The notes under the pieces: model-generated
Databases searched by the model: none
Seen by the model: the letters and a program-made list of their open reading frames with translations, nothing else
Told to the model about the DNA's origin: nothing
Position numbers and translations under genes: made by a program
In this document: in pieces, positions 1 through 54,531 of the stretch
Numbering within the stretch: the first letter of the stretch is position 1
How the letters are laid out: each line of letters opens with the position of its first letter
Origin: Spirochaetales bacterium
GTDB taxonomy: Bacteria; Spirochaetota; Spirochaetia; DAHUYW01
Direction: 5' to 3'
DNA length: 54,531 nucleotides
Assembly (NCBI GenBank): GCA_027314665.1
Contig: DAHVAK010000080.1
Location: 1 to 54,531 of the forward strand

Positions 1-1371
1 GAGACCGGTCACCACCTCGGCAAGCTCTCTCCTTCGAGCCGGATCGTTCGTCAGAAGGAGCTCGGCGGCCTTTCCCGGGACACCCATTCTTCCCGAAGCG
101 TTGATCACCGGGGAAATCTGCCATCCCACGTCGGTGGTGGAAAGGCGTTTGCCGAGGAGATTCTGCATCGAGATCAGCTCGCGCAGCCCTTCGCGCTCGG
201 TCGAGTTGAGGACCTCCATTCCGTTGCGCACAAGGACGCGGTTCTCGTTGCGCAGCGGCATGAGATCCGCGAGGGTTCCGAGGGCAACCAGGTCGAGAAT
301 GGGCCTGAAGTCCGCGAAGAGCCCAGGGCTGCGGACGTGCACCGCCGCAACATAGAGCTCCACGAAGAGATCAAGCTCGCTCAAGGTTGGGTCGTTGTAG
401 CCGGAGCCCCGCTGCTGCTCGCGGATCTTCAGGAGGCTCTTGCCCGCCACCTCGGGCAGCGCCGCGGCCAATTGAGGGGCCGTGTCGGAGAGGCCGAACT
501 CGACGCTCGGTCCGAAGAGCTCGCGCAGCATCCGCGCCTGCGGGGGAGCGTCATAGACCAGGATCTCGCAGCCGGCGAAGAAATCCACGAGCCGCGTCTG
601 CTCGATGCGCACCAGTCCCGGAGCGAGGTTCTCGGCAATTCGATCGACCACGACGAGGTTGCGGAGCTTCACCGCCTCGATGACGAAGGTCCCGTTGCCC
701 GGGCGCACGTTCATGAGGCAGAAGGTCTGTTTGTACAGCTCGCTCTGCGCGAAGCGCAGGGCCCACACCACCTTCGAGACGACCCCGCAGCCGGCGAGAT
801 CGCGGAAGGGGTAGCCGCAGTCCGGAAGCTTGGGGTCGATGACCGCAACCGCTTCCGGGAGCCCCTCCGGCGGGTTGTGGTGGTCCACGACGATCGTTTC
901 CATTCCCCGCTCGGCCGCATGGGCGATCTCGCGCGCGTTTGAGATTCCGCAGTCGACCGTGATGAGGAGATTCCCCTCTCCCTGCTCGACAAACAAATCG
1001 ACCGCTCGGATGGTGAGCCCGTAGGGATCATCCCCGTTGGGAAGCGCCCAGTCGACGTCCGCCCCCAGCTCTTCGAGAGTCGTGTACATGAGGACCGTCG
1101 AGGTGATCCCGTCGACGTCTCGGTCTCCGAAGATCTTGATCTTTTCGCCATCCTCGATTGCCGCGAGGATGCGGTCGACCGCGTCCTCCATTGCGCTGAA
1201 GAGGAAGGGATTGTGCGCGATGCGAAGGTCCTTCTCCAGGTAGAAGCGAACCTCCTCCGGCGTCGTGATCCCTCTGCGGGAGAGGATTGTCGCGGTGAGA
1301 AGATCGACCCCGAAGCGGGCGGCAATCTCTTTGACCTGGGTGGAATCGATCTCCTTCTTATGCCACGTCAT
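1..1371 (-). CDS. recJ: single-stranded-DNA-specific exonuclease RecJ (3' part runs off the window)
   Basis: Absent from the ORF track because there is no stop in the window. Manual translation from ATG 1371: MTWHKKEIDSTQVKEIAARFGVDLL..., with DHH-family motifs GDRDVDGITST, ITVDCGI, VDHH, DLVALGTLADLMPL, NRVLVRNG and PVINASGRMG. Confidence 0.95.
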   Translation of the reverse strand, partial: MTWHKKEIDSTQVKEIAARFGVDLLTATILSRRGITTPEEVRFYLEKDLRIAHNPFLFSAMEDAVDRILAAIEDGEKIKIFGDRDVDGITSTVLMYTTLEELGADVDWALPNGDDPYGLTIRAVDLFVEQGEGNLLITVDCGISNAREIAHAAERGMETIVVDHHNPPEGLPEAVAVIDPKLPDCGYPFRDLAGCGVVSKVVWALRFAQSELYKQTFCLMNVRPGNGTFVIEAVKLRNLVVVDRIAENLAPGLVRIEQTRLVDFFAGCEILVYDAPPQARMLRELFGPSVEFGLSDTAPQLAAALPEVAGKSLLKIREQQRGSGYNDPTLSELDLFVELYVAAVHVRSPGLFADFRPILDLVALGTLADLMPLRNENRVLVRNGMEVLNSTEREGLRELISMQNLLGKRLSTTDVGWQISPVINASGRMGVPGKAAELLLTNDPARRRELAEVVTGL

Positions 1372-1382
1372 GGTGCTCCATC

Positions 1383-1925
1383 CTATCGTATGAAATCGAT
1401 CGCGCCCACCTCGCGGTAGACGGCTCCCTCCCGACGGAGGATGGACTCGAAAAGCACGCAGCGCTCGACCGCAAAGCGCGCCCCCGCCCCGTCGTAGGAC
1501 TCGAGATCGGGAAGCTCACCCGGGCTCTTTACGCGCCCGAGGGTCACATGGGGGGTGTAGGGGCGCCGTTCCGGGGCGACGAGGCCCTCGGTGAGCGGGG
1601 CAAGCCTGCGATGGAAGGCGCGGCACTCCTCCGCCCCTTGGGCGAGGCGAGCGAAGATCACCCGCGGGCTTCCCCGCTCGGGGAAACGCCCAAGCCCCCC
1701 CAGCTCCACCGAAAAGGGCACCCCCGAGAGCGTGGGGTGGTGGATGAGCTCGAGCGCGCGGCTGACCCCCGACTCGTCGAGCTCGCCGAGAAAGACCAGG
1801 GTAACATGGAGCTGCCCGGCCCCCACCCAGGAGACTCCGCGCCCCGAGCGGCGCAGCGGCTCGAGCGCCTGCCACAGGCGCTCGCGAATCTCCTCGGGGA
1901 TCGGAAAGGCGAAGAAGGCTCTCAT
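1383..1925 (-). CDS. thpR: RNA 2',3'-cyclic phosphodiesterase (2'-5' RNA ligase, 2H family)
   Basis: MRAFFAFPIP start; two HxT motifs (LHVTL, PHVTL); FP...PRVI and LFESIL...GAVY signatures. Confidence 0.92.
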   Translation of the reverse strand: MRAFFAFPIPEEIRERLWQALEPLRRSGRGVSWVGAGQLHVTLVFLGELDESGVSRALELIHHPTLSGVPFSVELGGLGRFPERGSPRVIFARLAQGAEECRAFHRRLAPLTEGLVAPERRPYTPHVTLGRVKSPGELPDLESYDGAGARFAVERCVLFESILRREGAVYREVGAIDFIR

Positions 1926-1936
1926 CGCAGCTCGCC

Positions 1937-2818
1937 TCACTCCGGTGAGGGTCCGCCCTCAGGCTCCCCCCGAGTGCCTGAGGCCTCCGTGCGGACGCGC
2001 GGGGGAGTTTGCGCCGGGCGCCCTTCCATCCGCGAACGACGGGGCGCCCCCTTCCCGAGAGAGGCCGGGCCGGCCTGGAGGCTCAAGAGCGGAGCCTCGA
2101 CGATCTCCTGGATGAGCCCATGGAGAAAGGCAAGGAGGTCAAGCTCCGAGCGGCGCTCGAGACCGATCGCGGCGGACTCGCGCAGGGAGAGGGCTTCGGT
2201 GTGGGCGAGGTAGCGCAGGCTGCCTGCGGAGAGCGCCACCGACTCCTCCTCGATTCCCTCGGAGAGGCTTTCGGCGCACTCCTCGCAGAGAAGCTCCTCT
2301 CCTCCACGGCGGTAGCGCGCCCCCCCCGGGAAGCTCCGCCCGCACGAGCTGCAGCTCTCGGTGTTCGGCCTGAAGCCGAGCAGCCCCACGAGCCTCCACA
2401 GATACTGGATCTCAACCCTCTCGGGGGGAGCCGCGGAGTCGAGCACCGTAAGCGAATCCTTCAGCAGTCGATAGACCTGATCGTAGCCCTCCCCGCCTCC
2501 ATAGGACTTCAGGACCACCTCCGCCATGAGAGATGCCGTGTAGAAGCGGGTGAGATCCGTCCGGATCGAATCGAAGAAGGAGAGCGGCTCCATTTCGGTG
2601 ATCTTGTAGCTCTTTTTCACCGGGTCGTAGTAGAGGTAGGCGGTCGAGCAGGTGAAGAGCTCGGTGGTCGCGCCCAGCTTCCCCTTGCCCTTGTAGGCCC
2701 CGTGAGCGATGGCCTGGATCACCCCAATGGTCGGCGACAGCAGATGGACGAGTTTGTGAAACTCCTGGAGCCGGGTGCTCTTCAGCACGATCACCTCTCC
2801 CTTGAGATTACGGCTCAT
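1937..2818 (-). CDS. recO: DNA repair protein RecO
   Basis: MSRNLKGEVIVLKS..., OB-fold N-terminus (GVIQAIAHGAYK), LLGFRPNTESCSSC...LLCEEC zinc finger; start re-called to ATG 2818. Confidence 0.92.
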   Translation of the reverse strand: MSRNLKGEVIVLKSTRLQEFHKLVHLLSPTIGVIQAIAHGAYKGKGKLGATTELFTCSTAYLYYDPVKKSYKITEMEPLSFFDSIRTDLTRFYTASLMAEVVLKSYGGGEGYDQVYRLLKDSLTVLDSAAPPERVEIQYLWRLVGLLGFRPNTESCSSCGRSFPGGARYRRGGEELLCEECAESLSEGIEEESVALSAGSLRYLAHTEALSLRESAAIGLERRSELDLLAFLHGLIQEIVEAPLLSLQAGPASLGKGAPRRSRMEGRPAQTPPRVRTEASGTRGEPEGGPSPE

Positions 2819-2998
2819 ATGGGTGCATGATATCAGCAAATCGAGGGGATTTGGTAGGGCCGTCGCTCCCGACCGGGTCGCGCACGCTCGGTTGCATTTT
2901 CGGTCGATTCCTAGTAATTTCTTACGGGCGACCCGGCCGCAGCATCGGTGCCGGGAAGAATCTCCACCGATCGAATACTCCAATCTCGAGGGACGTCA

Positions 2999-5350
2999 AT
3001 GGCAGAATCAGAGAAAGAAATAATACCTGCGCACCTGATCCTCCCGAACAAGGTCATCATCATGCCGCTGCAGGGCAGACCGATCTTCCCCGGGATCTTC
3101 ATCCCGATGATGATCGGCTCCCCGCAGGACATCCAGGTCGTCGAGCTTGCCCTCCAGGGCGACGCCATGATCGGGCTGCTCCTCGTCCGGCGCGAAGAGG
3201 CCGAGGTCTCCAAGGCCGACGACCTCTACACGGTGGGGACCATCGCCAAGATCGTGCGCAAGATCAACCTGCCCGATGGCGGGATGAACATCTTCATCTC
3301 GACCCTAAAGCGCTTCCACGTCAAGAAGTTCCTCAAGGAGGAGACGCCGATCACCGCGGCGGTGGAGTTCCTCGATGACGCGGGCGCCGACACCGACGAG
3401 GCGACCGCCCTCACCCGCTCCCTCATCTCGGAGATGAAGCAGATCTCCGAGAACAACCCCCTCTTCTCCGAGGAGATGCGCCTGAACATGGTCAACATCG
3501 ACCAGCCGGGAAAGATCGCGGACTTCATCACCTCGATCCTCAACGTCGACCGCCACGCCCAGCAGAAGATCCTCGAGACCCTGAACATACGCGAGAGGAT
3601 GGAGCAGGTGCTGGTCTTCATCAAGCGCGAGCAGGAGCTCCTGCGCATCCAGAAAAAGATCCAGACCCAGATCAACGACAAGATCGAGAAGAGCCAGCGC
3701 GAGTACTTCCTCAAAGAGGAGCTGAAGGCGATCAGGCAGGAGCTCGGGATGCCCGTCGATTCCAAGTCGGGGGAGTACCTGCGCTTCAAGGAGCAGATCG
3801 AGAAGCTTGCGCTCACCGGAGAGGCAAAGGAGCAGGTCGAGCAGGAGCTGGAGAAATTCGCGCTCATGGACCCGAACTCCTCCGAGTTCATCGTCACTCG
3901 CAACTACCTCGACACGATCGTCTCGCTTCCTTGGAGGGATCCCGAGCCGGAGAGCCTCGACCTCGAGCGCGCGCGAAAGGTCCTCGATGCGGATCACTAC
4001 GGCCTCGAGGACGTCAAGGAGCGGATCCTGGAGTTTCTCGCGGTGCGCAAGCTTCGCAAGGACACCAAGGGCTCGATCCTCTGCTTCGTCGGCCCGCCCG
4101 GGGTGGGCAAGACTTCGATCGGGCGCTCGATCGCAAGCGCTCTCGGCAAGAAGTTCTTCCGATTCTCGGTCGGAGGGATGCGCGACGAGGCGGAGATCAA
4201 GGGCCATCGCCGCACCTACGTGGGCGCGATGTCGGGCAAGATCATCCAAGGCTTGAAGATCGTCAAGGCAAAGGACCCGGTCTTCATGATCGACGAGATC
4301 GACAAGATGGGAGTCTCCTTCCAGGGCGACCCTTCATCAGCGCTCCTCGAGGTTCTCGACCCCGAGCAGAACGTCTCTTTCCGCGACCACTATCTCGACC
4401 TGCCCTTCGATATCTCGCACGTCCTGTTCATAGCCACGGCGAACACCACCGAGACCATCCCTCAGCCGCTTCTCGACCGCATGGAGGTGATCCGCCTCTC
4501 CGGATACATAGACGAAGAGAAGATCGCCATCGCCCAGCGTTATCTCATCCCGAAGTCGCTTGAGCGCAGCGGGCTTGCGAAGAATCGGGTGAGATACCCC
4601 AAGGGCACCCTCCAGGCCATCGCCGCAGGCTACTCGCGCGACGCGGGGATGCGCAGCTACGAGAAGGCCCTCGATCGGATACACCGCAAGGTTGCCATGA
4701 AGGTGGTACTCGGAAACCTTAAGGTCGGGATCGCCCTGGCGCCGGAGAACCTCGAGGAGTACCTTGGCCAGCCCGTCTTCCGCGACGGGGAAACACGCTG
4801 GAAGCTGAAGCCGGGCATGGCGATCGGACTCGCCTATACGAGCTTCGGAGGCGACACCCTCCTCATCGAGGCCGTCTCGAACCCCGGCAAGGAGGGCTTC
4901 AAGCTGACCGGGCAGATGGGGCAGGTGATGCAGGAGTCGGCGAGCATCGCCTACACCTATGTCCGCCACATCTCGGACCGCTTCAAGGTCGACCGCTCCT
5001 TCTTCGAGGAGAACCAGATCCACCTCCACATCCCCGCCGGGGCCACTCCGAAGGACGGCCCATCGGCCGGGATCACCATGGCCTGCTGCCTGCTCTCGCT
5101 CGTAACCGGCAAGACCCTCCGCCCCAATCTCGCGATGACCGGCGAGCTCTCGCTAGCCGGAAACGTCCTTCCCATCGGCGGCCTGAAGGAAAAGACGATC
5201 GCGGCCCGTCGCCACGGGATCAAGACCATCCTCATGCCGAAGGAGAATCTCAAGGATCTCGAAGAGATCCCCGATCACGTCAAGAAGGGAATCACCTTCC
5301 ACCCGGTCGAGAGCATGGAGGAGGTCATCGAGAAGGCCTTCGCCCGATAG
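2999..5350 (+). CDS. lon: ATP-dependent Lon protease
   Basis: Lon N-domain, DHYGLEDVKERILE, Walker A GPPGVGKT, Walker B IDEIDK, catalytic PKDGPSAG and IGGLKEK. Confidence 0.98.
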   Translation: MAESEKEIIPAHLILPNKVIIMPLQGRPIFPGIFIPMMIGSPQDIQVVELALQGDAMIGLLLVRREEAEVSKADDLYTVGTIAKIVRKINLPDGGMNIFISTLKRFHVKKFLKEETPITAAVEFLDDAGADTDEATALTRSLISEMKQISENNPLFSEEMRLNMVNIDQPGKIADFITSILNVDRHAQQKILETLNIRERMEQVLVFIKREQELLRIQKKIQTQINDKIEKSQREYFLKEELKAIRQELGMPVDSKSGEYLRFKEQIEKLALTGEAKEQVEQELEKFALMDPNSSEFIVTRNYLDTIVSLPWRDPEPESLDLERARKVLDADHYGLEDVKERILEFLAVRKLRKDTKGSILCFVGPPGVGKTSIGRSIASALGKKFFRFSVGGMRDEAEIKGHRRTYVGAMSGKIIQGLKIVKAKDPVFMIDEIDKMGVSFQGDPSSALLEVLDPEQNVSFRDHYLDLPFDISHVLFIATANTTETIPQPLLDRMEVIRLSGYIDEEKIAIAQRYLIPKSLERSGLAKNRVRYPKGTLQAIAAGYSRDAGMRSYEKALDRIHRKVAMKVVLGNLKVGIALAPENLEEYLGQPVFRDGETRWKLKPGMAIGLAYTSFGGDTLLIEAVSNPGKEGFKLTGQMGQVMQESASIAYTYVRHISDRFKVDRSFFEENQIHLHIPAGATPKDGPSAGITMACCLLSLVTGKTLRPNLAMTGELSLAGNVLPIGGLKEKTIAARRHGIKTILMPKENLKDLEEIPDHVKKGITFHPVESMEEVIEKAFAR

Positions 5351-5372
5351 CACCGCCCTCGCGGGGGACTGC

Positions 5373-5397
5373 CGCCGGGGAGCTATCGTCCCCGGCG
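5373..5397. terminator. hairpin between the convergent lon and ilvD genes, possibly a bidirectional terminator
   Basis: Perfect 9-bp stem CGCCGGGGA / TCCCCGGCG with a 7-nt loop; no clear U-tract. Confidence 0.5.
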
Positions 5398-5407
5398 CAG
5401 GCCCTTC

Positions 5408-7246
5408 CTACCCCTCCTCGGGGATCTCGCGGACCGCCCCACGATCCGCGGAGGTTACGTGTATCGCGTAGAGCCGAAGGGCCGGGCTCACCGCCCGCGC
5501 ACGCGCAGGCGGCCTGAAGGCGAGCTTTCCCTTCGCCTCTTCCCGACGCCTTCGCGCGACGAGCTCCTCGCCGGTGATCTTCAGGTTCATGGCCCGATTG
5601 GGGATGTCGATCTCGATGGTGTCCCCGTCCTCGATGAGCGCAAGGGCGCCGCCGGCGGCGGCCTCCGGAGAGATGTGGCAGATCGAGAGGCCCGAGGTTC
5701 CGCCGGAGAAGCGCCCGTCGGTGATGAGGGCGCACTCTTTGCCGAGGTGCATGGCCTTGATGTAGGAGGTCGGATAGAGCATCTCCTGCATCCCCGGCCC
5801 GCCCTTCGGCCCCTCGTAGCGGATGACGACGACGTCCCCCGCCCTCACCTTCCCGCCGAGGATCCCTTCGCTCGCCTCATCCTGCGAGGAGAAGACCCGC
5901 GCGGTTCCCACGAAGTGGTAGATCGAGGGGTCAACCCCGGCGGTTTTCACGATACTCCCGCTCTCGGCGATATTGCCATAGAGGACCGCAAGCCCGCCAT
6001 CCTTGTAGTAGGCGTGCTCGAAGTCGCGGATGCAGCCGCCCTCCCGATCCGTGTCGAGCTCGCGGAAGCTGCTCGCCTGCGAGGCCATGACGAGGTTGCG
6101 CTTTCCGGCCGGGGCGCTGCGGAAAAGCTCGATCGCCTCCTCGGTGGCGCTCGGGCGGCGGATGTCGTGCTGGTCGATCGCCTCCTTCAGGCTCAGACCG
6201 TCGGCGCGGCGCACGCTCGTGTCGATCGCCGCGATGCGCTCGAGCTCGCCCATGATGGAGAGGATCCCGCCCGCCCGATTCACGTCCTCGACGTGGTAGG
6301 CCGAGCTCGGGGCCACCTTGCAGAGGCAGGGGATGCGCTTAGAGAGGGCGTCGATGTCCTTCATGGTGAAATCGACCTCGCCCTCGTGCGCGATGGCGAG
6401 GAGGTGGAGCACGGTGTTCGTCGAGCCTCCCATCGCGATGTCGAGAGCCATGGCGTTCAGGAAGGCGGCCTTGGTCGCGATCCCGCGGGGGAGCACGCTC
6501 GTATCCCCCTCGTCGTAGTAGCGGCGGGCGTTGCGCACGATCTGGCGAGCAGCCCGCTCGAAGAGGCGCTTGCGGTTCGCATGAGTGGCAACCACCGTGC
6601 CGTTGCCGGGAAGGGCGAGACCGAGGGCCTCGTTCAGGCAGTTCATCGAGTTCGCCGTGAACATCCCCGAGCAGCTCCCGCAGGTCGGGCAGGCGGCCCG
6701 CTCGAGGGCGAGCACCTCCTCGTCGGAGACCGCCGCGTCGGCGCTCATGACCATGGCATCGACGAGGTCGTACTTCTTGCTTCCGACCACGCCGGCCTCC
6801 ATCGGCCCGCCCGAGACGAAGATAGTGGGGATGTTCAGGCGCATCGCCGCCATGAGCATCCCGGGGGTGATCTTGTCGCAGTTGGAGATGCACACGAGGG
6901 CGTCCACCTTGTGGGCGTTGCACATGTACTCGACGCTGTCCGCGATGAGGTCCCGTGAGGGAAGCGAGTAGAGCATCCCGTCGTGCCCCATGGCGATTCC
7001 GTCGTCGACCGCGATCGTGTTGAACTCCACTCCGAAGCAGCCCTCCGAGTCGATCACCGACTTCACGTATTGTCCGATGTCGTGAAGGTGGGCGTGGCCG
7101 GGCACCATCTGGGTGAAGGAGTTGGCGACGGCGATGATCGGCTTGCCGAAGCCGCTCTCCTGCATGCCCACCGCCCGCCAAAGCGCCCGCGCTCCCGCCA
7201 TGCGGCGACCCTCGGTTGTTGTCAGGCTTCGAAGAGGGATTTTCAT
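5408..7246 (-). CDS. ilvD: dihydroxy-acid dehydratase
   Basis: [57 protein letters not shown]. Confidence 0.98.
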
Positions 7247-7340
7247 CGGTCTCCTCCGGTTCTATGACTGTTGCGAGTAGATTAGCGACAAATTGCGCCG
7301 AACGCAAGAAGGGGCGGCGCTTCGCCCGCTGGGACGACCT

Positions 7341-8771
7341 TCACTTTGTGCTGCTCGCGCCTTGCCTCATGCTCGCCGCCGCTAGTCGGTCGCTGACGAG
7401 GAGTGCAGCGCCCATCCCCAGGAGGGCAAGGAGAGCCGAGACTGCAAAGGTCTCGTGGAAGGCTTCCCAGGCTCCCGCGACCGTCTGCGGGTTTCCCGCC
7501 GCCGCGTGGTGCGCCGCCATCCGCGAGGCCAGGGCCGTGGCAAGGAAGGCAACCCCTGCGCCCGCGCCGAGCTGTCCGACAGTGCCGAACAAGGACGTAG
7601 CGCGTCCCAACTGCTCGGGAGCGAGGCGAGCGTAGGCGGCGGCGCCCAGAGCGACCAACGCGATCCCAAACGCCCAGCCGCGTGGCAAAAGGAGCAGGCG
7701 TATCCCCCACTCGCTTGTGCCCGCGCTCACCAGGACGAAACCGAGCGAAGAAAGCATCGACAGGAACATGCTCGCAAGCAGAAGTCTCCGCGGGCCGACT
7801 CGGCGATACCAGCGCGCCGCGAGGGGAACCGCCATCCCGACCCCAATCGCCACGGGAAAGGCAACGAGCCCCGAATGGAAGGGCGACAGCCCCTTTTCGG
7901 ACTGCAGCAGGAAGGGCAAGAGAAAAATGCCTCCGACGAAGAGGGCCTGAACGAAGAACATCGCAATCGTCCCCGCCGCAAAGAGGCGGTCGGCGAAGAG
8001 CCGCAAGGCAACCATCGGCTCGCGAGTCGTAAGCTCGCGGGCCACGAAGAGCGCGAGGAGCACCGCTCCGGCCCCCGCAGCGAGCCCTACCGAGTCATCC
8101 CCGAGCCCCCGCAACCCCACCTCCTGGAGGGCGTAGATCACGGCGCCGACTCCCGCGCTTCCCGTCAAGAAGCCAACCGCGTCAAAGCGGCCCTCTCGGT
8201 TTTGGACATCCTCTCTCAGGCCGATCCCTGCCATGAGGATCCCGAGGATGGCGAAGGGGAGGTTCACCAAAAAGATCCAGGTCCAACCGACATACTGCAC
8301 GAGGTACCCGCCAACGACCGGGCCGAGGGCGGGTGCGATGACCGTGGGAACGGCGATGAGGGCGGTAACCTTCGCACGTTCCTCGGGCGGAAAGACTCGA
8401 TAGAGCATCGTGGTCCCAACAGGGGTGAGGAGCCCGGCCCCCGCTCCCTGAAGGACCCGAAAGAGGATGAGCGTTTCGGCGCTCCACGAGGTCGCGCACA
8501 GGCCCGAGCCGAGGGCGAAGGTCACCAAGCCAAGAAGAAAGGTGCCCTTCGTCCCGATGCGGTCTCCCATCCATCCACTCAGGGGGATAAGCATGGCCAG
8601 GCTCAACAGATAGCCCGTAACGGTCCACCCCATCGTGGTCGAAGAAGCACGAAAGAAGCCTCCGATGGTCGGAAGGCCGACGTTGACAATGGTCGAGTCC
8701 ATGTACTGCATGAACGAATTGAAGACCACCACAATGACGACGATCCACCGGTATTCCAGCCGCCTTCTCAT
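7341..8771 (-). CDS. MFS drug efflux transporter, DHA2 (EmrB/QacA) family
   Basis: MDSTIVNVGLP, GWMGDRIG, FRVLQGAG, APALGPVVGG, WIFLVNLP motifs; about 14 hydrophobic segments. Confidence 0.93.
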   Translation of the reverse strand: MRRRLEYRWIVVIVVVFNSFMQYMDSTIVNVGLPTIGGFFRASSTTMGWTVTGYLLSLAMLIPLSGWMGDRIGTKGTFLLGLVTFALGSGLCATSWSAETLILFRVLQGAGAGLLTPVGTTMLYRVFPPEERAKVTALIAVPTVIAPALGPVVGGYLVQYVGWTWIFLVNLPFAILGILMAGIGLREDVQNREGRFDAVGFLTGSAGVGAVIYALQEVGLRGLGDDSVGLAAGAGAVLLALFVARELTTREPMVALRLFADRLFAAGTIAMFFVQALFVGGIFLLPFLLQSEKGLSPFHSGLVAFPVAIGVGMAVPLAARWYRRVGPRRLLLASMFLSMLSSLGFVLVSAGTSEWGIRLLLLPRGWAFGIALVALGAAAYARLAPEQLGRATSLFGTVGQLGAGAGVAFLATALASRMAAHHAAAGNPQTVAGAWEAFHETFAVSALLALLGMGAALLVSDRLAAASMRQGASSTK

Positions 8772-8791
8772 TCTTCTGCTCCTTCAGACTT

Positions 8792-8807
8792 AGGTGTATA
8801 TACACTT
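8792..8807. promoter_or_regulatory. palindromic operator upstream of the MFS gene (probable MarR site)
   Basis: Perfect palindrome GTGTATATACAC at 8794-8805; near-identical copy at 9297-9312. Confidence 0.75.
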
Positions 8808-8827
8808 TATTGGCAAAAAAAGAGGAC

Positions 8828-9292
8828 CTACCCGCGTCCCGCCGCACGACGAACCGCTGCGAGCTTCGCAAGGAGCACGCGGAAATCCCCCTCCCCCATC
8901 GCCCGGATGAACTGCGCCTGCGCCTCCTCCCAAAGTGCAAGGGCCCTTCCCAGGGTCCGCCTCCCCTTCTCGGTGATCGTCAAGAGACGGCTCCGGCGGT
9001 CCGCCCCGGGGCTCTCCGCGGTGAAGCCTTGACGCTCGAGGGGGCGCCAGTTCCTCGTGAGGGTCGTGCGGTCCATCTCGAGAAGGCGCGCGAGCCGCGT
9101 GAGCGGCATCGGCCCCCCCTGGTCGAGGGCAACCAGGATGGGTAGCTGCGTGGTGCGAATCCCGCTCGAGGCGAGGCGCTCGTTGTACAGCGCGGTGACC
9201 GCCCGCGAGGCCCTGCGGAGATTGAAGGAGACGCAGACTTCCGGATATTCCTTGCCCCGTGGAGCTCTCTTTCCCTTCCCGTCCGGATCCAT
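8828..9292 (-). CDS. MarR-family transcriptional regulator
   Basis: CVSFNLRRASRAVTALYNERL, LARLLEMDRTTLTRN HTH, DRRSRLLTITEKG wing. Confidence 0.93.
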   Translation of the reverse strand: MDPDGKGKRAPRGKEYPEVCVSFNLRRASRAVTALYNERLASSGIRTTQLPILVALDQGGPMPLTRLARLLEMDRTTLTRNWRPLERQGFTAESPGADRRSRLLTITEKGRRTLGRALALWEEAQAQFIRAMGEGDFRVLLAKLAAVRRAAGRG

Positions 9293-9328
9293 AGTTAGGA
9301 GTATATACACCTTTTCGTGCGCCGTCAA
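9293..9328 (-). promoter_or_regulatory. sigma70-type promoter of the marR gene with overlapping operator; likely leaderless mRNA
   Basis: TTGACG-N17-TATACT-N7-ATG; operator AGGAGTATATACACCT (9297-9312) covers the -10. Confidence 0.75.
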
Positions 9329-9930
9329 GATGGGTCGCCGCCCATGTCGCTCCCCACTCGCCGTCTCTCTCCGGCCCGCCTGGCCCGAACCTCAGTCGCA
9401 AGGAGATTCTCGGCCGTGGAGGCTCCGAGGAGGAGCCCCAACCCGCACAGAGCGACCCACTCCAGCGTCCAGCGAAGGCCTGGCCTGAGCGGGAGGAGGG
9501 GGCCGGCGCTCATGAAGAGGAGGAGCATGTAGCAGGCGGCCCCGTCATGCCGCCCCAATCGCGTGTAGCGGACGCAGCCGGCCCTAGCGCCGCCGCCAAA
9601 CCAGGAGGCGACGCAGACGACCGCGAGCCCTGGGAGGAGGAGATAACGGGCGTCGCTCACGCCGGCAGCGAGCCCCGCCGTGACGACCACCGCGGCGTCG
9701 CACCCGGCGTCCAGGAGCCGACCCCGCGGACCTTCCGTATGCAGACGGCGGGCGAGCGGGCCATCCACGAGGTCAGTCGCGACGATTGCGGCCATCACCG
9801 CAAGGGCCAGCCCGCTTCCGGCCGCGTAGAGCCCTACCCAGGGGACAAGGAGGAGAAGGCGCGAGAGGCTCACCCCATCCGCGAGTGTGAATCGCACGCC
9901 CAGCCCCTTAATCTGAAGCGAGGGTCGCAT
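9325..9930 (-). CDS. CDP-alcohol phosphatidyltransferase family protein
   Basis: Signature DxxDGxxAR...GxxxDxxxD (TDLVDGPLARR...GRLLDAGCD); multiple TM helices. Confidence 0.85.
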   Translation of the reverse strand: MRPSLQIKGLGVRFTLADGVSLSRLLLLVPWVGLYAAGSGLALAVMAAIVATDLVDGPLARRLHTEGPRGRLLDAGCDAAVVVTAGLAAGVSDARYLLLPGLAVVCVASWFGGGARAGCVRYTRLGRHDGAACYMLLLFMSAGPLLPLRPGLRWTLEWVALCGLGLLLGASTAENLLATEVRARRAGERRRVGSDMGGDPS

Positions 9931-10471
9931 CGATGGAATCGCACAGCGAGCGAATCCTCGCCATGTTGTAGCCCGGAAGCCTGGTCGTCCCCACCTTGAC
10001 CGCCGCGGTCAGCATGACTCCGGCCTGGCTGAGGCGCTTGGTGAGCATGGGGAGGTCATGACTCTCATAGAACCCCTTCGCGAACATCCCGGTGAGCACG
10101 ACGAAAACGGGGACCGAAAAGGGGGCGTGCGTCGACACGAACTGGTCGACCGGCGGGCGGATCTCCCCGCCATAAACCGGCGAGACGAGAACGAGCGCAT
10201 CGTAGCTCTTCGTGTCAAGGGGAAGATCAGGACTTGCGGTGTTCACCGTGACGACGTAGCCACGCCGGACCAGCTCCCTTCCCAGTCTCGCCACCGTGCG
10301 CTTGGGAAAGCCCGAGCCGCCGGGGTGATAGACGACCGCGACTCTCCCGGAGCCTCCCTCCTCCCCCATCACGACTGAGTCCTGGTGGACGGGAAGATCC
10401 CACGAGCTACAGCCTGCCATCGCGAGGCAGGCGATCGAGACCATGATGCGGTTGCCTATGCTGGACATCAT
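9908..10471 (-). CDS. flavodoxin-fold lipoprotein, function unknown
   Basis: Lipobox-like LAMAGC; AVVYHPGGSGFPK and YDALVLVSPVYGG resemble flavodoxin loops. Confidence 0.65.
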   Translation of the reverse strand: MMSSIGNRIMVSIACLAMAGCSSWDLPVHQDSVVMGEEGGSGRVAVVYHPGGSGFPKRTVARLGRELVRRGYVVTVNTASPDLPLDTKSYDALVLVSPVYGGEIRPPVDQFVSTHAPFSVPVFVVLTGMFAKGFYESHDLPMLTKRLSQAGVMLTAAVKVGTTRLPGYNMARIRSLCDSIDATLASD

Positions 10472-10651
10472 TGCCTCCTTCGCCGTGATCCTGCGTGCTC
10501 ATCTGCCCCAGCCGCCGGGGCCGGCGCCGCGCTCGGGTGGGGAGCGGCCGCGCGTGCAGGCGGAAAGCTTCGGCCCCCGAACGGCGCTCTTCTTCAGCGA
10601 ACCCACGCCCGGGAAGGAACTGGGAGGTGATTCGTCTCGATAGAGTATATC

Positions 10652-11599
10652 CTATTCTTCGTTTCCCGCCCGCAGCCAGGCGACGTAATCGGCGACTCCG
10701 CGCTCGAGGTCGTACTCAGGCTCGTAGCCCGCATCCGCGCGGATGCGCGACAGGTCGAGCTCGATCGTCCTTCTCGGCCCCCTCGGATCGAACCCTGCCG
10801 GAGGCTCGACCTCTGCCCCCGGGATTACCGCCCGAACCGCCGCGGCGAACTCCCGGTTCGTAACCGCCCGCCCCATGCCGATGTTGTAGACCGCATGGTT
10901 GAGCTTCGTCGCGATCTGAAGCCTTGCGATGGCTCGCCCGCAATCCCTCACGTAGCAGTAGTCCGCTCCGTCCTCCGCGAAGGCGCGAGACTGAGGAGCC
11001 GAAAAGTCGAGCCGTACCCCCACAACGGCGGCGCGAACCATCTGGACGGGGATGTTCATGGGGCTCGGCGGATGGTGGGACAGGGGTCCCCAGGCGCCGT
11101 AGCGGAAGTGGATGACCTCCACGTCCGAGCCGCTCGCAACGGTCGGCGCGAGAAGCTCGGAGATCTTCATGAAGCTCGGTATTGGATGAAAGGCCGCCAT
11201 CGGGAGGGGAAGCTCCTCACGCAGCGGCCCGTCGGACGCGACGCCGGCGTAGACTCCGATGGTGCTTGCGAGGGCGATCCGAGCGACCTTCCACTCCGCC
11301 GCCACTGCAAGCAGGTTGAAGAGCCTCTGGAGGGCCTCGGGATAACCATCGCCCCGAACCGCCCCGTTCGCCAGGTAGATGATCCCCGTGATCCGTCTCC
11401 GCCGACCGAGCTCGCGGAGCGACTCAAGATCGCCCGCATCCACCTGCTCGACGAACAGACGCCTGCCGATCTCGCCCTTGATGAAGCTCGGCTCCCGGAC
11501 AATGCGGTATCGCGTGAGCACGCACTCCTGCCCGAGATCGAGCAGGGCCCGCGCAGTGTGCAGCCCGACGAAACCCATGCCGCCGATGATGAGCTGCAT
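10652..11599 (-). CDS. NAD-dependent epimerase/dehydratase (extended SDR)
   Basis: LIIGGMGFVG Rossmann motif, LASTIGVY, DYCYVRDCG, VYNIGMG; the YxxxK position reads FMK/SFMKI (atypical). Confidence 0.88.
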   Translation of the reverse strand: MQLIIGGMGFVGLHTARALLDLGQECVLTRYRIVREPSFIKGEIGRRLFVEQVDAGDLESLRELGRRRRITGIIYLANGAVRGDGYPEALQRLFNLLAVAAEWKVARIALASTIGVYAGVASDGPLREELPLPMAAFHPIPSFMKISELLAPTVASGSDVEVIHFRYGAWGPLSHHPPSPMNIPVQMVRAAVVGVRLDFSAPQSRAFAEDGADYCYVRDCGRAIARLQIATKLNHAVYNIGMGRAVTNREFAAAVRAVIPGAEVEPPAGFDPRGPRRTIELDLSRIRADAGYEPEYDLERGVADYVAWLRAGNEE

Positions 11600-11603
11600 C
11601 TCC

Positions 11604-11678
11604 CTACCCTCGTCTCCCCTCGGTGGCGGCGCTTCCCCCCGTCACGAGAACCCTCTTTCCGTTCAACCCCAATTCCAT
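11604..11678 (-). pseudogene. N-terminal remnant of a short-chain dehydrogenase (24-codon mini-ORF)
   Basis: GGAGG RBS then MELGLNGKRVLVTGGSAATEGRRG*. The first 16 aa match the classical SDR start (MxLGLxGKxxLVTGGS) and break off inside TGxxxGxG. Confidence 0.7.
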
Positions 11679-11795
11679 CTCGATTCCTCCAATTGTGCTG
11701 ACGATCGAGAAGATAGGGCTTCGCGAACGGTTTGGATTGTACGCGCGCGACATCCTGAGGCAAAACGCGCGAGAGCCCACGAGGCGGCCGGCCGG

Positions 11796-12632
11796 CTACC
11801 GGAGCGACTCCGACGGCCCGGTCGCCCGGAGGCGAGCCCCCGTCTCCCCCGCGGCCGGCTCCGCGCTCGCGCAGGCGGTGAAGGAGCTCGGCGTCATCGC
11901 CGCGAGTCGGCGGAACTCGCGCCCGAAGTGGGCCTGGTCATAGTAACCCGCGGCGAGACCTATCTCGGTGAGGGTGCGCTCCTCCCGCGCGAGGATGCCC
12001 CGCTTCGCATGATCGAAGCGCGCAAGGCGAGCGAAGGTCGTGGGGCTCACTCCGATCCGGCCGGCAAAGAGTCGCTCGATTTGTCGGCGCCCCGCGGGAA
12101 CCTCCCGAACGAGTACGTCGAGCGAAGCCTCGGGATCCTCGCAGAGCCTCCTCGCGAGCGAATCGATCCTCTTCTCGATCGCACTGGGCTCGACGAGGTG
12201 TCGCTCGAAGAAGCCATCGAGCAGGGCGACCCGCTCGTCGAAGTGATTGGCCGAGGAGAGCTCCTCCACGAGACGCTCCAGCTCGGCCTTCGGCAGGGTC
12301 TCGGCGACGGGCACCACCCGATCTGCGAGCGCCGAAGCCTGCCGGTGGGCAAAGCGGCTGAGGCCGCCAGGATGGAAGAGCACCTGGATGCGATCGGTCG
12401 GAGTCTCGTGGACCTCGAGGCGTAACGAGCTTCGCTGCAGCCCGAAAAGGGCGACCTGCGGCACCGGACGCCCCTCGATCCGGAAGGAGCCCGCGAGACT
12501 GATCACGAGCACCGCTCCCGGGCGCGGAGCAATTCGCTTGGTCTTGGGTCCACTTCCCGAGATCGCTCCGTAGGAAGCAATCGAAGTGCGAAGTCGCGAT
12601 GACTCCGGCGTTCCCGCCTGATATGCAAGCAT
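11796..12632 (-). CDS. AraC-family transcriptional regulator
   Basis: C-terminal double HTH: RRQIERLFAGRIGVSP...ARLARF, AAGYYDQAHFGREFRRLAAMTP. Confidence 0.92.
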   Translation of the reverse strand: MLAYQAGTPESSRLRTSIASYGAISGSGPKTKRIAPRPGAVLVISLAGSFRIEGRPVPQVALFGLQRSSLRLEVHETPTDRIQVLFHPGGLSRFAHRQASALADRVVPVAETLPKAELERLVEELSSANHFDERVALLDGFFERHLVEPSAIEKRIDSLARRLCEDPEASLDVLVREVPAGRRQIERLFAGRIGVSPTTFARLARFDHAKRGILAREERTLTEIGLAAGYYDQAHFGREFRRLAAMTPSSFTACASAEPAAGETGARLRATGPSESLR

Positions 12633-12776
12633 TTCCCCTCCCCGCTGGCGGCGTCCGCACGCTCGAAGCCGCTCCCAACGCGCCTCCCGCCGACCCGCCT
12701 ACGAATGTCGTAATCATGAATTGATTTGTCAAATTTGGCTTCGGCTGTCTCCCCCCGACGCCCCGAAGCCCTCCCG

Positions 12777-13820
12777 TCACCCCCGCGCGAGGGCGAGGTT
12801 GTGGCTCAGCGGTCGGTCGATGCGGCGGTGGACCCGAAAGCCCGAGCGCCTTGCGAGCTCCTCGAAGGACGGAAGCCCTCGATGGACCATCGCCGCCTGC
12901 GAGGCACGATTCAGGAGGCTCGCGGCCCCGTCGATTCTCGTGACGGACCCCACGACGACGACATCCTCCGGACCATAGCGCGCGACGAGGGCAAGGCACG
13001 CCTCGATCTCCTCGTCCGAGCCGTACTCGAAGAGCCCCCCCTCGGAGGCGACCGCGATGATGGCCCGCGCGGAGGTCGCCGCCTCGAGCAGCTCGCGAAG
13101 CCGACCGCCGTCGGACCAATCGAGGGCCACAGGGCGAAGCGCGACCGACAATCCGTGGAGGGGAGCTGCCTCGGCGCGAAGGGCCAACAGGGCGCGCCCG
13201 CCGAAGGCGGGCCCGACCTCGTCCCGATCGAGCACATCGATGCTCACCTGACGAGCCGCGATGAGCTTCCGCTCCTCCCGCGACAGAAGAACGAGAGCGT
13301 TCAGGGTGTCGGAGGCGCAGCCCCCGCCTAGGTTCAACAGATAGAGGGGGCGAGCGCTATCGCGAGCGAGAAGCGGCTTGAGCCCGTCGGCGAGCAGCCG
13401 GGCCGTGTCCTTCAGCCGCAGTTGGACCGATAGGCAGGGCAGGGACGCCGCGATTCGCCGGTCGACCCTCTTGGCATAGCAGCGCCCGAGGTTATCCGGG
13501 CCGAGCTTCAGGAGGTAGGTGCTCATCCCGCTCAGGTAGGTGCCCGCCGAGCTGCGGATGCCCGCGGCAAGGCGCGAGCCCTTCAGGCTCAGGGCGAGGA
13601 GCAGGCGACGAGCGAGGGGCGGCATCCTGCCGACGCGCTCGAGCTCGCTCAAGGCCCGCTCGACCTCCCTGCGAAGCTCCTCCTCGCTCGGCTCGAGCGC
13701 AAAGGCGGGGTGCGTGATGTCGATGACCGGAAGCTCGATCCCGTCGTCGGCGAGGACGTAGCAGAGGCCGGGCTTCTTGTGTTTCTCGGGGACGACGGTC
13801 AGACTCTTGGCATGGCGCAT
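12777..13820 (-). CDS. hypothetical protein with a class I SAM-dependent methyltransferase-like C-terminus
   Basis: Long ORF with GGAGGAG RBS; LLNLGGGCASD (motif I-like), DVLDRD, VASEGGLFEY. Confidence 0.6.
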   Translation of the reverse strand: MRHAKSLTVVPEKHKKPGLCYVLADDGIELPVIDITHPAFALEPSEEELRREVERALSELERVGRMPPLARRLLLALSLKGSRLAAGIRSSAGTYLSGMSTYLLKLGPDNLGRCYAKRVDRRIAASLPCLSVQLRLKDTARLLADGLKPLLARDSARPLYLLNLGGGCASDTLNALVLLSREERKLIAARQVSIDVLDRDEVGPAFGGRALLALRAEAAPLHGLSVALRPVALDWSDGGRLRELLEAATSARAIIAVASEGGLFEYGSDEEIEACLALVARYGPEDVVVVGSVTRIDGAASLLNRASQAAMVHRGLPSFEELARRSGFRVHRRIDRPLSHNLALARG

Positions 13821-14086
13821 GGGCTCCTCCTTCGGAAGTCGTGCCCTGCCAAGCGGACCTATGTCTGAATGGTAAGGCCATCATCATTACACGATTTCGG
13901 CCTCTAGTTCAAGGGGACTCGGAGCGCCTGGCAACACAATCACGCGGCACCTGCACGCGCGGGTCGTTGAAGGTCCGAGGCATTGCGCTCGGTCGCACCG
14001 CGAAAGGCTTCGCCCCGACGCGAGCTTGCCGCATTGCGCTCCTTCCCTCCTCTCGTTACAATCCCTGCCCACTGAGGAGAACGCGC

Positions 14087-14494
14087 ATGGCTTCCGAGCT
14101 TGATGACCCGCGAGGAGGAGCCGACCCACGGTCCCTCGCATACCCGATCGTGCGGAAGCGGGCTGACCCCTTCGTCCACCGCCACAGCGACGGCTGCTGC
14201 TGCTTTGCCGCGACGGCCCCGAGTATGACCGTATCGAGCCGCGGCGCTCGGCGACGATCGAGGAGAAACAGGTGATGTTGTCGAAGCCCGACTTCCCGTG
14301 GGAGCAGCACCTCTTCCAGGTCAACGAGAGGCCTGCCGCCCTCGAGCGTAACGGACGCATCTTCCTTGCCTACCCCGCCGTTTGACGATCCGAACCGCAC
14401 CACACGGGCCCAGGTTCTGCCCTTGAAGCCGCCCCGGAAGCCGGACGAGACCCCCGATTTCGGCACTCCTGCGCCCGACCGGTGCTCCGAATAG
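14087..14494 (+). pseudogene. collapsed remnant of a GH43 arabinofuranosidase-type glycoside hydrolase
   Basis: Frameshifted segments: YPIVRKRADPFVHRHSDG..., EYDRIEPRRSATIEE, QVMLSKPDFPWEQHLFQVNERPAALERNGRIFLAYPA, DDPNRTTRAQVL...DETPDFGTP. Intact TTGCGC-N17-TACAAT promoter (14034-14062) and GAGGAG RBS. Confidence 0.8.
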
Positions 14495-14609
14495 GGAACG
14501 GGCCCCGCGGAGCTCGGATTCTCCGCCAGCTCCGCGTCGCGTGCCCTCGGTTGACGACTGCGGCTGTTGCTGTTGTAATAGTCACAATGGGATGGGGTAG
14601 GGAGGCAGC

Positions 14610-14915
14610 ATGATCGCGAGAGTGATTACCGTACGGGTGAAGAATGAGTCCCTGGAAGAGTTCAAGACCGCAACCATCGCAAATCACACCGGCTCCCTGA
14701 AGGAGCCGGGGATCTATCGTTTTGACGTTCTCCAGAACGATGCCGATCCGCAAGAGTTCGTTCTCTACGAGATCTACGAGTCCGAAGAGGCAACCCTCAC
14801 CCACAAGGAAACCATGCACTACAACAAGTGGAAGCAGAGCATCGAGCCGATGCTGGCCGAGCCGCGCAAATCGACCTCCTTCACGATCATCGCGCCGGCC
14901 CCCGAATACTACTGA
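14610..14915 (+). CDS. antibiotic biosynthesis monooxygenase (ABM/LsrG-like) protein
   Basis: SLKEPGIYRFDVLQ...FVLYEIY...HKETMHY..W; GGAGG RBS. Confidence 0.88.
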   Translation: MIARVITVRVKNESLEEFKTATIANHTGSLKEPGIYRFDVLQNDADPQEFVLYEIYESEEATLTHKETMHYNKWKQSIEPMLAEPRKSTSFTIIAPAPEYY

Positions 14916-14945
14916 GCCCGCCTTTCCGCGTGCTATATTCGGGGT

Positions 14946-15521
14946 GTGATCCCTTCGGACAAAGGCCCCGATGCTCCCGACCGTTCGATCATCGCTTCCG
15001 TGCTTGCGGGAGATCGTGATCGGTTTGGGATCATTGTACGCAGGTACGAGCGCACGGTCCTCAGGCTCGCCTTTGGGTATCTCGGCAATCGGGATGAGGC
15101 AACCGACGCCTCCCAGGAGATCTTCCTCAAGGCGTTCCGATCCCTAGCCTCCTTTCAGCTTGACCGCCCCTTTCTACCCTGGCTCTACAGCCTCGCCCTT
15201 AATACCCTGCGCACCCGCCGCAGCCGAGCCGCGCGAATCGCGCATTCCGAGCGGGAGGTCTCCGACCTGGAAGAGAGCTATGCCGACCCCGCGGAGAGCG
15301 ATCCGCTCGACCTTACGATTCGCTCCGAGCAACTGCGCCTCGTGCGGGATGGAGTCTCGCTCCTTCCCCGACGGCTTCGCGACCCGGTCGTCCTCTACTA
15401 CTTCGCCGGGCTTTCAGTGGAGGAGACCGGGCAGCTGCTCGGGCTTGCATCCCCAAACGTGAAATCGCGGCTCTTTCGCGCTCGACGGCGCCTGAAAGGG
15501 CTCTTCGCCGGGAGGCTGTGA
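14946..15521 (+). CDS. ECF RNA polymerase sigma factor
   Basis: Region 2 (DEATDASQEIFLKAF, FLPWLYSLALN) and region 4 (LYYFAGLSVEETG...NVKSRLFRARRRL). Confidence 0.94.
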   Translation: MIPSDKGPDAPDRSIIASVLAGDRDRFGIIVRRYERTVLRLAFGYLGNRDEATDASQEIFLKAFRSLASFQLDRPFLPWLYSLALNTLRTRRSRAARIAHSEREVSDLEESYADPAESDPLDLTIRSEQLRLVRDGVSLLPRRLRDPVVLYYFAGLSVEETGQLLGLASPNVKSRLFRARRRLKGLFAGRL

Positions 15522-15543
15522 TGGCTGCACACCGAGAAAAACC

Positions 15544-15571
15544 GCAACCGACATTCTCCCGACGTGGTATA
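15544..15571 (+). promoter_or_regulatory. candidate ECF-dependent promoter between the sigma and anti-sigma genes
   Basis: GCAACC-N16-GGTATA: an AAC-type -35 and a GT-containing -10 as in many ECF promoters. Inference only. Confidence 0.4.
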
Positions 15572-15594
15572 CCGGAAGGGAGGAGAAACGGATC

Positions 15595-16221
15595 ATGACC
15601 CCGCAGGGGCTGCGGAAGCTGGTCGCGCGCTGGGAACGAGGGATGCCGCCGAGCGAGGAGGAGCTGCGCCAGCTCCAGCTCCTCGAGGCGGATGATCCGC
15701 CTCTCTACGCGAGAATCTCCCCGCTCCTCCCGCTCATGCGACGAGACGCCGGAGCTGCGATCGAGATAGAGGTTCCGGCGCCCGAACTCGAGGGGCGCGT
15801 GCTCGAGAGACTGCCAAGGCGGTCGGGCTACGAAGAGGAACCGGAAGGAAGGTCGACGTGGGCGCCGCGCTGGCTGCTGCAGGCCGCCGCGGCCGTGGTG
15901 CTCGTCGGGCTGGGCCTCGTCATCGGACTTTCGATTGCCACGCGCTCTCAGGGAGCCCCCAACACGGTGGTCGTGCGCTTCGAGCTTGCGGACCCCCAGG
16001 CGCGCTCGGTCGCCGTCGTCGGGGACTTCAACGACTGGCAGCCCCAGAGTCTGGAGATGCACAAGGTGAAAGGGGTTTGGGAGCTCTCGGTCCCGCTGCG
16101 CCGCGGGGACGTCTATACCTACAACTTTCTCATCGACGGTCGGACCTGGATATCGGACCCCTCCTCCCTTTATCGGATACGGGACGGCTTCGGGGGCGAA
16201 AAGTCGGTCCTCCAGCTGTGA
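15595..16221 (+). CDS. putative single-pass anti-sigma factor with a C-terminal CBM48/AMPK-beta-like glycogen-binding domain
   Basis: Cytoplasmic N-part, one TM (AAAAVVLVGLGLVIGLSIA), then ARSVAVVGDFNDWQP...GVWELSVPL...YTYNFLIDGRTWISDP...DGFGGEKSVL. Confidence 0.85.
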   Translation: MTPQGLRKLVARWERGMPPSEEELRQLQLLEADDPPLYARISPLLPLMRRDAGAAIEIEVPAPELEGRVLERLPRRSGYEEEPEGRSTWAPRWLLQAAAAVVLVGLGLVIGLSIATRSQGAPNTVVVRFELADPQARSVAVVGDFNDWQPQSLEMHKVKGVWELSVPLRRGDVYTYNFLIDGRTWISDPSSLYRIRDGFGGEKSVLQL

Positions 16222-16236
16222 AGAGGAGGCGGCTCG

Positions 16237-16809
16237 ATGCACAGATGGGCGAGACTCATGCCTCGTGAAGGACGCGCACGCGCGCTCGGAATCGCGCTCC
16301 TTTTCTTCTTTTTGGGGTTTGTCTACGTTCCGCCGTCGTGGACGCAAGAGCGCGGCGAGCCGGCACGCGACCGCATTTCGACGCTCGCGCTGCCCGCCCG
16401 CTTCACCGAGCGCTTCGGGTCGGGCTGGGCCGAGGACTTTCGAGAGGCGTTTCTCTCCGCGGGGCGGCAGGACGCCCTCTCCGGTCTCGCCCTGTCCGTT
16501 ACCCTTGGCTCGATTCGCCTTGATCAGCTTCCGGTCGATGCCAAGGCGGCGGCCCTCTTCTGCGTCGAGGTTGCAGGAGTTGCGGACGTCGCGCTGCGAA
16601 GCGGCTATTCCCCGACCCTTCTCGCCGCCGACGTCCGGCAGGTCCTGCGCAAGGGGGGCTCTCCGTCGTTTGGACCGAGCCTGCTCCGAGGCCCCCGATT
16701 GATCGGCGAGCGACCGATCGTTCGAGGCCCCCTCTCCCCGCCCGGCCCGGCGCTGCGCGGAGGCCAGAATAGCGGGATCGGATTCTCCGGAGGCTTCGGA
16801 CCGCGATGA
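16237..16809 (+). CDS. hypothetical exported protein
   Basis: GAGGAGG RBS, N-terminal hydrophobic segment, Gly/Pro-rich tail; ATGA-coupled to the next gene. Confidence 0.65.
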   Translation: MHRWARLMPREGRARALGIALLFFFLGFVYVPPSWTQERGEPARDRISTLALPARFTERFGSGWAEDFREAFLSAGRQDALSGLALSVTLGSIRLDQLPVDAKAAALFCVEVAGVADVALRSGYSPTLLAADVRQVLRKGGSPSFGPSLLRGPRLIGERPIVRGPLSPPGPALRGGQNSGIGFSGGFGPR

Positions 16810-17552
16810 TTGCCCCGCGGTCAGGCCCTCCGTCGGCCTCCTCGTCGGCGCGGCGCATGTGCCTCGTCCTCGTCCTGGTCGGCGTCGGGTTTCAGGCCTT
16901 CGCCGCCCCGAACGACCTTTCGGCCATTCGCACCCTCATCGCGACTGACCCCGCGATGCTTCCCTATCGCGGGGAGGTCGACGCCTTGAGCGCCCCCTTC
17001 TCGCTCCTTGCGGAGCACCAGATCCCGCTCTCGCTCCTCGAGACAGTCCTGCGCGAAGGGGCCTCCAAGGCGGTCTCGGCTTCGGTCCTGAGAAAGGCGC
17101 TCAACGCGGAGGCCGAACGCCTCCTGCAGGCAAAACGGATTCTCGAAGCAAGCGGCGGCGAGGAAGCCGCGCCTGCCTTCGGGCGGCGCTTCGAGGAGCG
17201 GCTCAAGCGGCTTTCGCTTGTCCTGCAGGGCGGGGTCGGTCCCCAGACCATCTCCTCCGTACTCTCCGCCGCCGGCGAGAGCGGTCGCGGTCTCACCTTC
17301 TGCGAGACCCTGCTCGCCATCCTGCAAGTGGGCCCGCTTGACTCGCAAGAGATGACCGAACTGGCAAAGAGCGTCTTCGCAAGCTCCCTCGCCCCCGAGA
17401 GCTATCGCTCCCTTCCCCCCCTCTTCGTGCGGGCGCGGCTTCGTGGGCTCGGGATGGGCGAGACCGCAAACCTCATCGAGCGCCTTCTGTACCGCGGTTT
17501 CGGAGTCATCCAGATCGAAGCCGAGATCCGCAAGCACGCGAGGATGCCATGA
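16806..17552 (+). CDS. hypothetical exported, predicted alpha-helical protein
   Basis: Signal peptide ending AFA; overlapping start/stop with both neighbours. Confidence 0.7.
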   Translation: MIAPRSGPPSASSSARRMCLVLVLVGVGFQAFAAPNDLSAIRTLIATDPAMLPYRGEVDALSAPFSLLAEHQIPLSLLETVLREGASKAVSASVLRKALNAEAERLLQAKRILEASGGEEAAPAFGRRFEERLKRLSLVLQGGVGPQTISSVLSAAGESGRGLTFCETLLAILQVGPLDSQEMTELAKSVFASSLAPESYRSLPPLFVRARLRGLGMGETANLIERLLYRGFGVIQIEAEIRKHARMP

Positions 17553-18688
17553 GAGCACGAGCAATCCCGCCCCTTCTGTTCCTGATCGCTCTCGGAGCGA
17601 TAGTCGCTCCAGCGCTTTCAGCCGACGCATCGGTGAGCCTCGGAGCGACAGGAAGCTACGACATGGGGTCCATCCCGACCGGCGAAAGCCTTCTTCTGTC
17701 CCCGTCAAGCGCCGCTGCCACCGCCCTCTTCAGCGACGTCGCCTACTCCGAGTTTCTCACCAAGAGCGACCGCTCGAGCACCTCGGTCGCATTCGAGGGT
17801 GTGGCCGCCTACGACCCGATAGCGTCCTCCCGGGGGCTTTTTGCGGGAGCGCGGCTAAGCGGGGGGCTCATCGGGGATCTGACCGTTCTCAACGCGAGCC
17901 TCTTCGCAAACATCAACTGGTGGAGCGCCCCCTACGCGCCGGCCTGGACGGTAGACACCCTCCCCGACGCCTACGGCCCCGAGGGCATCGCCCCCTCGCC
18001 CGTCTCCCTTCTCACTCCGACCGGCTCCACGGGGCTGCAGCTCTCCGCCTCGCTCGGAGGCGCCTCCGCGGCGGTCACGGTGACCCCGCGCGTTGCGGCG
18101 CTCCTGGGAACAAGTCCGGGCTGGACTGAGGATGTGACCCTGCGCGGGGACCTCGCGGCCCTGCCTCAGCTGGTGCTTTCCCTCAAGGTGCGGGAGCGAT
18201 TCGAGGGAAGAAGCGACGGAACAACCGCCTGGCAGGCCGGAGGGGGACCTTCGTTCACCTGGTACTCCCCGCACGGGGCCGTGCTCGACGCGGGGCTCTC
18301 CCTTCTCGTGCAGCAGTCGAGCCTCCTCACCGAGCTCGCGACCCTCGGGGCCGGCGGCGCGGCGGGCGCGCTGTCGCTTCCGGCCGACAGCTTCGTCGCC
18401 GTGCAGGCGCTCTTCGATCTCGAGGCGGCGGCGAGCCCTCGCTTGCGCGCCCGCCTCTCCCTCGAGCCGGCGCTCCTCCTCAGGGACTATCCGCACGTTG
18501 AGGCGGGCGTCAGCGGCGGCGCCCCCGAATGGGAGATTGTCGTGCCGCTCGCCGCCGAGATCGTCTTCAACCCCACGGCTCCCCTCTCAGTGCACCTCGT
18601 CCCAAGCTGGAATGCCCACTTCTCCAACAGCGATTACCGCCGGCTGCAATCGGTCGGGGTCTCGTTTTACGCGGCGTGGGGTTTCTAG
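17549..18688 (+). CDS. putative outer-membrane beta-barrel protein
   Basis: Signal peptide (ALSA), alternating hydrophobic beta-strand pattern, C-terminal VGVSFYAAWGF ending in Phe. Confidence 0.6.
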   Translation: MRARAIPPLLFLIALGAIVAPALSADASVSLGATGSYDMGSIPTGESLLLSPSSAAATALFSDVAYSEFLTKSDRSSTSVAFEGVAAYDPIASSRGLFAGARLSGGLIGDLTVLNASLFANINWWSAPYAPAWTVDTLPDAYGPEGIAPSPVSLLTPTGSTGLQLSASLGGASAAVTVTPRVAALLGTSPGWTEDVTLRGDLAALPQLVLSLKVRERFEGRSDGTTAWQAGGGPSFTWYSPHGAVLDAGLSLLVQQSSLLTELATLGAGGAAGALSLPADSFVAVQALFDLEAAASPRLRARLSLEPALLLRDYPHVEAGVSGGAPEWEIVVPLAAEIVFNPTAPLSVHLVPSWNAHFSNSDYRRLQSVGVSFYAAWGF

Positions 18689-18693
18689 CGGCG

Positions 18694-19860
18694 CTATCCG
18701 TGGCGGTGGTGTGCGATGATCTCGTCGTAGCGGGAGATCACCTTGTCGACGACCTGACTCCAACTCACGTAGATGCTCTCCCGCGCCCCCTTGCCGGCGC
18801 GCGCGCGACGGGACGGATCGCCCATGAGCTCGACGAGTCGTCCCGCGAAGCTCGCGAGCTCGTTGTCGCTGAGAAAGCCGTTCTCCCCGTCGACGATGCC
18901 CTCGGCAGCGGAGGAGCCGCGCGCGAGAACCGACGGCAGCCCGAAGGCGGCGGCTTCGCGAACGACCAGAGGGGCGTTGTCGTAGATTGAGGGAAAGAGA
19001 AAGAGATCCGCCCGCGCGTAGAGCCCCTTCAGCTCCTCGCGATTGACCACCTGGCCGAGAAAGATCACGCGATCATCGAGGTCGAGCGAGGTGACGAGCC
19101 GACGCATCTCGCGGTCGGCGTAGCCCGAGCCCACGAAAACCATGCGAAATGCGAGCCCGCGAGTCTTCAGGAGGTTCATTGCCTCGATGATCAGCCGTAC
19201 GTTCTTCTCCCAGCGGTGCTGTCCGATGAAGAGGAACACGAACTCGCCCGAGCCAACACCGATCCTCTCCTGACCGACGGCGCGCAGAGCCTGATACTCC
19301 GCCTCGCTCGGAACCGGCATATCGACCCCGTTGGGAAAGATCTCCATCTCGCCGTCGTAGCCGTACTCCTCGAGCGTCCTCCCGGTTGCCTCGTTGGGCA
19401 CCCAGACGTAGTCAACTGCGTCGTAGTAGCGGAGGATGAAGCTCAACGCGAGGTCCGCCGTCTTTTCGAAGTAGAGGGCCCTGCGCAGGTCATCTCGGTA
19501 TTTGGTGTGGAAGGTCGTGATGATCGGAATCTTGCGCTTGCGGGCGATCTTCAGCGCGATGCTTCCGCTCACGAAGGGACAGTGCGAATGAATGAGATCG
19601 AAGGGAATGCTGTAGACCTTCCGGGTGAAGTTCACGTCGAAGGCGGGAATTCCGGCTCGATAGGGCGCCATCGAGGGGAGCTGGATCGACTTGTAGCGCA
19701 GAATCGGGAAGCTCACCGTATCCACGTAGTCGGGCACCGAGGAGGTGATCACGTATGCCTCGCATCCCCGCTGCGTGAGCCATTCGGCATAGTTGCGGAC
19801 GCAAACCGCAACCCCGTCCATCACCGGCTCGAAGGAATCGTTGAAGAGGCCGACAATCAC
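18694..19860 (-). CDS. GT4 glycosyltransferase (monoglycosyl-diacylglycerol synthase-like)
   Basis: FNDSFEPVMDGVA, DLIHSHCPF, TTFHTKY, EKNV, DLFLFPS...APLVVREAAAFGLP. Confidence 0.9.
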   Translation of the reverse strand: MIVGLFNDSFEPVMDGVAVCVRNYAEWLTQRGCEAYVITSSVPDYVDTVSFPILRYKSIQLPSMAPYRAGIPAFDVNFTRKVYSIPFDLIHSHCPFVSGSIALKIARKRKIPIITTFHTKYRDDLRRALYFEKTADLALSFILRYYDAVDYVWVPNEATGRTLEEYGYDGEMEIFPNGVDMPVPSEAEYQALRAVGQERIGVGSGEFVFLFIGQHRWEKNVRLIIEAMNLLKTRGLAFRMVFVGSGYADREMRRLVTSLDLDDRVIFLGQVVNREELKGLYARADLFLFPSIYDNAPLVVREAAAFGLPSVLARGSSAAEGIVDGENGFLSDNELASFAGRLVELMGDPSRRARAGKGARESIYVSWSQVVDKVISRYDEIIAHHRHG

Positions 19861-19878
19861 AGCCTTTCGCTCCCCCGA

Positions 19879-20940
19879 TCAGGCATGCTCGCCGCTGCCT
19901 TCCGTCTTCACGATGATCTTCGAGAAGAGCCGGGAGGAGAAGATGGCGCCGGTCATGGCCGTCAGGTAGTTGTAGAAGAAGCGCCACAGCACGACTGCGA
20001 TGCCCAAGAGGTAGTAGGGAACGAGCCCGGCAAAGAGCAGGATGAAGAGAGCCTCGCCGAGCCCCGCAGCCCCCGGGGTCGGGAGGACCGGCAGGAGAAA
20101 GAGAAGCAGGGCGCCGATCGCGATGCCCGTCGCGAAGGGCAGATCGACCCCGAGCCCGAGAAAGATCACCCAGAGGGTCACGACCTCGACGCAGTACATG
20201 ATGCCGATCGCGAGGGTTCCAAAGGCGAACGACAGGAAATGCCCTCGGAAATAGGCCTGGAAGCTCTTCTTCGCGAGGTAGGCCTCGTGGATAATCTGGT
20301 GGCGAAGCCGCCCCTTGTTCTTCACGAGCCGAAAGCGTCCAAAGAGGTCGCTGATCGCCGCGATGATCTTGATCATCACCCGCGGCTTCGACAGCCCCAC
20401 GATGATGAGCGCGATGAAGACCACCTGAAGCAGCCCCGTCACGAGAAAGAGGGTGTTCAGGGCGGTCACCTTGGTGATGTGGTTGTGGAAGAAGATGAAG
20501 CCGGCGGCGGCCCCCGCGAGCACCCAACCGGAGATGATGATCAACTTGACCATGACGATCGAGGAGCCCTTTCCCGGGGGCACCCCCTCTCGCTGAAGAT
20601 AGTAGATGACGAAGGGCTGACCGCCGAAGCTGAAGGGGGTTATGAGGTTGAAGAAGATGCGGTAGGCCGCAGCCTTGAATGAGGCGCCGACCTTTAGGTG
20701 GGCGTCCGTGCCTCGGGTGTAGAGGATGAAGCTCACCGCATCCATCGAGAACGCGACCGCCCATATGCCGAAAAGCACGAGCATGTACCCCAGATCGAAG
20801 TTCTTGAGGGCCGTGACCGTCTGCTTGTTCACCGTGAAGAAGAGCACCAGCCCGATGGTGAGCACACTCAAGGCAACGAAGATGATGATTCGCACGACCT
20901 GTGGCGATATTCTGCGCTTCTTTTCGGCATTAGCGTTCAT
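19879..20940 (-). CDS. lysylphosphatidylglycerol-synthase TM (UPF0104, flippase-like) membrane protein
   Basis: FFNLITPFSFGGQP, LPTPGAAGLGE, LWRFFYNYL motifs; start re-called to ATG 20940 with AGGAG RBS. Confidence 0.88.
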   Translation of the reverse strand: MNANAEKKRRISPQVVRIIIFVALSVLTIGLVLFFTVNKQTVTALKNFDLGYMLVLFGIWAVAFSMDAVSFILYTRGTDAHLKVGASFKAAAYRIFFNLITPFSFGGQPFVIYYLQREGVPPGKGSSIVMVKLIIISGWVLAGAAAGFIFFHNHITKVTALNTLFLVTGLLQVVFIALIIVGLSKPRVMIKIIAAISDLFGRFRLVKNKGRLRHQIIHEAYLAKKSFQAYFRGHFLSFAFGTLAIGIMYCVEVVTLWVIFLGLGVDLPFATGIAIGALLLFLLPVLPTPGAAGLGEALFILLFAGLVPYYLLGIAVVLWRFFYNYLTAMTGAIFSSRLFSKIIVKTEGSGEHA

Positions 20941-20966
20941 GGATGCACTCCTCTCCGTGCGCTCCG

Positions 20967-22469
20967 TCAACCGAAGGCGCTGCGAAGGAAGGCAAGATCG
21001 AGCTCCGGGTACACCGGATAGCGATCGAGCAGCCGCGCGACCGCGCTTCTCGCCTCTTCGCGAGTTCTTGGCGAAAGCTGATACTTCGCCTTGCTTGGCT
21101 GCCCCCCCTTCTCTCCCTCGGCAGGGCGGGTGTTCTTAACAACCAGCGCGATGATTCGACCGATCTCACGCATCTCTTCGGCGCCCATCCCGAGGGTCGT
21201 CACCGCGGGGGTGCCGATGCGCAGACCGCTCGTGTACCAGGGTCCGTTGGCATCGAAAGGAAGGGAGTTGCGGTTAAGCGTTACTCCGCACTCGCGAAGA
21301 GCACTTTCGGCCTGTCGTCCGGTGAGCCCCAGCCTCGCCACGTCCACTAGGAAAAGATGGTTGTCCGTGCCGCCCGTCGTCACCGTAAGGCCCTGCTCCT
21401 GACATGCCCCTGAAAGGGCGCGAGCGTTTTCCACGATCCGACGGGCGTAGTCCGCGAAGTCCGGTCGCAGGGCTTCGGTGAGGGCGATAGCCTTGGCGGC
21501 CATGACGTGAGGAAGGGGACCGCCGATCACCATCGGGCATCCCTTGTCGACCGCATCGGCGAACTCCTTCGTGCACAGGACGAGACCGCCGCGCGGGCCC
21601 CGCAAGGTCTTGTGGGTGGTGGTCGTCACGACCTGCGCCCATCGCACCGGATCGGACTCGTCGCGGAAGACTCTTCCCGCCACGAGCCCGGCAAAATGAG
21701 CCATGTCGACCATGAGAACCGCTCCCACGCGGTCGGCGATCTGCCGCATGCGGCGAAAGTCGATCGAGCGCGGATAGGCGCTGTAGCCGGCAAGGAGAAT
21801 CAGGGGCTTCAACTCGAGGGCCTGACGCTCAATCGCGTCATAGTCGAGAAGCATCGTCTTCGGATCGACCCCGTAGGTATGGGCGTCGAACATCTGGGCC
21901 GAAACGTTGTGGCGGTAGCCGTGGGTCAGGTGGCCGCCGGAATAGTAGTCGAGCCCAAGGAGGCGCTGGTTTCCCAGCCGCCCTCTGAGGGTGTTCCACT
22001 GCTCCTGGGTGAGCTTCGCGGGATTGCTTTCGCCCAGCTCTTCGAGACCCGGCGTCTCCACCCTGGTGGAAAGAATCGCCCAGTACGCGATGAGGTTCGC
22101 ATCCGCCCCGCTGTGGGGCTGGACATAGGCGTGCTCGGCGCCAAAGAGCTTGCATGCGGCCTGCGCGGCGAGCGTTTCGACCCTGTCCACGTTGTCGCAT
22201 CCAGCGTAGAACCGGTGCCCGGGATAACCTTCCGAGTACTTGTCGGTGAGAAGGTTCGCCATGGCGGCCTGGCAGGAGAGGCTCGAATAATTCTCGCTTG
22301 CGATGAGCTTGAGGCTGTGCCGTTGGTCATCAAGCTCCTGCACGATCGCAGCGGCGATCTCGGGCGCCACCTCGGCAACCTTGGTGAGATTTGCCAGGTA
22401 GCTCAGAAAGCCTGGATCGGGATCTCCTTTCGCCTGAACGAGATAGTCATGAATCGGGTTAGCGTTCAC
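20967..22469 (-). CDS. glyA: serine hydroxymethyltransferase (long form)
   Basis: LKLIASEN, KYSEGYPGHRFYAGC, VQPHSGADAN, GGHLTHG, TTTTHKTLRGPRGG, GGTDNHL, SGLRIGTPA. Confidence 0.98.
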   Translation of the reverse strand: MNANPIHDYLVQAKGDPDPGFLSYLANLTKVAEVAPEIAAAIVQELDDQRHSLKLIASENYSSLSCQAAMANLLTDKYSEGYPGHRFYAGCDNVDRVETLAAQAACKLFGAEHAYVQPHSGADANLIAYWAILSTRVETPGLEELGESNPAKLTQEQWNTLRGRLGNQRLLGLDYYSGGHLTHGYRHNVSAQMFDAHTYGVDPKTMLLDYDAIERQALELKPLILLAGYSAYPRSIDFRRMRQIADRVGAVLMVDMAHFAGLVAGRVFRDESDPVRWAQVVTTTTHKTLRGPRGGLVLCTKEFADAVDKGCPMVIGGPLPHVMAAKAIALTEALRPDFADYARRIVENARALSGACQEQGLTVTTGGTDNHLFLVDVARLGLTGRQAESALRECGVTLNRNSLPFDANGPWYTSGLRIGTPAVTTLGMGAEEMREIGRIIALVVKNTRPAEGEKGGQPSKAKYQLSPRTREEARSAVARLLDRYPVYPELDLAFLRSAFG

Positions 22470-22499
22470 GGATGGCTCCTTTCACTTCTGTGATCTGCC

Positions 22500-22580
22500 G
22501 GCTCCCCAGGCGCTCGAGAGCCGATGCTAACTCCCCGATGGTGCTCCATCTTCCCACGCCAGTCGTTTCGAGAAACCGAT
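22500..22580 (-). ncRNA. ZMP/ZTP (pfl) riboswitch in the glyA leader
   Basis: Minus strand reads GACUGGCG...GAUGG-agca-CCAUC-GGGGAG...CGCCUGGG, giving the conserved pfl elements and the GGCG/CGCC pseudoknot. glyA is a typical target. Upstream promoter TTGCAA-N17-TAGAAT (22632-22660). Confidence 0.8.
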
Positions 22581-22695
22581 GGGGAGGAGTCGAACTCTTT
22601 CGGCGCCCCCCGGCTGTGTCCCGTTTTGCCCATTCTACCGTTCACCACCGCGGATTGCAAGGGTGACCGGAAGATGCCCGGCTGCTCCGCCTCTC

Positions 22696-23784
22696 TTAGG
22701 AGAGACTCGAACGCCGCACGAGCAGTTGCACCCGGGGGATGAGGAGGTGGAGCTCCTCCTCAAGCGGCTCCACGAGGGAGGCGACGGCTGCCGAAAGCGG
22801 CGCGGCCTCGATCTTCCCGTCAAGGAGACCGCGAAGCTCCTCGGAAGATCGTCCGGCGGCGCTGATCGCAGAACGGAGACGCTCCAGGCGCGCCTCGAAG
22901 AGGGCATGACCGCCGGCATCCGAGAGGGTCGCCCGCGCCACCTCCTCCCGGATCAAGCGGATCTCCTCCCACGCGCCGGCAACGAGCCGCTCCAGCCCCT
23001 CGCCCGCCTCCCGCCCCTGCCGCCCGAAGGCGGCAAGCCGCTCGCCCTCCGCTCGGCGCCGTGGGGCACGCTCCACCACCCAGTCCAGGGCGAGCTCGAT
23101 CGCGCGGCGCAGAGGGGAGAATCCTCTCGGCGCCTGGAACGTGAGCAGGAGCGATCGGGAAGGGAGCGCGGAAATTTCCGTGGTGGGAATCGTCCCGCGA
23201 CCCCCTTCGCAGAGGTACAGCCCTTCGCCCCAGGTAGGAGATCCCGCGCTTGGCTGCCCTCCCCGCAGCAGGGTATAGGTGCGCACCCCGCGCTCAGAAA
23301 GCTCGACGAGCCACTCCTCCATCCCTGGCCCGCGAGGCAGGGGCGCTGCGAAGGCGACTTCGCGCGTTTCCGCGAGCAGCTCGAGGGCATCCTCAACCAG
23401 GTCGCGGTAGAGCTTCGCGCCCCCGGCCGCGGAGAGGTCGAGCCGCGGTCCCCCCTTTTCGAGGCGAAAGAGATGGCGGTAGCCCGGCAGACGATAGACG
23501 AACTCGAGGGCGTCGGGCCCGGGCGCGACTGGGATGAGCGCGAGGCCCGCGGAGGCGCACTGTCGCGCAAGCGCGGCAATCATCTCCTCCGGATAGGCGC
23601 AGCTCGACCTGAATCGCTCGTCCAGGGACCAGGGAAAGGTGGAGCCCCAGTCGAGCGCAACCCTCCCGTAGCCGCAATCGCCCACGAGCTTCAGGATCTC
23701 GATGAGCCGCCCGGGGGTCGGAGGAAGCATCGAGAGATCCAGATAGATGCCGGGGGCCTCTTCGGCGGTCTTGCTCTGAGCCAT
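22696..23784 (-). CDS. GH20 (hexosaminidase D/GcnA-like) fold protein, apparently lacking catalytic residues
   Basis: Start re-called to ATG 23784. GIYLDLSMLPP, VALDWGSTFPW, AYPEEMI...AGLALIP, LEFVYRLPGYRHL match the GH20 N-half; no HxGxDE motif. Confidence 0.6.
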   Translation of the reverse strand: MAQSKTAEEAPGIYLDLSMLPPTPGRLIEILKLVGDCGYGRVALDWGSTFPWSLDERFRSSCAYPEEMIAALARQCASAGLALIPVAPGPDALEFVYRLPGYRHLFRLEKGGPRLDLSAAGGAKLYRDLVEDALELLAETREVAFAAPLPRGPGMEEWLVELSERGVRTYTLLRGGQPSAGSPTWGEGLYLCEGGRGTIPTTEISALPSRSLLLTFQAPRGFSPLRRAIELALDWVVERAPRRRAEGERLAAFGRQGREAGEGLERLVAGAWEEIRLIREEVARATLSDAGGHALFEARLERLRSAISAAGRSSEELRGLLDGKIEAAPLSAAVASLVEPLEEELHLLIPRVQLLVRRSSLS

Positions 23785-23892
23785 GGAATGTACGCTATCT
23801 CGGCTCCGCCCCGCGCGCAAGTGCCCCCTCCCGGAGGGCCAGCCTTGCCACGGGCGAGCGGCGCCGCTATGCTGCCCGCAAGGAAGGACACC

Positions 23893-25224
23893 GTGTCGAT
23901 ACCCGCCGATCTCGAAAGGCGATTCCTTACCCTCGGAATCGCCGTCCCGCGCGTGCTGCTCCCGAAGCCCGAGGTCGATCCCTCCCGGTGGGCGGTCATC
24001 GCGTGCGATCAGTTCACCTCCGAGCCCGAGTACTGGAAGCGCGTCGAGGGGGTAGTCGGGGAAGCCCCCTCGACCCTCTCGCTCATCCTCCCCGAGGTCT
24101 ACCTCGGCCGCCCGGAGGAGGGGCCGAAAACGGCTGCCATCAATCCGGCGATGACGAGCCTCCTCGAGCGCGGCCTGCTCGCCGAGCAGGGTCCCCTCTT
24201 CATCCTCGTCAAGCGATCGACCCCCCACGCCGAGTGCCGGTGGGGGCTCATCGCTGCGCTCGATCTGGAGCGCTACGATTTTCGACCCGGATCGCGAAGC
24301 CTCATCCGCGCAACCGAAGGAACGATCCTCGATCGGCTCCCCCCGCGGGAGGCGATCAGGCGCGAGGCTCCCTTCGAGCTTCCCCACATCATGGTGCTCT
24401 ACGACGATCCCCGGCAGGGGGTGCTCGCGCCCCTCGTCGCGGCCGAGGGTTCGCTCGAGCGGCTCTACGACTTCGATCTCATGACCGATGCGGGACATCT
24501 CACCGGGTTCCGCGTCGATACCCCGCCGCTCCTGGAAGGGATTGCCGCGGCCTTCGCGCGCCTCGCCGATCCGGATGCCTTCCGTGCGCGCTTCGGCAGC
24601 CCCGATCCGCTTCTCTTCGCGGTCGGCGACGGAAACCACTCCCTCGCGGCAGCCAAGGAGCTTTGGGAGAAGACCAAGCGCGAGCTCGGCCTGCCGCCGG
24701 AAGCGCTCCATCCCGCGCGCTTCGCCCTCGTCGAGCTCGTCAACCTCCACGATCGCGGCCTCGCCTTTCATCCGATTCACCGCCTGCTTTCGGGCGATGT
24801 CGCAGCGTTCCTCTCGAGCCTCGAAGCGGACCCCGAGGTGCGGATCGACCCCTGCGCCGACGAGCGCTCGATGCGCCTCGAACTCTCATCGGAGGGCCAT
24901 CGGGTGGGCTTCCTCGGCCCCGCCGCCTGCGGGGTTGCCACCTGGCACCATCCTCGGCGCTCCCTCGCGGCTGCGACGGTCCAGGAGTGTCTTGACCGCT
25001 TCGTGGAGAAGCATCCCGCGACGCGCGTCGACTATATCCACGGCGAAGAGGCCCTCGGGAGGCTCGCGCGAAGACCGGGCAACCTCGGTCTGTTCCTTCC
25101 GCCGATCGAGAAGGGGGAGTTCTTCGCAACCGTGATCCGCGATGGAGCCTTTCCCCGAAAGACCTTTTCGATGGGCGAGGCCCTCGAGAAGCGCTTCTAC
25201 TTCGAGGCGCGGCGCATTCGATAG
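23893..25224 (+). CDS. DUF1015 family protein
   Basis: WAVIACDQFTS, IRATEGTI, ELPHIMVL, FAVGDGNHSLA, PIHR, PRKTFSMG; AAGGAAGG RBS, promoter TTGCCA-N17-TATGCT (23845-23873). Confidence 0.88.
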   Translation: MSIPADLERRFLTLGIAVPRVLLPKPEVDPSRWAVIACDQFTSEPEYWKRVEGVVGEAPSTLSLILPEVYLGRPEEGPKTAAINPAMTSLLERGLLAEQGPLFILVKRSTPHAECRWGLIAALDLERYDFRPGSRSLIRATEGTILDRLPPREAIRREAPFELPHIMVLYDDPRQGVLAPLVAAEGSLERLYDFDLMTDAGHLTGFRVDTPPLLEGIAAAFARLADPDAFRARFGSPDPLLFAVGDGNHSLAAAKELWEKTKRELGLPPEALHPARFALVELVNLHDRGLAFHPIHRLLSGDVAAFLSSLEADPEVRIDPCADERSMRLELSSEGHRVGFLGPAACGVATWHHPRRSLAAATVQECLDRFVEKHPATRVDYIHGEEALGRLARRPGNLGLFLPPIEKGEFFATVIRDGAFPRKTFSMGEALEKRFYFEARRIR

Positions 25225-25242
25225 GAACGCTGCGGCGGCTGC

Positions 25243-25809
25243 CTACCGCAAGAGGGAGGGCGGGATCCTACAGGCCCCCTCTCGGAGAATCCGGTAGGGG
25301 CGTTGGGTCACGTCGAGGATGGTCGAAGGCTCACGACCGAGGATGTCGCCCCCGTCAACAATGACGTTGACGCTCTCCTCGAACTCGCGGATGATCTCGG
25401 AGATCGCCCCGAGCGGGGGCTGACCGCTTCGATTGACGCTCGTGGAGTAGAGGGGAGCGCCGACGCAAGCCACGAGCCGGCGAAGGAAGGGATCCGAGGG
25501 AACGCGCACGGCGACCGTACCTCCTTCGCGCGCGGGGATCACCACGGTGAGGGGGCCGGGCCAGAGCGCCGCCACCTCACGGTCAAGCCTCACGTCGCTC
25601 AACCGCTCGACCGCGCTCCTGCTCTCGATGAGCATCAGGAAGGGGTTGGTTTCCCCCCTTCCCTTGATCGCACGAATGCGCGCCTCGGTGTCGGGAACCC
25701 GTCCGACGATTCCGTAGATCGTGTCACACGGCATGATTGCGATCCCGCCCGTCGACAGGAGCTCGACGAGCCGCTCCTCTCGGCTCAGGTCAGCGCTCTT
25801 GAGGACCAT
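25243..25809 (-). CDS. tsaC: L-threonylcarbamoyladenylate synthase (TsaC/YrdC, short form)
   Basis: PCDTIYG, IKGR, WPGPLT, AVRVP, STSVNRSG, PSTILD, LREG. Confidence 0.92.
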   Translation of the reverse strand: MVLKSADLSREERLVELLSTGGIAIMPCDTIYGIVGRVPDTEARIRAIKGRGETNPFLMLIESRSAVERLSDVRLDREVAALWPGPLTVVIPAREGGTVAVRVPSDPFLRRLVACVGAPLYSTSVNRSGQPPLGAISEIIREFEESVNVIVDGGDILGREPSTILDVTQRPYRILREGACRIPPSLLR

Positions 25810-26233
25810 CTTTCCTCCGCGAGAGGAACCCCGTGAGAAGGTAGGTCACGATGGCTCCCACGAAACCGACGATTCGAAAGAGGGCGTCGGACGGATAGCG
25901 GTGATGCCGTTCGACGACCAGGCTGCCTACCGCATAGAGATTTTCCGCCGGGGCGTAGCCCTCGATGTGCACGGGGAGGGCGTTGGAGGGATAGTAGCCG
26001 AGCTCGCGCGCCTCGAGGCGAATCGTGCTCGGATCGCTTTGCAGCGAGGCAAGCTCGGTGCCGAGGTGGGAGTTCAGCGCTTCCAGGCTCGCAAGATTTC
26101 GCTCGAGGTCCACCTTGTAGCGAAGGAGATCCTGAGAGGCGACGATGCCGGTCTTGCCGAGAACCAGAGTCGCAAGACAATAGACGAAGAATCCCAGGTA
26201 GAGCGAGAGGAAGATGCGGTGACTTCGCCTCAT
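25790..26233 (-). CDS. septum formation initiator (FtsB/DivIC family)
   Basis: N-terminal TM ending GKTGI, coiled coil, DPSTIRLEARELGY; an extra C-terminal TM. Confidence 0.75.
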   Translation of the reverse strand: MRRSHRIFLSLYLGFFVYCLATLVLGKTGIVASQDLLRYKVDLERNLASLEALNSHLGTELASLQSDPSTIRLEARELGYYPSNALPVHIEGYAPAENLYAVGSLVVERHHRYPSDALFRIVGFVGAIVTYLLTGFLSRRKDGPQER

Positions 26234-26336
26234 ACTTGATTTTACGGAAGGTGCGAACCGATTCTTTACCACCGACGCGCGAGGTCGGCTCCAGGCGTCC
26301 CGGCACCGCTGCCCTCTTGTTCCGCCCTACCGGCGC

Positions 26337-26365
26337 TTGACAACAGAGTTTCACTCAGATAACAT
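26337..26365 (+). promoter_or_regulatory. sigma70-type promoter of the acidic-protein operon
   Basis: TTGACA-N17-TAACAT in an AT-rich intergenic stretch. Confidence 0.7.
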
Positions 26366-26449
26366 TTTTCTCGTTATTAGGTCAACACTTAATCCGTAAC
26401 TGCCGAAAATGTGAGGGGTTTGGGTGCACCGCACTCCCGGAGCATAGGG

Positions 26450-27913
26450 ATGGCCGCTGAAAGACAGCAAGAACTTGCTAAGAAATCGCAAACCACCTCG
26501 CAGCATGTCGCCTCTGCGTTCAGTCCGGAGGAGTCCGAGCTCGAGCAGTATGGAGTTTGGGTGAAAGAGGGTCCGGAAGACGTCGTCGGGCTCGACGAGG
26601 AGCTCGGCGAAGTGAGCGCTCCGGAGGGTGTGCTGACTGCCGAAGAGGAGGATCTGCTCGGGTCGCTCGAGTCCTCGGTCGGCGAGGAGCTCTCTCCCCC
26701 TTCTGAGACCAACGACGAGGGACTCGGGCTGGAAAATCTGGACGAAGACTTCTCCTTTGATCTCGAAGAGGAGCACCTGGAGCTCGACGAGCTTCCAGGG
26801 CTCGGCGAGGCCGCCGAAGAAGAGCTGTGGATCGAGAGCCCTCCGCAGGCTGCGGCCCCCGCAAGCCAGCCGGCAACCAGTTATACATCCCGTGAGGAAA
26901 CGGACCTCGAACCTATCGACGATCTGAGCGCCTTCGAGGCCGACCTCGCCGGTTCGAGCGAAGAGGGAGAATCCATGCGCATGCCAGATGGGTCGCAATC
27001 GATACTCCAAAAGATCGAGCAGGATCTCCTGTCGATCAAGCACGAGCTCGCGGCTCTGAAAACCGAGATCTCCAGTCTTCGGGAGACGGCCTCTCCCGCG
27101 AGGACCGACGAAAAGCCTAAAGAGGATGAGGCCGGATTCTTCGCAGAGGATGAGGATGAGACCATTGCCCTTACGGGTGATGAGCTCGACAACATCCTCA
27201 ACACCGCTGACATCACCGAAGAAACAGGCGAGCCTACCGTGGTGCCCGAGGATTCCGAGCTCATTGTCGAAGAGGCGACCCCGGAGCCTGAAATCCTGAT
27301 CGACAAGGACAACATTCTCGATCTCGAGGAAGAAGTCCCAGCCCCTGCCAAGCCAGCCCTGCTCGAGGCCGAAGACGAGGTTCCGATCGAGCTGCCGGAG
27401 GAGGAGATCATCCTGGAGGATCTTCCCGAGCCCGAGGCGGCGGAGCCCGAGCCGATGAGCCCGGAGGAGCTCGAGTCCTTCGACGAGATTCAAATCGATC
27501 TTCCCGAAAGCGAGGAGGCGGCGGGCATCGAGGAGCTGCCGGAGATAACCCTCGACGAGGAGGAGGACCAGCCCGTCGACATCGAGCTCGGCGAGGAGTT
27601 CGACCTTTCTTCGAGCGAGAAGGAAGCCCTTGCGAGTGAGACGCTCGACCTTGAGGAAGAGGAGCTTCTCGAGCCAGTCGAGCCCGTGAAGGCCACACAT
27701 TCCGCAACGACGACCGCCCCCGCCGCTCCGACGAAAGCTGCGCCCGCCGAGGAGGAGATCCCCGACGATCTCAAGACCGAGATCAAGTCGATCCTCAAAT
27801 ACATGGATCAGCTTCTCGAGGCGCTTCCCGAGGACAAGATCGAGGAGTTCGCGCGTTCCGAGTACTTCGAAGTCTACAAGAAGCTCTTTGACGAGCTAGG
27901 GCTCACCACCTAA
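26450..27913 (+). CDS. highly acidic, largely disordered hypothetical protein
   Basis: Very Glu/Asp-rich, with ordered-looking islands: ELEQYGVWVKEGPED, a central coiled coil, GFFAEDEDETIALTGDELDNIL and a C-terminal helical domain. Confidence 0.85.
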   Translation: MAAERQQELAKKSQTTSQHVASAFSPEESELEQYGVWVKEGPEDVVGLDEELGEVSAPEGVLTAEEEDLLGSLESSVGEELSPPSETNDEGLGLENLDEDFSFDLEEEHLELDELPGLGEAAEEELWIESPPQAAAPASQPATSYTSREETDLEPIDDLSAFEADLAGSSEEGESMRMPDGSQSILQKIEQDLLSIKHELAALKTEISSLRETASPARTDEKPKEDEAGFFAEDEDETIALTGDELDNILNTADITEETGEPTVVPEDSELIVEEATPEPEILIDKDNILDLEEEVPAPAKPALLEAEDEVPIELPEEEIILEDLPEPEAAEPEPMSPEELESFDEIQIDLPESEEAAGIEELPEITLDEEEDQPVDIELGEEFDLSSSEKEALASETLDLEEEELLEPVEPVKATHSATTTAPAAPTKAAPAEEEIPDDLKTEIKSILKYMDQLLEALPEDKIEEFARSEYFEVYKKLFDELGLTT

Positions 27914-27914
27914 G

Positions 27915-28999
27915 ATGGGGTTACTCGAGCGACTCGCACGAAAACCGATTCTCTCAGGAGCCGCCGAAGGGCTGCTTCGCAGGGCGGCAAAGATTCGCGA
28001 ACACGGGGCTCCGCAGCAAGCCGGGGTTCCGGGGGAAGCCGGGCCTTCGCCGTCAAAAAAAAAAGCCCAGAGCCGTCGCTTCCTTCCGCCCCGCTCGACG
28101 CTCGCTCTCTCAGCGAGGCAATCGCCAGGCTTGAACCCGGACTCGATCTAGGGGGAGAGCTCTTCGCGCTCTACCGCGACGCCTTCCGAATCGACAAGGG
28201 AGCCCTTCTCCTTCCCGACGGAAACGAGGGGTGTTTCTCTCCGTGGGCGATAGCGGGGTTCGACCGCACGACCGAGCACCGCCTGCGCATCCCCGAGGAG
28301 TTCATCCTTTCCCTTTCCGGGATCGACGCGGGGGACGCAGCGGCGCTCGCTCCCAAGGAGATCCTCCCCCTCCAGGCCTACTTCTCGACGCGGGAGTTCG
28401 GTCTCATCGAGAAGCTCATCCTCGTGCCCTTCGTCGTCGGCGATCGGTTGGTCGCCCTTCTCCTTATCGCTCGTGGGCGGCCCCTCCCATCGGATGGGAC
28501 CGAAACGATCCATCGCCTCGAGGAGTCGGCGCTGATCGCTGCCCCGCTCATCCGGCGGTCGCGCACCGTCATCCGAACGGAGGGTCCGCTCGAGCCTCAG
28601 GGCGATCTCGGCGCCCGCCTCGGAGAGCTCGTTGCGGAGGCCGCCGCCGACAACCGTTTCATCCTCTTCGTGAAGCTGGATGTCGCCGAGATCACGGCTG
28701 CCCTCCCCTCCCACGGAGTCGGGTTGGATCCCTATCACCTGCGCAAGGACATCGTGCGCGTCCTCTCCTCGATGGTGTCCGGAACCGGCGAGCTCATTCG
28801 ACTCAGCCCGACCCGACTTCTCCTGACGCTGTCGAGCCGCGTCTCCCACGATCGGGAGCTCATCGTCCACCAGATCTGCGCGGGCCTGAGCTCTCTCTTT
28901 GGCGCCAAGCTCGAGCCGGCACAGCTCCACATCCGCTCATGGAGCTATCCACAGGAAACCCTTTCCGCCAATGAGCTCATCTCCCAGGTCAGCCAATGA
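27915..28999 (+). CDS. hypothetical protein split by a -1 frameshift at an A10 tract (GAF-like and degenerate GGDEF-like regions)
   Basis: ATG 27915 follows the upstream stop by 1 nt. A10 lies at 28055-28064. The -1 frame is open and protein-like from there to 28999 but has no start codon until 28424. Confidence 0.7.
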
Positions 29000-30641
29000 A
29001 TTTCCGATCCGCTTCGCGCGCTCTCGCGCGGGCGAAGTCTATGCCGAGGCTTCCGGGATCCGCATCCACTCGGCCTACGATCCCCGGCGAGAGGCTCGCA
29101 GATTCGTAGAGGCCCAGACAGCCGATCCCTCCCCCGCCACTTGGGTTGTTCTCGGGGAGGCCCTCGGCTACCTCACCGAGGCGATCCGGGAGCGCTCGCC
29201 GCAGGCGCGAATCCTTCCCATCAGCTATCATGCGCAGCTCGTCGGAGCCGAGAGCAAGACGGCCTGGTCACCGGCATCGCGTGAGACAATCGAGGCCTAC
29301 CTGACACGCTCCCTCGGCGAGCTTGAGATCGAGGGGCTGAAGGTGATCGAGTGGGCGCCCTCGGGCGCCGCCTTCCCTCGCGAGGCCCAACGCGCGAAGG
29401 CGGCAGTCGCCCAGGCGGTGCGCGAGCTGTCGGGAAGCCTGACGACGACGCGCGCCTTCGGCCTGCGTTGGGCACGCAACTGCCTCGCAAACTTCCTCGC
29501 GCTTGAGGATCGGCTCGAGTCCGCGAGCCTCGGCGCGCTCTCCCCCCTGCGACGGCTCGCCGTGGTCGCGGCGTCGGGTCCCTCTCTCGCCGAGGCGCTG
29601 CCGATCCTCAAACCCCTGCGCAAGAGCATCCTGCTCATCTCCTTGCCCTCCTCCCTGTCCGCCCTCGCCGCGGCGGGGCTGAGGCCGGATCTTGTCGTCG
29701 CTACCGATGGGGGAAACTGGGCCTCCCTCCATCTGGCGGAGGTCGCTCGCCTTCCCCCCGGGGAGAGGCTGCCCCTCGCGATGCCCCTGTCGGCAGCCCG
29801 CGGATCCTGGCATACCGGCGGGCCCCTCCTTCTTCTTACCCAGGCCACCCTCTTCGAGCGGGAATTGCTCGCAGAAAGCCGCCTGTCCGCGATCCCTATC
29901 GCTGCGCACGGGACCGTCGCGGCAGGGGCTCTCGCGCTCGCGCTCCTCCTCACGCGGGGACCGGTGGTCGTCGCGGGACTCGATCTCTGCTTTCGCGACA
30001 TCCTTGAGCATGTCCGTCCGCACACCTTCGATTCGATATGGGAAAGAAGAGAGTCCCGGCTCGCTCCCGCCTACAGCGCGCAGTTTCAACGGGCGATGGA
30101 GCGCTTGGAGCGCGCGAGCGAGGGTGAGTCGTTCGCCGCGCGCACCTCGCATGCCTTTCGGGCCTACGCCGGATGGTTTGCCGGGCTCGCCGACAGCGAG
30201 GGGCGCCTCTTCCGCCTGCACCCATCGCCGATCGCTCTCCCCGGCTTCACTCCGCTCGACGGAGACGCCCTCCGAAGGCTCAGCGGCGAAGCCGCGAGGT
30301 GCGAGCCGCGCACGCGACTGCCCTTCGGAGAGGCGGCCGCGGTCCCCCGCGAAAGGCGCGCCGCGGCGGCAGCGGCGGTTCTCGCCCGGATCGAGGAGCG
30401 ACTCGCACTCGGACGCCGCGCGCTCGGCAATCCTCCTCGCTCCGGCGGAAAGGACTCAGGCGAGCTCCCGATCCAACCTGAGCTCGGCGAGCTCCTCTAT
30501 GAGCTGGACACGGCGGGCCTGCTCGAGACGAAACGAGCGGCGCGAGTCGAAGGCCTCGAGGCAGGGCGCACGAGGCTGTTCGCATCCATCGAGAGCGCCG
30601 AGGCCCACATCGCGCAGATGCGAGCCCACTACCTCGGGTAG
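28971..30641 (+). CDS. motility-associated factor (Maf/DUF115, MptE-like) protein
   Basis: IHSAYDPRREA, VAASGPSL, PDLVVATDGG, GTVA, AGLDL motifs. Confidence 0.82.
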   Translation: MSSSPRSANEFPIRFARSRAGEVYAEASGIRIHSAYDPRREARRFVEAQTADPSPATWVVLGEALGYLTEAIRERSPQARILPISYHAQLVGAESKTAWSPASRETIEAYLTRSLGELEIEGLKVIEWAPSGAAFPREAQRAKAAVAQAVRELSGSLTTTRAFGLRWARNCLANFLALEDRLESASLGALSPLRRLAVVAASGPSLAEALPILKPLRKSILLISLPSSLSALAAAGLRPDLVVATDGGNWASLHLAEVARLPPGERLPLAMPLSAARGSWHTGGPLLLLTQATLFERELLAESRLSAIPIAAHGTVAAGALALALLLTRGPVVVAGLDLCFRDILEHVRPHTFDSIWERRESRLAPAYSAQFQRAMERLERASEGESFAARTSHAFRAYAGWFAGLADSEGRLFRLHPSPIALPGFTPLDGDALRRLSGEAARCEPRTRLPFGEAAAVPRERRAAAAAAVLARIEERLALGRRALGNPPRSGGKDSGELPIQPELGELLYELDTAGLLETKRAARVEGLEAGRTRLFASIESAEAHIAQMRAHYLG

Positions 30642-31471
30642 GCGATCCCCGCGTAGCCGACGAAGGAATCCGAAGGATGGAGATCGAAGCTGGTGAAGTG
30701 ATCGATGAGCCTTCCCGACCGGACCCCGCTCAAGCGGGCGAAGGTGAGCGCGGCGACCGCCGCCCCTGCGGAGCAGGCGGAGCGCTCGCTTCCGCTCAAG
30801 GACAGCGCGCTCTCGGCCTCCATCGCAAGAAGGGCCTCGATCATTTTCCGGTCGGAGACCTCCGTCACCCATTGCACTGCCGCCGGGCCGCTGCCCTGCG
30901 GGCTGAAACGGTATCCGGGGCCGTAGTGCGTGAGGTCCGTAGAGCCCACTACGTGAATCGTGCGACCGAGCCCCTTTTGCGCGTCAAAGAGGGCCGCCCC
31001 GAGCACGAGCGCCTCTTGCGAGGGAGCCACGCGCAGCCAGAGCGCGGATGCCTTCGGAAAGTGATACTTCACAAAGGGCAGCTGGACCTCGACGCTGTTG
31101 TCCCCATGCGGCTCCCCGCGGATCGCCATGCGATCTCGAAGAAAGGACAGAAGCTCGCTGTCGGCCGGAAGCTCCCCCAAGGGTGTTGCGTAGGACTCGT
31201 CGCCTGCAGCATAGGTCCCGCCATGGGGCGGAAGGTGTCCACCGACGACCACGACGGTAAGCGCGGCATCCCCGCACGCGAGGCTTCCCACTGCGGCGCA
31301 GGCGAGCCGCCCGGAAAACGACCACCCTGCATGAGGGGCGACACATGCGCATGCCTTTCGCGAAAGAGGATAGCGCGCGCTCCACGCCTCGCACAGCCGG
31401 CGCACGCCCTCGTCGCTTTCGGGATACCAGCCCTCGGGAAGCCCCCGCTGTCGCACCATGTGCACTCTCAT
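30629..31471 (-). CDS. AmmeMemoRadiSam protein B / MEMO1 family
   Basis: GWYP, VAPHAGWSFSG, TPLG, DNSVEVQLPF, STDLTHYG, ACSAG, SFVGYAG; the start may instead be ATG 31459. Confidence 0.88.
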   Translation of the reverse strand: MRVHMVRQRGLPEGWYPESDEGVRRLCEAWSARYPLSRKACACVAPHAGWSFSGRLACAAVGSLACGDAALTVVVVGGHLPPHGGTYAAGDESYATPLGELPADSELLSFLRDRMAIRGEPHGDNSVEVQLPFVKYHFPKASALWLRVAPSQEALVLGAALFDAQKGLGRTIHVVGSTDLTHYGPGYRFSPQGSGPAAVQWVTEVSDRKMIEALLAMEAESALSLSGSERSACSAGAAVAALTFARLSGVRSGRLIDHFTSFDLHPSDSFVGYAGIAYPR

Positions 31472-31531
31472 CCCAATCGTACCACAAAAAAACAGTTCAC
31501 AATGATCGTATTTCCCGTATAATGATCCGCG

Positions 31532-33577
31532 ATGGGTCGGAAAATCGCGCTGCTTTACACCGTATTCAGCATCTTCGTCCTTGTTGCCCTCTCGGTTTGG
31601 ACGACCTACAGCCTCCTTCAGACCAAGGCCCACAACCTCGCCGCGGCGGCGCGGCGATTCGACGCGCTCCAAGCGGAGGTCGCGTCGATCTCTCCGAGCT
31701 CCGGCGGCTACGAGAGCGAAGGCTTTCGGTCCTCGATCCGCTCCCTCTTTCTCACCGACCGGACGCTCCAGGTTCTCCTCATCGAGTCACCGCAAAGCGG
31801 CCTGCGCTATCTCTTCGCCCGACATGCCTCCTCCGTGCAGGACTCCGAGAGGCTCGCGAGCTCTTGGCACGGCGCAATCGTCTACAACTCGACGCTTGAG
31901 AAGCTCTTTTCTGCCCCCTTGCGCCTCCCGAGCCACCCTCGCGACGAGCTTCAGGCGGTCTATTCGATTTTCGATGTGGATTCGCTCTATCCAACCCTCC
32001 AGCCGCTCCTCGTGATGCTCCTGGGCTTCGTTCTTCTTACCGGGATCGTGATTGCGCTCCTCTCGATCGCGCGCGTAAGCCGCCTGCCCGTGGCGGGGGC
32101 TTCCACCGCCCTGCCATCCACGCCCTCCCCTGAGCGGACGGAAGCGGAGCCTCGCCGAGCCCCGGCTGGGCGCCCCGAAGCAGAGGCTCCGGAGAGGGCC
32201 GCACGGCAAGCGGGAGCCGCCTCGCCCGCGCCTGCGCGCGAGCCCCCTCCCTTTCCGGAGCCCTCTCCGGCCGCGTCGGCCCCGGAGCCGTCCCCCGCCC
32301 CCTTCGCAGAGCCCACTCCCGCGGTGCCGGCCCCGGAGCCGTCCCCCGCCCCCACCCCGACCCTGCCTCGCGAATCGCTCGCAGGCGAAGCTTTCGGGGA
32401 GGCAGCAGCCCCGGCGGCGCTCCCCGAGGAGCTGGACCGCCGAAGCGCGAGCGACGAAAGGTGGTCTGCGCTTGCCGAGGAGATCGTTCCCCTCGAGCTC
32501 GAGCCTTCGCGCGGCCTCCCCTCGAGCCGCGAAACCCGAGAGCCTGGCGCGAGGGGCGCGGAGGAGCGAATCGACGAGCTTCCCCCGGGTGTCATCCTTC
32601 CCACCCTCGAGGAGATCGAGAGCGAAGCCCCGCCTGCGCGGGAGGCCGCCTTGCCGCTTCCGGTGGAAGAGGCGCTTCCGAGCGCCGAGGACGAGCTTGC
32701 CGACATCGAGGACTTCGAAGACCTGGAGACGATCGACGGCAGCCCATCCGCCGAGGATGAGCCCGCCCCAAAGCCTCCCCGAGCGGCGCAGCGCGTGCAC
32801 CGGAACGAGCCGCCGCCTGCCGAGCCCCGAGTCGCGCCCTTCTTGGATGAGGACGAGGAGATCGCCGAGCTGGAAGAGATCCCGGATGAGCTCGAGCCCC
32901 TCGCCGCTCCCATCCGCGGCGGCGCGCCGAGTAGAGGGGAGGCGCAGCACCGAGGCCCGAAGGACGGGTCAGGGGGCGGGCTGCTCAAGCGGATCTTGGC
33001 GCAGGGCTCGACTTCCGAGTCCGGCGCAATCGAACCCGCCGAGAAAAGCAGCCCGACTTCCGAGCTCGCTTCCCGAGCCTCCTCGCCGGAAGGCTCGCCC
33101 CGCGGGCTCTTCGCGCCCGAGACCGGCCTCGGATGGTCCGAGTACTTCGAGAAGCGCCTCTCCTTCGAGATCGATCGCTGCGCCTCCTTTGACCAGGACC
33201 TCTCGATCGCCCTCCTGCGCTGCAAGAAACCGGTCGGGCCTCAGTCCCGCAGGGAAATTGCCCGCCAGATTCTCCTCGCCTTCACCTTCCAGGACCTCTG
33301 CTTCGAGCACGGGCCGGACGGCTTCGCCGTCATACTGCCGAATCTCGACATCGAGGGGGCCCACCGCAAGCTCGAGGGCTTCCAGGCTCGCGTTGCGCAA
33401 GAGGAGGAGGATCTTCCCCTGCTGTACGTTGGTCTCGCTGCGCGAAACGGCAGGCTCCTCACCGGAGTGCGACTGCGGGAGGAAGCGGAGAGCGCCCTCT
33501 CGAAGGCCCTCGCGAGCGCGACGGAGACCATCGTCGCGGTCAGAATTGATGCCGGAGTCTATCGCAGGCGTGTCTAG
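31532..33577 (+). CDS. two-TM membrane protein with a long Pro/Glu-rich linker and a C-terminal degenerate GGDEF domain
   Basis: TM-periplasmic-TM layout; ETGLGWSEYFEKRLSFEIDRC...DLCFEHGPDGFAVILP...EAESALSKA (GPDGF in place of GGDEF). Confidence 0.8.
   Translation: MGRKIALLYTVFSIFVLVALSVWTTYSLLQTKAHNLAAAARRFDALQAEVASISPSSGGYESEGFRSSIRSLFLTDRTLQVLLIESPQSGLRYLFARHASSVQDSERLASSWHGAIVYNSTLEKLFSAPLRLPSHPRDELQAVYSIFDVDSLYPTLQPLLVMLLGFVLLTGIVIALLSIARVSRLPVAGASTALPSTPSPERTEAEPRRAPAGRPEAEAPERAARQAGAASPAPAREPPPFPEPSPAASAPEPSPAPFAEPTPAVPAPEPSPAPTPTLPRESLAGEAFGEAAAPAALPEELDRRSASDERWSALAEEIVPLELEPSRGLPSSRETREPGARGAEERIDELPPGVILPTLEEIESEAPPAREAALPLPVEEALPSAEDELADIEDFEDLETIDGSPSAEDEPAPKPPRAAQRVHRNEPPPAEPRVAPFLDEDEEIAELEEIPDELEPLAAPIRGGAPSRGEAQHRGPKDGSGGGLLKRILAQGSTSESGAIEPAEKSSPTSELASRASSPEGSPRGLFAPETGLGWSEYFEKRLSFEIDRCASFDQDLSIALLRCKKPVGPQSRREIARQILLAFTFQDLCFEHGPDGFAVILPNLDIEGAHRKLEGFQARVAQEEEDLPLLYVGLAARNGRLLTGVRLREEAESALSKALASATETIVAVRIDAGVYRRRV
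32277..32353 (+). repeat. in-frame coding direct repeat (APEPSPAP)
   Basis: 26-nt CGGCCCCGGAGCCGTCCCCCGCCCCC at 32277 and 32328 (51-nt period). Confidence 0.85.
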
Positions 33578-34536
33578 CCCTTCGCAGACAGCTCGCTCAG
33601 GCTCCTGATCAGCCTTCCCAGGGTATACTGATTGACCAGATAGACGTAGGGTTGATCCTCGCGCTTGACGTAGAAGCGGGAGCCGTCGCGCTTACCGACG
33701 TCGATCACCCATCGCCCGCCCCGGACGTTCGTCGCGAGGATTCGCGCGACCGGATGCGCGAGCCCGGTCGCCGTCGGTTCGGGATTGGGAACGAACTCAT
33801 CGCCCGTGAGCCCCAGGAGCTCCCCCTCTACCTCCAGGAGACTCCTCGGATCAAGGCGAAGGCTCGGCTGCCCCTGGACGCCCCAGACATTCTTCCCGTC
33901 CTTGACGGTCGACACGAGAAGGTAGTCGGCGGTGACGCTTCTCCCTCCCACGGCGAAATCGCGCGCCTGCACGCCGATGGTTTGAAGGTTGCTGAGGGAG
34001 AGCCCCTCCGGAGCTATTCTCAGGCTGCACCAGAAGCTCGGCGCCTGGAGAAGGTAGCTCGCAAGCGAGGCCACGGTTTCATAGACCTCGGGAAAGCCCT
34101 CCCGACGCACGTAGTCGCCGTTTTGCACGCCCTCACCCACGTAGAGGTTGACGAGGGTGCGTCCATGATCGCGAACGAGCAGGTGGGTCGCTTGGCCGGG
34201 CTCGAGGGAAAAGCTGCCCCAGGTGCCTCGGTCGCGGCTCGCAACGCGCAGGGACCGCTCTTCCCGGACCGCCTCGAGAAAGGCCTCGACACGGCTCCGG
34301 TCGGCCGGAAAGCTCTCTCCCTCGATCGTGATCCACCATTCTCCCTCCTGTCCGAGGGCAAGTTCCACGCTCCCCCCCGGCCCCTCGATGGAGATGGAGC
34401 TCGATCGATTCGGCACGAAGCCGGAGAGGAGAAGCTCCGCGCGGTTGGCGGGCGAGGCGAGCCTTCCGAAGAGATAGACGACCACGAGGGCGCACAGGAG
34501 CGCAGTGAGGAGAACGAGCTTCCTGCGATATCTCAT
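33574..34536 (-). CDS. DUF4340 domain protein
   Basis: N-terminal anchor, W..FPADRSRVEAFL, TGLAHP, YVYLV; last gene of a Gld-type ABC cluster. Start re-called to ATG 34536. Confidence 0.78.
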   Translation of the reverse strand: MRYRRKLVLLTALLCALVVVYLFGRLASPANRAELLLSGFVPNRSSSISIEGPGGSVELALGQEGEWWITIEGESFPADRSRVEAFLEAVREERSLRVASRDRGTWGSFSLEPGQATHLLVRDHGRTLVNLYVGEGVQNGDYVRREGFPEVYETVASLASYLLQAPSFWCSLRIAPEGLSLSNLQTIGVQARDFAVGGRSVTADYLLVSTVKDGKNVWGVQGQPSLRLDPRSLLEVEGELLGLTGDEFVPNPEPTATGLAHPVARILATNVRGGRWVIDVGKRDGSRFYVKREDQPYVYLVNQYTLGRLIRSLSELSAKG

Positions 34537-36098
34537 TTGCCGCCCTCGGCCGCCCTCTGCCTGCGCCTGCGCACCGCCGATCTGCGCAAGCCGAAAAGGA
34601 TGACTCCGAGCGGGATAAGGAAGATGTTGACGACCTCCGCGAAGCGGAAGGTCGCGAGCTTCGCCCGTGGATCCTCGATCCGGTCGAGCCGGGGGTCCCA
34701 CTGCCCCTTTGTCTTGATGCTCAGGAGGGCCTCGTTTCTCGTCAGCCAATCGATCGTGTTGCCGGCGAAGCTCAGGTTGTAGGCGCTGTCCGAGTAATGG
34801 ATGAGGTCCGAGAGAAAGTCGTCGTCACCGACCACGACGAGCCGAGTCGGGCGGCTCAAGACGGCTCCCGCCCCGGCGGCGGACCGCTCCGAGTAGCTCG
34901 GGAACCTCCCTCTGAGGGCCTCGACAAGGTCGTACTGCCCCGGAACCTGACCGCCGCTCGAATCGTAGCTCTTGACCTCGTAGGGATTGGTCTGGAAGCT
35001 CCCCTTCATGATCCAGGCATCTCGCGTGGATTTCGCGAGACTCTCGTAGCGGATGCCTGGCAGGTCAAGCCTCACGAGGGGGCTCGGCCACAGCAGGTCA
35101 AGCCCTTCGAAGTTCCGGGTTATCGGGCTGCTGCGCGAGACGTCCGCGCGCCGGATCGAAAGCCAATGGGGGTAGGGCCCAAGATCCTCCCAGACATATC
35201 GCCCGCCGACTGTCCGCAGGGTGCGAAAGCTCTTTGCGCTCCTGTCGAGCACCAGGGTGTTGGCGATTCGAACTCCGTAGGATGCGATGAGGTCGAGGAT
35301 CGGCATGTCGATGAGGGGAGTCGCCTTGAGATCCCCTCGCGTATGGATCTCCACCCCGGGCACGCAGAACAGAGTGGCTCCGCCCGCCATGACGAACCGG
35401 TCGATCGGTTGAAGATCGGCCGCGGTGAGATCCTTGCCGCCGAGCACCACCAGCGCATCGAGCGAGGGCGGTATTGGCGCCCCGGGGGCGATCGGGAGGA
35501 TCGCGTAGGTTCGACCGATCGAAGCGGTGAAGAGGCTGTAGTCGCTCTGAAGGCTGCGCTTGGAGTTCCCGATCAGGACGCCGATAGCCCACATCCTGTC
35601 CTGAGCGAGCTTCATCACCGCAGCGGTTAGCTGATACTCCAGGTTGCTCGTTCCGCCGACGAACGGAATCACTTCCTGCCGGTCGAGGTACTGAATATCG
35701 ATCCCGGAGTAGACGAGGGCCGTCGTCCGCTCGCTCTTTTCGAGAATCTCCATCTGCTCGGGGTAGATTCCGATTGCCTGGATCTTCTGCGTGACTCCAG
35801 CCGCCTCCGGATCCACCGACCGCACCGTGATCCTCCCGTGGGAGTAAACTGCGTACTCGTCGAGAAGATCCTGCACCTCCTGCGGTACCGGCGAGATCTT
35901 CCGCAGCCTTGGCGACACGTAGTAGGTGATCGCCGCCGGCTCGGCCAGCGAGCGGTAGAGGTTCCTGCTTGCCGCAGAGAGCGTGAAGACGTGGTCTTCG
36001 GTGAGATCGATGCGAAAGAAGAAGAGCGCGCCGTCAAGCGCGATGAAAACAGCGATCGCGATCACGAGCGCGGTGAGCAGGAGCTCCCTTCCCCTCAT
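34533..36098 (-). CDS. GldG-family ABC transporter auxiliary component
   Basis: RIDLTEDHVFTLS, LLDEY, LEYQLT, IDRFVMAGG, LVVVGDDDF, IDWL. Confidence 0.9.
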   Translation of the reverse strand: MRGRELLLTALVIAIAVFIALDGALFFFRIDLTEDHVFTLSAASRNLYRSLAEPAAITYYVSPRLRKISPVPQEVQDLLDEYAVYSHGRITVRSVDPEAAGVTQKIQAIGIYPEQMEILEKSERTTALVYSGIDIQYLDRQEVIPFVGGTSNLEYQLTAAVMKLAQDRMWAIGVLIGNSKRSLQSDYSLFTASIGRTYAILPIAPGAPIPPSLDALVVLGGKDLTAADLQPIDRFVMAGGATLFCVPGVEIHTRGDLKATPLIDMPILDLIASYGVRIANTLVLDRSAKSFRTLRTVGGRYVWEDLGPYPHWLSIRRADVSRSSPITRNFEGLDLLWPSPLVRLDLPGIRYESLAKSTRDAWIMKGSFQTNPYEVKSYDSSGGQVPGQYDLVEALRGRFPSYSERSAAGAGAVLSRPTRLVVVGDDDFLSDLIHYSDSAYNLSFAGNTIDWLTRNEALLSIKTKGQWDPRLDRIEDPRAKLATFRFAEVVNIFLIPLGVILFGLRRSAVRRRRQRAAEGGK

Positions 36099-36814
36099 CG
36101 AAAGCGCCCCCGAGCAAGGCTCTTGGTGGTTAGATACAGGAAGAGCCCGGTCACGATCAGGAAATAAAGGATGTCGCGGGAATCCAGAAGCCCCTTGTCG
36201 AAGCTCTCAAAGTGCGAGCGGAAGGAGATCCAGCTCACGGCGGAGGCGAGCCAAGCCGGCAGATCCATGAAGGCATTCACCGAGCCGATCAGGGTGAGAA
36301 AGACGAGGGAAAGCGCTGCCCCGAGGAAGGCGCTAATCTGGTTCACGACGAGGGATGAGATGTATTGACCGACGGCGATCGCCGCCCCACCGAGGAACAG
36401 CATGCCGAGGTACTCGCCGACGATCTGCCCCTTCTGGAAATCTCCCAGGGGCAGGAGGGTAAGGGGAAGGGGTATCGTGAGCAGCGCGATCACGAGGAGC
36501 AGCCCGAATGCCGCCGCAAACTTGCCCGCGACGAGCTCCCATTCGCGGTAGGGCAGGGTAAAGAGGATCTCCGCGGTCCCGAGGCGCCTCTCCTCCGCCC
36601 AGATCCGCATGGTGAGGGCGGGAACGACGACGATGTAGATCAAGGGGACGATCGAGAAGTAGCCCCGCAGCGAGGCAACGTTTTGAAAGAGAAATTGGTT
36701 CAGGGAGAGAAACCAAACCGAGGCGAAGACGAGAAAGGCGACCGCTACGACGTAGGCGATCGGCGAGTTGAAGTAGGAGCGCAGCTCCTTTTTCACGATC
36801 GGCATCACCCTCAT
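36095..36814 (-). CDS. GldF-like ABC-2 permease
   Basis: KKELRSYFNSPIAY, PALTMRIWAEERRLGT, NQISAF, GLLDSRDILYF. Confidence 0.92.
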   Translation of the reverse strand: MRVMPIVKKELRSYFNSPIAYVVAVAFLVFASVWFLSLNQFLFQNVASLRGYFSIVPLIYIVVVPALTMRIWAEERRLGTAEILFTLPYREWELVAGKFAAAFGLLLVIALLTIPLPLTLLPLGDFQKGQIVGEYLGMLFLGGAAIAVGQYISSLVVNQISAFLGAALSLVFLTLIGSVNAFMDLPAWLASAVSWISFRSHFESFDKGLLDSRDILYFLIVTGLFLYLTTKSLARGRFR

Positions 36815-37755
36815 GGATGGGCCTGCCCCTCCGAGGTGAGCCTCTGGAAGATCTCCTCCAAGCTGAGGCCGACTTGAGTCGAGGAGAGGAGCTTCGCGCC
36901 GCGCGCAACGGCCCAGTCGAAGATGACCTCCCCGAAGCCTTCGGAGCCGGCGGTGAGGAGGTCGGCGGCGAAGGTGTCCCCGCCGGCGGGAGTGAAGCCG
37001 ACCACCGACTGAACCCTCGGAATGCCGGCAAGGGCTTCCGGGGTGAGCCCCGGCGCGCGAACGACGACGCGGAAGCGGCTGCCAACCTTCATCCGGCGCC
37101 GAATTTCCTCCGCCGTCCCCTCGGCCGCGATTTCTCCCTTATTAAGGATGAGGACGCGCCCGCACACCGCTTCGACCTCCTGCAGAATGTGGGTCGAAAG
37201 GAGCACGGTCTTCTCCCGTCCGATCTCCTTGAGCAGCTCGCGAATCTCCACGATCTGATTCGGATCCAGTCCGGCCGTCGGCTCGTCGAGAATGAGAATC
37301 TCGGGGGAGTGGACCAGCGCCTGCGCAATCCCGACACGCTGCCGGTAGCCCTTGGACAGGGCGGCGATGGGGCGCTGCCGCACGTCGAGGATTCCGCATT
37401 GGCGGCAGGCTCGCTCGATCGCGGCACGCCGCGCGCCGCGGCTCACCCCCCGTGAGGCAGCGATGAACTCGAGGTATTCGAAAACCGTGAGATCGTCATA
37501 GAGAGGCGCGCTTTCGGGGAGGTAGCCGATCAGCCGCCTCACCGCAAGCGACTCCTCGCGCACGTCCAAGGAGTTGATGCGCGCCATTCCCTCGCTCGGG
37601 GCATGGTAGCAGGTGAGCACCCGCATCAGCGTGGTCTTTCCCGCGCCGTTCGGGCCGAGGAGCCCGACCACCTCACCCGCGCCGATCGCGAAGCTCACGT
37701 CCCGGACCGCCTCGAGGAGCCCATACCGCTTCGTGACGTGGGAGACTTCGATCAT
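36811..37755 (-). CDS. GldA-like ABC ATP-binding protein
   Basis: GPNGAGKTT, LSKGYRQR, ILDEPTAGLDP, STHIL. Confidence 0.94.
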   Translation of the reverse strand: MIEVSHVTKRYGLLEAVRDVSFAIGAGEVVGLLGPNGAGKTTLMRVLTCYHAPSEGMARINSLDVREESLAVRRLIGYLPESAPLYDDLTVFEYLEFIAASRGVSRGARRAAIERACRQCGILDVRQRPIAALSKGYRQRVGIAQALVHSPEILILDEPTAGLDPNQIVEIRELLKEIGREKTVLLSTHILQEVEAVCGRVLILNKGEIAAEGTAEEIRRRMKVGSRFRVVVRAPGLTPEALAGIPRVQSVVGFTPAGGDTFAADLLTAGSEGFGEVIFDWAVARGAKLLSSTQVGLSLEEIFQRLTSEGQAHP

Positions 37756-38699
37756 GGAACGACGACGGTCTCTTCGACAAAGGGAATCGGTATCACCTGA
37801 CGGTCGCGAGTGAGAAACGTGGGCTCGAAGATCTCGCGCGCCTCTTTGACCAGCCTCTTGAGGTCGCGCTCGGTGTAGCGAGGGCTGTAGTGGATCAAAC
37901 CCATCTGCTTCACGCCTCCGGCCTCCATGGCGACGCGAGCCGCCTGCTGCGCGGTGAGGTGCTTCTTCTCGCGCGCGCTTTCGCTGAGCTCCTCGAGAAA
38001 CATCCCCTCGCAGATCAGGAGATCCGAGTCGCTCACCTCGCGCGCAATCTCGGGGAAATAGCCCGTATCGGTCACGTAGCTGAACTTGCGCCCCTTGCGC
38101 GGGGTGCCCATGACCTCCTCCGGACGGACTACCCTACCCCCTTCGAGCTCGACCTCCGATCCTCCTTGCAGCTGAGACCAGAGGGGTCCGCGCGGCACGC
38201 CGGCGGCGAGTGCCTTCTCGGGGAAAAACACCCCCGGGCGGCTCTTCTCCTCCAGGGTGTAGCCGTAGCAGGGCTTTGAATGGCGCAGGGGAAAGGAGCG
38301 GACCTGGAAATCATCGGTCTCGTAGACCACTTGGGGTCCGGTCACCTCCCGCACCACAATCTCGTAGTTGATGTACATGTCGAGGACTCGCCGGTTCATC
38401 TCGATGTACTCTCGGATCCGAGGAGGCCCAACTACGATGAGAGGCTCGTCGCGATCCACCTGCGAAGAGAGCATAAGGATCCCCGGCAGACCGGTGACGT
38501 GATCGGCATGGGTATGGGAGATGAAGACCACCGAGATCTTCTTCCAGCGCAGATTGAGCCGGCGCAGGGAGACCTGCGTTCCCTCCCCCGCGTCGAAGAG
38601 AAAGAGATCGCCTTCTCGCCTGAGCAGCGCCGAGGTAAGGTGACGGTTCGGGAGAGGCATCATGCCCCCGCTGCCTAGGATAAAAGCTTCTAGGTTCAT
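37752..38699 (-). CDS. rnz: ribonuclease Z
   Basis: FDAGEGTQ, SHTHADHVTG, exosite GVPRGP, YVTDT, HLTA, IHYSPRY. Confidence 0.96.
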   Translation of the reverse strand: MNLEAFILGSGGMMPLPNRHLTSALLRREGDLFLFDAGEGTQVSLRRLNLRWKKISVVFISHTHADHVTGLPGILMLSSQVDRDEPLIVVGPPRIREYIEMNRRVLDMYINYEIVVREVTGPQVVYETDDFQVRSFPLRHSKPCYGYTLEEKSRPGVFFPEKALAAGVPRGPLWSQLQGGSEVELEGGRVVRPEEVMGTPRKGRKFSYVTDTGYFPEIAREVSDSDLLICEGMFLEELSESAREKKHLTAQQAARVAMEAGGVKQMGLIHYSPRYTERDLKRLVKEAREIFEPTFLTRDRQVIPIPFVEETVVVP

Positions 38700-38733
38700 G
38701 CGAAATGGCTCCGTTGTAGGCGAGGGGGCCGAC

Positions 38734-41256
38734 TTAGTTTGAAATACCCGCGGGGGTAGGCTCGCTCTTCTGCGGATTCCTCGACAGGAAGGCTATCTCC
38801 TCTTTCCTGACGGTGATGGTCACGCGGCTTCCGGGTTGAATCTTGCCCTTCAGCACCTCGAGCGACAATGCGTCCTCCACATGCTTCTGGATAATCCGGC
38901 GCAGGGGCCGAGCGCCGTACTTCGTATCGAAGCCCTTCTCGATGAGCAGATCCTTCGCCTTCTGCTTCACCTCGATGATGATGTCGGTATCGAGCAGCCG
39001 CATCTGCACCTCATTCAGCATGATGTCGAGGATTTGCCGGACATCCTCCCGCGACAGGCTGTGGAAGACGACGATCTCATCGACGCGGTTGAGGAACTCC
39101 GGACGGAATACCCGCTTCAGCTCGGCCATGGCGGAGCTGCGAATCTCGTTGAAGCTCATCAGGTTGTCCTCGGCCCTGAAGCCGAGAGCGCTGTCGCGAG
39201 AGATTTCGCGGGCGCCCACATTGGAGGTCATGATGAGAACCGTGTTGCGGAACGAGACACGATGGCCGAAGTTGTCCTGCAGCTCGCCCTCCTCCAGCAC
39301 CTGGAGAAGAAGGTTGAAGACATCCGGATGAGCCTTTTCGATCTCATCGAGCAGGATGACGCTGTAGGGTCTGCGTCTGATCTTTTCGGTGAGAAAACCG
39401 CCCTCTTCGTAGCCGACATAGCCCGGAGGCGCCCCGACGAGCCGGGAGACGTTGTGCTTCTCCATGTAGTCGGACATGTCGATACGGATCAGGGCCTCCT
39501 GATCGCCGAAGAGGAACTCCGCGAGGCTTTTCGCAAGGAGGGTCTTGCCGACGCCGGTCGGGCCGAGAAAGATGAACGAACCCATGGGTCGCTTCGGCGA
39601 GCTCAGGCCCGTGCGAGCGCGACGAATCGCCGAGGCCACCGCCGTGACCGCCTCGTTCTGCCCGATGACCTTGTGGTGCAGCTCGTCTTCTATGTGCAGG
39701 AGCTTGTCCGACTCGGTCTGAGCGATACGGATCAGCGGGATCCCCGTGATGTTCGAGATGATCTGCTGGATGTCTTCCTCGTCGACGACGTTCTTCTCGA
39801 TCTTGAGAGTGTCCTCCCAGCCCTGCTTCATGTCCTCGACCTTGGCCTTGAGCTGGCGCACCGTATCGCGGACGGCGGCCGCCTTCTCATAGTTCTGAGA
39901 GTTCACGAGAGCTATCTTCTCGTTCGTCAGCCGCTCGATCTCCATCTCGAGCTTCGCAAGCTCCTTGGGGCGGACGCTGTTGGTGATCCGCTTGTGCGAG
40001 CCGGCCTCGTCGATGAGATCGATCGCCTTATCCGGAAGGAAGCGCTCGGTGATGTAGCGGCTCGAGAGGACCGCCGCCTGCTCAATGGCCTGGTCGGTGT
40101 AGGTGACGTTGTGATGATCCTCGTACTGGGTCTTGATGCCTTTCAGGATCTCCATGGTCTCCTCGACCGAAGGCTCAGACACGAAGATCGACTGGAAGCG
40201 CCGCTCCAGGGCGGTATCCTTCTCGATGTACTTCTTGTACTCATTCAGGGTCGTCGCTCCGATGCACTGGAGCTCGCCGCGAGAAAGGGCCGGCTTCAGC
40301 ATGTTCGAAGCGTCGATTGCACCCTCGGCGCCCCCCGCCCCGATGAACGTGTGCAGCTCGTCGAAGAAGAGGATCACGTAGCCCGCATTCACGATCTCCT
40401 TCATCACGCGCTTCAGCCGCTCCTCAAACTCACCGCGGTACTTCGTTCCAGCGATAAGCGAGGCAAGGTCGAGGGTCATCACCCGCTTGCCCATGAGAAC
40501 CTCGGGGGCCGTTCCGTCGACGATCCGCTGCGCGAGCCCTTCCACGATGGCGGTCTTTCCTACCCCGGGCTCGCCGATGAGGACCGGATTGTTCTTAGTC
40601 CGCCGAGCGAGGATCTGGATGACCCTCTGGATCTCCTTCATCCTGCCGATGACCGGGTCGAGCTTGCCTTCTCGCGCGTACTCCGTGAGATCGCGCGAGA
40701 ACTCGTCGAGGGTCGGGGTCGCCTTCTTGCCCGGCAGGGGCTGTTTGCGCTTCTGCGACTGAGACTGCGAGGAGGACTGCGACTGAAGCTGGGGCGGAAT
40801 GCGCTTCGCATAGCCGCTGGAGCCGGAAAGATCGATCACAATCTCCCGAAGCTGCTCGACGGTCACGCTGTACTTCGCGAGGCTCCGCTGGACCACGCTT
40901 CCGGTTTCCTTTGCCGAGGCGAGCAGGAGATGCTCGGTGCCGATGTACTCGTGCCCCAGATTGCGGGCCTCTTCGGCCGAATCCTCGAGAATCTTCTTTC
41001 CGCGCTTCGACGGCGGAACGTCTCCGAGGATGAAACCGGAGTGCTTCTTCGGAATGCTGCGCTCGATCTCGAGCTGCATCTCGGTCGGATCGACGTTCAA
41101 ACGCTTAAGCGCCTTGTAGCCCAGCCCCTCTCCGTCCTTCAGCAGGGCAAGGATGATGTGCTCGGGAAGCAGCTGGTCCGAATGGAACCGTTTTGCCTCT
41201 TCCTGAGCGAATATCGTGAGTATCCGTTGAGCTCTCTGCGTAAGCCCTTTGAACAT
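38734..41256 (-). CDS. clpC: ATP-dependent Clp protease ATPase ClpC
   Basis: Clp N repeats, two AAA+ modules ([16 protein letters not shown]), UVR coiled coil, LGF ClpP-docking loop. Confidence 0.96.
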
Positions 41257-41268
41257 GCTCTTCCTCCG

Positions 41269-42324
41269 TTAGTCCTCAACGTCACCGATCGCCTCTTTGA
41301 TCATGTTGGCCCGGGTGTAGTCGATCAGCTTGGTGTCGGCTCCGGTCTCTTGGCTGTCGATCAGCTGCTGCATGTGCGATTTCTGCGTGAGAAACAGCAG
41401 GGCGGTGATCCGTTCCAGCGGCAGCTTGATCCAGCCGAGAGCCGCACCCAGGCGCAGTGCAGAGAGGTGCTCAATGGCCTCACGTGCTGAGATCGACCGG
41501 CAGTACCGGAGGATCCCGAAGGCTCGATAGACCCGATCCTCGATATCCACCCGTTGCTTGCTTACCATCTCTTCACGGGCCTTTCTCTCATAATTTACTA
41601 TCTGAGCCCCAACACTTTCAAGTTTCTCCAAGATCTCCGCTTCCGTGGAGCCAAGACCGAACTGATTCGAGACTTGGTACATGCTCCCCAGGGAGTGCTC
41701 ATCGTCGCCGAAAAACCCCTTCACCGAGAGGCCGAGCTGCACGACCGCCTTGAAGGTCTTCTCGATAAGCGAGGTCGTGACGAGAGCCGGGATGTGGAGC
41801 ATGATCGAGGCCCGCATCCCGGTGCCGCTATTCGCAATCTCGGTAGTCAGATAGCCCGCATCCAGGGTGGCTGCGAACTCCACCTCCCGCTCGAGCTCGG
41901 TATCGAGGGAGTTGACCTCGTCGTAGGTCGGCTTCAGGGAGAGCCCGCCCGCGAGGGCAGCGATCCGAAGGTGATCGATCTCGTTGATCATGCCGGCCAC
42001 CTTCTGATCCTGCCGCAGTATGAAGGCCTTGTGGGTTTGCAGGGAAAAGTCCTGGGAAATGAGATTGCGCTCGAGCAGGAGCCGTCGCTCGGTCGGAGCA
42101 AGCGAGCCGAGCACCCCTCCCTCGTAGCGTCCGTCCACCTTCAAGACCGCCTCGAGGAGCTTGCCCTGAACCTGCTCCTCCTCCTCGCTCTGCATGGTCC
42201 CCGGAAACAGGTGTCCCGCGAGATTTCGCGAGAGGCGAACCCTGCTCGCGATCACCACGTCGTTGTCCGGCCCAGCCTCCTGGAACCAACCGGAGGTCTC
42301 CCTCACCCCGGTGAACTTAATCAT
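41269..42324 (-). CDS. mcsB: McsB-like ATP:guanido phosphotransferase (divergent active site)
   Basis: SRVRLSRNL, INEIDHLRI, GYLT...GTGMRAS, YQVSNQ; lies between mcsA and clpC. Confidence 0.88.
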   Translation of the reverse strand: MIKFTGVRETSGWFQEAGPDNDVVIASRVRLSRNLAGHLFPGTMQSEEEEQVQGKLLEAVLKVDGRYEGGVLGSLAPTERRLLLERNLISQDFSLQTHKAFILRQDQKVAGMINEIDHLRIAALAGGLSLKPTYDEVNSLDTELEREVEFAATLDAGYLTTEIANSGTGMRASIMLHIPALVTTSLIEKTFKAVVQLGLSVKGFFGDDEHSLGSMYQVSNQFGLGSTEAEILEKLESVGAQIVNYERKAREEMVSKQRVDIEDRVYRAFGILRYCRSISAREAIEHLSALRLGAALGWIKLPLERITALLFLTQKSHMQQLIDSQETGADTKLIDYTRANMIKEAIGDVED

Positions 42325-42829
42325 GCTGGTCTCCTGCGGTCTGCTCTATCGTCCTTAGTTTATCACGGATTACCGCCGCTTCCTCATAATCTTCGTGGAC
42401 GACAGCCTCCTTGAGGCGATCCTTCAGCAGCTCCCGATCCACGAGGAGCGACTTGTAGGCGACGAGCCGCGCCGGGTACTTCCCGCGGTGGCGGGTCGTT
42501 CCCACCGTGTTCTCGAGAAAAAGATCAACCTCCCGCTTGAAGGAGGTGTAGCATTCGCCGCAGCCCAGCCGGCCATCCTTGCGGAACTCCGAAAGCTTCA
42601 TGCCGCAGCGAGGGCAGGTTTCGTTTGATCGCTCCTCTTTGCCTTCGCCCTTCGGATCGATGAGACCAGTCAGGAGCTGCGACAGGGAGAGCTCTATCTT
42701 GTCGTCGCTGCTCGATATCCCTCTCTTCTTGGCACAGCTCTCGCACAGATGCAGCTCGACCACCTCGTTGCCCATGATCTGCTGGACGTGAATGACTGCC
42801 TCGTTCTCATCGCAAATGCCGCATTTCAT
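42317..42829 (-). CDS. mcsA: McsA (CxxC zinc motifs plus UVR domain)
   Basis: MKCGIC, HLCESC, CPRC, GRLGCGECY, EDYEEAAVIRD. Confidence 0.93.
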   Translation of the reverse strand: MKCGICDENEAVIHVQQIMGNEVVELHLCESCAKKRGISSSDDKIELSLSQLLTGLIDPKGEGKEERSNETCPRCGMKLSEFRKDGRLGCGECYTSFKREVDLFLENTVGTTRHRGKYPARLVAYKSLLVDRELLKDRLKEAVVHEDYEEAAVIRDKLRTIEQTAGDQHD

Positions 42830-42938
42830 GAACCCTGCAGGCCCCTCCCAGCACAATAGTAGTATAAATTCGCCGAATCGACCACACTCTTTCATCTATC
42901 TCTTCGGGCGGCAGAGGACGCAAAATGACCGCAAATCC

Positions 42939-44243
42939 TCAGTACTTCCGCATGACCTCGATCGGGCGAATCGCCCCTGCCCGCCGCGCGGGGAACCAGG
43001 CGGCAACCGTCGCGAGAAGAATCGAAAGGAAGGCAATGGCGCCCAGCTCCTGCCAATCGAGCCGGATCGGAATCCGGTCGAGGTAGTAGCTCGTGCTCAA
43101 GAGGGTGATGTGGACCGGGCTCTCGCGCACGAAGGGTGAGAGCAAGAGATTCCATAGGGCTACGGCGGCATTGATAAGCCACTGCAGTCCCGCAATGACC
43201 GGATTGATGTTGACGGCGGCGAGGAGCCCGAGCCCCATCCCTCCCACGGTCCCGAGCACTCCGATGGCAAAGCCCGTCACGACAAAGGCTCTCGTTATGC
43301 CTGCCGGACTGGCACCAGTGCTCTTGAGGATGGCGATCTCGTGGCTCCGCTCGATGACGAGCATCACCAGGGCGGAAGAGATGTTCACCGAAGCGACCAG
43401 CACGATGAGGACCATGATGAAAAGCAGAAGATTCTTGGTCGTTTCGAAGGTCTTGTACATCGGCTTCTCCATCTGATACCAGGTGAAGAGGTACCATGAG
43501 CCCGGAAGGCGCTGCTTGATCAGGCGGATGATCGGCTGGAGGTTTCCGTAGGGGTCCTTCACCGTGACCCCGATGAAGTGCGAGCCGGGATCGGTGAACA
43601 ACAGGCGTCCCTGGGCGTTCGGGATGAACATCGCGAGGGAATCCAGCTCGTTGTAGCCGGTCGTGAAGATCCCCCGCACGACGAGCCTGTTCGGCCGCAG
43701 GATGAAGCTGCCGCCGGGGAGGTTTTTCGCCGTGAGAAGGCGGATCGGCTCTCCGACGCTCACGTGAAGCGCCTTCGCGACGTCGACGCTCAGGAGCGCC
43801 GAGTCGGCCTCCGACAGATCGAAGCGTCCCGCGGTCATCGTGAGATAGCGGCGAAAGCCCGAATCGGTCGCATAGAGGTCGCTCGGAAGCGCCCGCACGG
43901 CAACCCCGGTGCGTCCGGAGCGCGAATACGCAAGCCCGAGCCCGGAGTAGGCGGGAAAGGCCTCGGTGACTCCGGGGACCGAGCGAATCGCAGCGAGCAC
44001 CGAGTCGAACTCCGGCTCGTTCACGGTGGTGAGGCTCTTCAGCTGCAGGTGGAAGGTGCCGACCTCGACATAGCGAGCGGTGATCCCCTCGATCATCCCG
44101 TTCGCCACCTCGAGCACGACCACAAGCGGGATGAGGCTCATGGCCACGCCCGCGATGGCCCCCCGCAGCTGTCCGATTCGCCGCCCGTTCTCTCCGCTCC
44201 AGAAGTTGCGCAGCCCGAGGAAGAGGGTCGCCCGAAGCCTCAC
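42939..44243 (-). CDS. LolC/E-family ABC permease
   Basis: MacB/FtsX layout; GIFTTGYNELD, LVIERSHEIAILKSTGA, YYLDRIP, PARRA. Confidence 0.9.
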   Translation of the reverse strand: MRLRATLFLGLRNFWSGENGRRIGQLRGAIAGVAMSLIPLVVVLEVANGMIEGITARYVEVGTFHLQLKSLTTVNEPEFDSVLAAIRSVPGVTEAFPAYSGLGLAYSRSGRTGVAVRALPSDLYATDSGFRRYLTMTAGRFDLSEADSALLSVDVAKALHVSVGEPIRLLTAKNLPGGSFILRPNRLVVRGIFTTGYNELDSLAMFIPNAQGRLLFTDPGSHFIGVTVKDPYGNLQPIIRLIKQRLPGSWYLFTWYQMEKPMYKTFETTKNLLLFIMVLIVLVASVNISSALVMLVIERSHEIAILKSTGASPAGITRAFVVTGFAIGVLGTVGGMGLGLLAAVNINPVIAGLQWLINAAVALWNLLLSPFVRESPVHITLLSTSYYLDRIPIRLDWQELGAIAFLSILLATVAAWFPARRAGAIRPIEVMRKY

Positions 44244-44965
44244 CGCGGCTCCCTCCCGACCACGCGCACGAGCTCTCCCTTATCGAGGTGCAGCCGGTTT
44301 CCGGCGCGGGCGGCAAAGCCCTGATCGTGGGTAACGAGGAGGAGGGATTTTCGGTGGAGGCGCACGAGCTCGAGGAGGAGCTCCTCCACGTTGCGCGAGT
44401 TCCGCTCGTCGAGGTTGCCGGTCGGCTCGTCGGCGAGGATCAGGGCGGGGTCGTTCACGAGCGAGCGCGCCACCGCGACCCGCTGCCGCTCCCCTCCGGA
44501 AAGCTGCAGGGGATAGTGGCTCGAGCGGTCGCTGAGGTTCACCTGGCCGAGGAGCTCGGCAGCCCGCTCGAGGGCGCGGGCGCGGGGCATTCCCGCCATG
44601 TAGGCAGGGAGCATCACGTTCTCCAGGGCCGTGAAGTCCTTCAGCAGGTAGTGGAACTGCAGGATGAGCCCCACGCTCCGCGCCCGGTACTGAGTCAGCT
44701 CCTCTTCCGAGAGGCGGTGCACCGCGTAGCCGGCGCTGAGAATCGTCCCGCGCGTCGGCACGTCCAGCCCCGCGATGAGGTTGAGGAGCTTGCTCTTGCC
44801 CGAGCCGCTCTCGCCGGTGATCGCGAGAATCTCCCCCGGCTCGAGCCGAAGCGACACGTTCGTGAGGACCGGGAGATCCTCATCCCCCGTCACATAGGTC
44901 TTTCCGACTCCTTCCACGAGGAGAAGCGGCTCGTTCCCGCTTCGCGATCCCTGGTGACTATTCAT
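44240..44965 (-). CDS. lolD: LolD-like ABC ATP-binding protein
   Basis: [46 protein letters not shown]; start re-called to ATG 44965. Confidence 0.88.
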
Positions 44966-46259
44966 AGCGCAGAACCTCCGCCGGCTTGATCTCCGACACC
45001 CGCCGCGAGGCGAGGTAGGCTGCCGCCACCGAAGAAAAGACGGCGAAGAGAAAGATGAGAAGGGCTTCGTGAAAGAGAACCCGACTTGGCACTCTGTCCA
45101 GGTAGAAGTAGGCCGGCGAGAAGAGGGCAAAGGAGCCGCCGGCCGGCGTGAAGGGGGAAAGGATCCACGAAAGGAGGCCGGCGACCGCATTCACGATCGA
45201 TTCGACAAGGGTAAAGATCGCATTGATGTGATCGGAAACCAGGAGCCCGAGGACGAGACCGATCACCCCGCCGAGCGCTCCGATGTACAGGCCATCCAGG
45301 ACGAACACGGCCCGCATCGCCTGCGGCGAGGCCCCTACCGACCGAAGGATACCGATCTCCTCCTGCCGCTCGTAGACTGCACGCTTCAAGAAGTGCTGGA
45401 TGTTCACCGCCACGACGAGGAAGATCAGACACAGGAGGAAGGTCATCATGAGCTTTTCCATCCGCAGGGCGTCGAAAAAGGCGCTGTTGTAGGTGCGCCA
45501 GGAGACGATGGAAAGGGAGCGCGCGGGAAATGCGGCCTGAATGCGCTCGGCGGCGGCGCGATCCTGGAAGCGATCGACGAGCTTGACCCCGTATACCAGC
45601 CGATCGGCCGGGCTTCCGAGGGCGCGCACCGCGTCGAGGTTCACGAAGCAGAGGGACTGATCGAAATCGTAGTAGCCCGATTTGAAGATCCCGGAGACCG
45701 TGAAGGAGAGGCTTGCGGGCGAGAGGAGGTTGAACGAGGGTCCGCCGAGCGAGACCACCGAGACCGGATCTCCGAGCCCCACCCCGAGGGCGGCCGCGAG
45801 CTGCTCTCCGATCACGATCGACCGATCGCCGGCGAGGTCGAAGCCTCCCGCGACGAGATGTAGATAGCGGACGAGCTCGGGATCGAGCCGGGCTGCGTCG
45901 GAAGGGACCCCTCGGACCACCGCAGGTTGGAACTCGGTGTAGCCCCCGCTGATCATCGTCTGCACGTCCGCGAAGGGAACCACCGCCGACACCCCCGGTA
46001 TTTTTCGCATCCGCTCCAGCTCCGTCGGGCCAAGGGGAGCTCCGTCGGTTGTGATGCGAAGGTGATAGGAGCTGATCGCGAGAATGTCGTTGATGAAGCC
46101 GAGCTGAAAGCCGTTCATCACCCCGAGCACCGAAATGAGGGTGATGACCCCGATGGCGATCCCAGCGACCGAAAGGATTGAAGGCGCAAGCCCGCGGTTC
46201 CTGCGCTTCGAGCGGAAGTATCGGCGAGCGATGAAGAGGATCCACCCGAACCGCATCAT
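44958..46259 (-). CDS. LolC/E-family ABC permease
   Basis: [58 protein letters not shown]. Confidence 0.92.
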   Translation of the reverse strand: MMRFGWILFIARRYFRSKRRNRGLAPSILSVAGIAIGVITLISVLGVMNGFQLGFINDILAISSYHLRITTDGAPLGPTELERMRKIPGVSAVVPFADVQTMISGGYTEFQPAVVRGVPSDAARLDPELVRYLHLVAGGFDLAGDRSIVIGEQLAAALGVGLGDPVSVVSLGGPSFNLLSPASLSFTVSGIFKSGYYDFDQSLCFVNLDAVRALGSPADRLVYGVKLVDRFQDRAAAERIQAAFPARSLSIVSWRTYNSAFFDALRMEKLMMTFLLCLIFLVVAVNIQHFLKRAVYERQEEIGILRSVGASPQAMRAVFVLDGLYIGALGGVIGLVLGLLVSDHINAIFTLVESIVNAVAGLLSWILSPFTPAGGSFALFSPAYFYLDRVPSRVLFHEALLIFLFAVFSSVAAAYLASRRVSEIKPAEVLRYE

Positions 46260-47308
46260 CCGCTCACGACCTCTTCTCGGACCTTGTTGCCGTCCTTGTA
46301 GTAGACGCGCAGAAAGGGCTTGCCGTCCGCGTAGAGCTCCTCGTAGGAGGTGTTCTCGCCGGTGTAGACGGTTACCTTTTTCAGCTTGAGGTTTCTCGTC
46401 AACTCGACCCGCGCAAGCTATCCGTCGCGGTCATAGGTGTAGCGGCTCTCCTCCCGCACTCCGGGGGTCAGCACGATCTTCTCCGCGAGGCGGTCGCCTG
46501 CATAGCGGAACTCCGTCCGCGAAACGGTCTTGTCGTCGGAGACGACCTGCTCCGAGAGCACGCGGCCCTTTGCGTCGTAAGAGCGGCGGGTTACCGTGCC
46601 GGTGGCGAAGACCGTCTCGACCGAGCGCTGTCCGTTTCCGTCGGGGGCGAAGTCGGTTTGGGAGAGAATCTCGCTTCCCTTCCAGTCCTCGATCGCCTCA
46701 AGAGCCGATCCCCGATAGCGAAGCAGCTCCCCGTCGTGGTCGCTCCCGTGCCATTCCGACAGGAGCCGCCCCTCAGCGTAGGTGTAGGCCGATTCGACCG
46801 TTCTGCCGTCGGGATAGGACCGCACTGCGCGGCGCAGCCGCCCGTCGGGACCTCGGGAGATCGTGGTGCGATAGAGCAGGCTTCCTTCGGAATCCTGTAC
46901 CTCGATCGAGGCAAGATAGCCGCGCTCGTAGCGGTAGATCCGCTTTGTCTCGAGCTTCCCGTCGCGGTAGTCCTCCTCCACATCGGGATGGCCGTCACGG
47001 TAGATCGTCGTCGCGGCGATGACCCCTGCGTCGTAGCGCGTCTCCTTCGCGAGCTGGCCGTGCTCGAACTCCTCGACCCACCTCGTGGTTTCCTTCCCGG
47101 AATGAGTGAGGGTGCGTATCTCCGCGGTCCCCTCGCGATGCACCCGCAGGAGCCACTCGGTGGAGTCCGCCTGTTCGGGAGAGATGGCTCCCATCTCGAT
47201 GCCGAGGATATCGGAGCGGAAGAGCTCATCGGCGCGGGCCGCGGCAGGCGGCAGCAGGACGGAAAGCAGAGCAGCGGTCGCGGCGAGAAGGAGACGGTGC
47301 CGGGTCAT
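46256..47308 (-). CDS. exported beta-hairpin-repeat (YD/MORN-like) protein interrupted by an in-frame TAG
   Basis: Signal peptide and Tyr/Gly/Asp repeats. After the TAG at 46418-46420 the frame continues for 53 more codons of the same repeat style, to a TGA overlapping the next ATG. Confidence 0.75.
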
Positions 47309-48184
47309 CTAGCCTTCAAGAAGCGAATCGAGGTAGCGGTCGACGTCGAACACCTCGAGATCGGTGAGCTTCTCCCCCCTGCCAAGAAAGGAAAAGGGGA
47401 TGCCGAGGCCCTTCGAGATCTGAAGGGCGATCCCGCCCTTCGCGGTCGAGTCGTATTTGGTGAGGATTGCGCTGTCGATTCCGACCGCCTCGTGGAAGAC
47501 CTCCGCCTGTCTGAGCCCGTTCTGCCCCGTCGTTGCATCCACCACGAGGATCCTACGATAGCTTCCGTCACCGATTCGGGCGCGCGCGACCCGGTCGATC
47601 TTCTGGAGCTCCTTCACCAAGTTTTCTTTGTTGTGCATTCTTCCCGCGGTATCCGCGAGAACGAGCCGCGCGCCTCGCGCCTGCGCGCTCTCAAGCGAGT
47701 CGTAGATGACCGCTCCGGGATCCGAGCCCGGGCGCTGACTGACCACGCGGGCCCCGAGGCGCTGCCCGTGGATCTTCAGCTGATCGATGGCGCCGGCCCG
47801 AAAGGTGTCCCCGGCGCTCAAGACGGCCTCCTCCACCCCCGCGGTCCTGCGGTAGTAATCGGCGAGCTTCGCGATGGTCGTGGTCTTGCCGACCCCGTTG
47901 ACCCCGAGCACGAGGAGGAGATTGAGCCGCCCCGGCTCCAGGGCAAGGGGCTCCGCCTTCACCCACGGGCGCAGCAGTCCTTTCAGCGCTGCGGTCAGCT
48001 GCTCGCGTGACTCGATGCGACTGCGCTTCATCATCTCGCGCAGCGCGCCCACGCTCGCCGTCGCAAGGCCCGCCCCGATGTCCCCCTCGATCAGAATCTC
48101 CTCGAGCTCTTCGAAAAGGGACTCGCCGCGCCCGCCCCCCGTGAAAAGCTGCCGTATGCGCGACCCTAAGGCTATTCCAGCCAC
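47309..48184 (-). CDS. ftsY: SRP receptor FtsY (no acidic A-domain)
   Basis: GVNGVGKTTTIAKLA, DTFRAGA, DTAGR, DATTGQN, TKYDSTAKGG, GEKLTDL. Confidence 0.97.
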   Translation of the reverse strand: MAGIALGSRIRQLFTGGGRGESLFEELEEILIEGDIGAGLATASVGALREMMKRSRIESREQLTAALKGLLRPWVKAEPLALEPGRLNLLLVLGVNGVGKTTTIAKLADYYRRTAGVEEAVLSAGDTFRAGAIDQLKIHGQRLGARVVSQRPGSDPGAVIYDSLESAQARGARLVLADTAGRMHNKENLVKELQKIDRVARARIGDGSYRRILVVDATTGQNGLRQAEVFHEAVGIDSAILTKYDSTAKGGIALQISKGLGIPFSFLGRGEKLTDLEVFDVDRYLDSLLEG

Positions 48185-48199
48185 AGATACTCCTTCCGA

Positions 48200-50188
48200 T
48201 CAGTCCGACGCTCTGAGGTAGTGAATGACGTCGATGACGGTGTTGACAAAAAGCGAGACGCTGATGAAGAGCCCGCCGTAGAGGGAATAGTACCACGCGA
48301 CGGTAAGATTCTTCAATCGAGCCTCCTCGGCGGAGCCCGGGATCGATTCCTGATACATCGTGCTGTAGCTCTGGAACAGGCTGTAGAAGGTAACCGGAAG
48401 GATCACCGAGACCGCAAAGGCCCCGAAAGAGGAGTAGAAGCGATCGCGGAGGGTGTTCGAGAAATCGCTCTTCTTGAAGAGATCGGGAAGCAGGCGAATC
48501 GAGGTCGACGGCGGACTGTCCGGCGAGAGGGTCCCGCTGTAGTCGAGGTAGTCCTTCCGGTGAAGGATGAGGGATACCGGACCGAAGGGGCGATCCACGA
48601 GGAGCGGAGTCGTGCCCTCCCACAGCGAATTGAGATAGACGTCGGCGCCCTGCGGATAGGTGACGATCGCAATCTCGTTGGCGGCGCTCCTCTTGAGGCT
48701 GATCGTGAGACTCTTCGTCGCGAGGGGTTCGATCTCGATCGACGCCCGCTCGACCGCGTAGCCGGGCGCCTCGACCCGAATCTCATGGCGCCCCGTAGAA
48801 AGAAAGCGCAGCTCGGTGTTCCCCACTCCATAGAAGCTCCCGTCGACGTACACCAGCGCCCCCGACGGCTCGACCGAGAGCCGTAGGGTTCCCCACTCGC
48901 GCCCGAGGACCTGGGTCGCAAGCGCGGTGATCGCGGCGTGGAGAGCGCCGAAGGCCTCGCTCGGACCGACGACCGTTCGGAAGGCGTAGGACTGAGCGCC
49001 AAGATCCGCGTTGTAGGCGCTCACTTCGACAATGAGATAGCCCTCCGCCTCGGTGATCCTTCCGGTGACGAGGAAATCGAGCCCCTCCTTTTTCGCCTCC
49101 GCGGCAGGCGATACCACCGGGTAGGGCAGAAGCTGTCCCACGCCTGCCGTCCCGGCCCCCGCCGTCGACGCCGCGCCCGGGGCTGCCGGGGTGCCCGGCG
49201 CCGTCGAAGGCGTCGCGCCCGCGGAAGGGGCCGTGGCCGCCGCTCCGGCGCCGGCCGTCGAAGGCGTCGCGCCCGCCGCAGGCGAGATGCTGGGCGTGCT
49301 CGCCGAAGGAGTCACCCCTGCCGCGCCGCCGGCCCTCCCCGACGCGGTCTCGAAGACCACCGGCTTCTCGTCCGCGATCACGACGAGGGCAGCATCGAGC
49401 TGCCTCAAATACTGAATCCGCTGCCGAGCGACCGCGATGGAGGCGTCGATCGACGAGAAGGGGCCCGACGCTCCGCTCGGGCTCGTCGCCGGCGGCGCGG
49501 CTGTGGTCGAGGGGGCAGTCGAGGAGCCGGAGGTGGGCGTCGCTGCCGTCGCGCTCGACGCAGCGGTCGTGGGGGAGGCGCTTGCTACCGCAGCGGGGAT
49601 CGCGGGGGTCGAAGAGGCCGCGGACGGCGAGCTCGGCTGGGTTCCGGTCGCCGTGGCGGCGCTGCCCGAAGGCGCGGAGGTGCCGGTTGAGCCAGCTGCC
49701 GTCGCGGCGCTCGTCGAAGTCTCGTAGAACAGCGCGCTTCGCTTTCGCTGGAGGTCCGTGAGAGAGAGCTCCGCCGCCTGCAGGGCATCCGCGACGATTC
49801 TTCGCTGGTAGGCGGCGCGCTCGCTCGCGTCGTAACGGTGGGTCGCGATCCCCGAAAGACCGTCGAAAATGAGCAGCGGGAGGCTCTCGCGCAGATAGTC
49901 GTTCTCGCTCGACAGATCGACCCCTTCAAAGAGCGTCACCCCAACCTTCCAGGTGGCTGAGGTGTCGACCGGAAGAGCGGTCGGAGAGGCGCTTGCGGCG
50001 GAGGGGCTCGAGGAAGGGGCAGAGGGAGTCGAAGGCGGTGTCATGGAGGAGGGAGTCGTCGTCGTGCTCGTCGTGAGGGGGTGATCGAAGGGACCCCCGG
50101 TGCTTCCGGAGGTCGTCGGAGTCGACTGGGCGTAGGCGGCGGCTCCGAAGAGAAGGAGGAGAAGGACAGCACGTGCGGGGCGGCTCAC
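48200..50188 (-). CDS. PEGA-domain envelope protein with Ser/Thr/Ala/Pro low-complexity inserts
   Basis: Signal peptide from GTG 50188, two PEGA repeats (VEPSGALVYVDG, TYPQGADVYLN), two C-terminal TMs. Confidence 0.85.
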   Translation of the reverse strand: MSRPARAVLLLLLFGAAAYAQSTPTTSGSTGGPFDHPLTTSTTTTPSSMTPPSTPSAPSSSPSAASASPTALPVDTSATWKVGVTLFEGVDLSSENDYLRESLPLLIFDGLSGIATHRYDASERAAYQRRIVADALQAAELSLTDLQRKRSALFYETSTSAATAAGSTGTSAPSGSAATATGTQPSSPSAASSTPAIPAAVASASPTTAASSATAATPTSGSSTAPSTTAAPPATSPSGASGPFSSIDASIAVARQRIQYLRQLDAALVVIADEKPVVFETASGRAGGAAGVTPSASTPSISPAAGATPSTAGAGAAATAPSAGATPSTAPGTPAAPGAASTAGAGTAGVGQLLPYPVVSPAAEAKKEGLDFLVTGRITEAEGYLIVEVSAYNADLGAQSYAFRTVVGPSEAFGALHAAITALATQVLGREWGTLRLSVEPSGALVYVDGSFYGVGNTELRFLSTGRHEIRVEAPGYAVERASIEIEPLATKSLTISLKRSAANEIAIVTYPQGADVYLNSLWEGTTPLLVDRPFGPVSLILHRKDYLDYSGTLSPDSPPSTSIRLLPDLFKKSDFSNTLRDRFYSSFGAFAVSVILPVTFYSLFQSYSTMYQESIPGSAEEARLKNLTVAWYYSLYGGLFISVSLFVNTVIDVIHYLRASD
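49200..49276. repeat. in-frame coding direct repeat (AGATPST)
   Basis: 23-nt GCCGTCGAAGGCGTCGCGCCCGC at 49200 and 49254 (54-nt period). Confidence 0.85.
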
Positions 50189-50556
50189 TCGCGGACCTTG
50201 GCAACCTTCCTGACCGCGGAGACGATTCGCTCGGGCCGGAAGGGCTTGACGATGAAATCTCGCGCCCCATACTGGATCGCCCGAATGATGTACTCCTGCT
50301 GTCCGAGGGCGGAGCACATGATGACCCGCGCCTTGGGGTCGTAATCGACGATCCGCCGCAGGGATTCGATCCCGTCCATCACCGGCATGGTGATGTCCAT
50401 GAGCACGACATCCGGGCGGCGCTCCCGATAGAGCATGATCCCCTCCACCCCGTTCTCCGCCTCGCCGGCGACGCCGAATCCTGATGCCTCGATGATCTCG
50501 CGGATAGCGGTTCTCATGAATGACAGGTCGTCGACGACCAGGATTCGGATGCTCAT
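50185..50556 (-). CDS. cheY: single-domain CheY-like response regulator
   Basis: ILVVDDLSFMR, DVVLMDITMP, CSALGQ, FIVKPF. Confidence 0.88.
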   Translation of the reverse strand: MSIRILVVDDLSFMRTAIREIIEASGFGVAGEAENGVEGIMLYRERRPDVVLMDITMPVMDGIESLRRIVDYDPKARVIMCSALGQQEYIIRAIQYGARDFIVKPFRPERIVSAVRKVAKVRE

Positions 50557-51660
50557 GACGCCTTCGATGCCCAGGCCAGCTTGAGATACTCTTCGATGAA
50601 CGCGTCGATGTCGCCGTCCATCACCGATTGGATGTTTCCGGTTTCGTGCTTCGTCCGGTGATCCTTCACCATCGTGTAGGGCTGGAAGACGTAGGAACGG
50701 ATCTGGTTCCCCCACGAGATGTCCTTCTTCTCCTGCAGGAACTTCGCGTTCTCCTTCTCTTTCTCGGCTTTCAGATGCTCGTAGAGCCTCGAGCGAAGCA
50801 CCTTCATCGCATTCGCTTTATTCTTGTACTGGCTGCGCTCGTTTTGACACTGGACCACGATTCCCGTCTCGAGATGGGTTATCCGCACGGCGGAATCCGT
50901 CTTGTTCACCTTCTGGCCTCCGGCTCCTTGGGATCGATAGGTGTCGACGCGGATATCCTCCGGGCGAATGAGCACCGTAACCTCATCGTCGATGACCGGC
51001 GAGGCGTAGACCGAGGCAAAGGAGGTGTGACGGCGCGCGTTCGCGTCGAACGGGGAGATGCGCACCAGACGATGAACCCCGGTCTCGCCCTTCAGATAGC
51101 CGTGGGCGTACTCGCCGGTCACCTGAAGGGTCACCGACTTCACTCCCCCCTCGGCCTCAAGCAGATCGAGGGTCTCGAGCCCATAGCCGTGACGCTCGGC
51201 CCAGCGGGTGTACATCCGCAGGAGCATGGCAGCCCAATCGCAGGCTTCCGTCCCCCCTGCCCCGGCGTGAATGGTAAGGATCGCGTCGCTTTCGTCGAGC
51301 TCATCCCCCAGAAGCTCGAGGGTCCGGAGCCGCTCGAAGTGGACCGATATTTCGTTGAGAGAGCCGGAAAGCTCCTGCTCGACCGACTCATCTGCGCTTT
51401 CGTGCGCCAGGTGATAGAGCTCGTCGAGATCCTCGATCTCGCCCTTCAGCTTCTGCCACGGCTCGAAGCGCTCCCTCAGGCGCTTCAGCCGCCCAAGGAT
51501 CTTCTCCGCGTTTTCTCGGTTCTGCCAGAAGTCCTGGGTCGCGGTCGAGTTCTCGAGCTGCCCTATCTCGGTTCGAAGCCGATCGGGGTCAAAGACCCCT
51601 CCAGGTTTCGAGGATCGAGCTCTTGAGGGACGCAATGCGGGGCCCAAGATCGGAAAGCAT
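50553..51660 (-). CDS. prfB: peptide chain release factor 2 with programmed +1 frameshift
   Basis: AGGAG RBS, ATG 51660, MLSDLGPRIASLKSSILETWRGL, then CTT-TGA-C (51588-51594) preceded by SD-like GGAGGG; the +1 frame carries SPF and GGQ. Confidence 0.97.
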
Positions 51661-51694
51661 ATGATCTCCTTCGCCGAGAGCGGCGCGCACGCCG

Positions 51695-51967
51695 TCACGG
51701 TCGAACATTGATGCGTCGCCACCGCTTTTTTTCGAGGGCAGTGACGACGAAAAGCTCGTCGAGCGGGTACTGGTAGAACCGCACGATGTCGTAGTAGTCG
51801 GTCACCCGATCAATATCATGCTTGAGCCTCGCGAGGGTGTTCTCTTTGATCGTGTGGGACTCAAAAAGACTCACCGTTATCTGCGTGAGCCCGTACTGCT
51901 TGAAGAGCGTGTGGGCTGCCACCCGGTGATCGTCTTGGGAGAACTCGCCGACGACGGCCACAAACAT
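51695..51967 (-). CDS. stand-alone Cas2/VapD-like small protein
   Basis: 90 aa with a Cas2-like pattern: MFVAVVGEF (beta1 plus acidic residue), YGLTQITVSLFES (cf. YG..vQ.SVFE), D..DIVRFY. No other cas genes or array in the window. Confidence 0.7.
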   Translation of the reverse strand: MFVAVVGEFSQDDHRVAAHTLFKQYGLTQITVSLFESHTIKENTLARLKHDIDRVTDYYDIVRFYQYPLDELFVVTALEKKRWRRINVRP

Positions 51968-52046
51968 GCTGTTAGCCTACCCATAACGAATTACCGTGTC
52001 AAATACCGTATGGACGGAGGACGGTACATCGCCTATTATAGTATGC
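51968..52046. promoter_or_regulatory. back-to-back sigma70-type promoters, both apparently leaderless
   Basis: Minus strand TTGACA-N17-TAGGCT-N6-ATG (Cas2-like gene); plus strand TGGACG-N17-TATTAT-N7-ATG (52047). Confidence 0.7.
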
Positions 52047-53306
52047 ATGAAGAGGATTCCCCTGCTCTTCCTTGCGCTTGCGTTGACGATTCCCCTCTCG
52101 GCCCAGAGCGTCGGGAATGCGGTGACCTACGTGTCGCGGCTGCGCGCTGTCGTGGACGGACCCGACGTGAAGCTCTTTTGGAAGGACTCCGGCCTCCCGA
52201 ATGCGAGCTACGTGATCTACCGCTACAGCGAGGAGATCACCGCCGACAACCTCGCAAGCGCCACCAGGCTCGGCGTGGTTCCGTCGGGTAGGGAGTCGTA
52301 TATCGACACCCCGCCCGATGCGAAGAGCTACTACTACGCGGTATTCGCCCAAGACAGCTCCGGGCGGCTCTACGACCTCTTCATCCCCTTTCGCAACGTC
52401 ACCACCATGGGGGTCGCGGCCGCGCTTCCCGCGAGCGCGGCGGTCCGCTATGCGGAGGTCACGGATCTTGCCGCGAGGCGGGCCGGCGACGAGGTCATCC
52501 TCACCTTCCACAGCTCGAAGCCGGATCGACAGCTTGTGGTCTATCGAAATACCTCGCCCATCCAGAGCGTGAACGAGCTCCTCGGCTCGGTGAGCGTCGG
52601 CTTGATCCCGAGCTCTCAGAGCGAGTTCAAGGATAGCCCCATCGCCGGGATTCCCTACTACTATGCAATCGTGGACGCCCAAATGCTTGCTACCGGGTCC
52701 GTAAGCCTCGCGCTGGGGGCGAATGCAACCCGCAATCCGGTGGAGATTCCCCTGTCGACCTCGACCATCGGCGAATCGGAGTTTGCTGGAAAGCGCCTGC
52801 GCCCCCTTCCCTTCCTGGTGATCACTCCCGGCGGGGGCAGCGCGCCAGAGCTCGCCTCGCCGGGGGCGCTCGCCCCCGCGGCCAAGAGCCTCACTCCCGC
52901 TGCGCAGAGCGCCGTGGACTCCCTCCTTGGGAGCCTTCCGCCCCAGGCCGCAAAACCCCTCGCTCCGGTTCTCCTCGACGTCGACAAGGCCCCCTCTCCG
53001 AATGCCGGCGGCGACGAGCAAGCCCTCCTCGCGATCCTCTCAGGTCCCTTCGCCGCGAAGGATTGGGCCTCGGCGCAGCGCGGCCTGAAGAACTATCTCG
53101 CCATCCGACGCTCACGCGATCTCGAGCTCCGCGCACGCTTCTATCTGGGACAGTGCTACTACTTCGAGGGCGACTTCAGACGCTCGTTCATGGAGTTTCT
53201 CCTCGCCGAGGACAGCTTCTACACCGCGGTGCAGCCGTGGATAGCCTCGATCTTCGAGAAGCTTCACTCCGCCGGAGAGGCTACAGACGAGAGAACGACA
53301 GGGTGA
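52047..53306 (+). CDS. exported protein with two FnIII-like beta-sandwich repeats and a C-terminal TPR-like segment
   Basis: Signal peptide MKRIPLL...LSA; repeats V.L.W/F...VIYR....I...YYYA; ARFYLGQCYYFEGDFRRS. Confidence 0.75.
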   Translation: MKRIPLLFLALALTIPLSAQSVGNAVTYVSRLRAVVDGPDVKLFWKDSGLPNASYVIYRYSEEITADNLASATRLGVVPSGRESYIDTPPDAKSYYYAVFAQDSSGRLYDLFIPFRNVTTMGVAAALPASAAVRYAEVTDLAARRAGDEVILTFHSSKPDRQLVVYRNTSPIQSVNELLGSVSVGLIPSSQSEFKDSPIAGIPYYYAIVDAQMLATGSVSLALGANATRNPVEIPLSTSTIGESEFAGKRLRPLPFLVITPGGGSAPELASPGALAPAAKSLTPAAQSAVDSLLGSLPPQAAKPLAPVLLDVDKAPSPNAGGDEQALLAILSGPFAAKDWASAQRGLKNYLAIRRSRDLELRARFYLGQCYYFEGDFRRSFMEFLLAEDSFYTAVQPWIASIFEKLHSAGEATDERTTG

Positions 53307-54531
53307 TCGCGACCTCCCACTGCTCGCCGTGGGCAAGCTTCAGGCTCCACTGGGGCACGAAACAGGAGGACTGATAGGCGCGCGCAGTTCCGGTCAGGGT
53401 CCGCGAGACCGTTTCCACCGGAAGGCTCCACAGCTTGAAGGGCGCGGTCGCCGAGAGCGAGATGCCGACCTCGTTGACGAGATCGTTCACCGCGAGCTCC
53501 TGCATTTCGTCGACCGTGACCCGAGACAGCTCGATCGCGTGCCGCCGCTCCTCTTTCACCGAAGCGAGGGCAACGCCTTCTGCGGAGCCCGACGACAGGG
53601 CAAGGTTGATCTCCGAACCGAAGCAGACGCTTAAGGGATCGGGCGAGGTGTTCTCGATGGCGTAGCGCACAACGATGGAGCTTTTCTTGAAGGAGAAGCG
53701 CTTCGCAATCTCAATGGCGTATTCATGCTTCTTTACCTTTAGAAGTCCCGACGCCTTGAGGTGCAGCTCGTTGCGCTCGCGGTTGATGTCCTCCAGGGTG
53801 TAGGGACTTCCGATGAAGGGCCCGAGCTCGCTGTAGCTCATCCGATCAAAGGCGGCGATGCTCTCGGTCGGCAGGAAGAAATGATCGATGAAGGCCTTCC
53901 GCGAGTACCGGTCGAATACCATGCCGGGCCCTTCGCCGTGATAGGGCTCCCGGTGACGCGCCAGGGTATCAAGGTAGTTCCAGGCAGCGGGAACGTATTC
54001 CAGCTCGAAGAGCGTCCCGCCGACGAGATGAACGTAGCCGTTGATCTCGGTGCCGTGGTAGAGGTACTCCGCCTCGCCGTCCATGTCGAAATCCAGGGTG
54101 ACGAGCGAAGGCTTGAAGATCCCCTTCTCCCGCGTTACCTTCTCCGCTTCAATGAGCGCTCGATAGGCCGCCTTGCGCAATCGATTGTCGTAGATCCCGC
54201 CGTTGGGGCCATGCCATAGGGGGCTATGGCACTCTCCCTTCCAAAGCTCCTCTCGAGCCGCGCGTTTGCGATGACGATCGCCGCGCATCTGGTTCACCAG
54301 ATCGTGGGTGTAGAGGATCTTCGCATAGAGGATGTTGCTCTCGGGGTAGCGAGAAAGGAACTGCCGGAAATTTCCGCTCGTCGGCTGCGCGCCGCCCCTC
54401 CCTCCGTTCCTGGCCTTTGCATGCTCGATATCGCGAAAGAAGGTCGGGTCCCCCAACCACTCCATCATCTCGTCGTAGGTGGTGGAATTGAAGTAGCCCT
54501 TCTTCACCGGCCCGAACCGATCCGGCTGACG
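53281..54531 (-). CDS. GH57 alpha-amylase / 4-alpha-glucanotransferase, C-terminal part (5' end outside the window)
   Basis: GNFRQFLSRYPESN, LWHGPNGGIY...LRKAAY..LIEAE, DFDMDGEAE, NYLDTLAR, AFIDHF. Confidence 0.88.
   Translation of the reverse strand, partial: RQPDRFGPVKKGYFNSTTYDEMMEWLGDPTFFRDIEHAKARNGGRGGAQPTSGNFRQFLSRYPESNILYAKILYTHDLVNQMRGDRHRKRAAREELWKGECHSPLWHGPNGGIYDNRLRKAAYRALIEAEKVTREKGIFKPSLVTLDFDMDGEAEYLYHGTEINGYVHLVGGTLFELEYVPAAWNYLDTLARHREPYHGEGPGMVFDRYSRKAFIDHFFLPTESIAAFDRMSYSELGPFIGSPYTLEDINRERNELHLKASGLLKVKKHEYAIEIAKRFSFKKSSIVVRYAIENTSPDPLSVCFGSEINLALSSGSAEGVALASVKEERRHAIELSRVTVDEMQELAVNDLVNEVGISLSATAPFKLWSLPVETVSRTLTGTARAYQSSCFVPQWSLKLAHGEQWEVAITLSFSRL

Follow-up and report, generated by a model that had tools for sequence, protein, structure and literature searches.

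The rpoE operon of E. coli encodes the sigma factor sigmaE, then the single-pass anti-sigma factor RseA, then a largely beta periplasmic partner, RseB, and in the FecI/FecR/FecA system an ECF sigma factor and its single-pass anti-sigma factor work with a TonB-dependent transducer of 22 strands that has a plug and a signalling domain. The computational group ECF278 (Casas-Pastor et al. 2021, NAR, PMC7826278, supplement) is described as uncharacterised, with a periplasmic AMPK glycogen-recognition domain in the anti-sigma factor and a predicted -10 element GTATA. Clostridial SigI/RsgI systems use an extracytoplasmic carbohydrate-binding module as the anti-sigma sensor (PMC10328401, PMC6582324).

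The five genes analysed here, g1 to g5 (Table 1), lie in a stretch of 54,531 nucleotides from a Spirochaetales bacterium (the window). Like ECF278, they pair an ECF sigma factor with a single-pass anti-sigma factor at position +1 and have a -10 box of GTATA, and a g4-type partner is adjacent in sampled Desulfobacterota-type loci too. The ECF278 description in the supplement is based on Desulfovibrio, Syntrophobacter and Chloracidobacterium, has a -35 box of GTGAC and names no conserved partner genes, whereas the window is from Spirochaetes, has GCAAC at -35 and includes g3, g4 and a porin-like barrel; likened to ECF278 by description, the locus is a candidate member of that group. The first-pass annotation was aware of no ECF system so arranged that had been characterised, which holds in the literature searched, where no experimental study of this sigma/CBM48 anti-sigma pair was found, but the arrangement of the pair had already been described computationally, as ECF278 (PMC7826278).

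The gene order of sigma factor, single-pass anti-sigma factor and periplasmic partner is that of sigmaE-RseA-RseB, and the locus likely shares with that system and with B. subtilis SigW-RsiW (class I anti-sigma pairs) a common logic, in which a periplasmic signal leads to loss of the anti-sigma factor and expression of an envelope regulon. The g2 family profile weakly matches RsiW (5wuq_C, E 0.051), but Pfam gave no RseA, RseB or RsiW match for the window proteins; g4 is all-alpha, unlike RseB, the sensor has the CBM48 fold, g2 lacks the Zn motif, and the promoter lies 3' of the sigma gene. Unlike the window, SigI is not of the ECF type, RsgI carries N-terminal and autoproteolytic domains of its own (neither detected by Pfam in the window proteins), and the hosts are monoderm, with no outer-membrane component. 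FecI/FecR/FecA, like the window, brings together an ECF sigma factor, a single-pass anti-sigma factor and an outer-membrane barrel for trans-envelope signalling in a diderm cell (PMC11637429), but g5, unlike FecA, is a 16-strand porin-like barrel, and Pfam found no FecR domain in g2.

Operon layout and encoded proteins

Table 1. Coordinates of the operon and its features in the window
Feature	Position	Strand	Description
TGCTATATT, extended -10-like element	14931..14939	+	read from sequence; ends 7 nt 5' of g1 GTG start
g1	14946-15521	+	ECF (group 4) sigma-70 factor, 191 aa
GCAACC-N16-GGTATA	15544..15571	+	ECF-type promoter-like motif, 23 nt 5' of g2 start
g2	15595-16221	+	single-pass anti-sigma factor, CBM48/AMPK-beta-like periplasmic domain
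g2 residues 1-90	15595..15864	+	N-terminal cytoplasmic region, putative sigma-binding anti-sigma domain; gene at +1 to sigma
g2 residues 91-119	15865..15951	+	transmembrane helix (Kyte-Doolittle hydropathy)
g2 residues ~125-208	15967..16221	+	periplasmic CBM48 / AMPK-beta-GBD-like domain (Pfam, PDB profile matches)
g3	16237-16809	+	exported protein, 190 aa, matches no known family
g4	16806-17552	+	exported all-alpha helical-repeat protein, 248 aa, matches no known family
g5	17549-18688	+	predicted 16-stranded porin-like outer-membrane beta-barrel, 379 aa

Genes g1 to g5 are a real five-gene spirochaete envelope-signalling operon, in which ATGA overlaps join g3 to g4 and g4 to g5. The first-pass annotation had described five co-oriented genes, the last three ATGA-coupled, as an anti-sigma factor with a cytoplasmic region, one transmembrane segment and a CBM48/AMPK-beta-like domain (g2), a pair of exported proteins (g3 and g4) and an outer-membrane barrel with a beta-signal-like ending (g5), following a sigma factor; these observations were all confirmed by the results below, and its interpretation in part only.

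The g1 product matches Pfam Sigma70_r2 (E 3.3e-13) and Sigma70_r4_2 (E 2.3e-12) and the NCBIfam sigma70-ECF model TIGR02937 (82.5 bits, cutoff 42.9), with no NCBIfam equivalog model reaching its own cutoff. Together with sigma factors encoded in further CBM48 operons of spirochaetes it forms a clade (96/88, 10 rows); across phyla, the CBM48-linked sigma factors are not resolved as one group.

The g2 product has a single segment above 1.6 in Kyte-Doolittle hydropathy (19-residue maximum 2.53 at residue 97), and about 10 residues past the membrane begins a domain above the Pfam cutoffs of both CBM_48 (PF02922, residues 127-189, E 2.8e-10, 40.8 bits, cutoff 22.4) and AMPK1_CBM (28.5 bits, cutoff 26.8). 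The family profile matches, among PDB entries, the CBM48 of the glycogen-branching enzyme GlgB (E 4e-11) and the AMPK beta CBM (E 3e-4). Since the putative sigma-binding end is N-terminal and the only transmembrane helix precedes the CBM48, the predicted topology is one in which this domain must face the periplasm. The NCBIfam anti-sigma model NF052375 falls below its cutoff (E 1.3e-6); the Zn-binding motif HxxxCxxC, present in 8 of 17 aligned homologues, is absent from the g2 of the window, which has no cysteine at all. Invariant in the 17 homologues are W148, W162, Y174, Y176, F178, D188, P189, D197, F199, G200 and G201.

N-terminal hydrophobic signal-like segments are found on g3, g4 and g5. 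In g3 this segment is followed by a conserved core that looks helical (W64, A106, R121, G123) and then by a tail rich in Gly and Pro; Pfam and NCBIfam searches gave no match and an Atlas search nothing above 0.77. Its alignment comprises 10 positional equivalents, and identity is 61-64% in loci L100-L102. The AlphaFold2 model of g4 (pLDDT 89.5) has 13 helices, with no Foldseek match in the PDB at E<=0.001 and no TPR, Sel1 or other match in Pfam; its best VIA scores (Z 8.7 and 8.0) are both to designed repeat proteins. The g5 model is an all-beta barrel of 16 long antiparallel strands (pLDDT 88.6, pTM 0.82), and the protein ends in FYAAWGF, closing in Phe. Foldseek returned 331 PDB matches at E<=0.001, those among the 45 listed being outer-membrane barrels throughout, and VIA aligned OprO/OprP, OmpF/OmpC and ChiP at Z 19-20 (rmsd 3.6-4.2 A over ~280 residues). 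The g5 family has 162 cluster representatives at E<=0.001. With leave-window-out profiles, g3 (E 4.6e-7), g4 (E 4.7e-36) and g5 (E 2.7e-12) were each the sole match among the 8,894 ORFs of their own genome.

Conservation of the module across genomes and phyla

The five genes are co-conserved in spirochaetes, as the first-pass annotation required: to the extent that contigs cover the locus, nine further genomes of the class show the same order, and so do three close metagenomic relatives. No g2 match is present in G001, a genome of the same genus that is 95% complete, and the module is therefore dispensable. A triad of sigma factor, CBM48 anti-sigma factor and g4 is also present in Gemmatimonadota, a Desulfobacterota-type phylum, Atribacterota and Eisenbacteria, with g4 identity across phyla of 14-25%; neither g3 nor g5 was found beyond spirochaetes. 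The core design is widespread and experimentally uncharacterised.

Of 78 loci with a CBM48 gene, 23 have an ECF sigma gene next to it, and in 22 of these g4 is adjacent too; the remaining one (L056) has a g4 match with a smaller profile. Sigma-less CBM48 loci have g4 in 2 of 55 cases, both on contigs cut <=35 nt upstream, which leaves 0 of 53 informative loci. The g4 profile matches 17 of 151 genomes of the Desulfobacterota-type phylum; in the g4-found loci the CBM48 gene adjoins g4 in 12 of 12, and a sigma gene is visible in 10 of 12.

Promoter-like motif and the genes behind it

The ECF-like promoter that the first-pass annotation had placed between g1 and g2 probably drives g2 to g5. Both boxes are conserved in L100 and L101, the spacer having diverged, and of 10 related spirochaete loci, 9 have [C/A]AAC[C/G]-N16-17-(C)GTATA ahead of the start of the anti-sigma gene. 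In the window the -35 box is intergenic, and in four loci it reaches into the final sigma codons; thus, the motif behaves as a DNA element. The same motif is also found 63 nt 5' of the sigma gene in L015 and L019, and four of five related genomes have a second copy at or just 5' of the sigma start, facing a divergent gene for an exported protein or lipoprotein. Because the promoter of the window stands 3' of the sigma gene, classic positive autoregulation of the sigma factor is not evident there.

The number of motif sites genome-wide is not above chance (4 in the genome itself versus 3 in the reversed control, with a looser pattern, and ~2.3 expected from composition; counts equal to controls in the genomes of five relatives), and only the site positions are telling. 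Three of the four sites lie 23-43 nt 5' of a gene that has an RBS and encodes an envelope protein; the products of the genes behind the motif are small exported proteins and, in relatives, also DUF4382 lipoproteins. The search proposed in the first-pass annotation for the motif before GH13/GH57 genes found no GH13, GH57 or maltodextrin gene behind the four sites.

Ahead of g1, a two-hexamer promoter scan of the region at 14931..14939 detected nothing; since TGCTATATT ends so close to the GTG start, the sigma mRNA may, tentatively, be leaderless. The block GCGTGCTATATTCGGG is kept in the close relative L101, where the sequence 5' of GCGTGCTATATTCGGG is deleted or diverged.

Proposed mechanism and candidate ligands

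The operon is probably, in our view, the spirochaete version of a widespread ECF signalling module of the ECF278 type, with g4 as sensor partner. By the logic of the family, g2, a predicted single-pass inner-membrane protein with the CBM48-like domain as sensor directly on the periplasmic face, would hold g1 in check through its cytoplasmic N-terminal region. Because the genes co-occur strictly, periplasmic g4 may be the constant partner of g2, a co-sensor or modulator as RseB is for RseA. A signal would inactivate g2, probably via regulated proteolysis, and the freed sigma factor would use the conserved GCAACC-N16-GTATA promoter ahead of g2, so that g2 itself, along with g3, g4 and the porin, would be the main output, providing negative feedback and remodelling the envelope; the motif is shared by genes for a few small exported proteins at other places in the genome. 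The spirochaete module would have gained g3 and the dedicated porin-like barrel g5, whose link to signalling is suggested by operon membership.

A glycan on a conserved tryptophan pair of g2 is a plausible ligand in spirochaete members, judging from residue conservation, and alpha-glucan is only one candidate. The first-pass annotation had proposed a trans-envelope alpha-glucan sensor; in this model maltodextrins or glycogen-like glucans would enter via g5 and bind the CBM48 with g3 and g4 as helpers, and the released sigma factor would turn on glucan use. The Pfam and PDB profile matches of g2 agree with such a role, as do W148 and W185, which stand opposite W100 and W133 of AMPK beta1 (mapping approximate, from alignment ranges), the glycogen-stacking tryptophans of that protein (PMC2642990), and are both kept in 12 of 12 spirochaete anti-sigma forms; g5 resembles porins, both those for sugars and general ones, with chitoporin and OprB among them, and glycogen sensing was also proposed by the authors of ECF278 (PMC7826278). 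However, the proposed ligand is not supported by gene content, as no GH13, GH57 or maltodextrin transport gene is found in the operon, its flanks or behind the motif sites, where small exported proteins and DUF4382 lipoproteins are encoded instead. The position opposite AMPK K126 is N/Q or A/S, never K, W185 is kept in 6 of 12 Desulfobacterota-type and 18 of 21 Gemmatimonadota forms, the module of other phyla has no barrel, and, as a weak point, no LamB-type maltoporin is among the best g5 matches listed; we consider this sensor unlikely.

It is still less probable that g4 and g5 export a self-made sugar polymer (cf. AlgK/AlgE, PelB, PgaA), whose transit the CBM48 would sense to tune expression. 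The top Foldseek matches of g5 include AlgE, PelB (9h80_M) and PgaA (4y25, TM 0.57 by target length), and VIA scores PelB at Z 18.4, but general 16-strand porins are slightly above the export barrels, all within 2 Z units. Directly 3' of g5, in convergent orientation, are genes for a GT4 glycosyltransferase and for an LPG_synthase_TM membrane protein, and L100 and L102 have the GT4 neighbour too, at 89% identity; this neighbour, however, is absent from nine more distant spirochaete loci, and the operon has no synthase or co-polymerase gene. The extra CBM48 copies in Gemmatimonadota and Desulfobacterota-type operons would suit a polymeric ligand, but g4 lacks any Pfam or natural structural match. 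Somewhat doubtful, too, is that the CBM48 serves purely in protein docking (to g4 or to other CBM48 copies) with no carbohydrate, which would make the module a general sensor of envelope stress akin to RseA/RseB. Such docking would fit the strict co-occurrence of g4 with sigma-linked CBM48 genes, the closeness of the domain to the membrane, the envelope proteins encoded behind the motif, the partial loss of canonical sugar residues outside spirochaetes, and family-wide invariants (F145, W148, W162, D188-P189, D197-x-F199-G200) that extend beyond the sugar site. Surface aromatics invariant across phyla would nevertheless fit a constant ligand better than a partner of 14-25% identity, and both tryptophans are strictly kept in spirochaetes.

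Operon layout and predicted architecture of its products

All the features that the first-pass annotation had described for this operon (five co-oriented genes, ATGA coupling, a promoter motif, a CBM48 domain and a terminal FYAAWGF) are present at 14946-18688, and its reading of g2 as a single-pass anti-sigma factor with a periplasmic CBM48 domain, and of g5 as an outer-membrane barrel, agrees with the sequence and structure models. ATGA overlaps join g3 to g4 and g4 to g5, and a gap of 15 nt separates g2 from g3, which is preceded by a GAGGAGG box.

Genes of the operon, candidate regulon genes and associated genes of other loci (L numbers denote individual loci; G000 is the genome of the window; g1-g5 are given in window coordinates)
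Feature	Location	Strand	Description
g1	14946-15521	+	191 aa, ECF sigma factor
g2	15595-16221	+	208 aa, CBM48 anti-sigma factor
g3	16237-16809	+	190 aa, exported
g4	16806-17552	+	248 aa, exported
g5	17549-18688	+	379 aa, predicted barrel
P0184	L121:1501-2090 (G000:C210:5822 onward)		176 aa, exported, DRDQTQDRDRLQ repeats, Gly-rich tail
P0185	L122:1501-1874 (G000:C281:43097 onward)		100 aa, exported, RDQLQ motifs
DUF4382 lipoprotein gene	L011:2294-3202	-	divergent from sigma gene
DUF4382 lipoprotein gene	L013:7132-8091	+	divergent from sigma gene
DUF4382 lipoprotein gene	L017:1965-2843	-	divergent from sigma gene
Gemmatimonadota fourth gene	L020:6865-7959		C-terminal CBM48-like domain
Gemmatimonadota fourth gene	L021:3028-4158		C-terminal CBM48-like domain
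Gemmatimonadota fourth gene	L047:7087-8280		C-terminal CBM48-like domain
Gemmatimonadota fourth gene	L054:7087-8277		C-terminal CBM48-like domain
Small CBM48 lipoprotein-like protein	L138:8847-9239	-	Desulfobacterota-type
Small CBM48 lipoprotein-like protein	L139:873-1310	+	Desulfobacterota-type
Small CBM48 lipoprotein-like protein	L140:7790-8122	-	Desulfobacterota-type

The product of g1 is an ECF (group 4) sigma-70 factor of about 190 aa, in which Pfam identifies Sigma70_r2 and Sigma70_r4_2 and no other regions; g1 passes the ECF superfamily model of NCBIfam (TIGR02937) with 82.5 bits (cutoff 42.9) but none of the NCBIfam equivalog models. Eight ORFs of the window's genome match the sigma profile, the nearest paralogue of g1 being G000:C264:36040-36582 on the minus strand (E = 7.4e-41). 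An extended -10-like element (TGCTATATT, 14931-14939) has its 3' end 7 nt ahead of the sigma GTG start codon and is kept in the close metagenomic contig L101 although the sequence just upstream is deleted there; the sigma mRNA may lack a leader and be transcribed from a housekeeping promoter. A two-hexamer sigma-70 promoter scan of 14300-19000 gave no match.

By sequence models, g2 carries a domain of the CBM48 / AMPK-beta glycogen-binding family (CBM_48, PF02922, 40.8 bits against a cutoff of 22.4 over residues 127-189; AMPK1_CBM, PF16561, 28.5 bits against a cutoff of 26.8). Because the sigma-binding end is N-terminal and cytoplasmic and there is a single hydrophobic helix (residues 91-119), the CBM48 domain, which starts about 10 residues further on, is predicted to lie in the periplasm. 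Residues W148, W162, Y174, Y176, F178, D188, P189, D197, F199, G200 and G201 are invariant in 17 homologues. The g2 family profile matches the CBM48 of GlgB (E = 4e-11) and the AMPK beta carbohydrate-binding modules (E = 3e-4 to 1e-3) in the PDB, with SIP2 and LSF1 also among the matches, and its N-terminal part weakly matches the anti-sigma factor RsiW (5wuq_C, E = 0.051). The NCBIfam anti-sigma models score g2 under their cutoffs, and an HxxxCxxC zinc motif is found in 8 of the 17 homologues, the g2 of the window having no Cys at all. Designer pentatricopeptide proteins, the top PDB matches with residues 140-208, were rejected as relatives, the match being a chance likeness of VYTYNFLIDG to their repeat.

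Each of g3, g4 and g5 begins with a hydrophobic segment and belongs to no family of Pfam or NCBIfam; when every member of the three alignments was scanned against Pfam, only scattered single matches appeared (E>=0.012). When 1.84 billion representatives were searched by profile, the g5 family numbered 162 proteins at E<=0.001, 95 of them at E<=1e-10; most members are 300-380 aa long. The AlphaFold2 model of g5 (89-sequence alignment A8; pLDDT 88.6, pTM 0.82) has 16 long antiparallel strands, and Foldseek gave 331 PDB matches at E<=0.001, of which those listed are outer-membrane barrels throughout (CdiB, FadL, AlgE, OccK, PelB, PgaA and chitoporin among them). The best VIA matches were OprO/OprP, OmpF/OmpC, ChiP and PorB (Z 19-20, rmsd 3.6-4.2 A over ~280 residues), followed by the FhaC, CdiB and PelB barrels (Z ~18.4); since these are effectively tied, g5 is named a 16-stranded porin-like barrel and nothing finer. 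The terminal Phe of FYAAWGF recurs in 5 of 8 aligned sequences in addition to the window; g5 thus has, by prediction, the hydrophobic N-terminus, 16 strands and C-terminal Phe of an outer-membrane beta-barrel porin. In the model, residues 126-157 form a long loop with a short helix inside it between strands 5 and 6, which on our own reading would correspond in position to the constriction loop L3 of general porins.

The AlphaFold2 model of g4 (31 sequences, alignment A6; pLDDT 89.5) is all-alpha with 13 helices. Foldseek found no PDB match at E<=0.001, and the best hits of a full VIA search (Z 8.7 and 8.0) were designed helical-repeat proteins, within noise for helical repeats; g4 is therefore modelled as a helical-repeat protein without a known family. 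Its Atlas scores are 0.92 and 0.90 to unnamed clusters of Spirochaetota and Thermodesulfobacteriota, respectively. The best Atlas score of g3 is 0.77, the clusters returned all being unnamed; g3 has a core conserved at W64, A106, R121 and G123 and a Gly/Pro-rich tail (alignment A3). Paralogy of g3 and g4 is not claimed (hhalign probability 7.9% over 27 columns).

Distribution in spirochaetes and in other phyla

A six-frame search with g2 over 41 genomes (the window's own plus single representatives of its genus and family and 38 of its class) gave matches in 24, the window's own included, most of which span the CBM48 part alone; ten, again counting the window's own, match at E<=4e-19. The neighbourhood conservation that the first-pass annotation had proposed as a check is evident in nine foreign spirochaete loci (L011-L019), whose ORF maps all have the same gene order up to the contig ends: a sigma factor, a CBM48 protein, exported proteins of ~180-250 aa and ~230-265 aa, and a protein of ~330-400 aa with an aromatic C-terminus (L016 stops after the g3 position, L019 stops in the g4 position, and L018 starts inside the sigma gene). 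By tblastn, the window proteins match 8 (g1), 9 (g2) and 6 (g4) of the nine loci and none with g3 or g5. The positional equivalents can be aligned (A1, A2, A3), and profiles built without the window sequences match only the expected gene when run against the 8,894 ORFs of 120 aa or more from the window's genome (g5, E = 2.7e-12; g4, 4.7e-36; g3, 4.6e-7).

Distribution of the operon is patchy: g2 has no six-frame match in G001, a genome of the same genus that is 95% complete, so operon presence varies within the genus, and the g5 profile matches 9 of 201 genomes evenly sampled from the phylum (5 at E<=1e-11, including the window's own). Close copies are found on three metagenomic contigs (L100-L102), with 68-83% identity for g2, 61-64% for g3 and 73-74% for g5; g4 is 64-66% identical in the full-length copies of L100 and L102, L101 stopping 53 residues into the gene. 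The ABM-domain gene upstream of the operon is also present in L101. Genes for a GT4 glycosyltransferase and for an LPG_synthase_TM membrane protein (18694-20970, minus strand) run towards the 3' end of g5; the former adjoins the operon in L100 and L102 at 89% identity and is absent beside it in more distant relatives.

Outside the spirochaetes, the triad of sigma factor, CBM48 anti-sigma factor and g4 recurs. A scan with a narrow g2 alignment, one genome per species, gave at least 600 stretches, with relatedness confirmed for 512; the best 80 were mostly from Gemmatimonadota, with others from Latescibacterota, Eisenbacteria, Krumholzibacteriia, Atribacterota and Flavobacteriia. Among the 78 loci with a CBM48 ORF, an ECF sigma gene adjoins that ORF in 23; in 22 of the 23 a member of the g4 family is adjacent too, the remaining one (L056) having a g4 match with a smaller profile in an overlapping ORF. 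The other 55 loci have no sigma gene; g4 is found in two, both on contigs cut less than 35 nt upstream, and neither gene in 53, which mostly encode stand-alone CBM48 proteins of ~100 aa. In the reverse direction, the g4 profile has matches in 17 of the 151 genomes searched in the phylum containing a Desulfobacteraceae MAG. A CBM48 gene lies beside g4 in 12/12 of the loci fetched and a sigma gene is visible in 10/12, counts that overstate independence because these genomes are related to one another; the order is sigma/anti-sigma/g4 or sigma/g4/anti-sigma. The triad pattern does hold in five phyla.

Profiles of g3 and g5 had no match in the loci sampled outside spirochaetes. Gemmatimonadota have as fourth gene an exported protein of ~370-400 aa with a second CBM48-like domain (GDFTDW ... 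DDFGG) at its C-terminus; its homology with g5 is not claimed (hhalign probability 0.05). Desulfobacterota-type operons encode an additional small CBM48 protein with a lipoprotein-like signal, and their g4 homologues (~335-380 aa) have Gly-rich tails resembling those of g3 of the window and P0184. In a tree of 43 sigma factors the spirochaete CBM48-linked sigmas are grouped (96/88); the tree neither shows nor rejects a single cross-phylum clade, long-branched paralogues of the window's genome being interleaved.

Promoter motif and candidate regulon

The motif GCAACC-N16-GGTATA lies at 15544-15571, 23 nt 5' of the g2 start. Comparison of the window with L100 and L101 (one comparison, as the two are identical across this region) finds both boxes identical and the 16-nt spacer largely different. 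Just 5' of the anti-sigma start, [C/A]AAC[C/G]-N16-17-(C)GTATA is found in 9 of 10 spirochaete loci examined in other families, with the -35 box alone in L012; in L015 and L019 a further copy is located 63 nt 5' of the sigma gene. It also precedes the anti-sigma gene in an Atribacterota locus and in one Desulfobacterota-type locus, and is absent from the Gemmatimonadota loci examined, where the sigma and anti-sigma genes overlap. Because the -35 box is coding in four loci (L011, L012, L013 and L016, as codons GAT GCA ACC, Asp-Ala-Thr, at the 3' end of the sigma gene) and intergenic in the window, the conserved element is evidently DNA and not peptide. In those four loci, the promoter element within the sigma ORF constrains the tail of the sigma protein.

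The exact motif occurs at 4 sites in the window's genome versus 0 in a reversed control. The number is not significant, since a looser pattern gives 4 sites versus 3 and about 2.3 are predicted from composition (own calculation); motif and control counts are equal in five related genomes. The case for a promoter is thus one of position and conservation, not of counts. A gene preceded by a ribosome-binding site begins 23-43 nt downstream of three of the four sites: g2 and the genes of the exported proteins P0184 and P0185, which are candidate regulon members (GCAACC-N16-18-GTATA, 31-43 nt upstream). Neither has a Pfam family, and the genes beside them are for an RNase H and an SPFH protein instead of glucan enzymes.

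In 4 of five related genomes a second copy of the motif is found on the opposite strand, either at the start of the sigma gene or a short way 5' of it. This copy faces a divergent gene, which encodes a DUF4382 lipoprotein in genomes G013 (L011) and G024 (L013) and an unnamed exported protein in L012 and L014; the same DUF4382 gene is divergent in L017 (G026), where the box ends in GTATC, outside the search pattern. No DUF4382 homologue was found in the window's genome by tblastn. Judging from the motif positions, the regulon probably comprises the anti-sigma operon itself and a few envelope proteins.

Ligand of the CBM48 domain and relation to known systems

The first-pass annotation had proposed a trans-envelope alpha-glucan sensing system; there is support for the architectural part of this interpretation (layout, co-conservation and barrel) but not for the ligand part. 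Glycogen contacts of AMPK beta1 are described at W100, K126, W133, L146 and T148, and response is lost in the W100G/W133A mutant (PMC2642990). Not only is the domain of g2 a true CBM48 by sequence, but W148 and W185, which lie opposite W100 and W133 (an approximate mapping from alignment ranges), are both kept in 12/12 spirochaete anti-sigma forms. F199 and G201 replace L146 and T148 (own reading of the alignment). Against glucan sensing, the position near K126 is N or Q in spirochaetes and A or S elsewhere, and never K; and W185 is kept in 18/21 Gemmatimonadota and only 6/12 Desulfobacterota-type forms. Furthermore, no starch or glycogen gene was found in the operon, its flanks or the set linked to the four motif sites of the window's genome. 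Because of the missing K, the partial loss of W185 and the lack of such genes, alpha-glucan sensing by g2 is considered unlikely, and the reading kept open is of a glycan or another constant ligand that might bind on the tryptophan platform.

A specific form of the glycan reading, a TonB-independent relay across the envelope, is judged quite improbable: the dedicated 16-strand porin g5 would let an oligosaccharide in, the membrane-hugging CBM48 domain would capture it on the conserved Trp pair jointly with g4, and capture would free the ECF sigma factor. If true, such a relay would give diderm bacteria an equivalent of the RsgI sensors of clostridia, and would supply a cross-phylum ECF family with its first member of defined ligand. 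A putative interaction of g2 with g4 would be the key link of the system.

ECF sigma factors are a major class of bacterial signalling proteins, and for the majority of their groups no signal is known. The module, present in at least five phyla among the samples here, pairs a putative sensor of carbohydrate-binding fold with the unnamed helical-repeat family of g4; in spirochaetes it also includes a dedicated porin-like barrel whose family of 162 cluster representatives has no name. With a defined promoter motif, few candidate regulon genes and well-delimited domains, the system is open to direct test, and identification of the ligand would give function to a whole ECF group and several families at once.

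The layout of the sigma/anti-sigma pair has already been noted computationally as group ECF278 of Desulfovibrio, Syntrophobacter and Chloracidobacterium (Casas-Pastor et al. 2021, PMC7826278), with a single-pass anti-sigma factor at +1 that has a periplasmic AMPK glycogen-recognition site, for which glycogen sensing was suggested. The operon, a candidate member of the group, likewise has at +1 a single-pass anti-sigma factor with a predicted periplasmic CBM48-type domain. The -10 GTATA of the promoter predicted for ECF278 is common to both and conserved here, but the -35 is GCAAC or GAAAC here and GTGAC in ECF278. The Spirochaetes groups, in the available passages of that supplement, carry no mention of such a domain; other ECF groups with it may exist. 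The pair has apparently never been studied, as a search of full-text literature found no experimental work on ECF278 or on the pairing of an anti-sigma factor with CBM48. The operon represents a form of this widespread module that is new and specific to spirochaetes, having gained g3 and a dedicated predicted porin.

Other trans-envelope systems were also compared. With respect to RseB, the periplasmic partner of RseA, g4 has no Pfam match and an all-alpha model; RseB is absent from the structural matches listed for g4, which does not in itself exclude it. Unlike SigI/RsgI, g1 is of ECF type, and no RsgI-type family is among the Pfam matches of g2 at E<=0.1. Unlike FecIRA, g2 has no FecR match, and g5, with 379 aa, 16 modelled strands and no plug, is nearest to the 16-strand porins.

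Follow-up and report, generated by a model that had tools for sequence, protein, structure and literature searches.

A conserved out-of-frame A10 run in a gene family of the Spirochaetia is a probable site of programmed transcriptional slippage

The locus studied here raised the question of whether, and how, a gene whose reading frame closes shortly after a run of ten A's gives rise to a full-length protein. The window, a stretch of 54,531 nt forming part of contig DAHVAK010000080.1 of a Spirochaetales bacterium (assembly GCA_027314665.1), harbored an ORF that opened at ATG 27915, encoded 78 aa and ended at TAG 28149-28151, together with an open -1 frame extending from 27914 to TGA 28997-28999 (Table 1). 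Joining both frames at the run, with bases 27915-28064 followed by the -1 frame read from 28064, gave 50 + 311 = 361 aa. The coordinates thus bore out the original prediction of a 78-aa and a 361-aa frame meeting at an A10 run in a gene that extends to 28999. The start codon that the same prediction had described as missing after the run was indeed far away, as the earliest ATG, GTG or TTG of the -1 frame was GTG 28424, 120 codons downstream.

The conspicuousness of the run in GC-rich DNA, also pointed out beforehand, was visible at the scale of the window, where it was the sole A/T stretch of at least 8 nt; A8 matches averaged 0.13 in dinucleotide shuffles and none of 100 shuffles reached three. 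Two A10 runs only, including the one discussed here, were present in the whole genome (3.64 Mb, 64.1% G+C). Lysine was rarely encoded by AAA, which accounted for 15 of the 99 Lys codons in eight genes of the window.

Table 1. Features of the putatively recoded gene and of its neighbors (positions in the window)
Feature	Coordinates	Strand	Description
Upstream gene	26411..27913	+	500 aa, very acidic; conserved C-terminal module (...LLEALPEDKIEEFARSEYFEVYKKLFDELGLTT)
N-part, 0 frame	27915..28064	+	50 codons, MGLLERLARKPILSGAAEGLLRRAAKIREHG to SKKK; basic peptide with two GLLxRA-type motifs
A10 run	28055-28064	+	Putative recoding site, inside TCA AAA AAA AAA GCC at 28053-28067
0-frame tail and TAG	28065..28151	+	AQSRRFLPPRSTLALSARQSPGLNPDSI; end of the 78-aa product expected without slippage
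C-part, -1 frame	28064..28999	+	311 codons and TGA; predicted GAF-like domain (about residues 13-170), then predicted degenerate GGDEF-like alpha/beta domain (about residues 182-310)
Downstream gene	28971..30641	+	MptE-like (motility-accessory-factor-like); PF01973, E 9.6e-17

The stop of the upstream gene (TAA 27911-27913) was separated by 1 nt from the ATG of the recoded gene, and the MptE-like gene downstream, with ATG 28971 as its start, would share 29 nt with the end of the C-part. The upstream protein gave no match in Pfam and NCBIfam; its C-terminal module was conserved (alignment A3) and adjoined the recoded gene in other genomes as well. The gene for the acidic protein was always located 5' of the recoded gene, its stop being overlapped or abutted by the ATG, and the MptE-like gene was also the next gene downstream in two other genomes (G001 and G002). 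Read-through of the upstream TAA into the C-part was considered and rejected although both share a frame in the window, since the upstream gene of G001 lay in the frame of the N-part and many loci displayed a stop of the C-part frame at the run.

The junction region was then compared among 141 homologous loci from the class Spirochaetia, 139 of which were classified, 121 by script and 18 by eye, in cases where an upstream gene end or an ATG had escaped the script. The two unclassified loci were masked by N (L126) or cut by a contig end (L116). The survey omitted nine contig-end or partial matches (G265, G391, G140, G210, G250, G109, G281, G197, G290), a second match in G015 and 48 weaker matches. 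For three genomes (G155, G046, G243) the N-part frame had no ATG near the upstream stop, and the -1 assignment refers to the frame of the GLL motif.

A run of at least 9 A's followed by a C-part in the -1 frame was found in 52 genomes belonging to 27 genera and 18 GTDB families (A9 twice, A10 in 41, A11 in 6 and A12 in 3). Another 26 genomes (13 genera, 8 families) harbored a run of at least 9 A's, from A9 to A14, with both parts in frame, and 61 genomes (27 genera, 14 families) possessed a continuous frame with no long run. The N- and C-parts therefore formed a single frame in 87 of the 139 genomes, and a C-part in the +1 frame occurred at none of the 139 classified loci. Two apparent exceptions among the named loci came from wrong start calls, and both proved continuous.

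The search for orthologues that keep an out-of-frame poly-A, which had been proposed along with the prediction, was thus positive at 52 of 139 loci, always with a -1 relation; these 52 genomes are kin, the -1 state may trace to few events, and 52 out of 52 is not to be read as a probability. The prediction had also named continuous orthologues without poly-A as a finding that would speak against it. Such orthologues were present at 61 of 139 loci, and they do not refute recoding because many other lineages kept the split. The existence of these 61 run-free genomes indicates, on its own account, that an arrangement with two products is not essential to the family.

The distribution of the states was structured by lineage. 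Both the -1 and the in-frame state of the run were present in four families. Within multi-genome genera with an out-of-frame run, run length and state were uniform, A10 with the -1 relation being found throughout g26 (5/5), g46 (4/4), g122 (4/4) and g119 (3/3), and g3 being uniform too. The exceptions were g98, with A11 and A10 that were all -1, and g11, in which A10 occurred both in and out of frame and A11 in frame. In-frame and out-of-frame A10 loci differed outside the run, not in its length. Members of the Treponema type were continuous and had no run. Brucepastera parasyntrophica RmG11, an isolate whose genome is complete, harbored an A9 with the -1 relation, where its relatives read ...KKKNGLL... 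in frame.

Conservation of both halves of the gene extended down to about 25-30% identity, and the N-part motif (MGLLxRA...GLLxRA in the window), in the form MGL[LIFM]xR/K...GLLxR/KA, stayed in the ATG frame across families. The 0-frame tails of the homologues past the run ranged from 0 to 50 codons (median 9) and had no sequence in common. The run occurred in each of the three codon phases (12, 23 and 17 loci), and the base 3' of the run was G in 30 of the 52 split loci.

One rival account is that there is no recoding, the gene being either a pseudogene or a true A11 that lost one A during assembly. No assembly error is commoner than a single-base frameshift in a homopolymer, which is also a common inactivating mutation; the source genome is a MAG of 299 contigs, and systematic loss of one A by assemblers would yield an identical -1 relation. 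Logan contigs from two samples of one study, one of them perhaps the source of the assembly, crossed the run without a gap and read A10 in both cases, as did the two haplotypes distinguished by C or T at 28050; these were contigs and not raw reads, with a depth of about 5-7 over the run, and the pieces obtained from the sequencing runs X3 and X4 were short, diverged and did not span it. A search for RNA sequencing runs containing this stretch returned none. The split moreover recurred across 18 families (52 genomes), each half remaining open and conserved; it was also present in the complete isolate genome RmG11 and in assemblies whose contig names point to different assemblers. Systematic loss of one A across assemblies was judged unlikely because contig names were mostly of the short-read-assembler type and because in-frame runs of 10 to 14 A's were assembled unbroken in sister lineages. 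An error or a pseudogene as the whole explanation is, on this evidence, very improbable.

The two frames could also be read as independent genes, one for the 78-aa peptide and one for a C-part with a start of its own. A few loci would allow it, as G002 displayed a TTG straight after the run in the C-part frame and 5 of the 52 split loci had a start codon within 10 codons of it. The other 47 had none at that distance, the first start lying more than 10 codons past the run in 34 loci and being absent from the fetched stretch in 13. Use of the first start in the window would remove 120 codons and with them invariant residues of the GAF-like domain, and the fusion of N- and C-parts in 87 of 139 genomes also points to one protein. 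Independent initiation of the C-part is accordingly regarded as highly unlikely.

Most likely, the -1 split is joined by recoding so that the full protein is made. The programmed recoding put forward in the original prediction, with products of 78 and 361 aa, was supported by the retention of the run out of frame in 52 of 139 loci and by the conservation of the halves. That a full-length protein is produced is suggested by the conservation of the C-part, and we infer that a function may lie in the short product or in the balance between the two forms.

Programmed transcriptional slippage, by which RNA polymerase would add one A and restore the frame, is in our view the probable mechanism, a preference held with some reserve. 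Standard decoding of an mRNA with ten A's would lead to the 78-aa product. A slip of the polymerase on the T10 template would place an eleventh A in the mRNA, and the ribosome would then continue into the C-part to complete 361 aa. The gene would be deliberately held out of frame at A10, and the run would fix the ratio of short to long product. It would also set the full-length protein as a fixed fraction of the acidic protein encoded upstream, given the coupling of the ATG to the upstream stop.

Several properties of the site favor transcriptional slippage. The homopolymer was kept at 9-12 A's, mostly 10, although 7 would suffice for the ribosome; this range matches the lengths reported for transcriptional slippage and exceeds the 7 nt of a ribosomal shift. 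The run was retained even when in frame, its phase relative to the 0 frame was free, and the flanks revealed no conserved element that would stimulate ribosomal frameshifting. In the window, ten A's, where a slippage site calls for an A or T homopolymer of roughly the length of the RNA:DNA hybrid (8-9 or more), were located precisely at the junction of the 0 and -1 frames, and the combination of run, out-of-frame relation and conserved open halves was that expected of such a site in 52 of the 139 loci. As judged from the comparison of loci, selection acts on the homopolymer itself, given the 26 in-frame runs of A9-A14 at the same linker, the families with mixed states, the three phases and the rarity of AAA codons.

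Restoration of the frame during translation, with an mRNA that stays A10, was the main competing mechanism. It would proceed either through a -1 shift on A_AAA_AAA or A_AAA_AAG, or through sliding of the ribosome on poly-A, a behavior known for lysine-encoding poly-A. The 0 frame of the window, TC[A AAA AAA] AAA GCC, contains a perfect X_XXY_YYZ heptamer, every phase of a run of at least 9 A's offers a -1 heptamer, and the 23 phase-1 loci can give A_AAA_AAG. The direction was -1 in all 52 split loci, and the protein made would be identical to the product of slippage. A heptamer would be enough for this mechanism, yet 9-12 A's were kept, with 10 in 41 of 52 loci, and the 0-frame phase of the run was not maintained. 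The features expected to assist the ribosome did not show conservation either, as detailed below, and a ribosomal event is considered rather unlikely, though clearly to be reckoned with.

No conserved structure flanked the run among 39 genera. Fold stability of 45-nt flanks, compared with shuffles in these genera, reached a mean z of -0.53 upstream and -0.82 downstream, pseudoknots being outside the scope of this comparison. The flanks of the window itself gave z values of +0.49 upstream and -0.38 downstream. The stem proposed downstream of the run (GAGCCGTCG/CGACG..CTC) did appear in the minimum-energy fold (-9.7 kcal/mol), but with z = -0.38 and without conservation, and a stimulatory role for it is rejected. 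The upstream element GGGGGAAG was located at 28031-28038, at the position given for it; the stimulator it was taken for found no support among homologues, as Shine-Dalgarno-like motifs 5-25 nt upstream of the run were not enriched (11 of the 52 loci, as against 12 for a control stretch).

Hairpins ending at a run are reported to promote slippage in some insertion sequences. A strong hairpin ending right at the run was observed in a few lineages (for example L088, z -3.1, and L096, z -5.0) and was absent from the window.

Phase variation, which had been proposed as the alternative to two-product expression, would make the run a contingency locus where slipped-strand mispairing toggles between OFF (A10) and ON (A11 or A8). 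Homopolymers of this length are mutable during replication, as is generally known and as stated in PMC3711429, and in-frame and out-of-frame states coexisted in the family, g11 alone holding three combinations of run and frame. The expected +1 state was missing from all 52 out-of-frame genomes, length and state were uniform in g26, g46, g122, g119 and g3, as in all such genera but g98 and g11, and the two states of A10 differed outside the run. The run length was A10 in both samples and for either haplotype, a comparison of contigs in which rare variants lie below view. The product also resembled a cytoplasmic protein of GAF type, and not a surface or restriction-modification protein. Phase variation was therefore not borne out and is held to be improbable.

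With E values up to 0.1 admitted, neither the N-part nor the C-part matched a family of Pfam or NCBIfam, and the Pfam models GAF, GGDEF and PelD_GGDEF did not match the protein of the window; PF01590 was carried by one distant homologue (P0006). A search of a protein collection returned only 7 unnamed matches, mostly fragments, the homologues being represented there by pieces of 191-220 aa. In genomes the family was widespread, as homologues of the C-part were present in 21 of 41 sampled relatives and, with a profile built from 12 members, in 189 of 401 genomes and 86 of 156 genera of the class Spirochaetia. Named carriers encompassed Spirochaetales and Spirochaetaceae MAGs, Sediminispirochaeta, Alkalispirochaeta, Treponema and the isolate Brucepastera parasyntrophica, their loci having been located through the C-terminal module of the upstream protein (alignment A3).

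The AlphaFold2 model of the C-part (pLDDT 84.4, pTM 0.72) displayed two domains, the first GAF-like and the second of alpha/beta type. Its best Foldseek match was PelD 158-CT from Pseudomonas aeruginosa (4etx, E 1.8e-7), further top matches being GAF-GGDEF cyclases and single GAF domains, and the closest Atlas clusters bore GAF, GGDEF and PelD_GGDEF. The GGDEF motif was not visible in the family alignment A1, and a conserved RxxD, the motif of the inhibitory site by which PelD-like receptors recognize c-di-GMP, was not evident by eye among its invariant or nearly invariant columns. From the fold matches and from this alignment, in which neither GGDEF nor a conserved RxxD was visible, the product of the C-part looks like a sensor or receptor and not like a cyclase. 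The 361-aa product as a whole looks like a cytoplasmic protein in which a basic peptide and a KKK linker precede the GAF-like domain and the degenerate GGDEF-like one.

PelD of P. aeruginosa is a c-di-GMP receptor with N-terminal membrane helices. As the best structural match of the C-part, it has the same order of a GAF and then a degenerate GGDEF domain. The match to 4etx extended over about 300 Foldseek columns; identity was about 16%, and the TM-score was low (0.32), owing to a different orientation of the domains. In place of the membrane helices of PelD, the protein of the window carried a short basic peptide.

The proposed arrangement can be compared with several known recoding systems. 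In Shigella flexneri mxiE and Citrobacter rodentium tssM, the full-length protein is reportedly obtained only after transcriptional slippage, on T9 and A11, respectively. The likeness to the proposed arrangement lies in overlapping frames that are joined by an added homopolymer base, with a full-length protein that is the slipped product and whose amount is limited by the run. Those sites concern a few enterobacterial genes, whereas the present one extended over 18 families of the Spirochaetia and displayed switches between the in-frame and -1 states with the run kept. The -1 frameshift of Escherichia coli dnaX shares the direction and an A-rich heptamer with the present site. Its signal combines A_AAA_AAG with a Shine-Dalgarno-like element on the 5' side and a hairpin on the 3' side, in contrast to the run described here, which is longer than a heptamer and lacked a conserved element or hairpin of that kind.

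Further parallels were found among poly-A sites described in PMC3711429, which reports an A9 in Thermus dnaX and an A10 in a dnaX cluster. Thermus thermophilus dnaX (tau/gamma) and the A10 dnaX cluster have in common with the present family a conserved coding run of A9-10 at an interdomain linker, with two products that are predicted for the present family (PMC3711429). In Thermus dnaX the long form is in frame and the slip gives the short one, while the 52 split genomes would need the slip for the long form. The 26 genomes with an in-frame run resemble the Thermus arrangement, in a different protein family and with slippage that is here a prediction. A magnesium chelatase cluster with a -1 frameshift at A7-A11 in several genera is described in the same source, with reporter efficiencies in E. 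coli of 63, 40 and 10% for 11, 9 and 7 A's (PMC3711429). It concerns another protein and other taxa, and is backed by reporter data.

The literature searched on transcriptional slippage in spirochaetes or Treponema, judged in part by title or abstract, did not mention this family, which the supplementary cluster tables of PMC3711429 could list. A term search in the accessible portions of PMC5009743 and PMC3711429 likewise yielded no spirochaete case. The trick of slippage is itself well known, and what appears to be new here is the gene family in which it is proposed and not the principle, making it a solid new example.

The other A10 of the genome (contig C31, 6068-6077) displayed a comparable situation, ending a 460-codon frame past which a LytR_cpsA_psr domain (PF03816, E 8.3e-30) continued in the -1 frame. 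This junction was compared among 19 genomes. It was split at -1 in six of them, with A10 in G000, G005, G024, G026 and G013 and A9 in G019, and probably split in G018 (A10 at the junction and a short open frame). An in-frame run was present in G002, G009 and G016 (A10) and in G040 (A9), and the other eight genomes had no run there.

A second gene of this kind hints that dependence on slippage may be a habit of the Spirochaetia lineage and not a one-off. As a broader and clearly tentative possibility, poly-A tracts could form a general layer of expression in the Spirochaetia, in which polymerase slippage on the runs would be frequent enough for either frame state to give both isoforms, the state setting the dominant one. 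The idea arises because each of the two A10 runs of the genome marks a -1 junction between domains, in genes unrelated to each other and with splits that were conserved in other families, and because lineages switched freely between in-frame and -1 states while keeping the run. If this were true, the ratio of isoforms could respond to nucleotide pools or to elongation rate. The site, conserved across 18 families and with in-frame, -1 and run-free variants of the gene occurring naturally, constitutes a comparative series for relating run length and frame state to isoform ratio, and the annotation of very many spirochaete genomes probably mistakes this gene for a pseudogene or a truncated ORF.

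Besides the A10 run of the recoded gene, the genome contained a single other A10 run, on contig C31, and a second gene was split there, likewise with its downstream part in the -1 frame. The upstream part of this gene encompassed 460 codons and terminated in ...GAEKKN*, while a LytR_cpsA_psr domain (PF03816) was encoded past the run in the -1 frame. Among the relatives' genomes, the LytR_cpsA_psr gene was also found split with an A10 or A9 run in five (G005, G024, G026, G013 and G019), harbored a run in frame in four (G002, G009, G016 and G040), and was present without a run in others. The longest homopolymer of the genome, an A13 run on the same contig, was flanked on both sides by open frames all of at most about 70 codons, and is probably intergenic.

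Features of the window and of contig C31
Feature	Location	Remarks
881-aa ORF	window 22579-25224	DUF1015 in residues 462-806 only
500-aa protein, extremely acidic	window 26411-27913	5' neighbour of the recoded gene
A10 run	C31 6068-6077 (= locus L234 2069-2078)	outside the window
A13 run	C31 12689-12701	longest homopolymer in the genome

The surroundings of the run were also considered in the recoded gene and its homologues. Two haplotypes in metagenome contigs differed by C vs T at window position 28050, five bases 5' of the run; in frame 0, this substitutes Ser for Pro. In some lineages (loci L088, L096, L101, L103 and L129), the 45 nt 5' of the poly-A run held a strong hairpin ending right at the run (z of -2.0 to -5.0 vs shuffles); such run-abutting hairpins were present in in-frame and -1 members alike, and none was found in the window. 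In genus g40 of family f2 (L120 and L125, from genomes G040 and G066), the homologue was continuous, with a very acidic insertion of about 300 aa separating the N-terminal MGLLxRA...GLLxRA motif from the GAF-like domain and bringing the open frame to about 605 aa.

Further upstream in the window, residues 1 to about 460 of the 881-aa ORF were assigned to no family. The 500-aa acidic protein matched no family in Pfam or NCBIfam; its C-terminal module of about 50 aa (LLE[SA]LPE[ED]K...EFA.SE.F..YK.LFEELG) had 512 matching stretches in species-representative genomes, and the recoded gene came next after the acidic protein in every locus examined.
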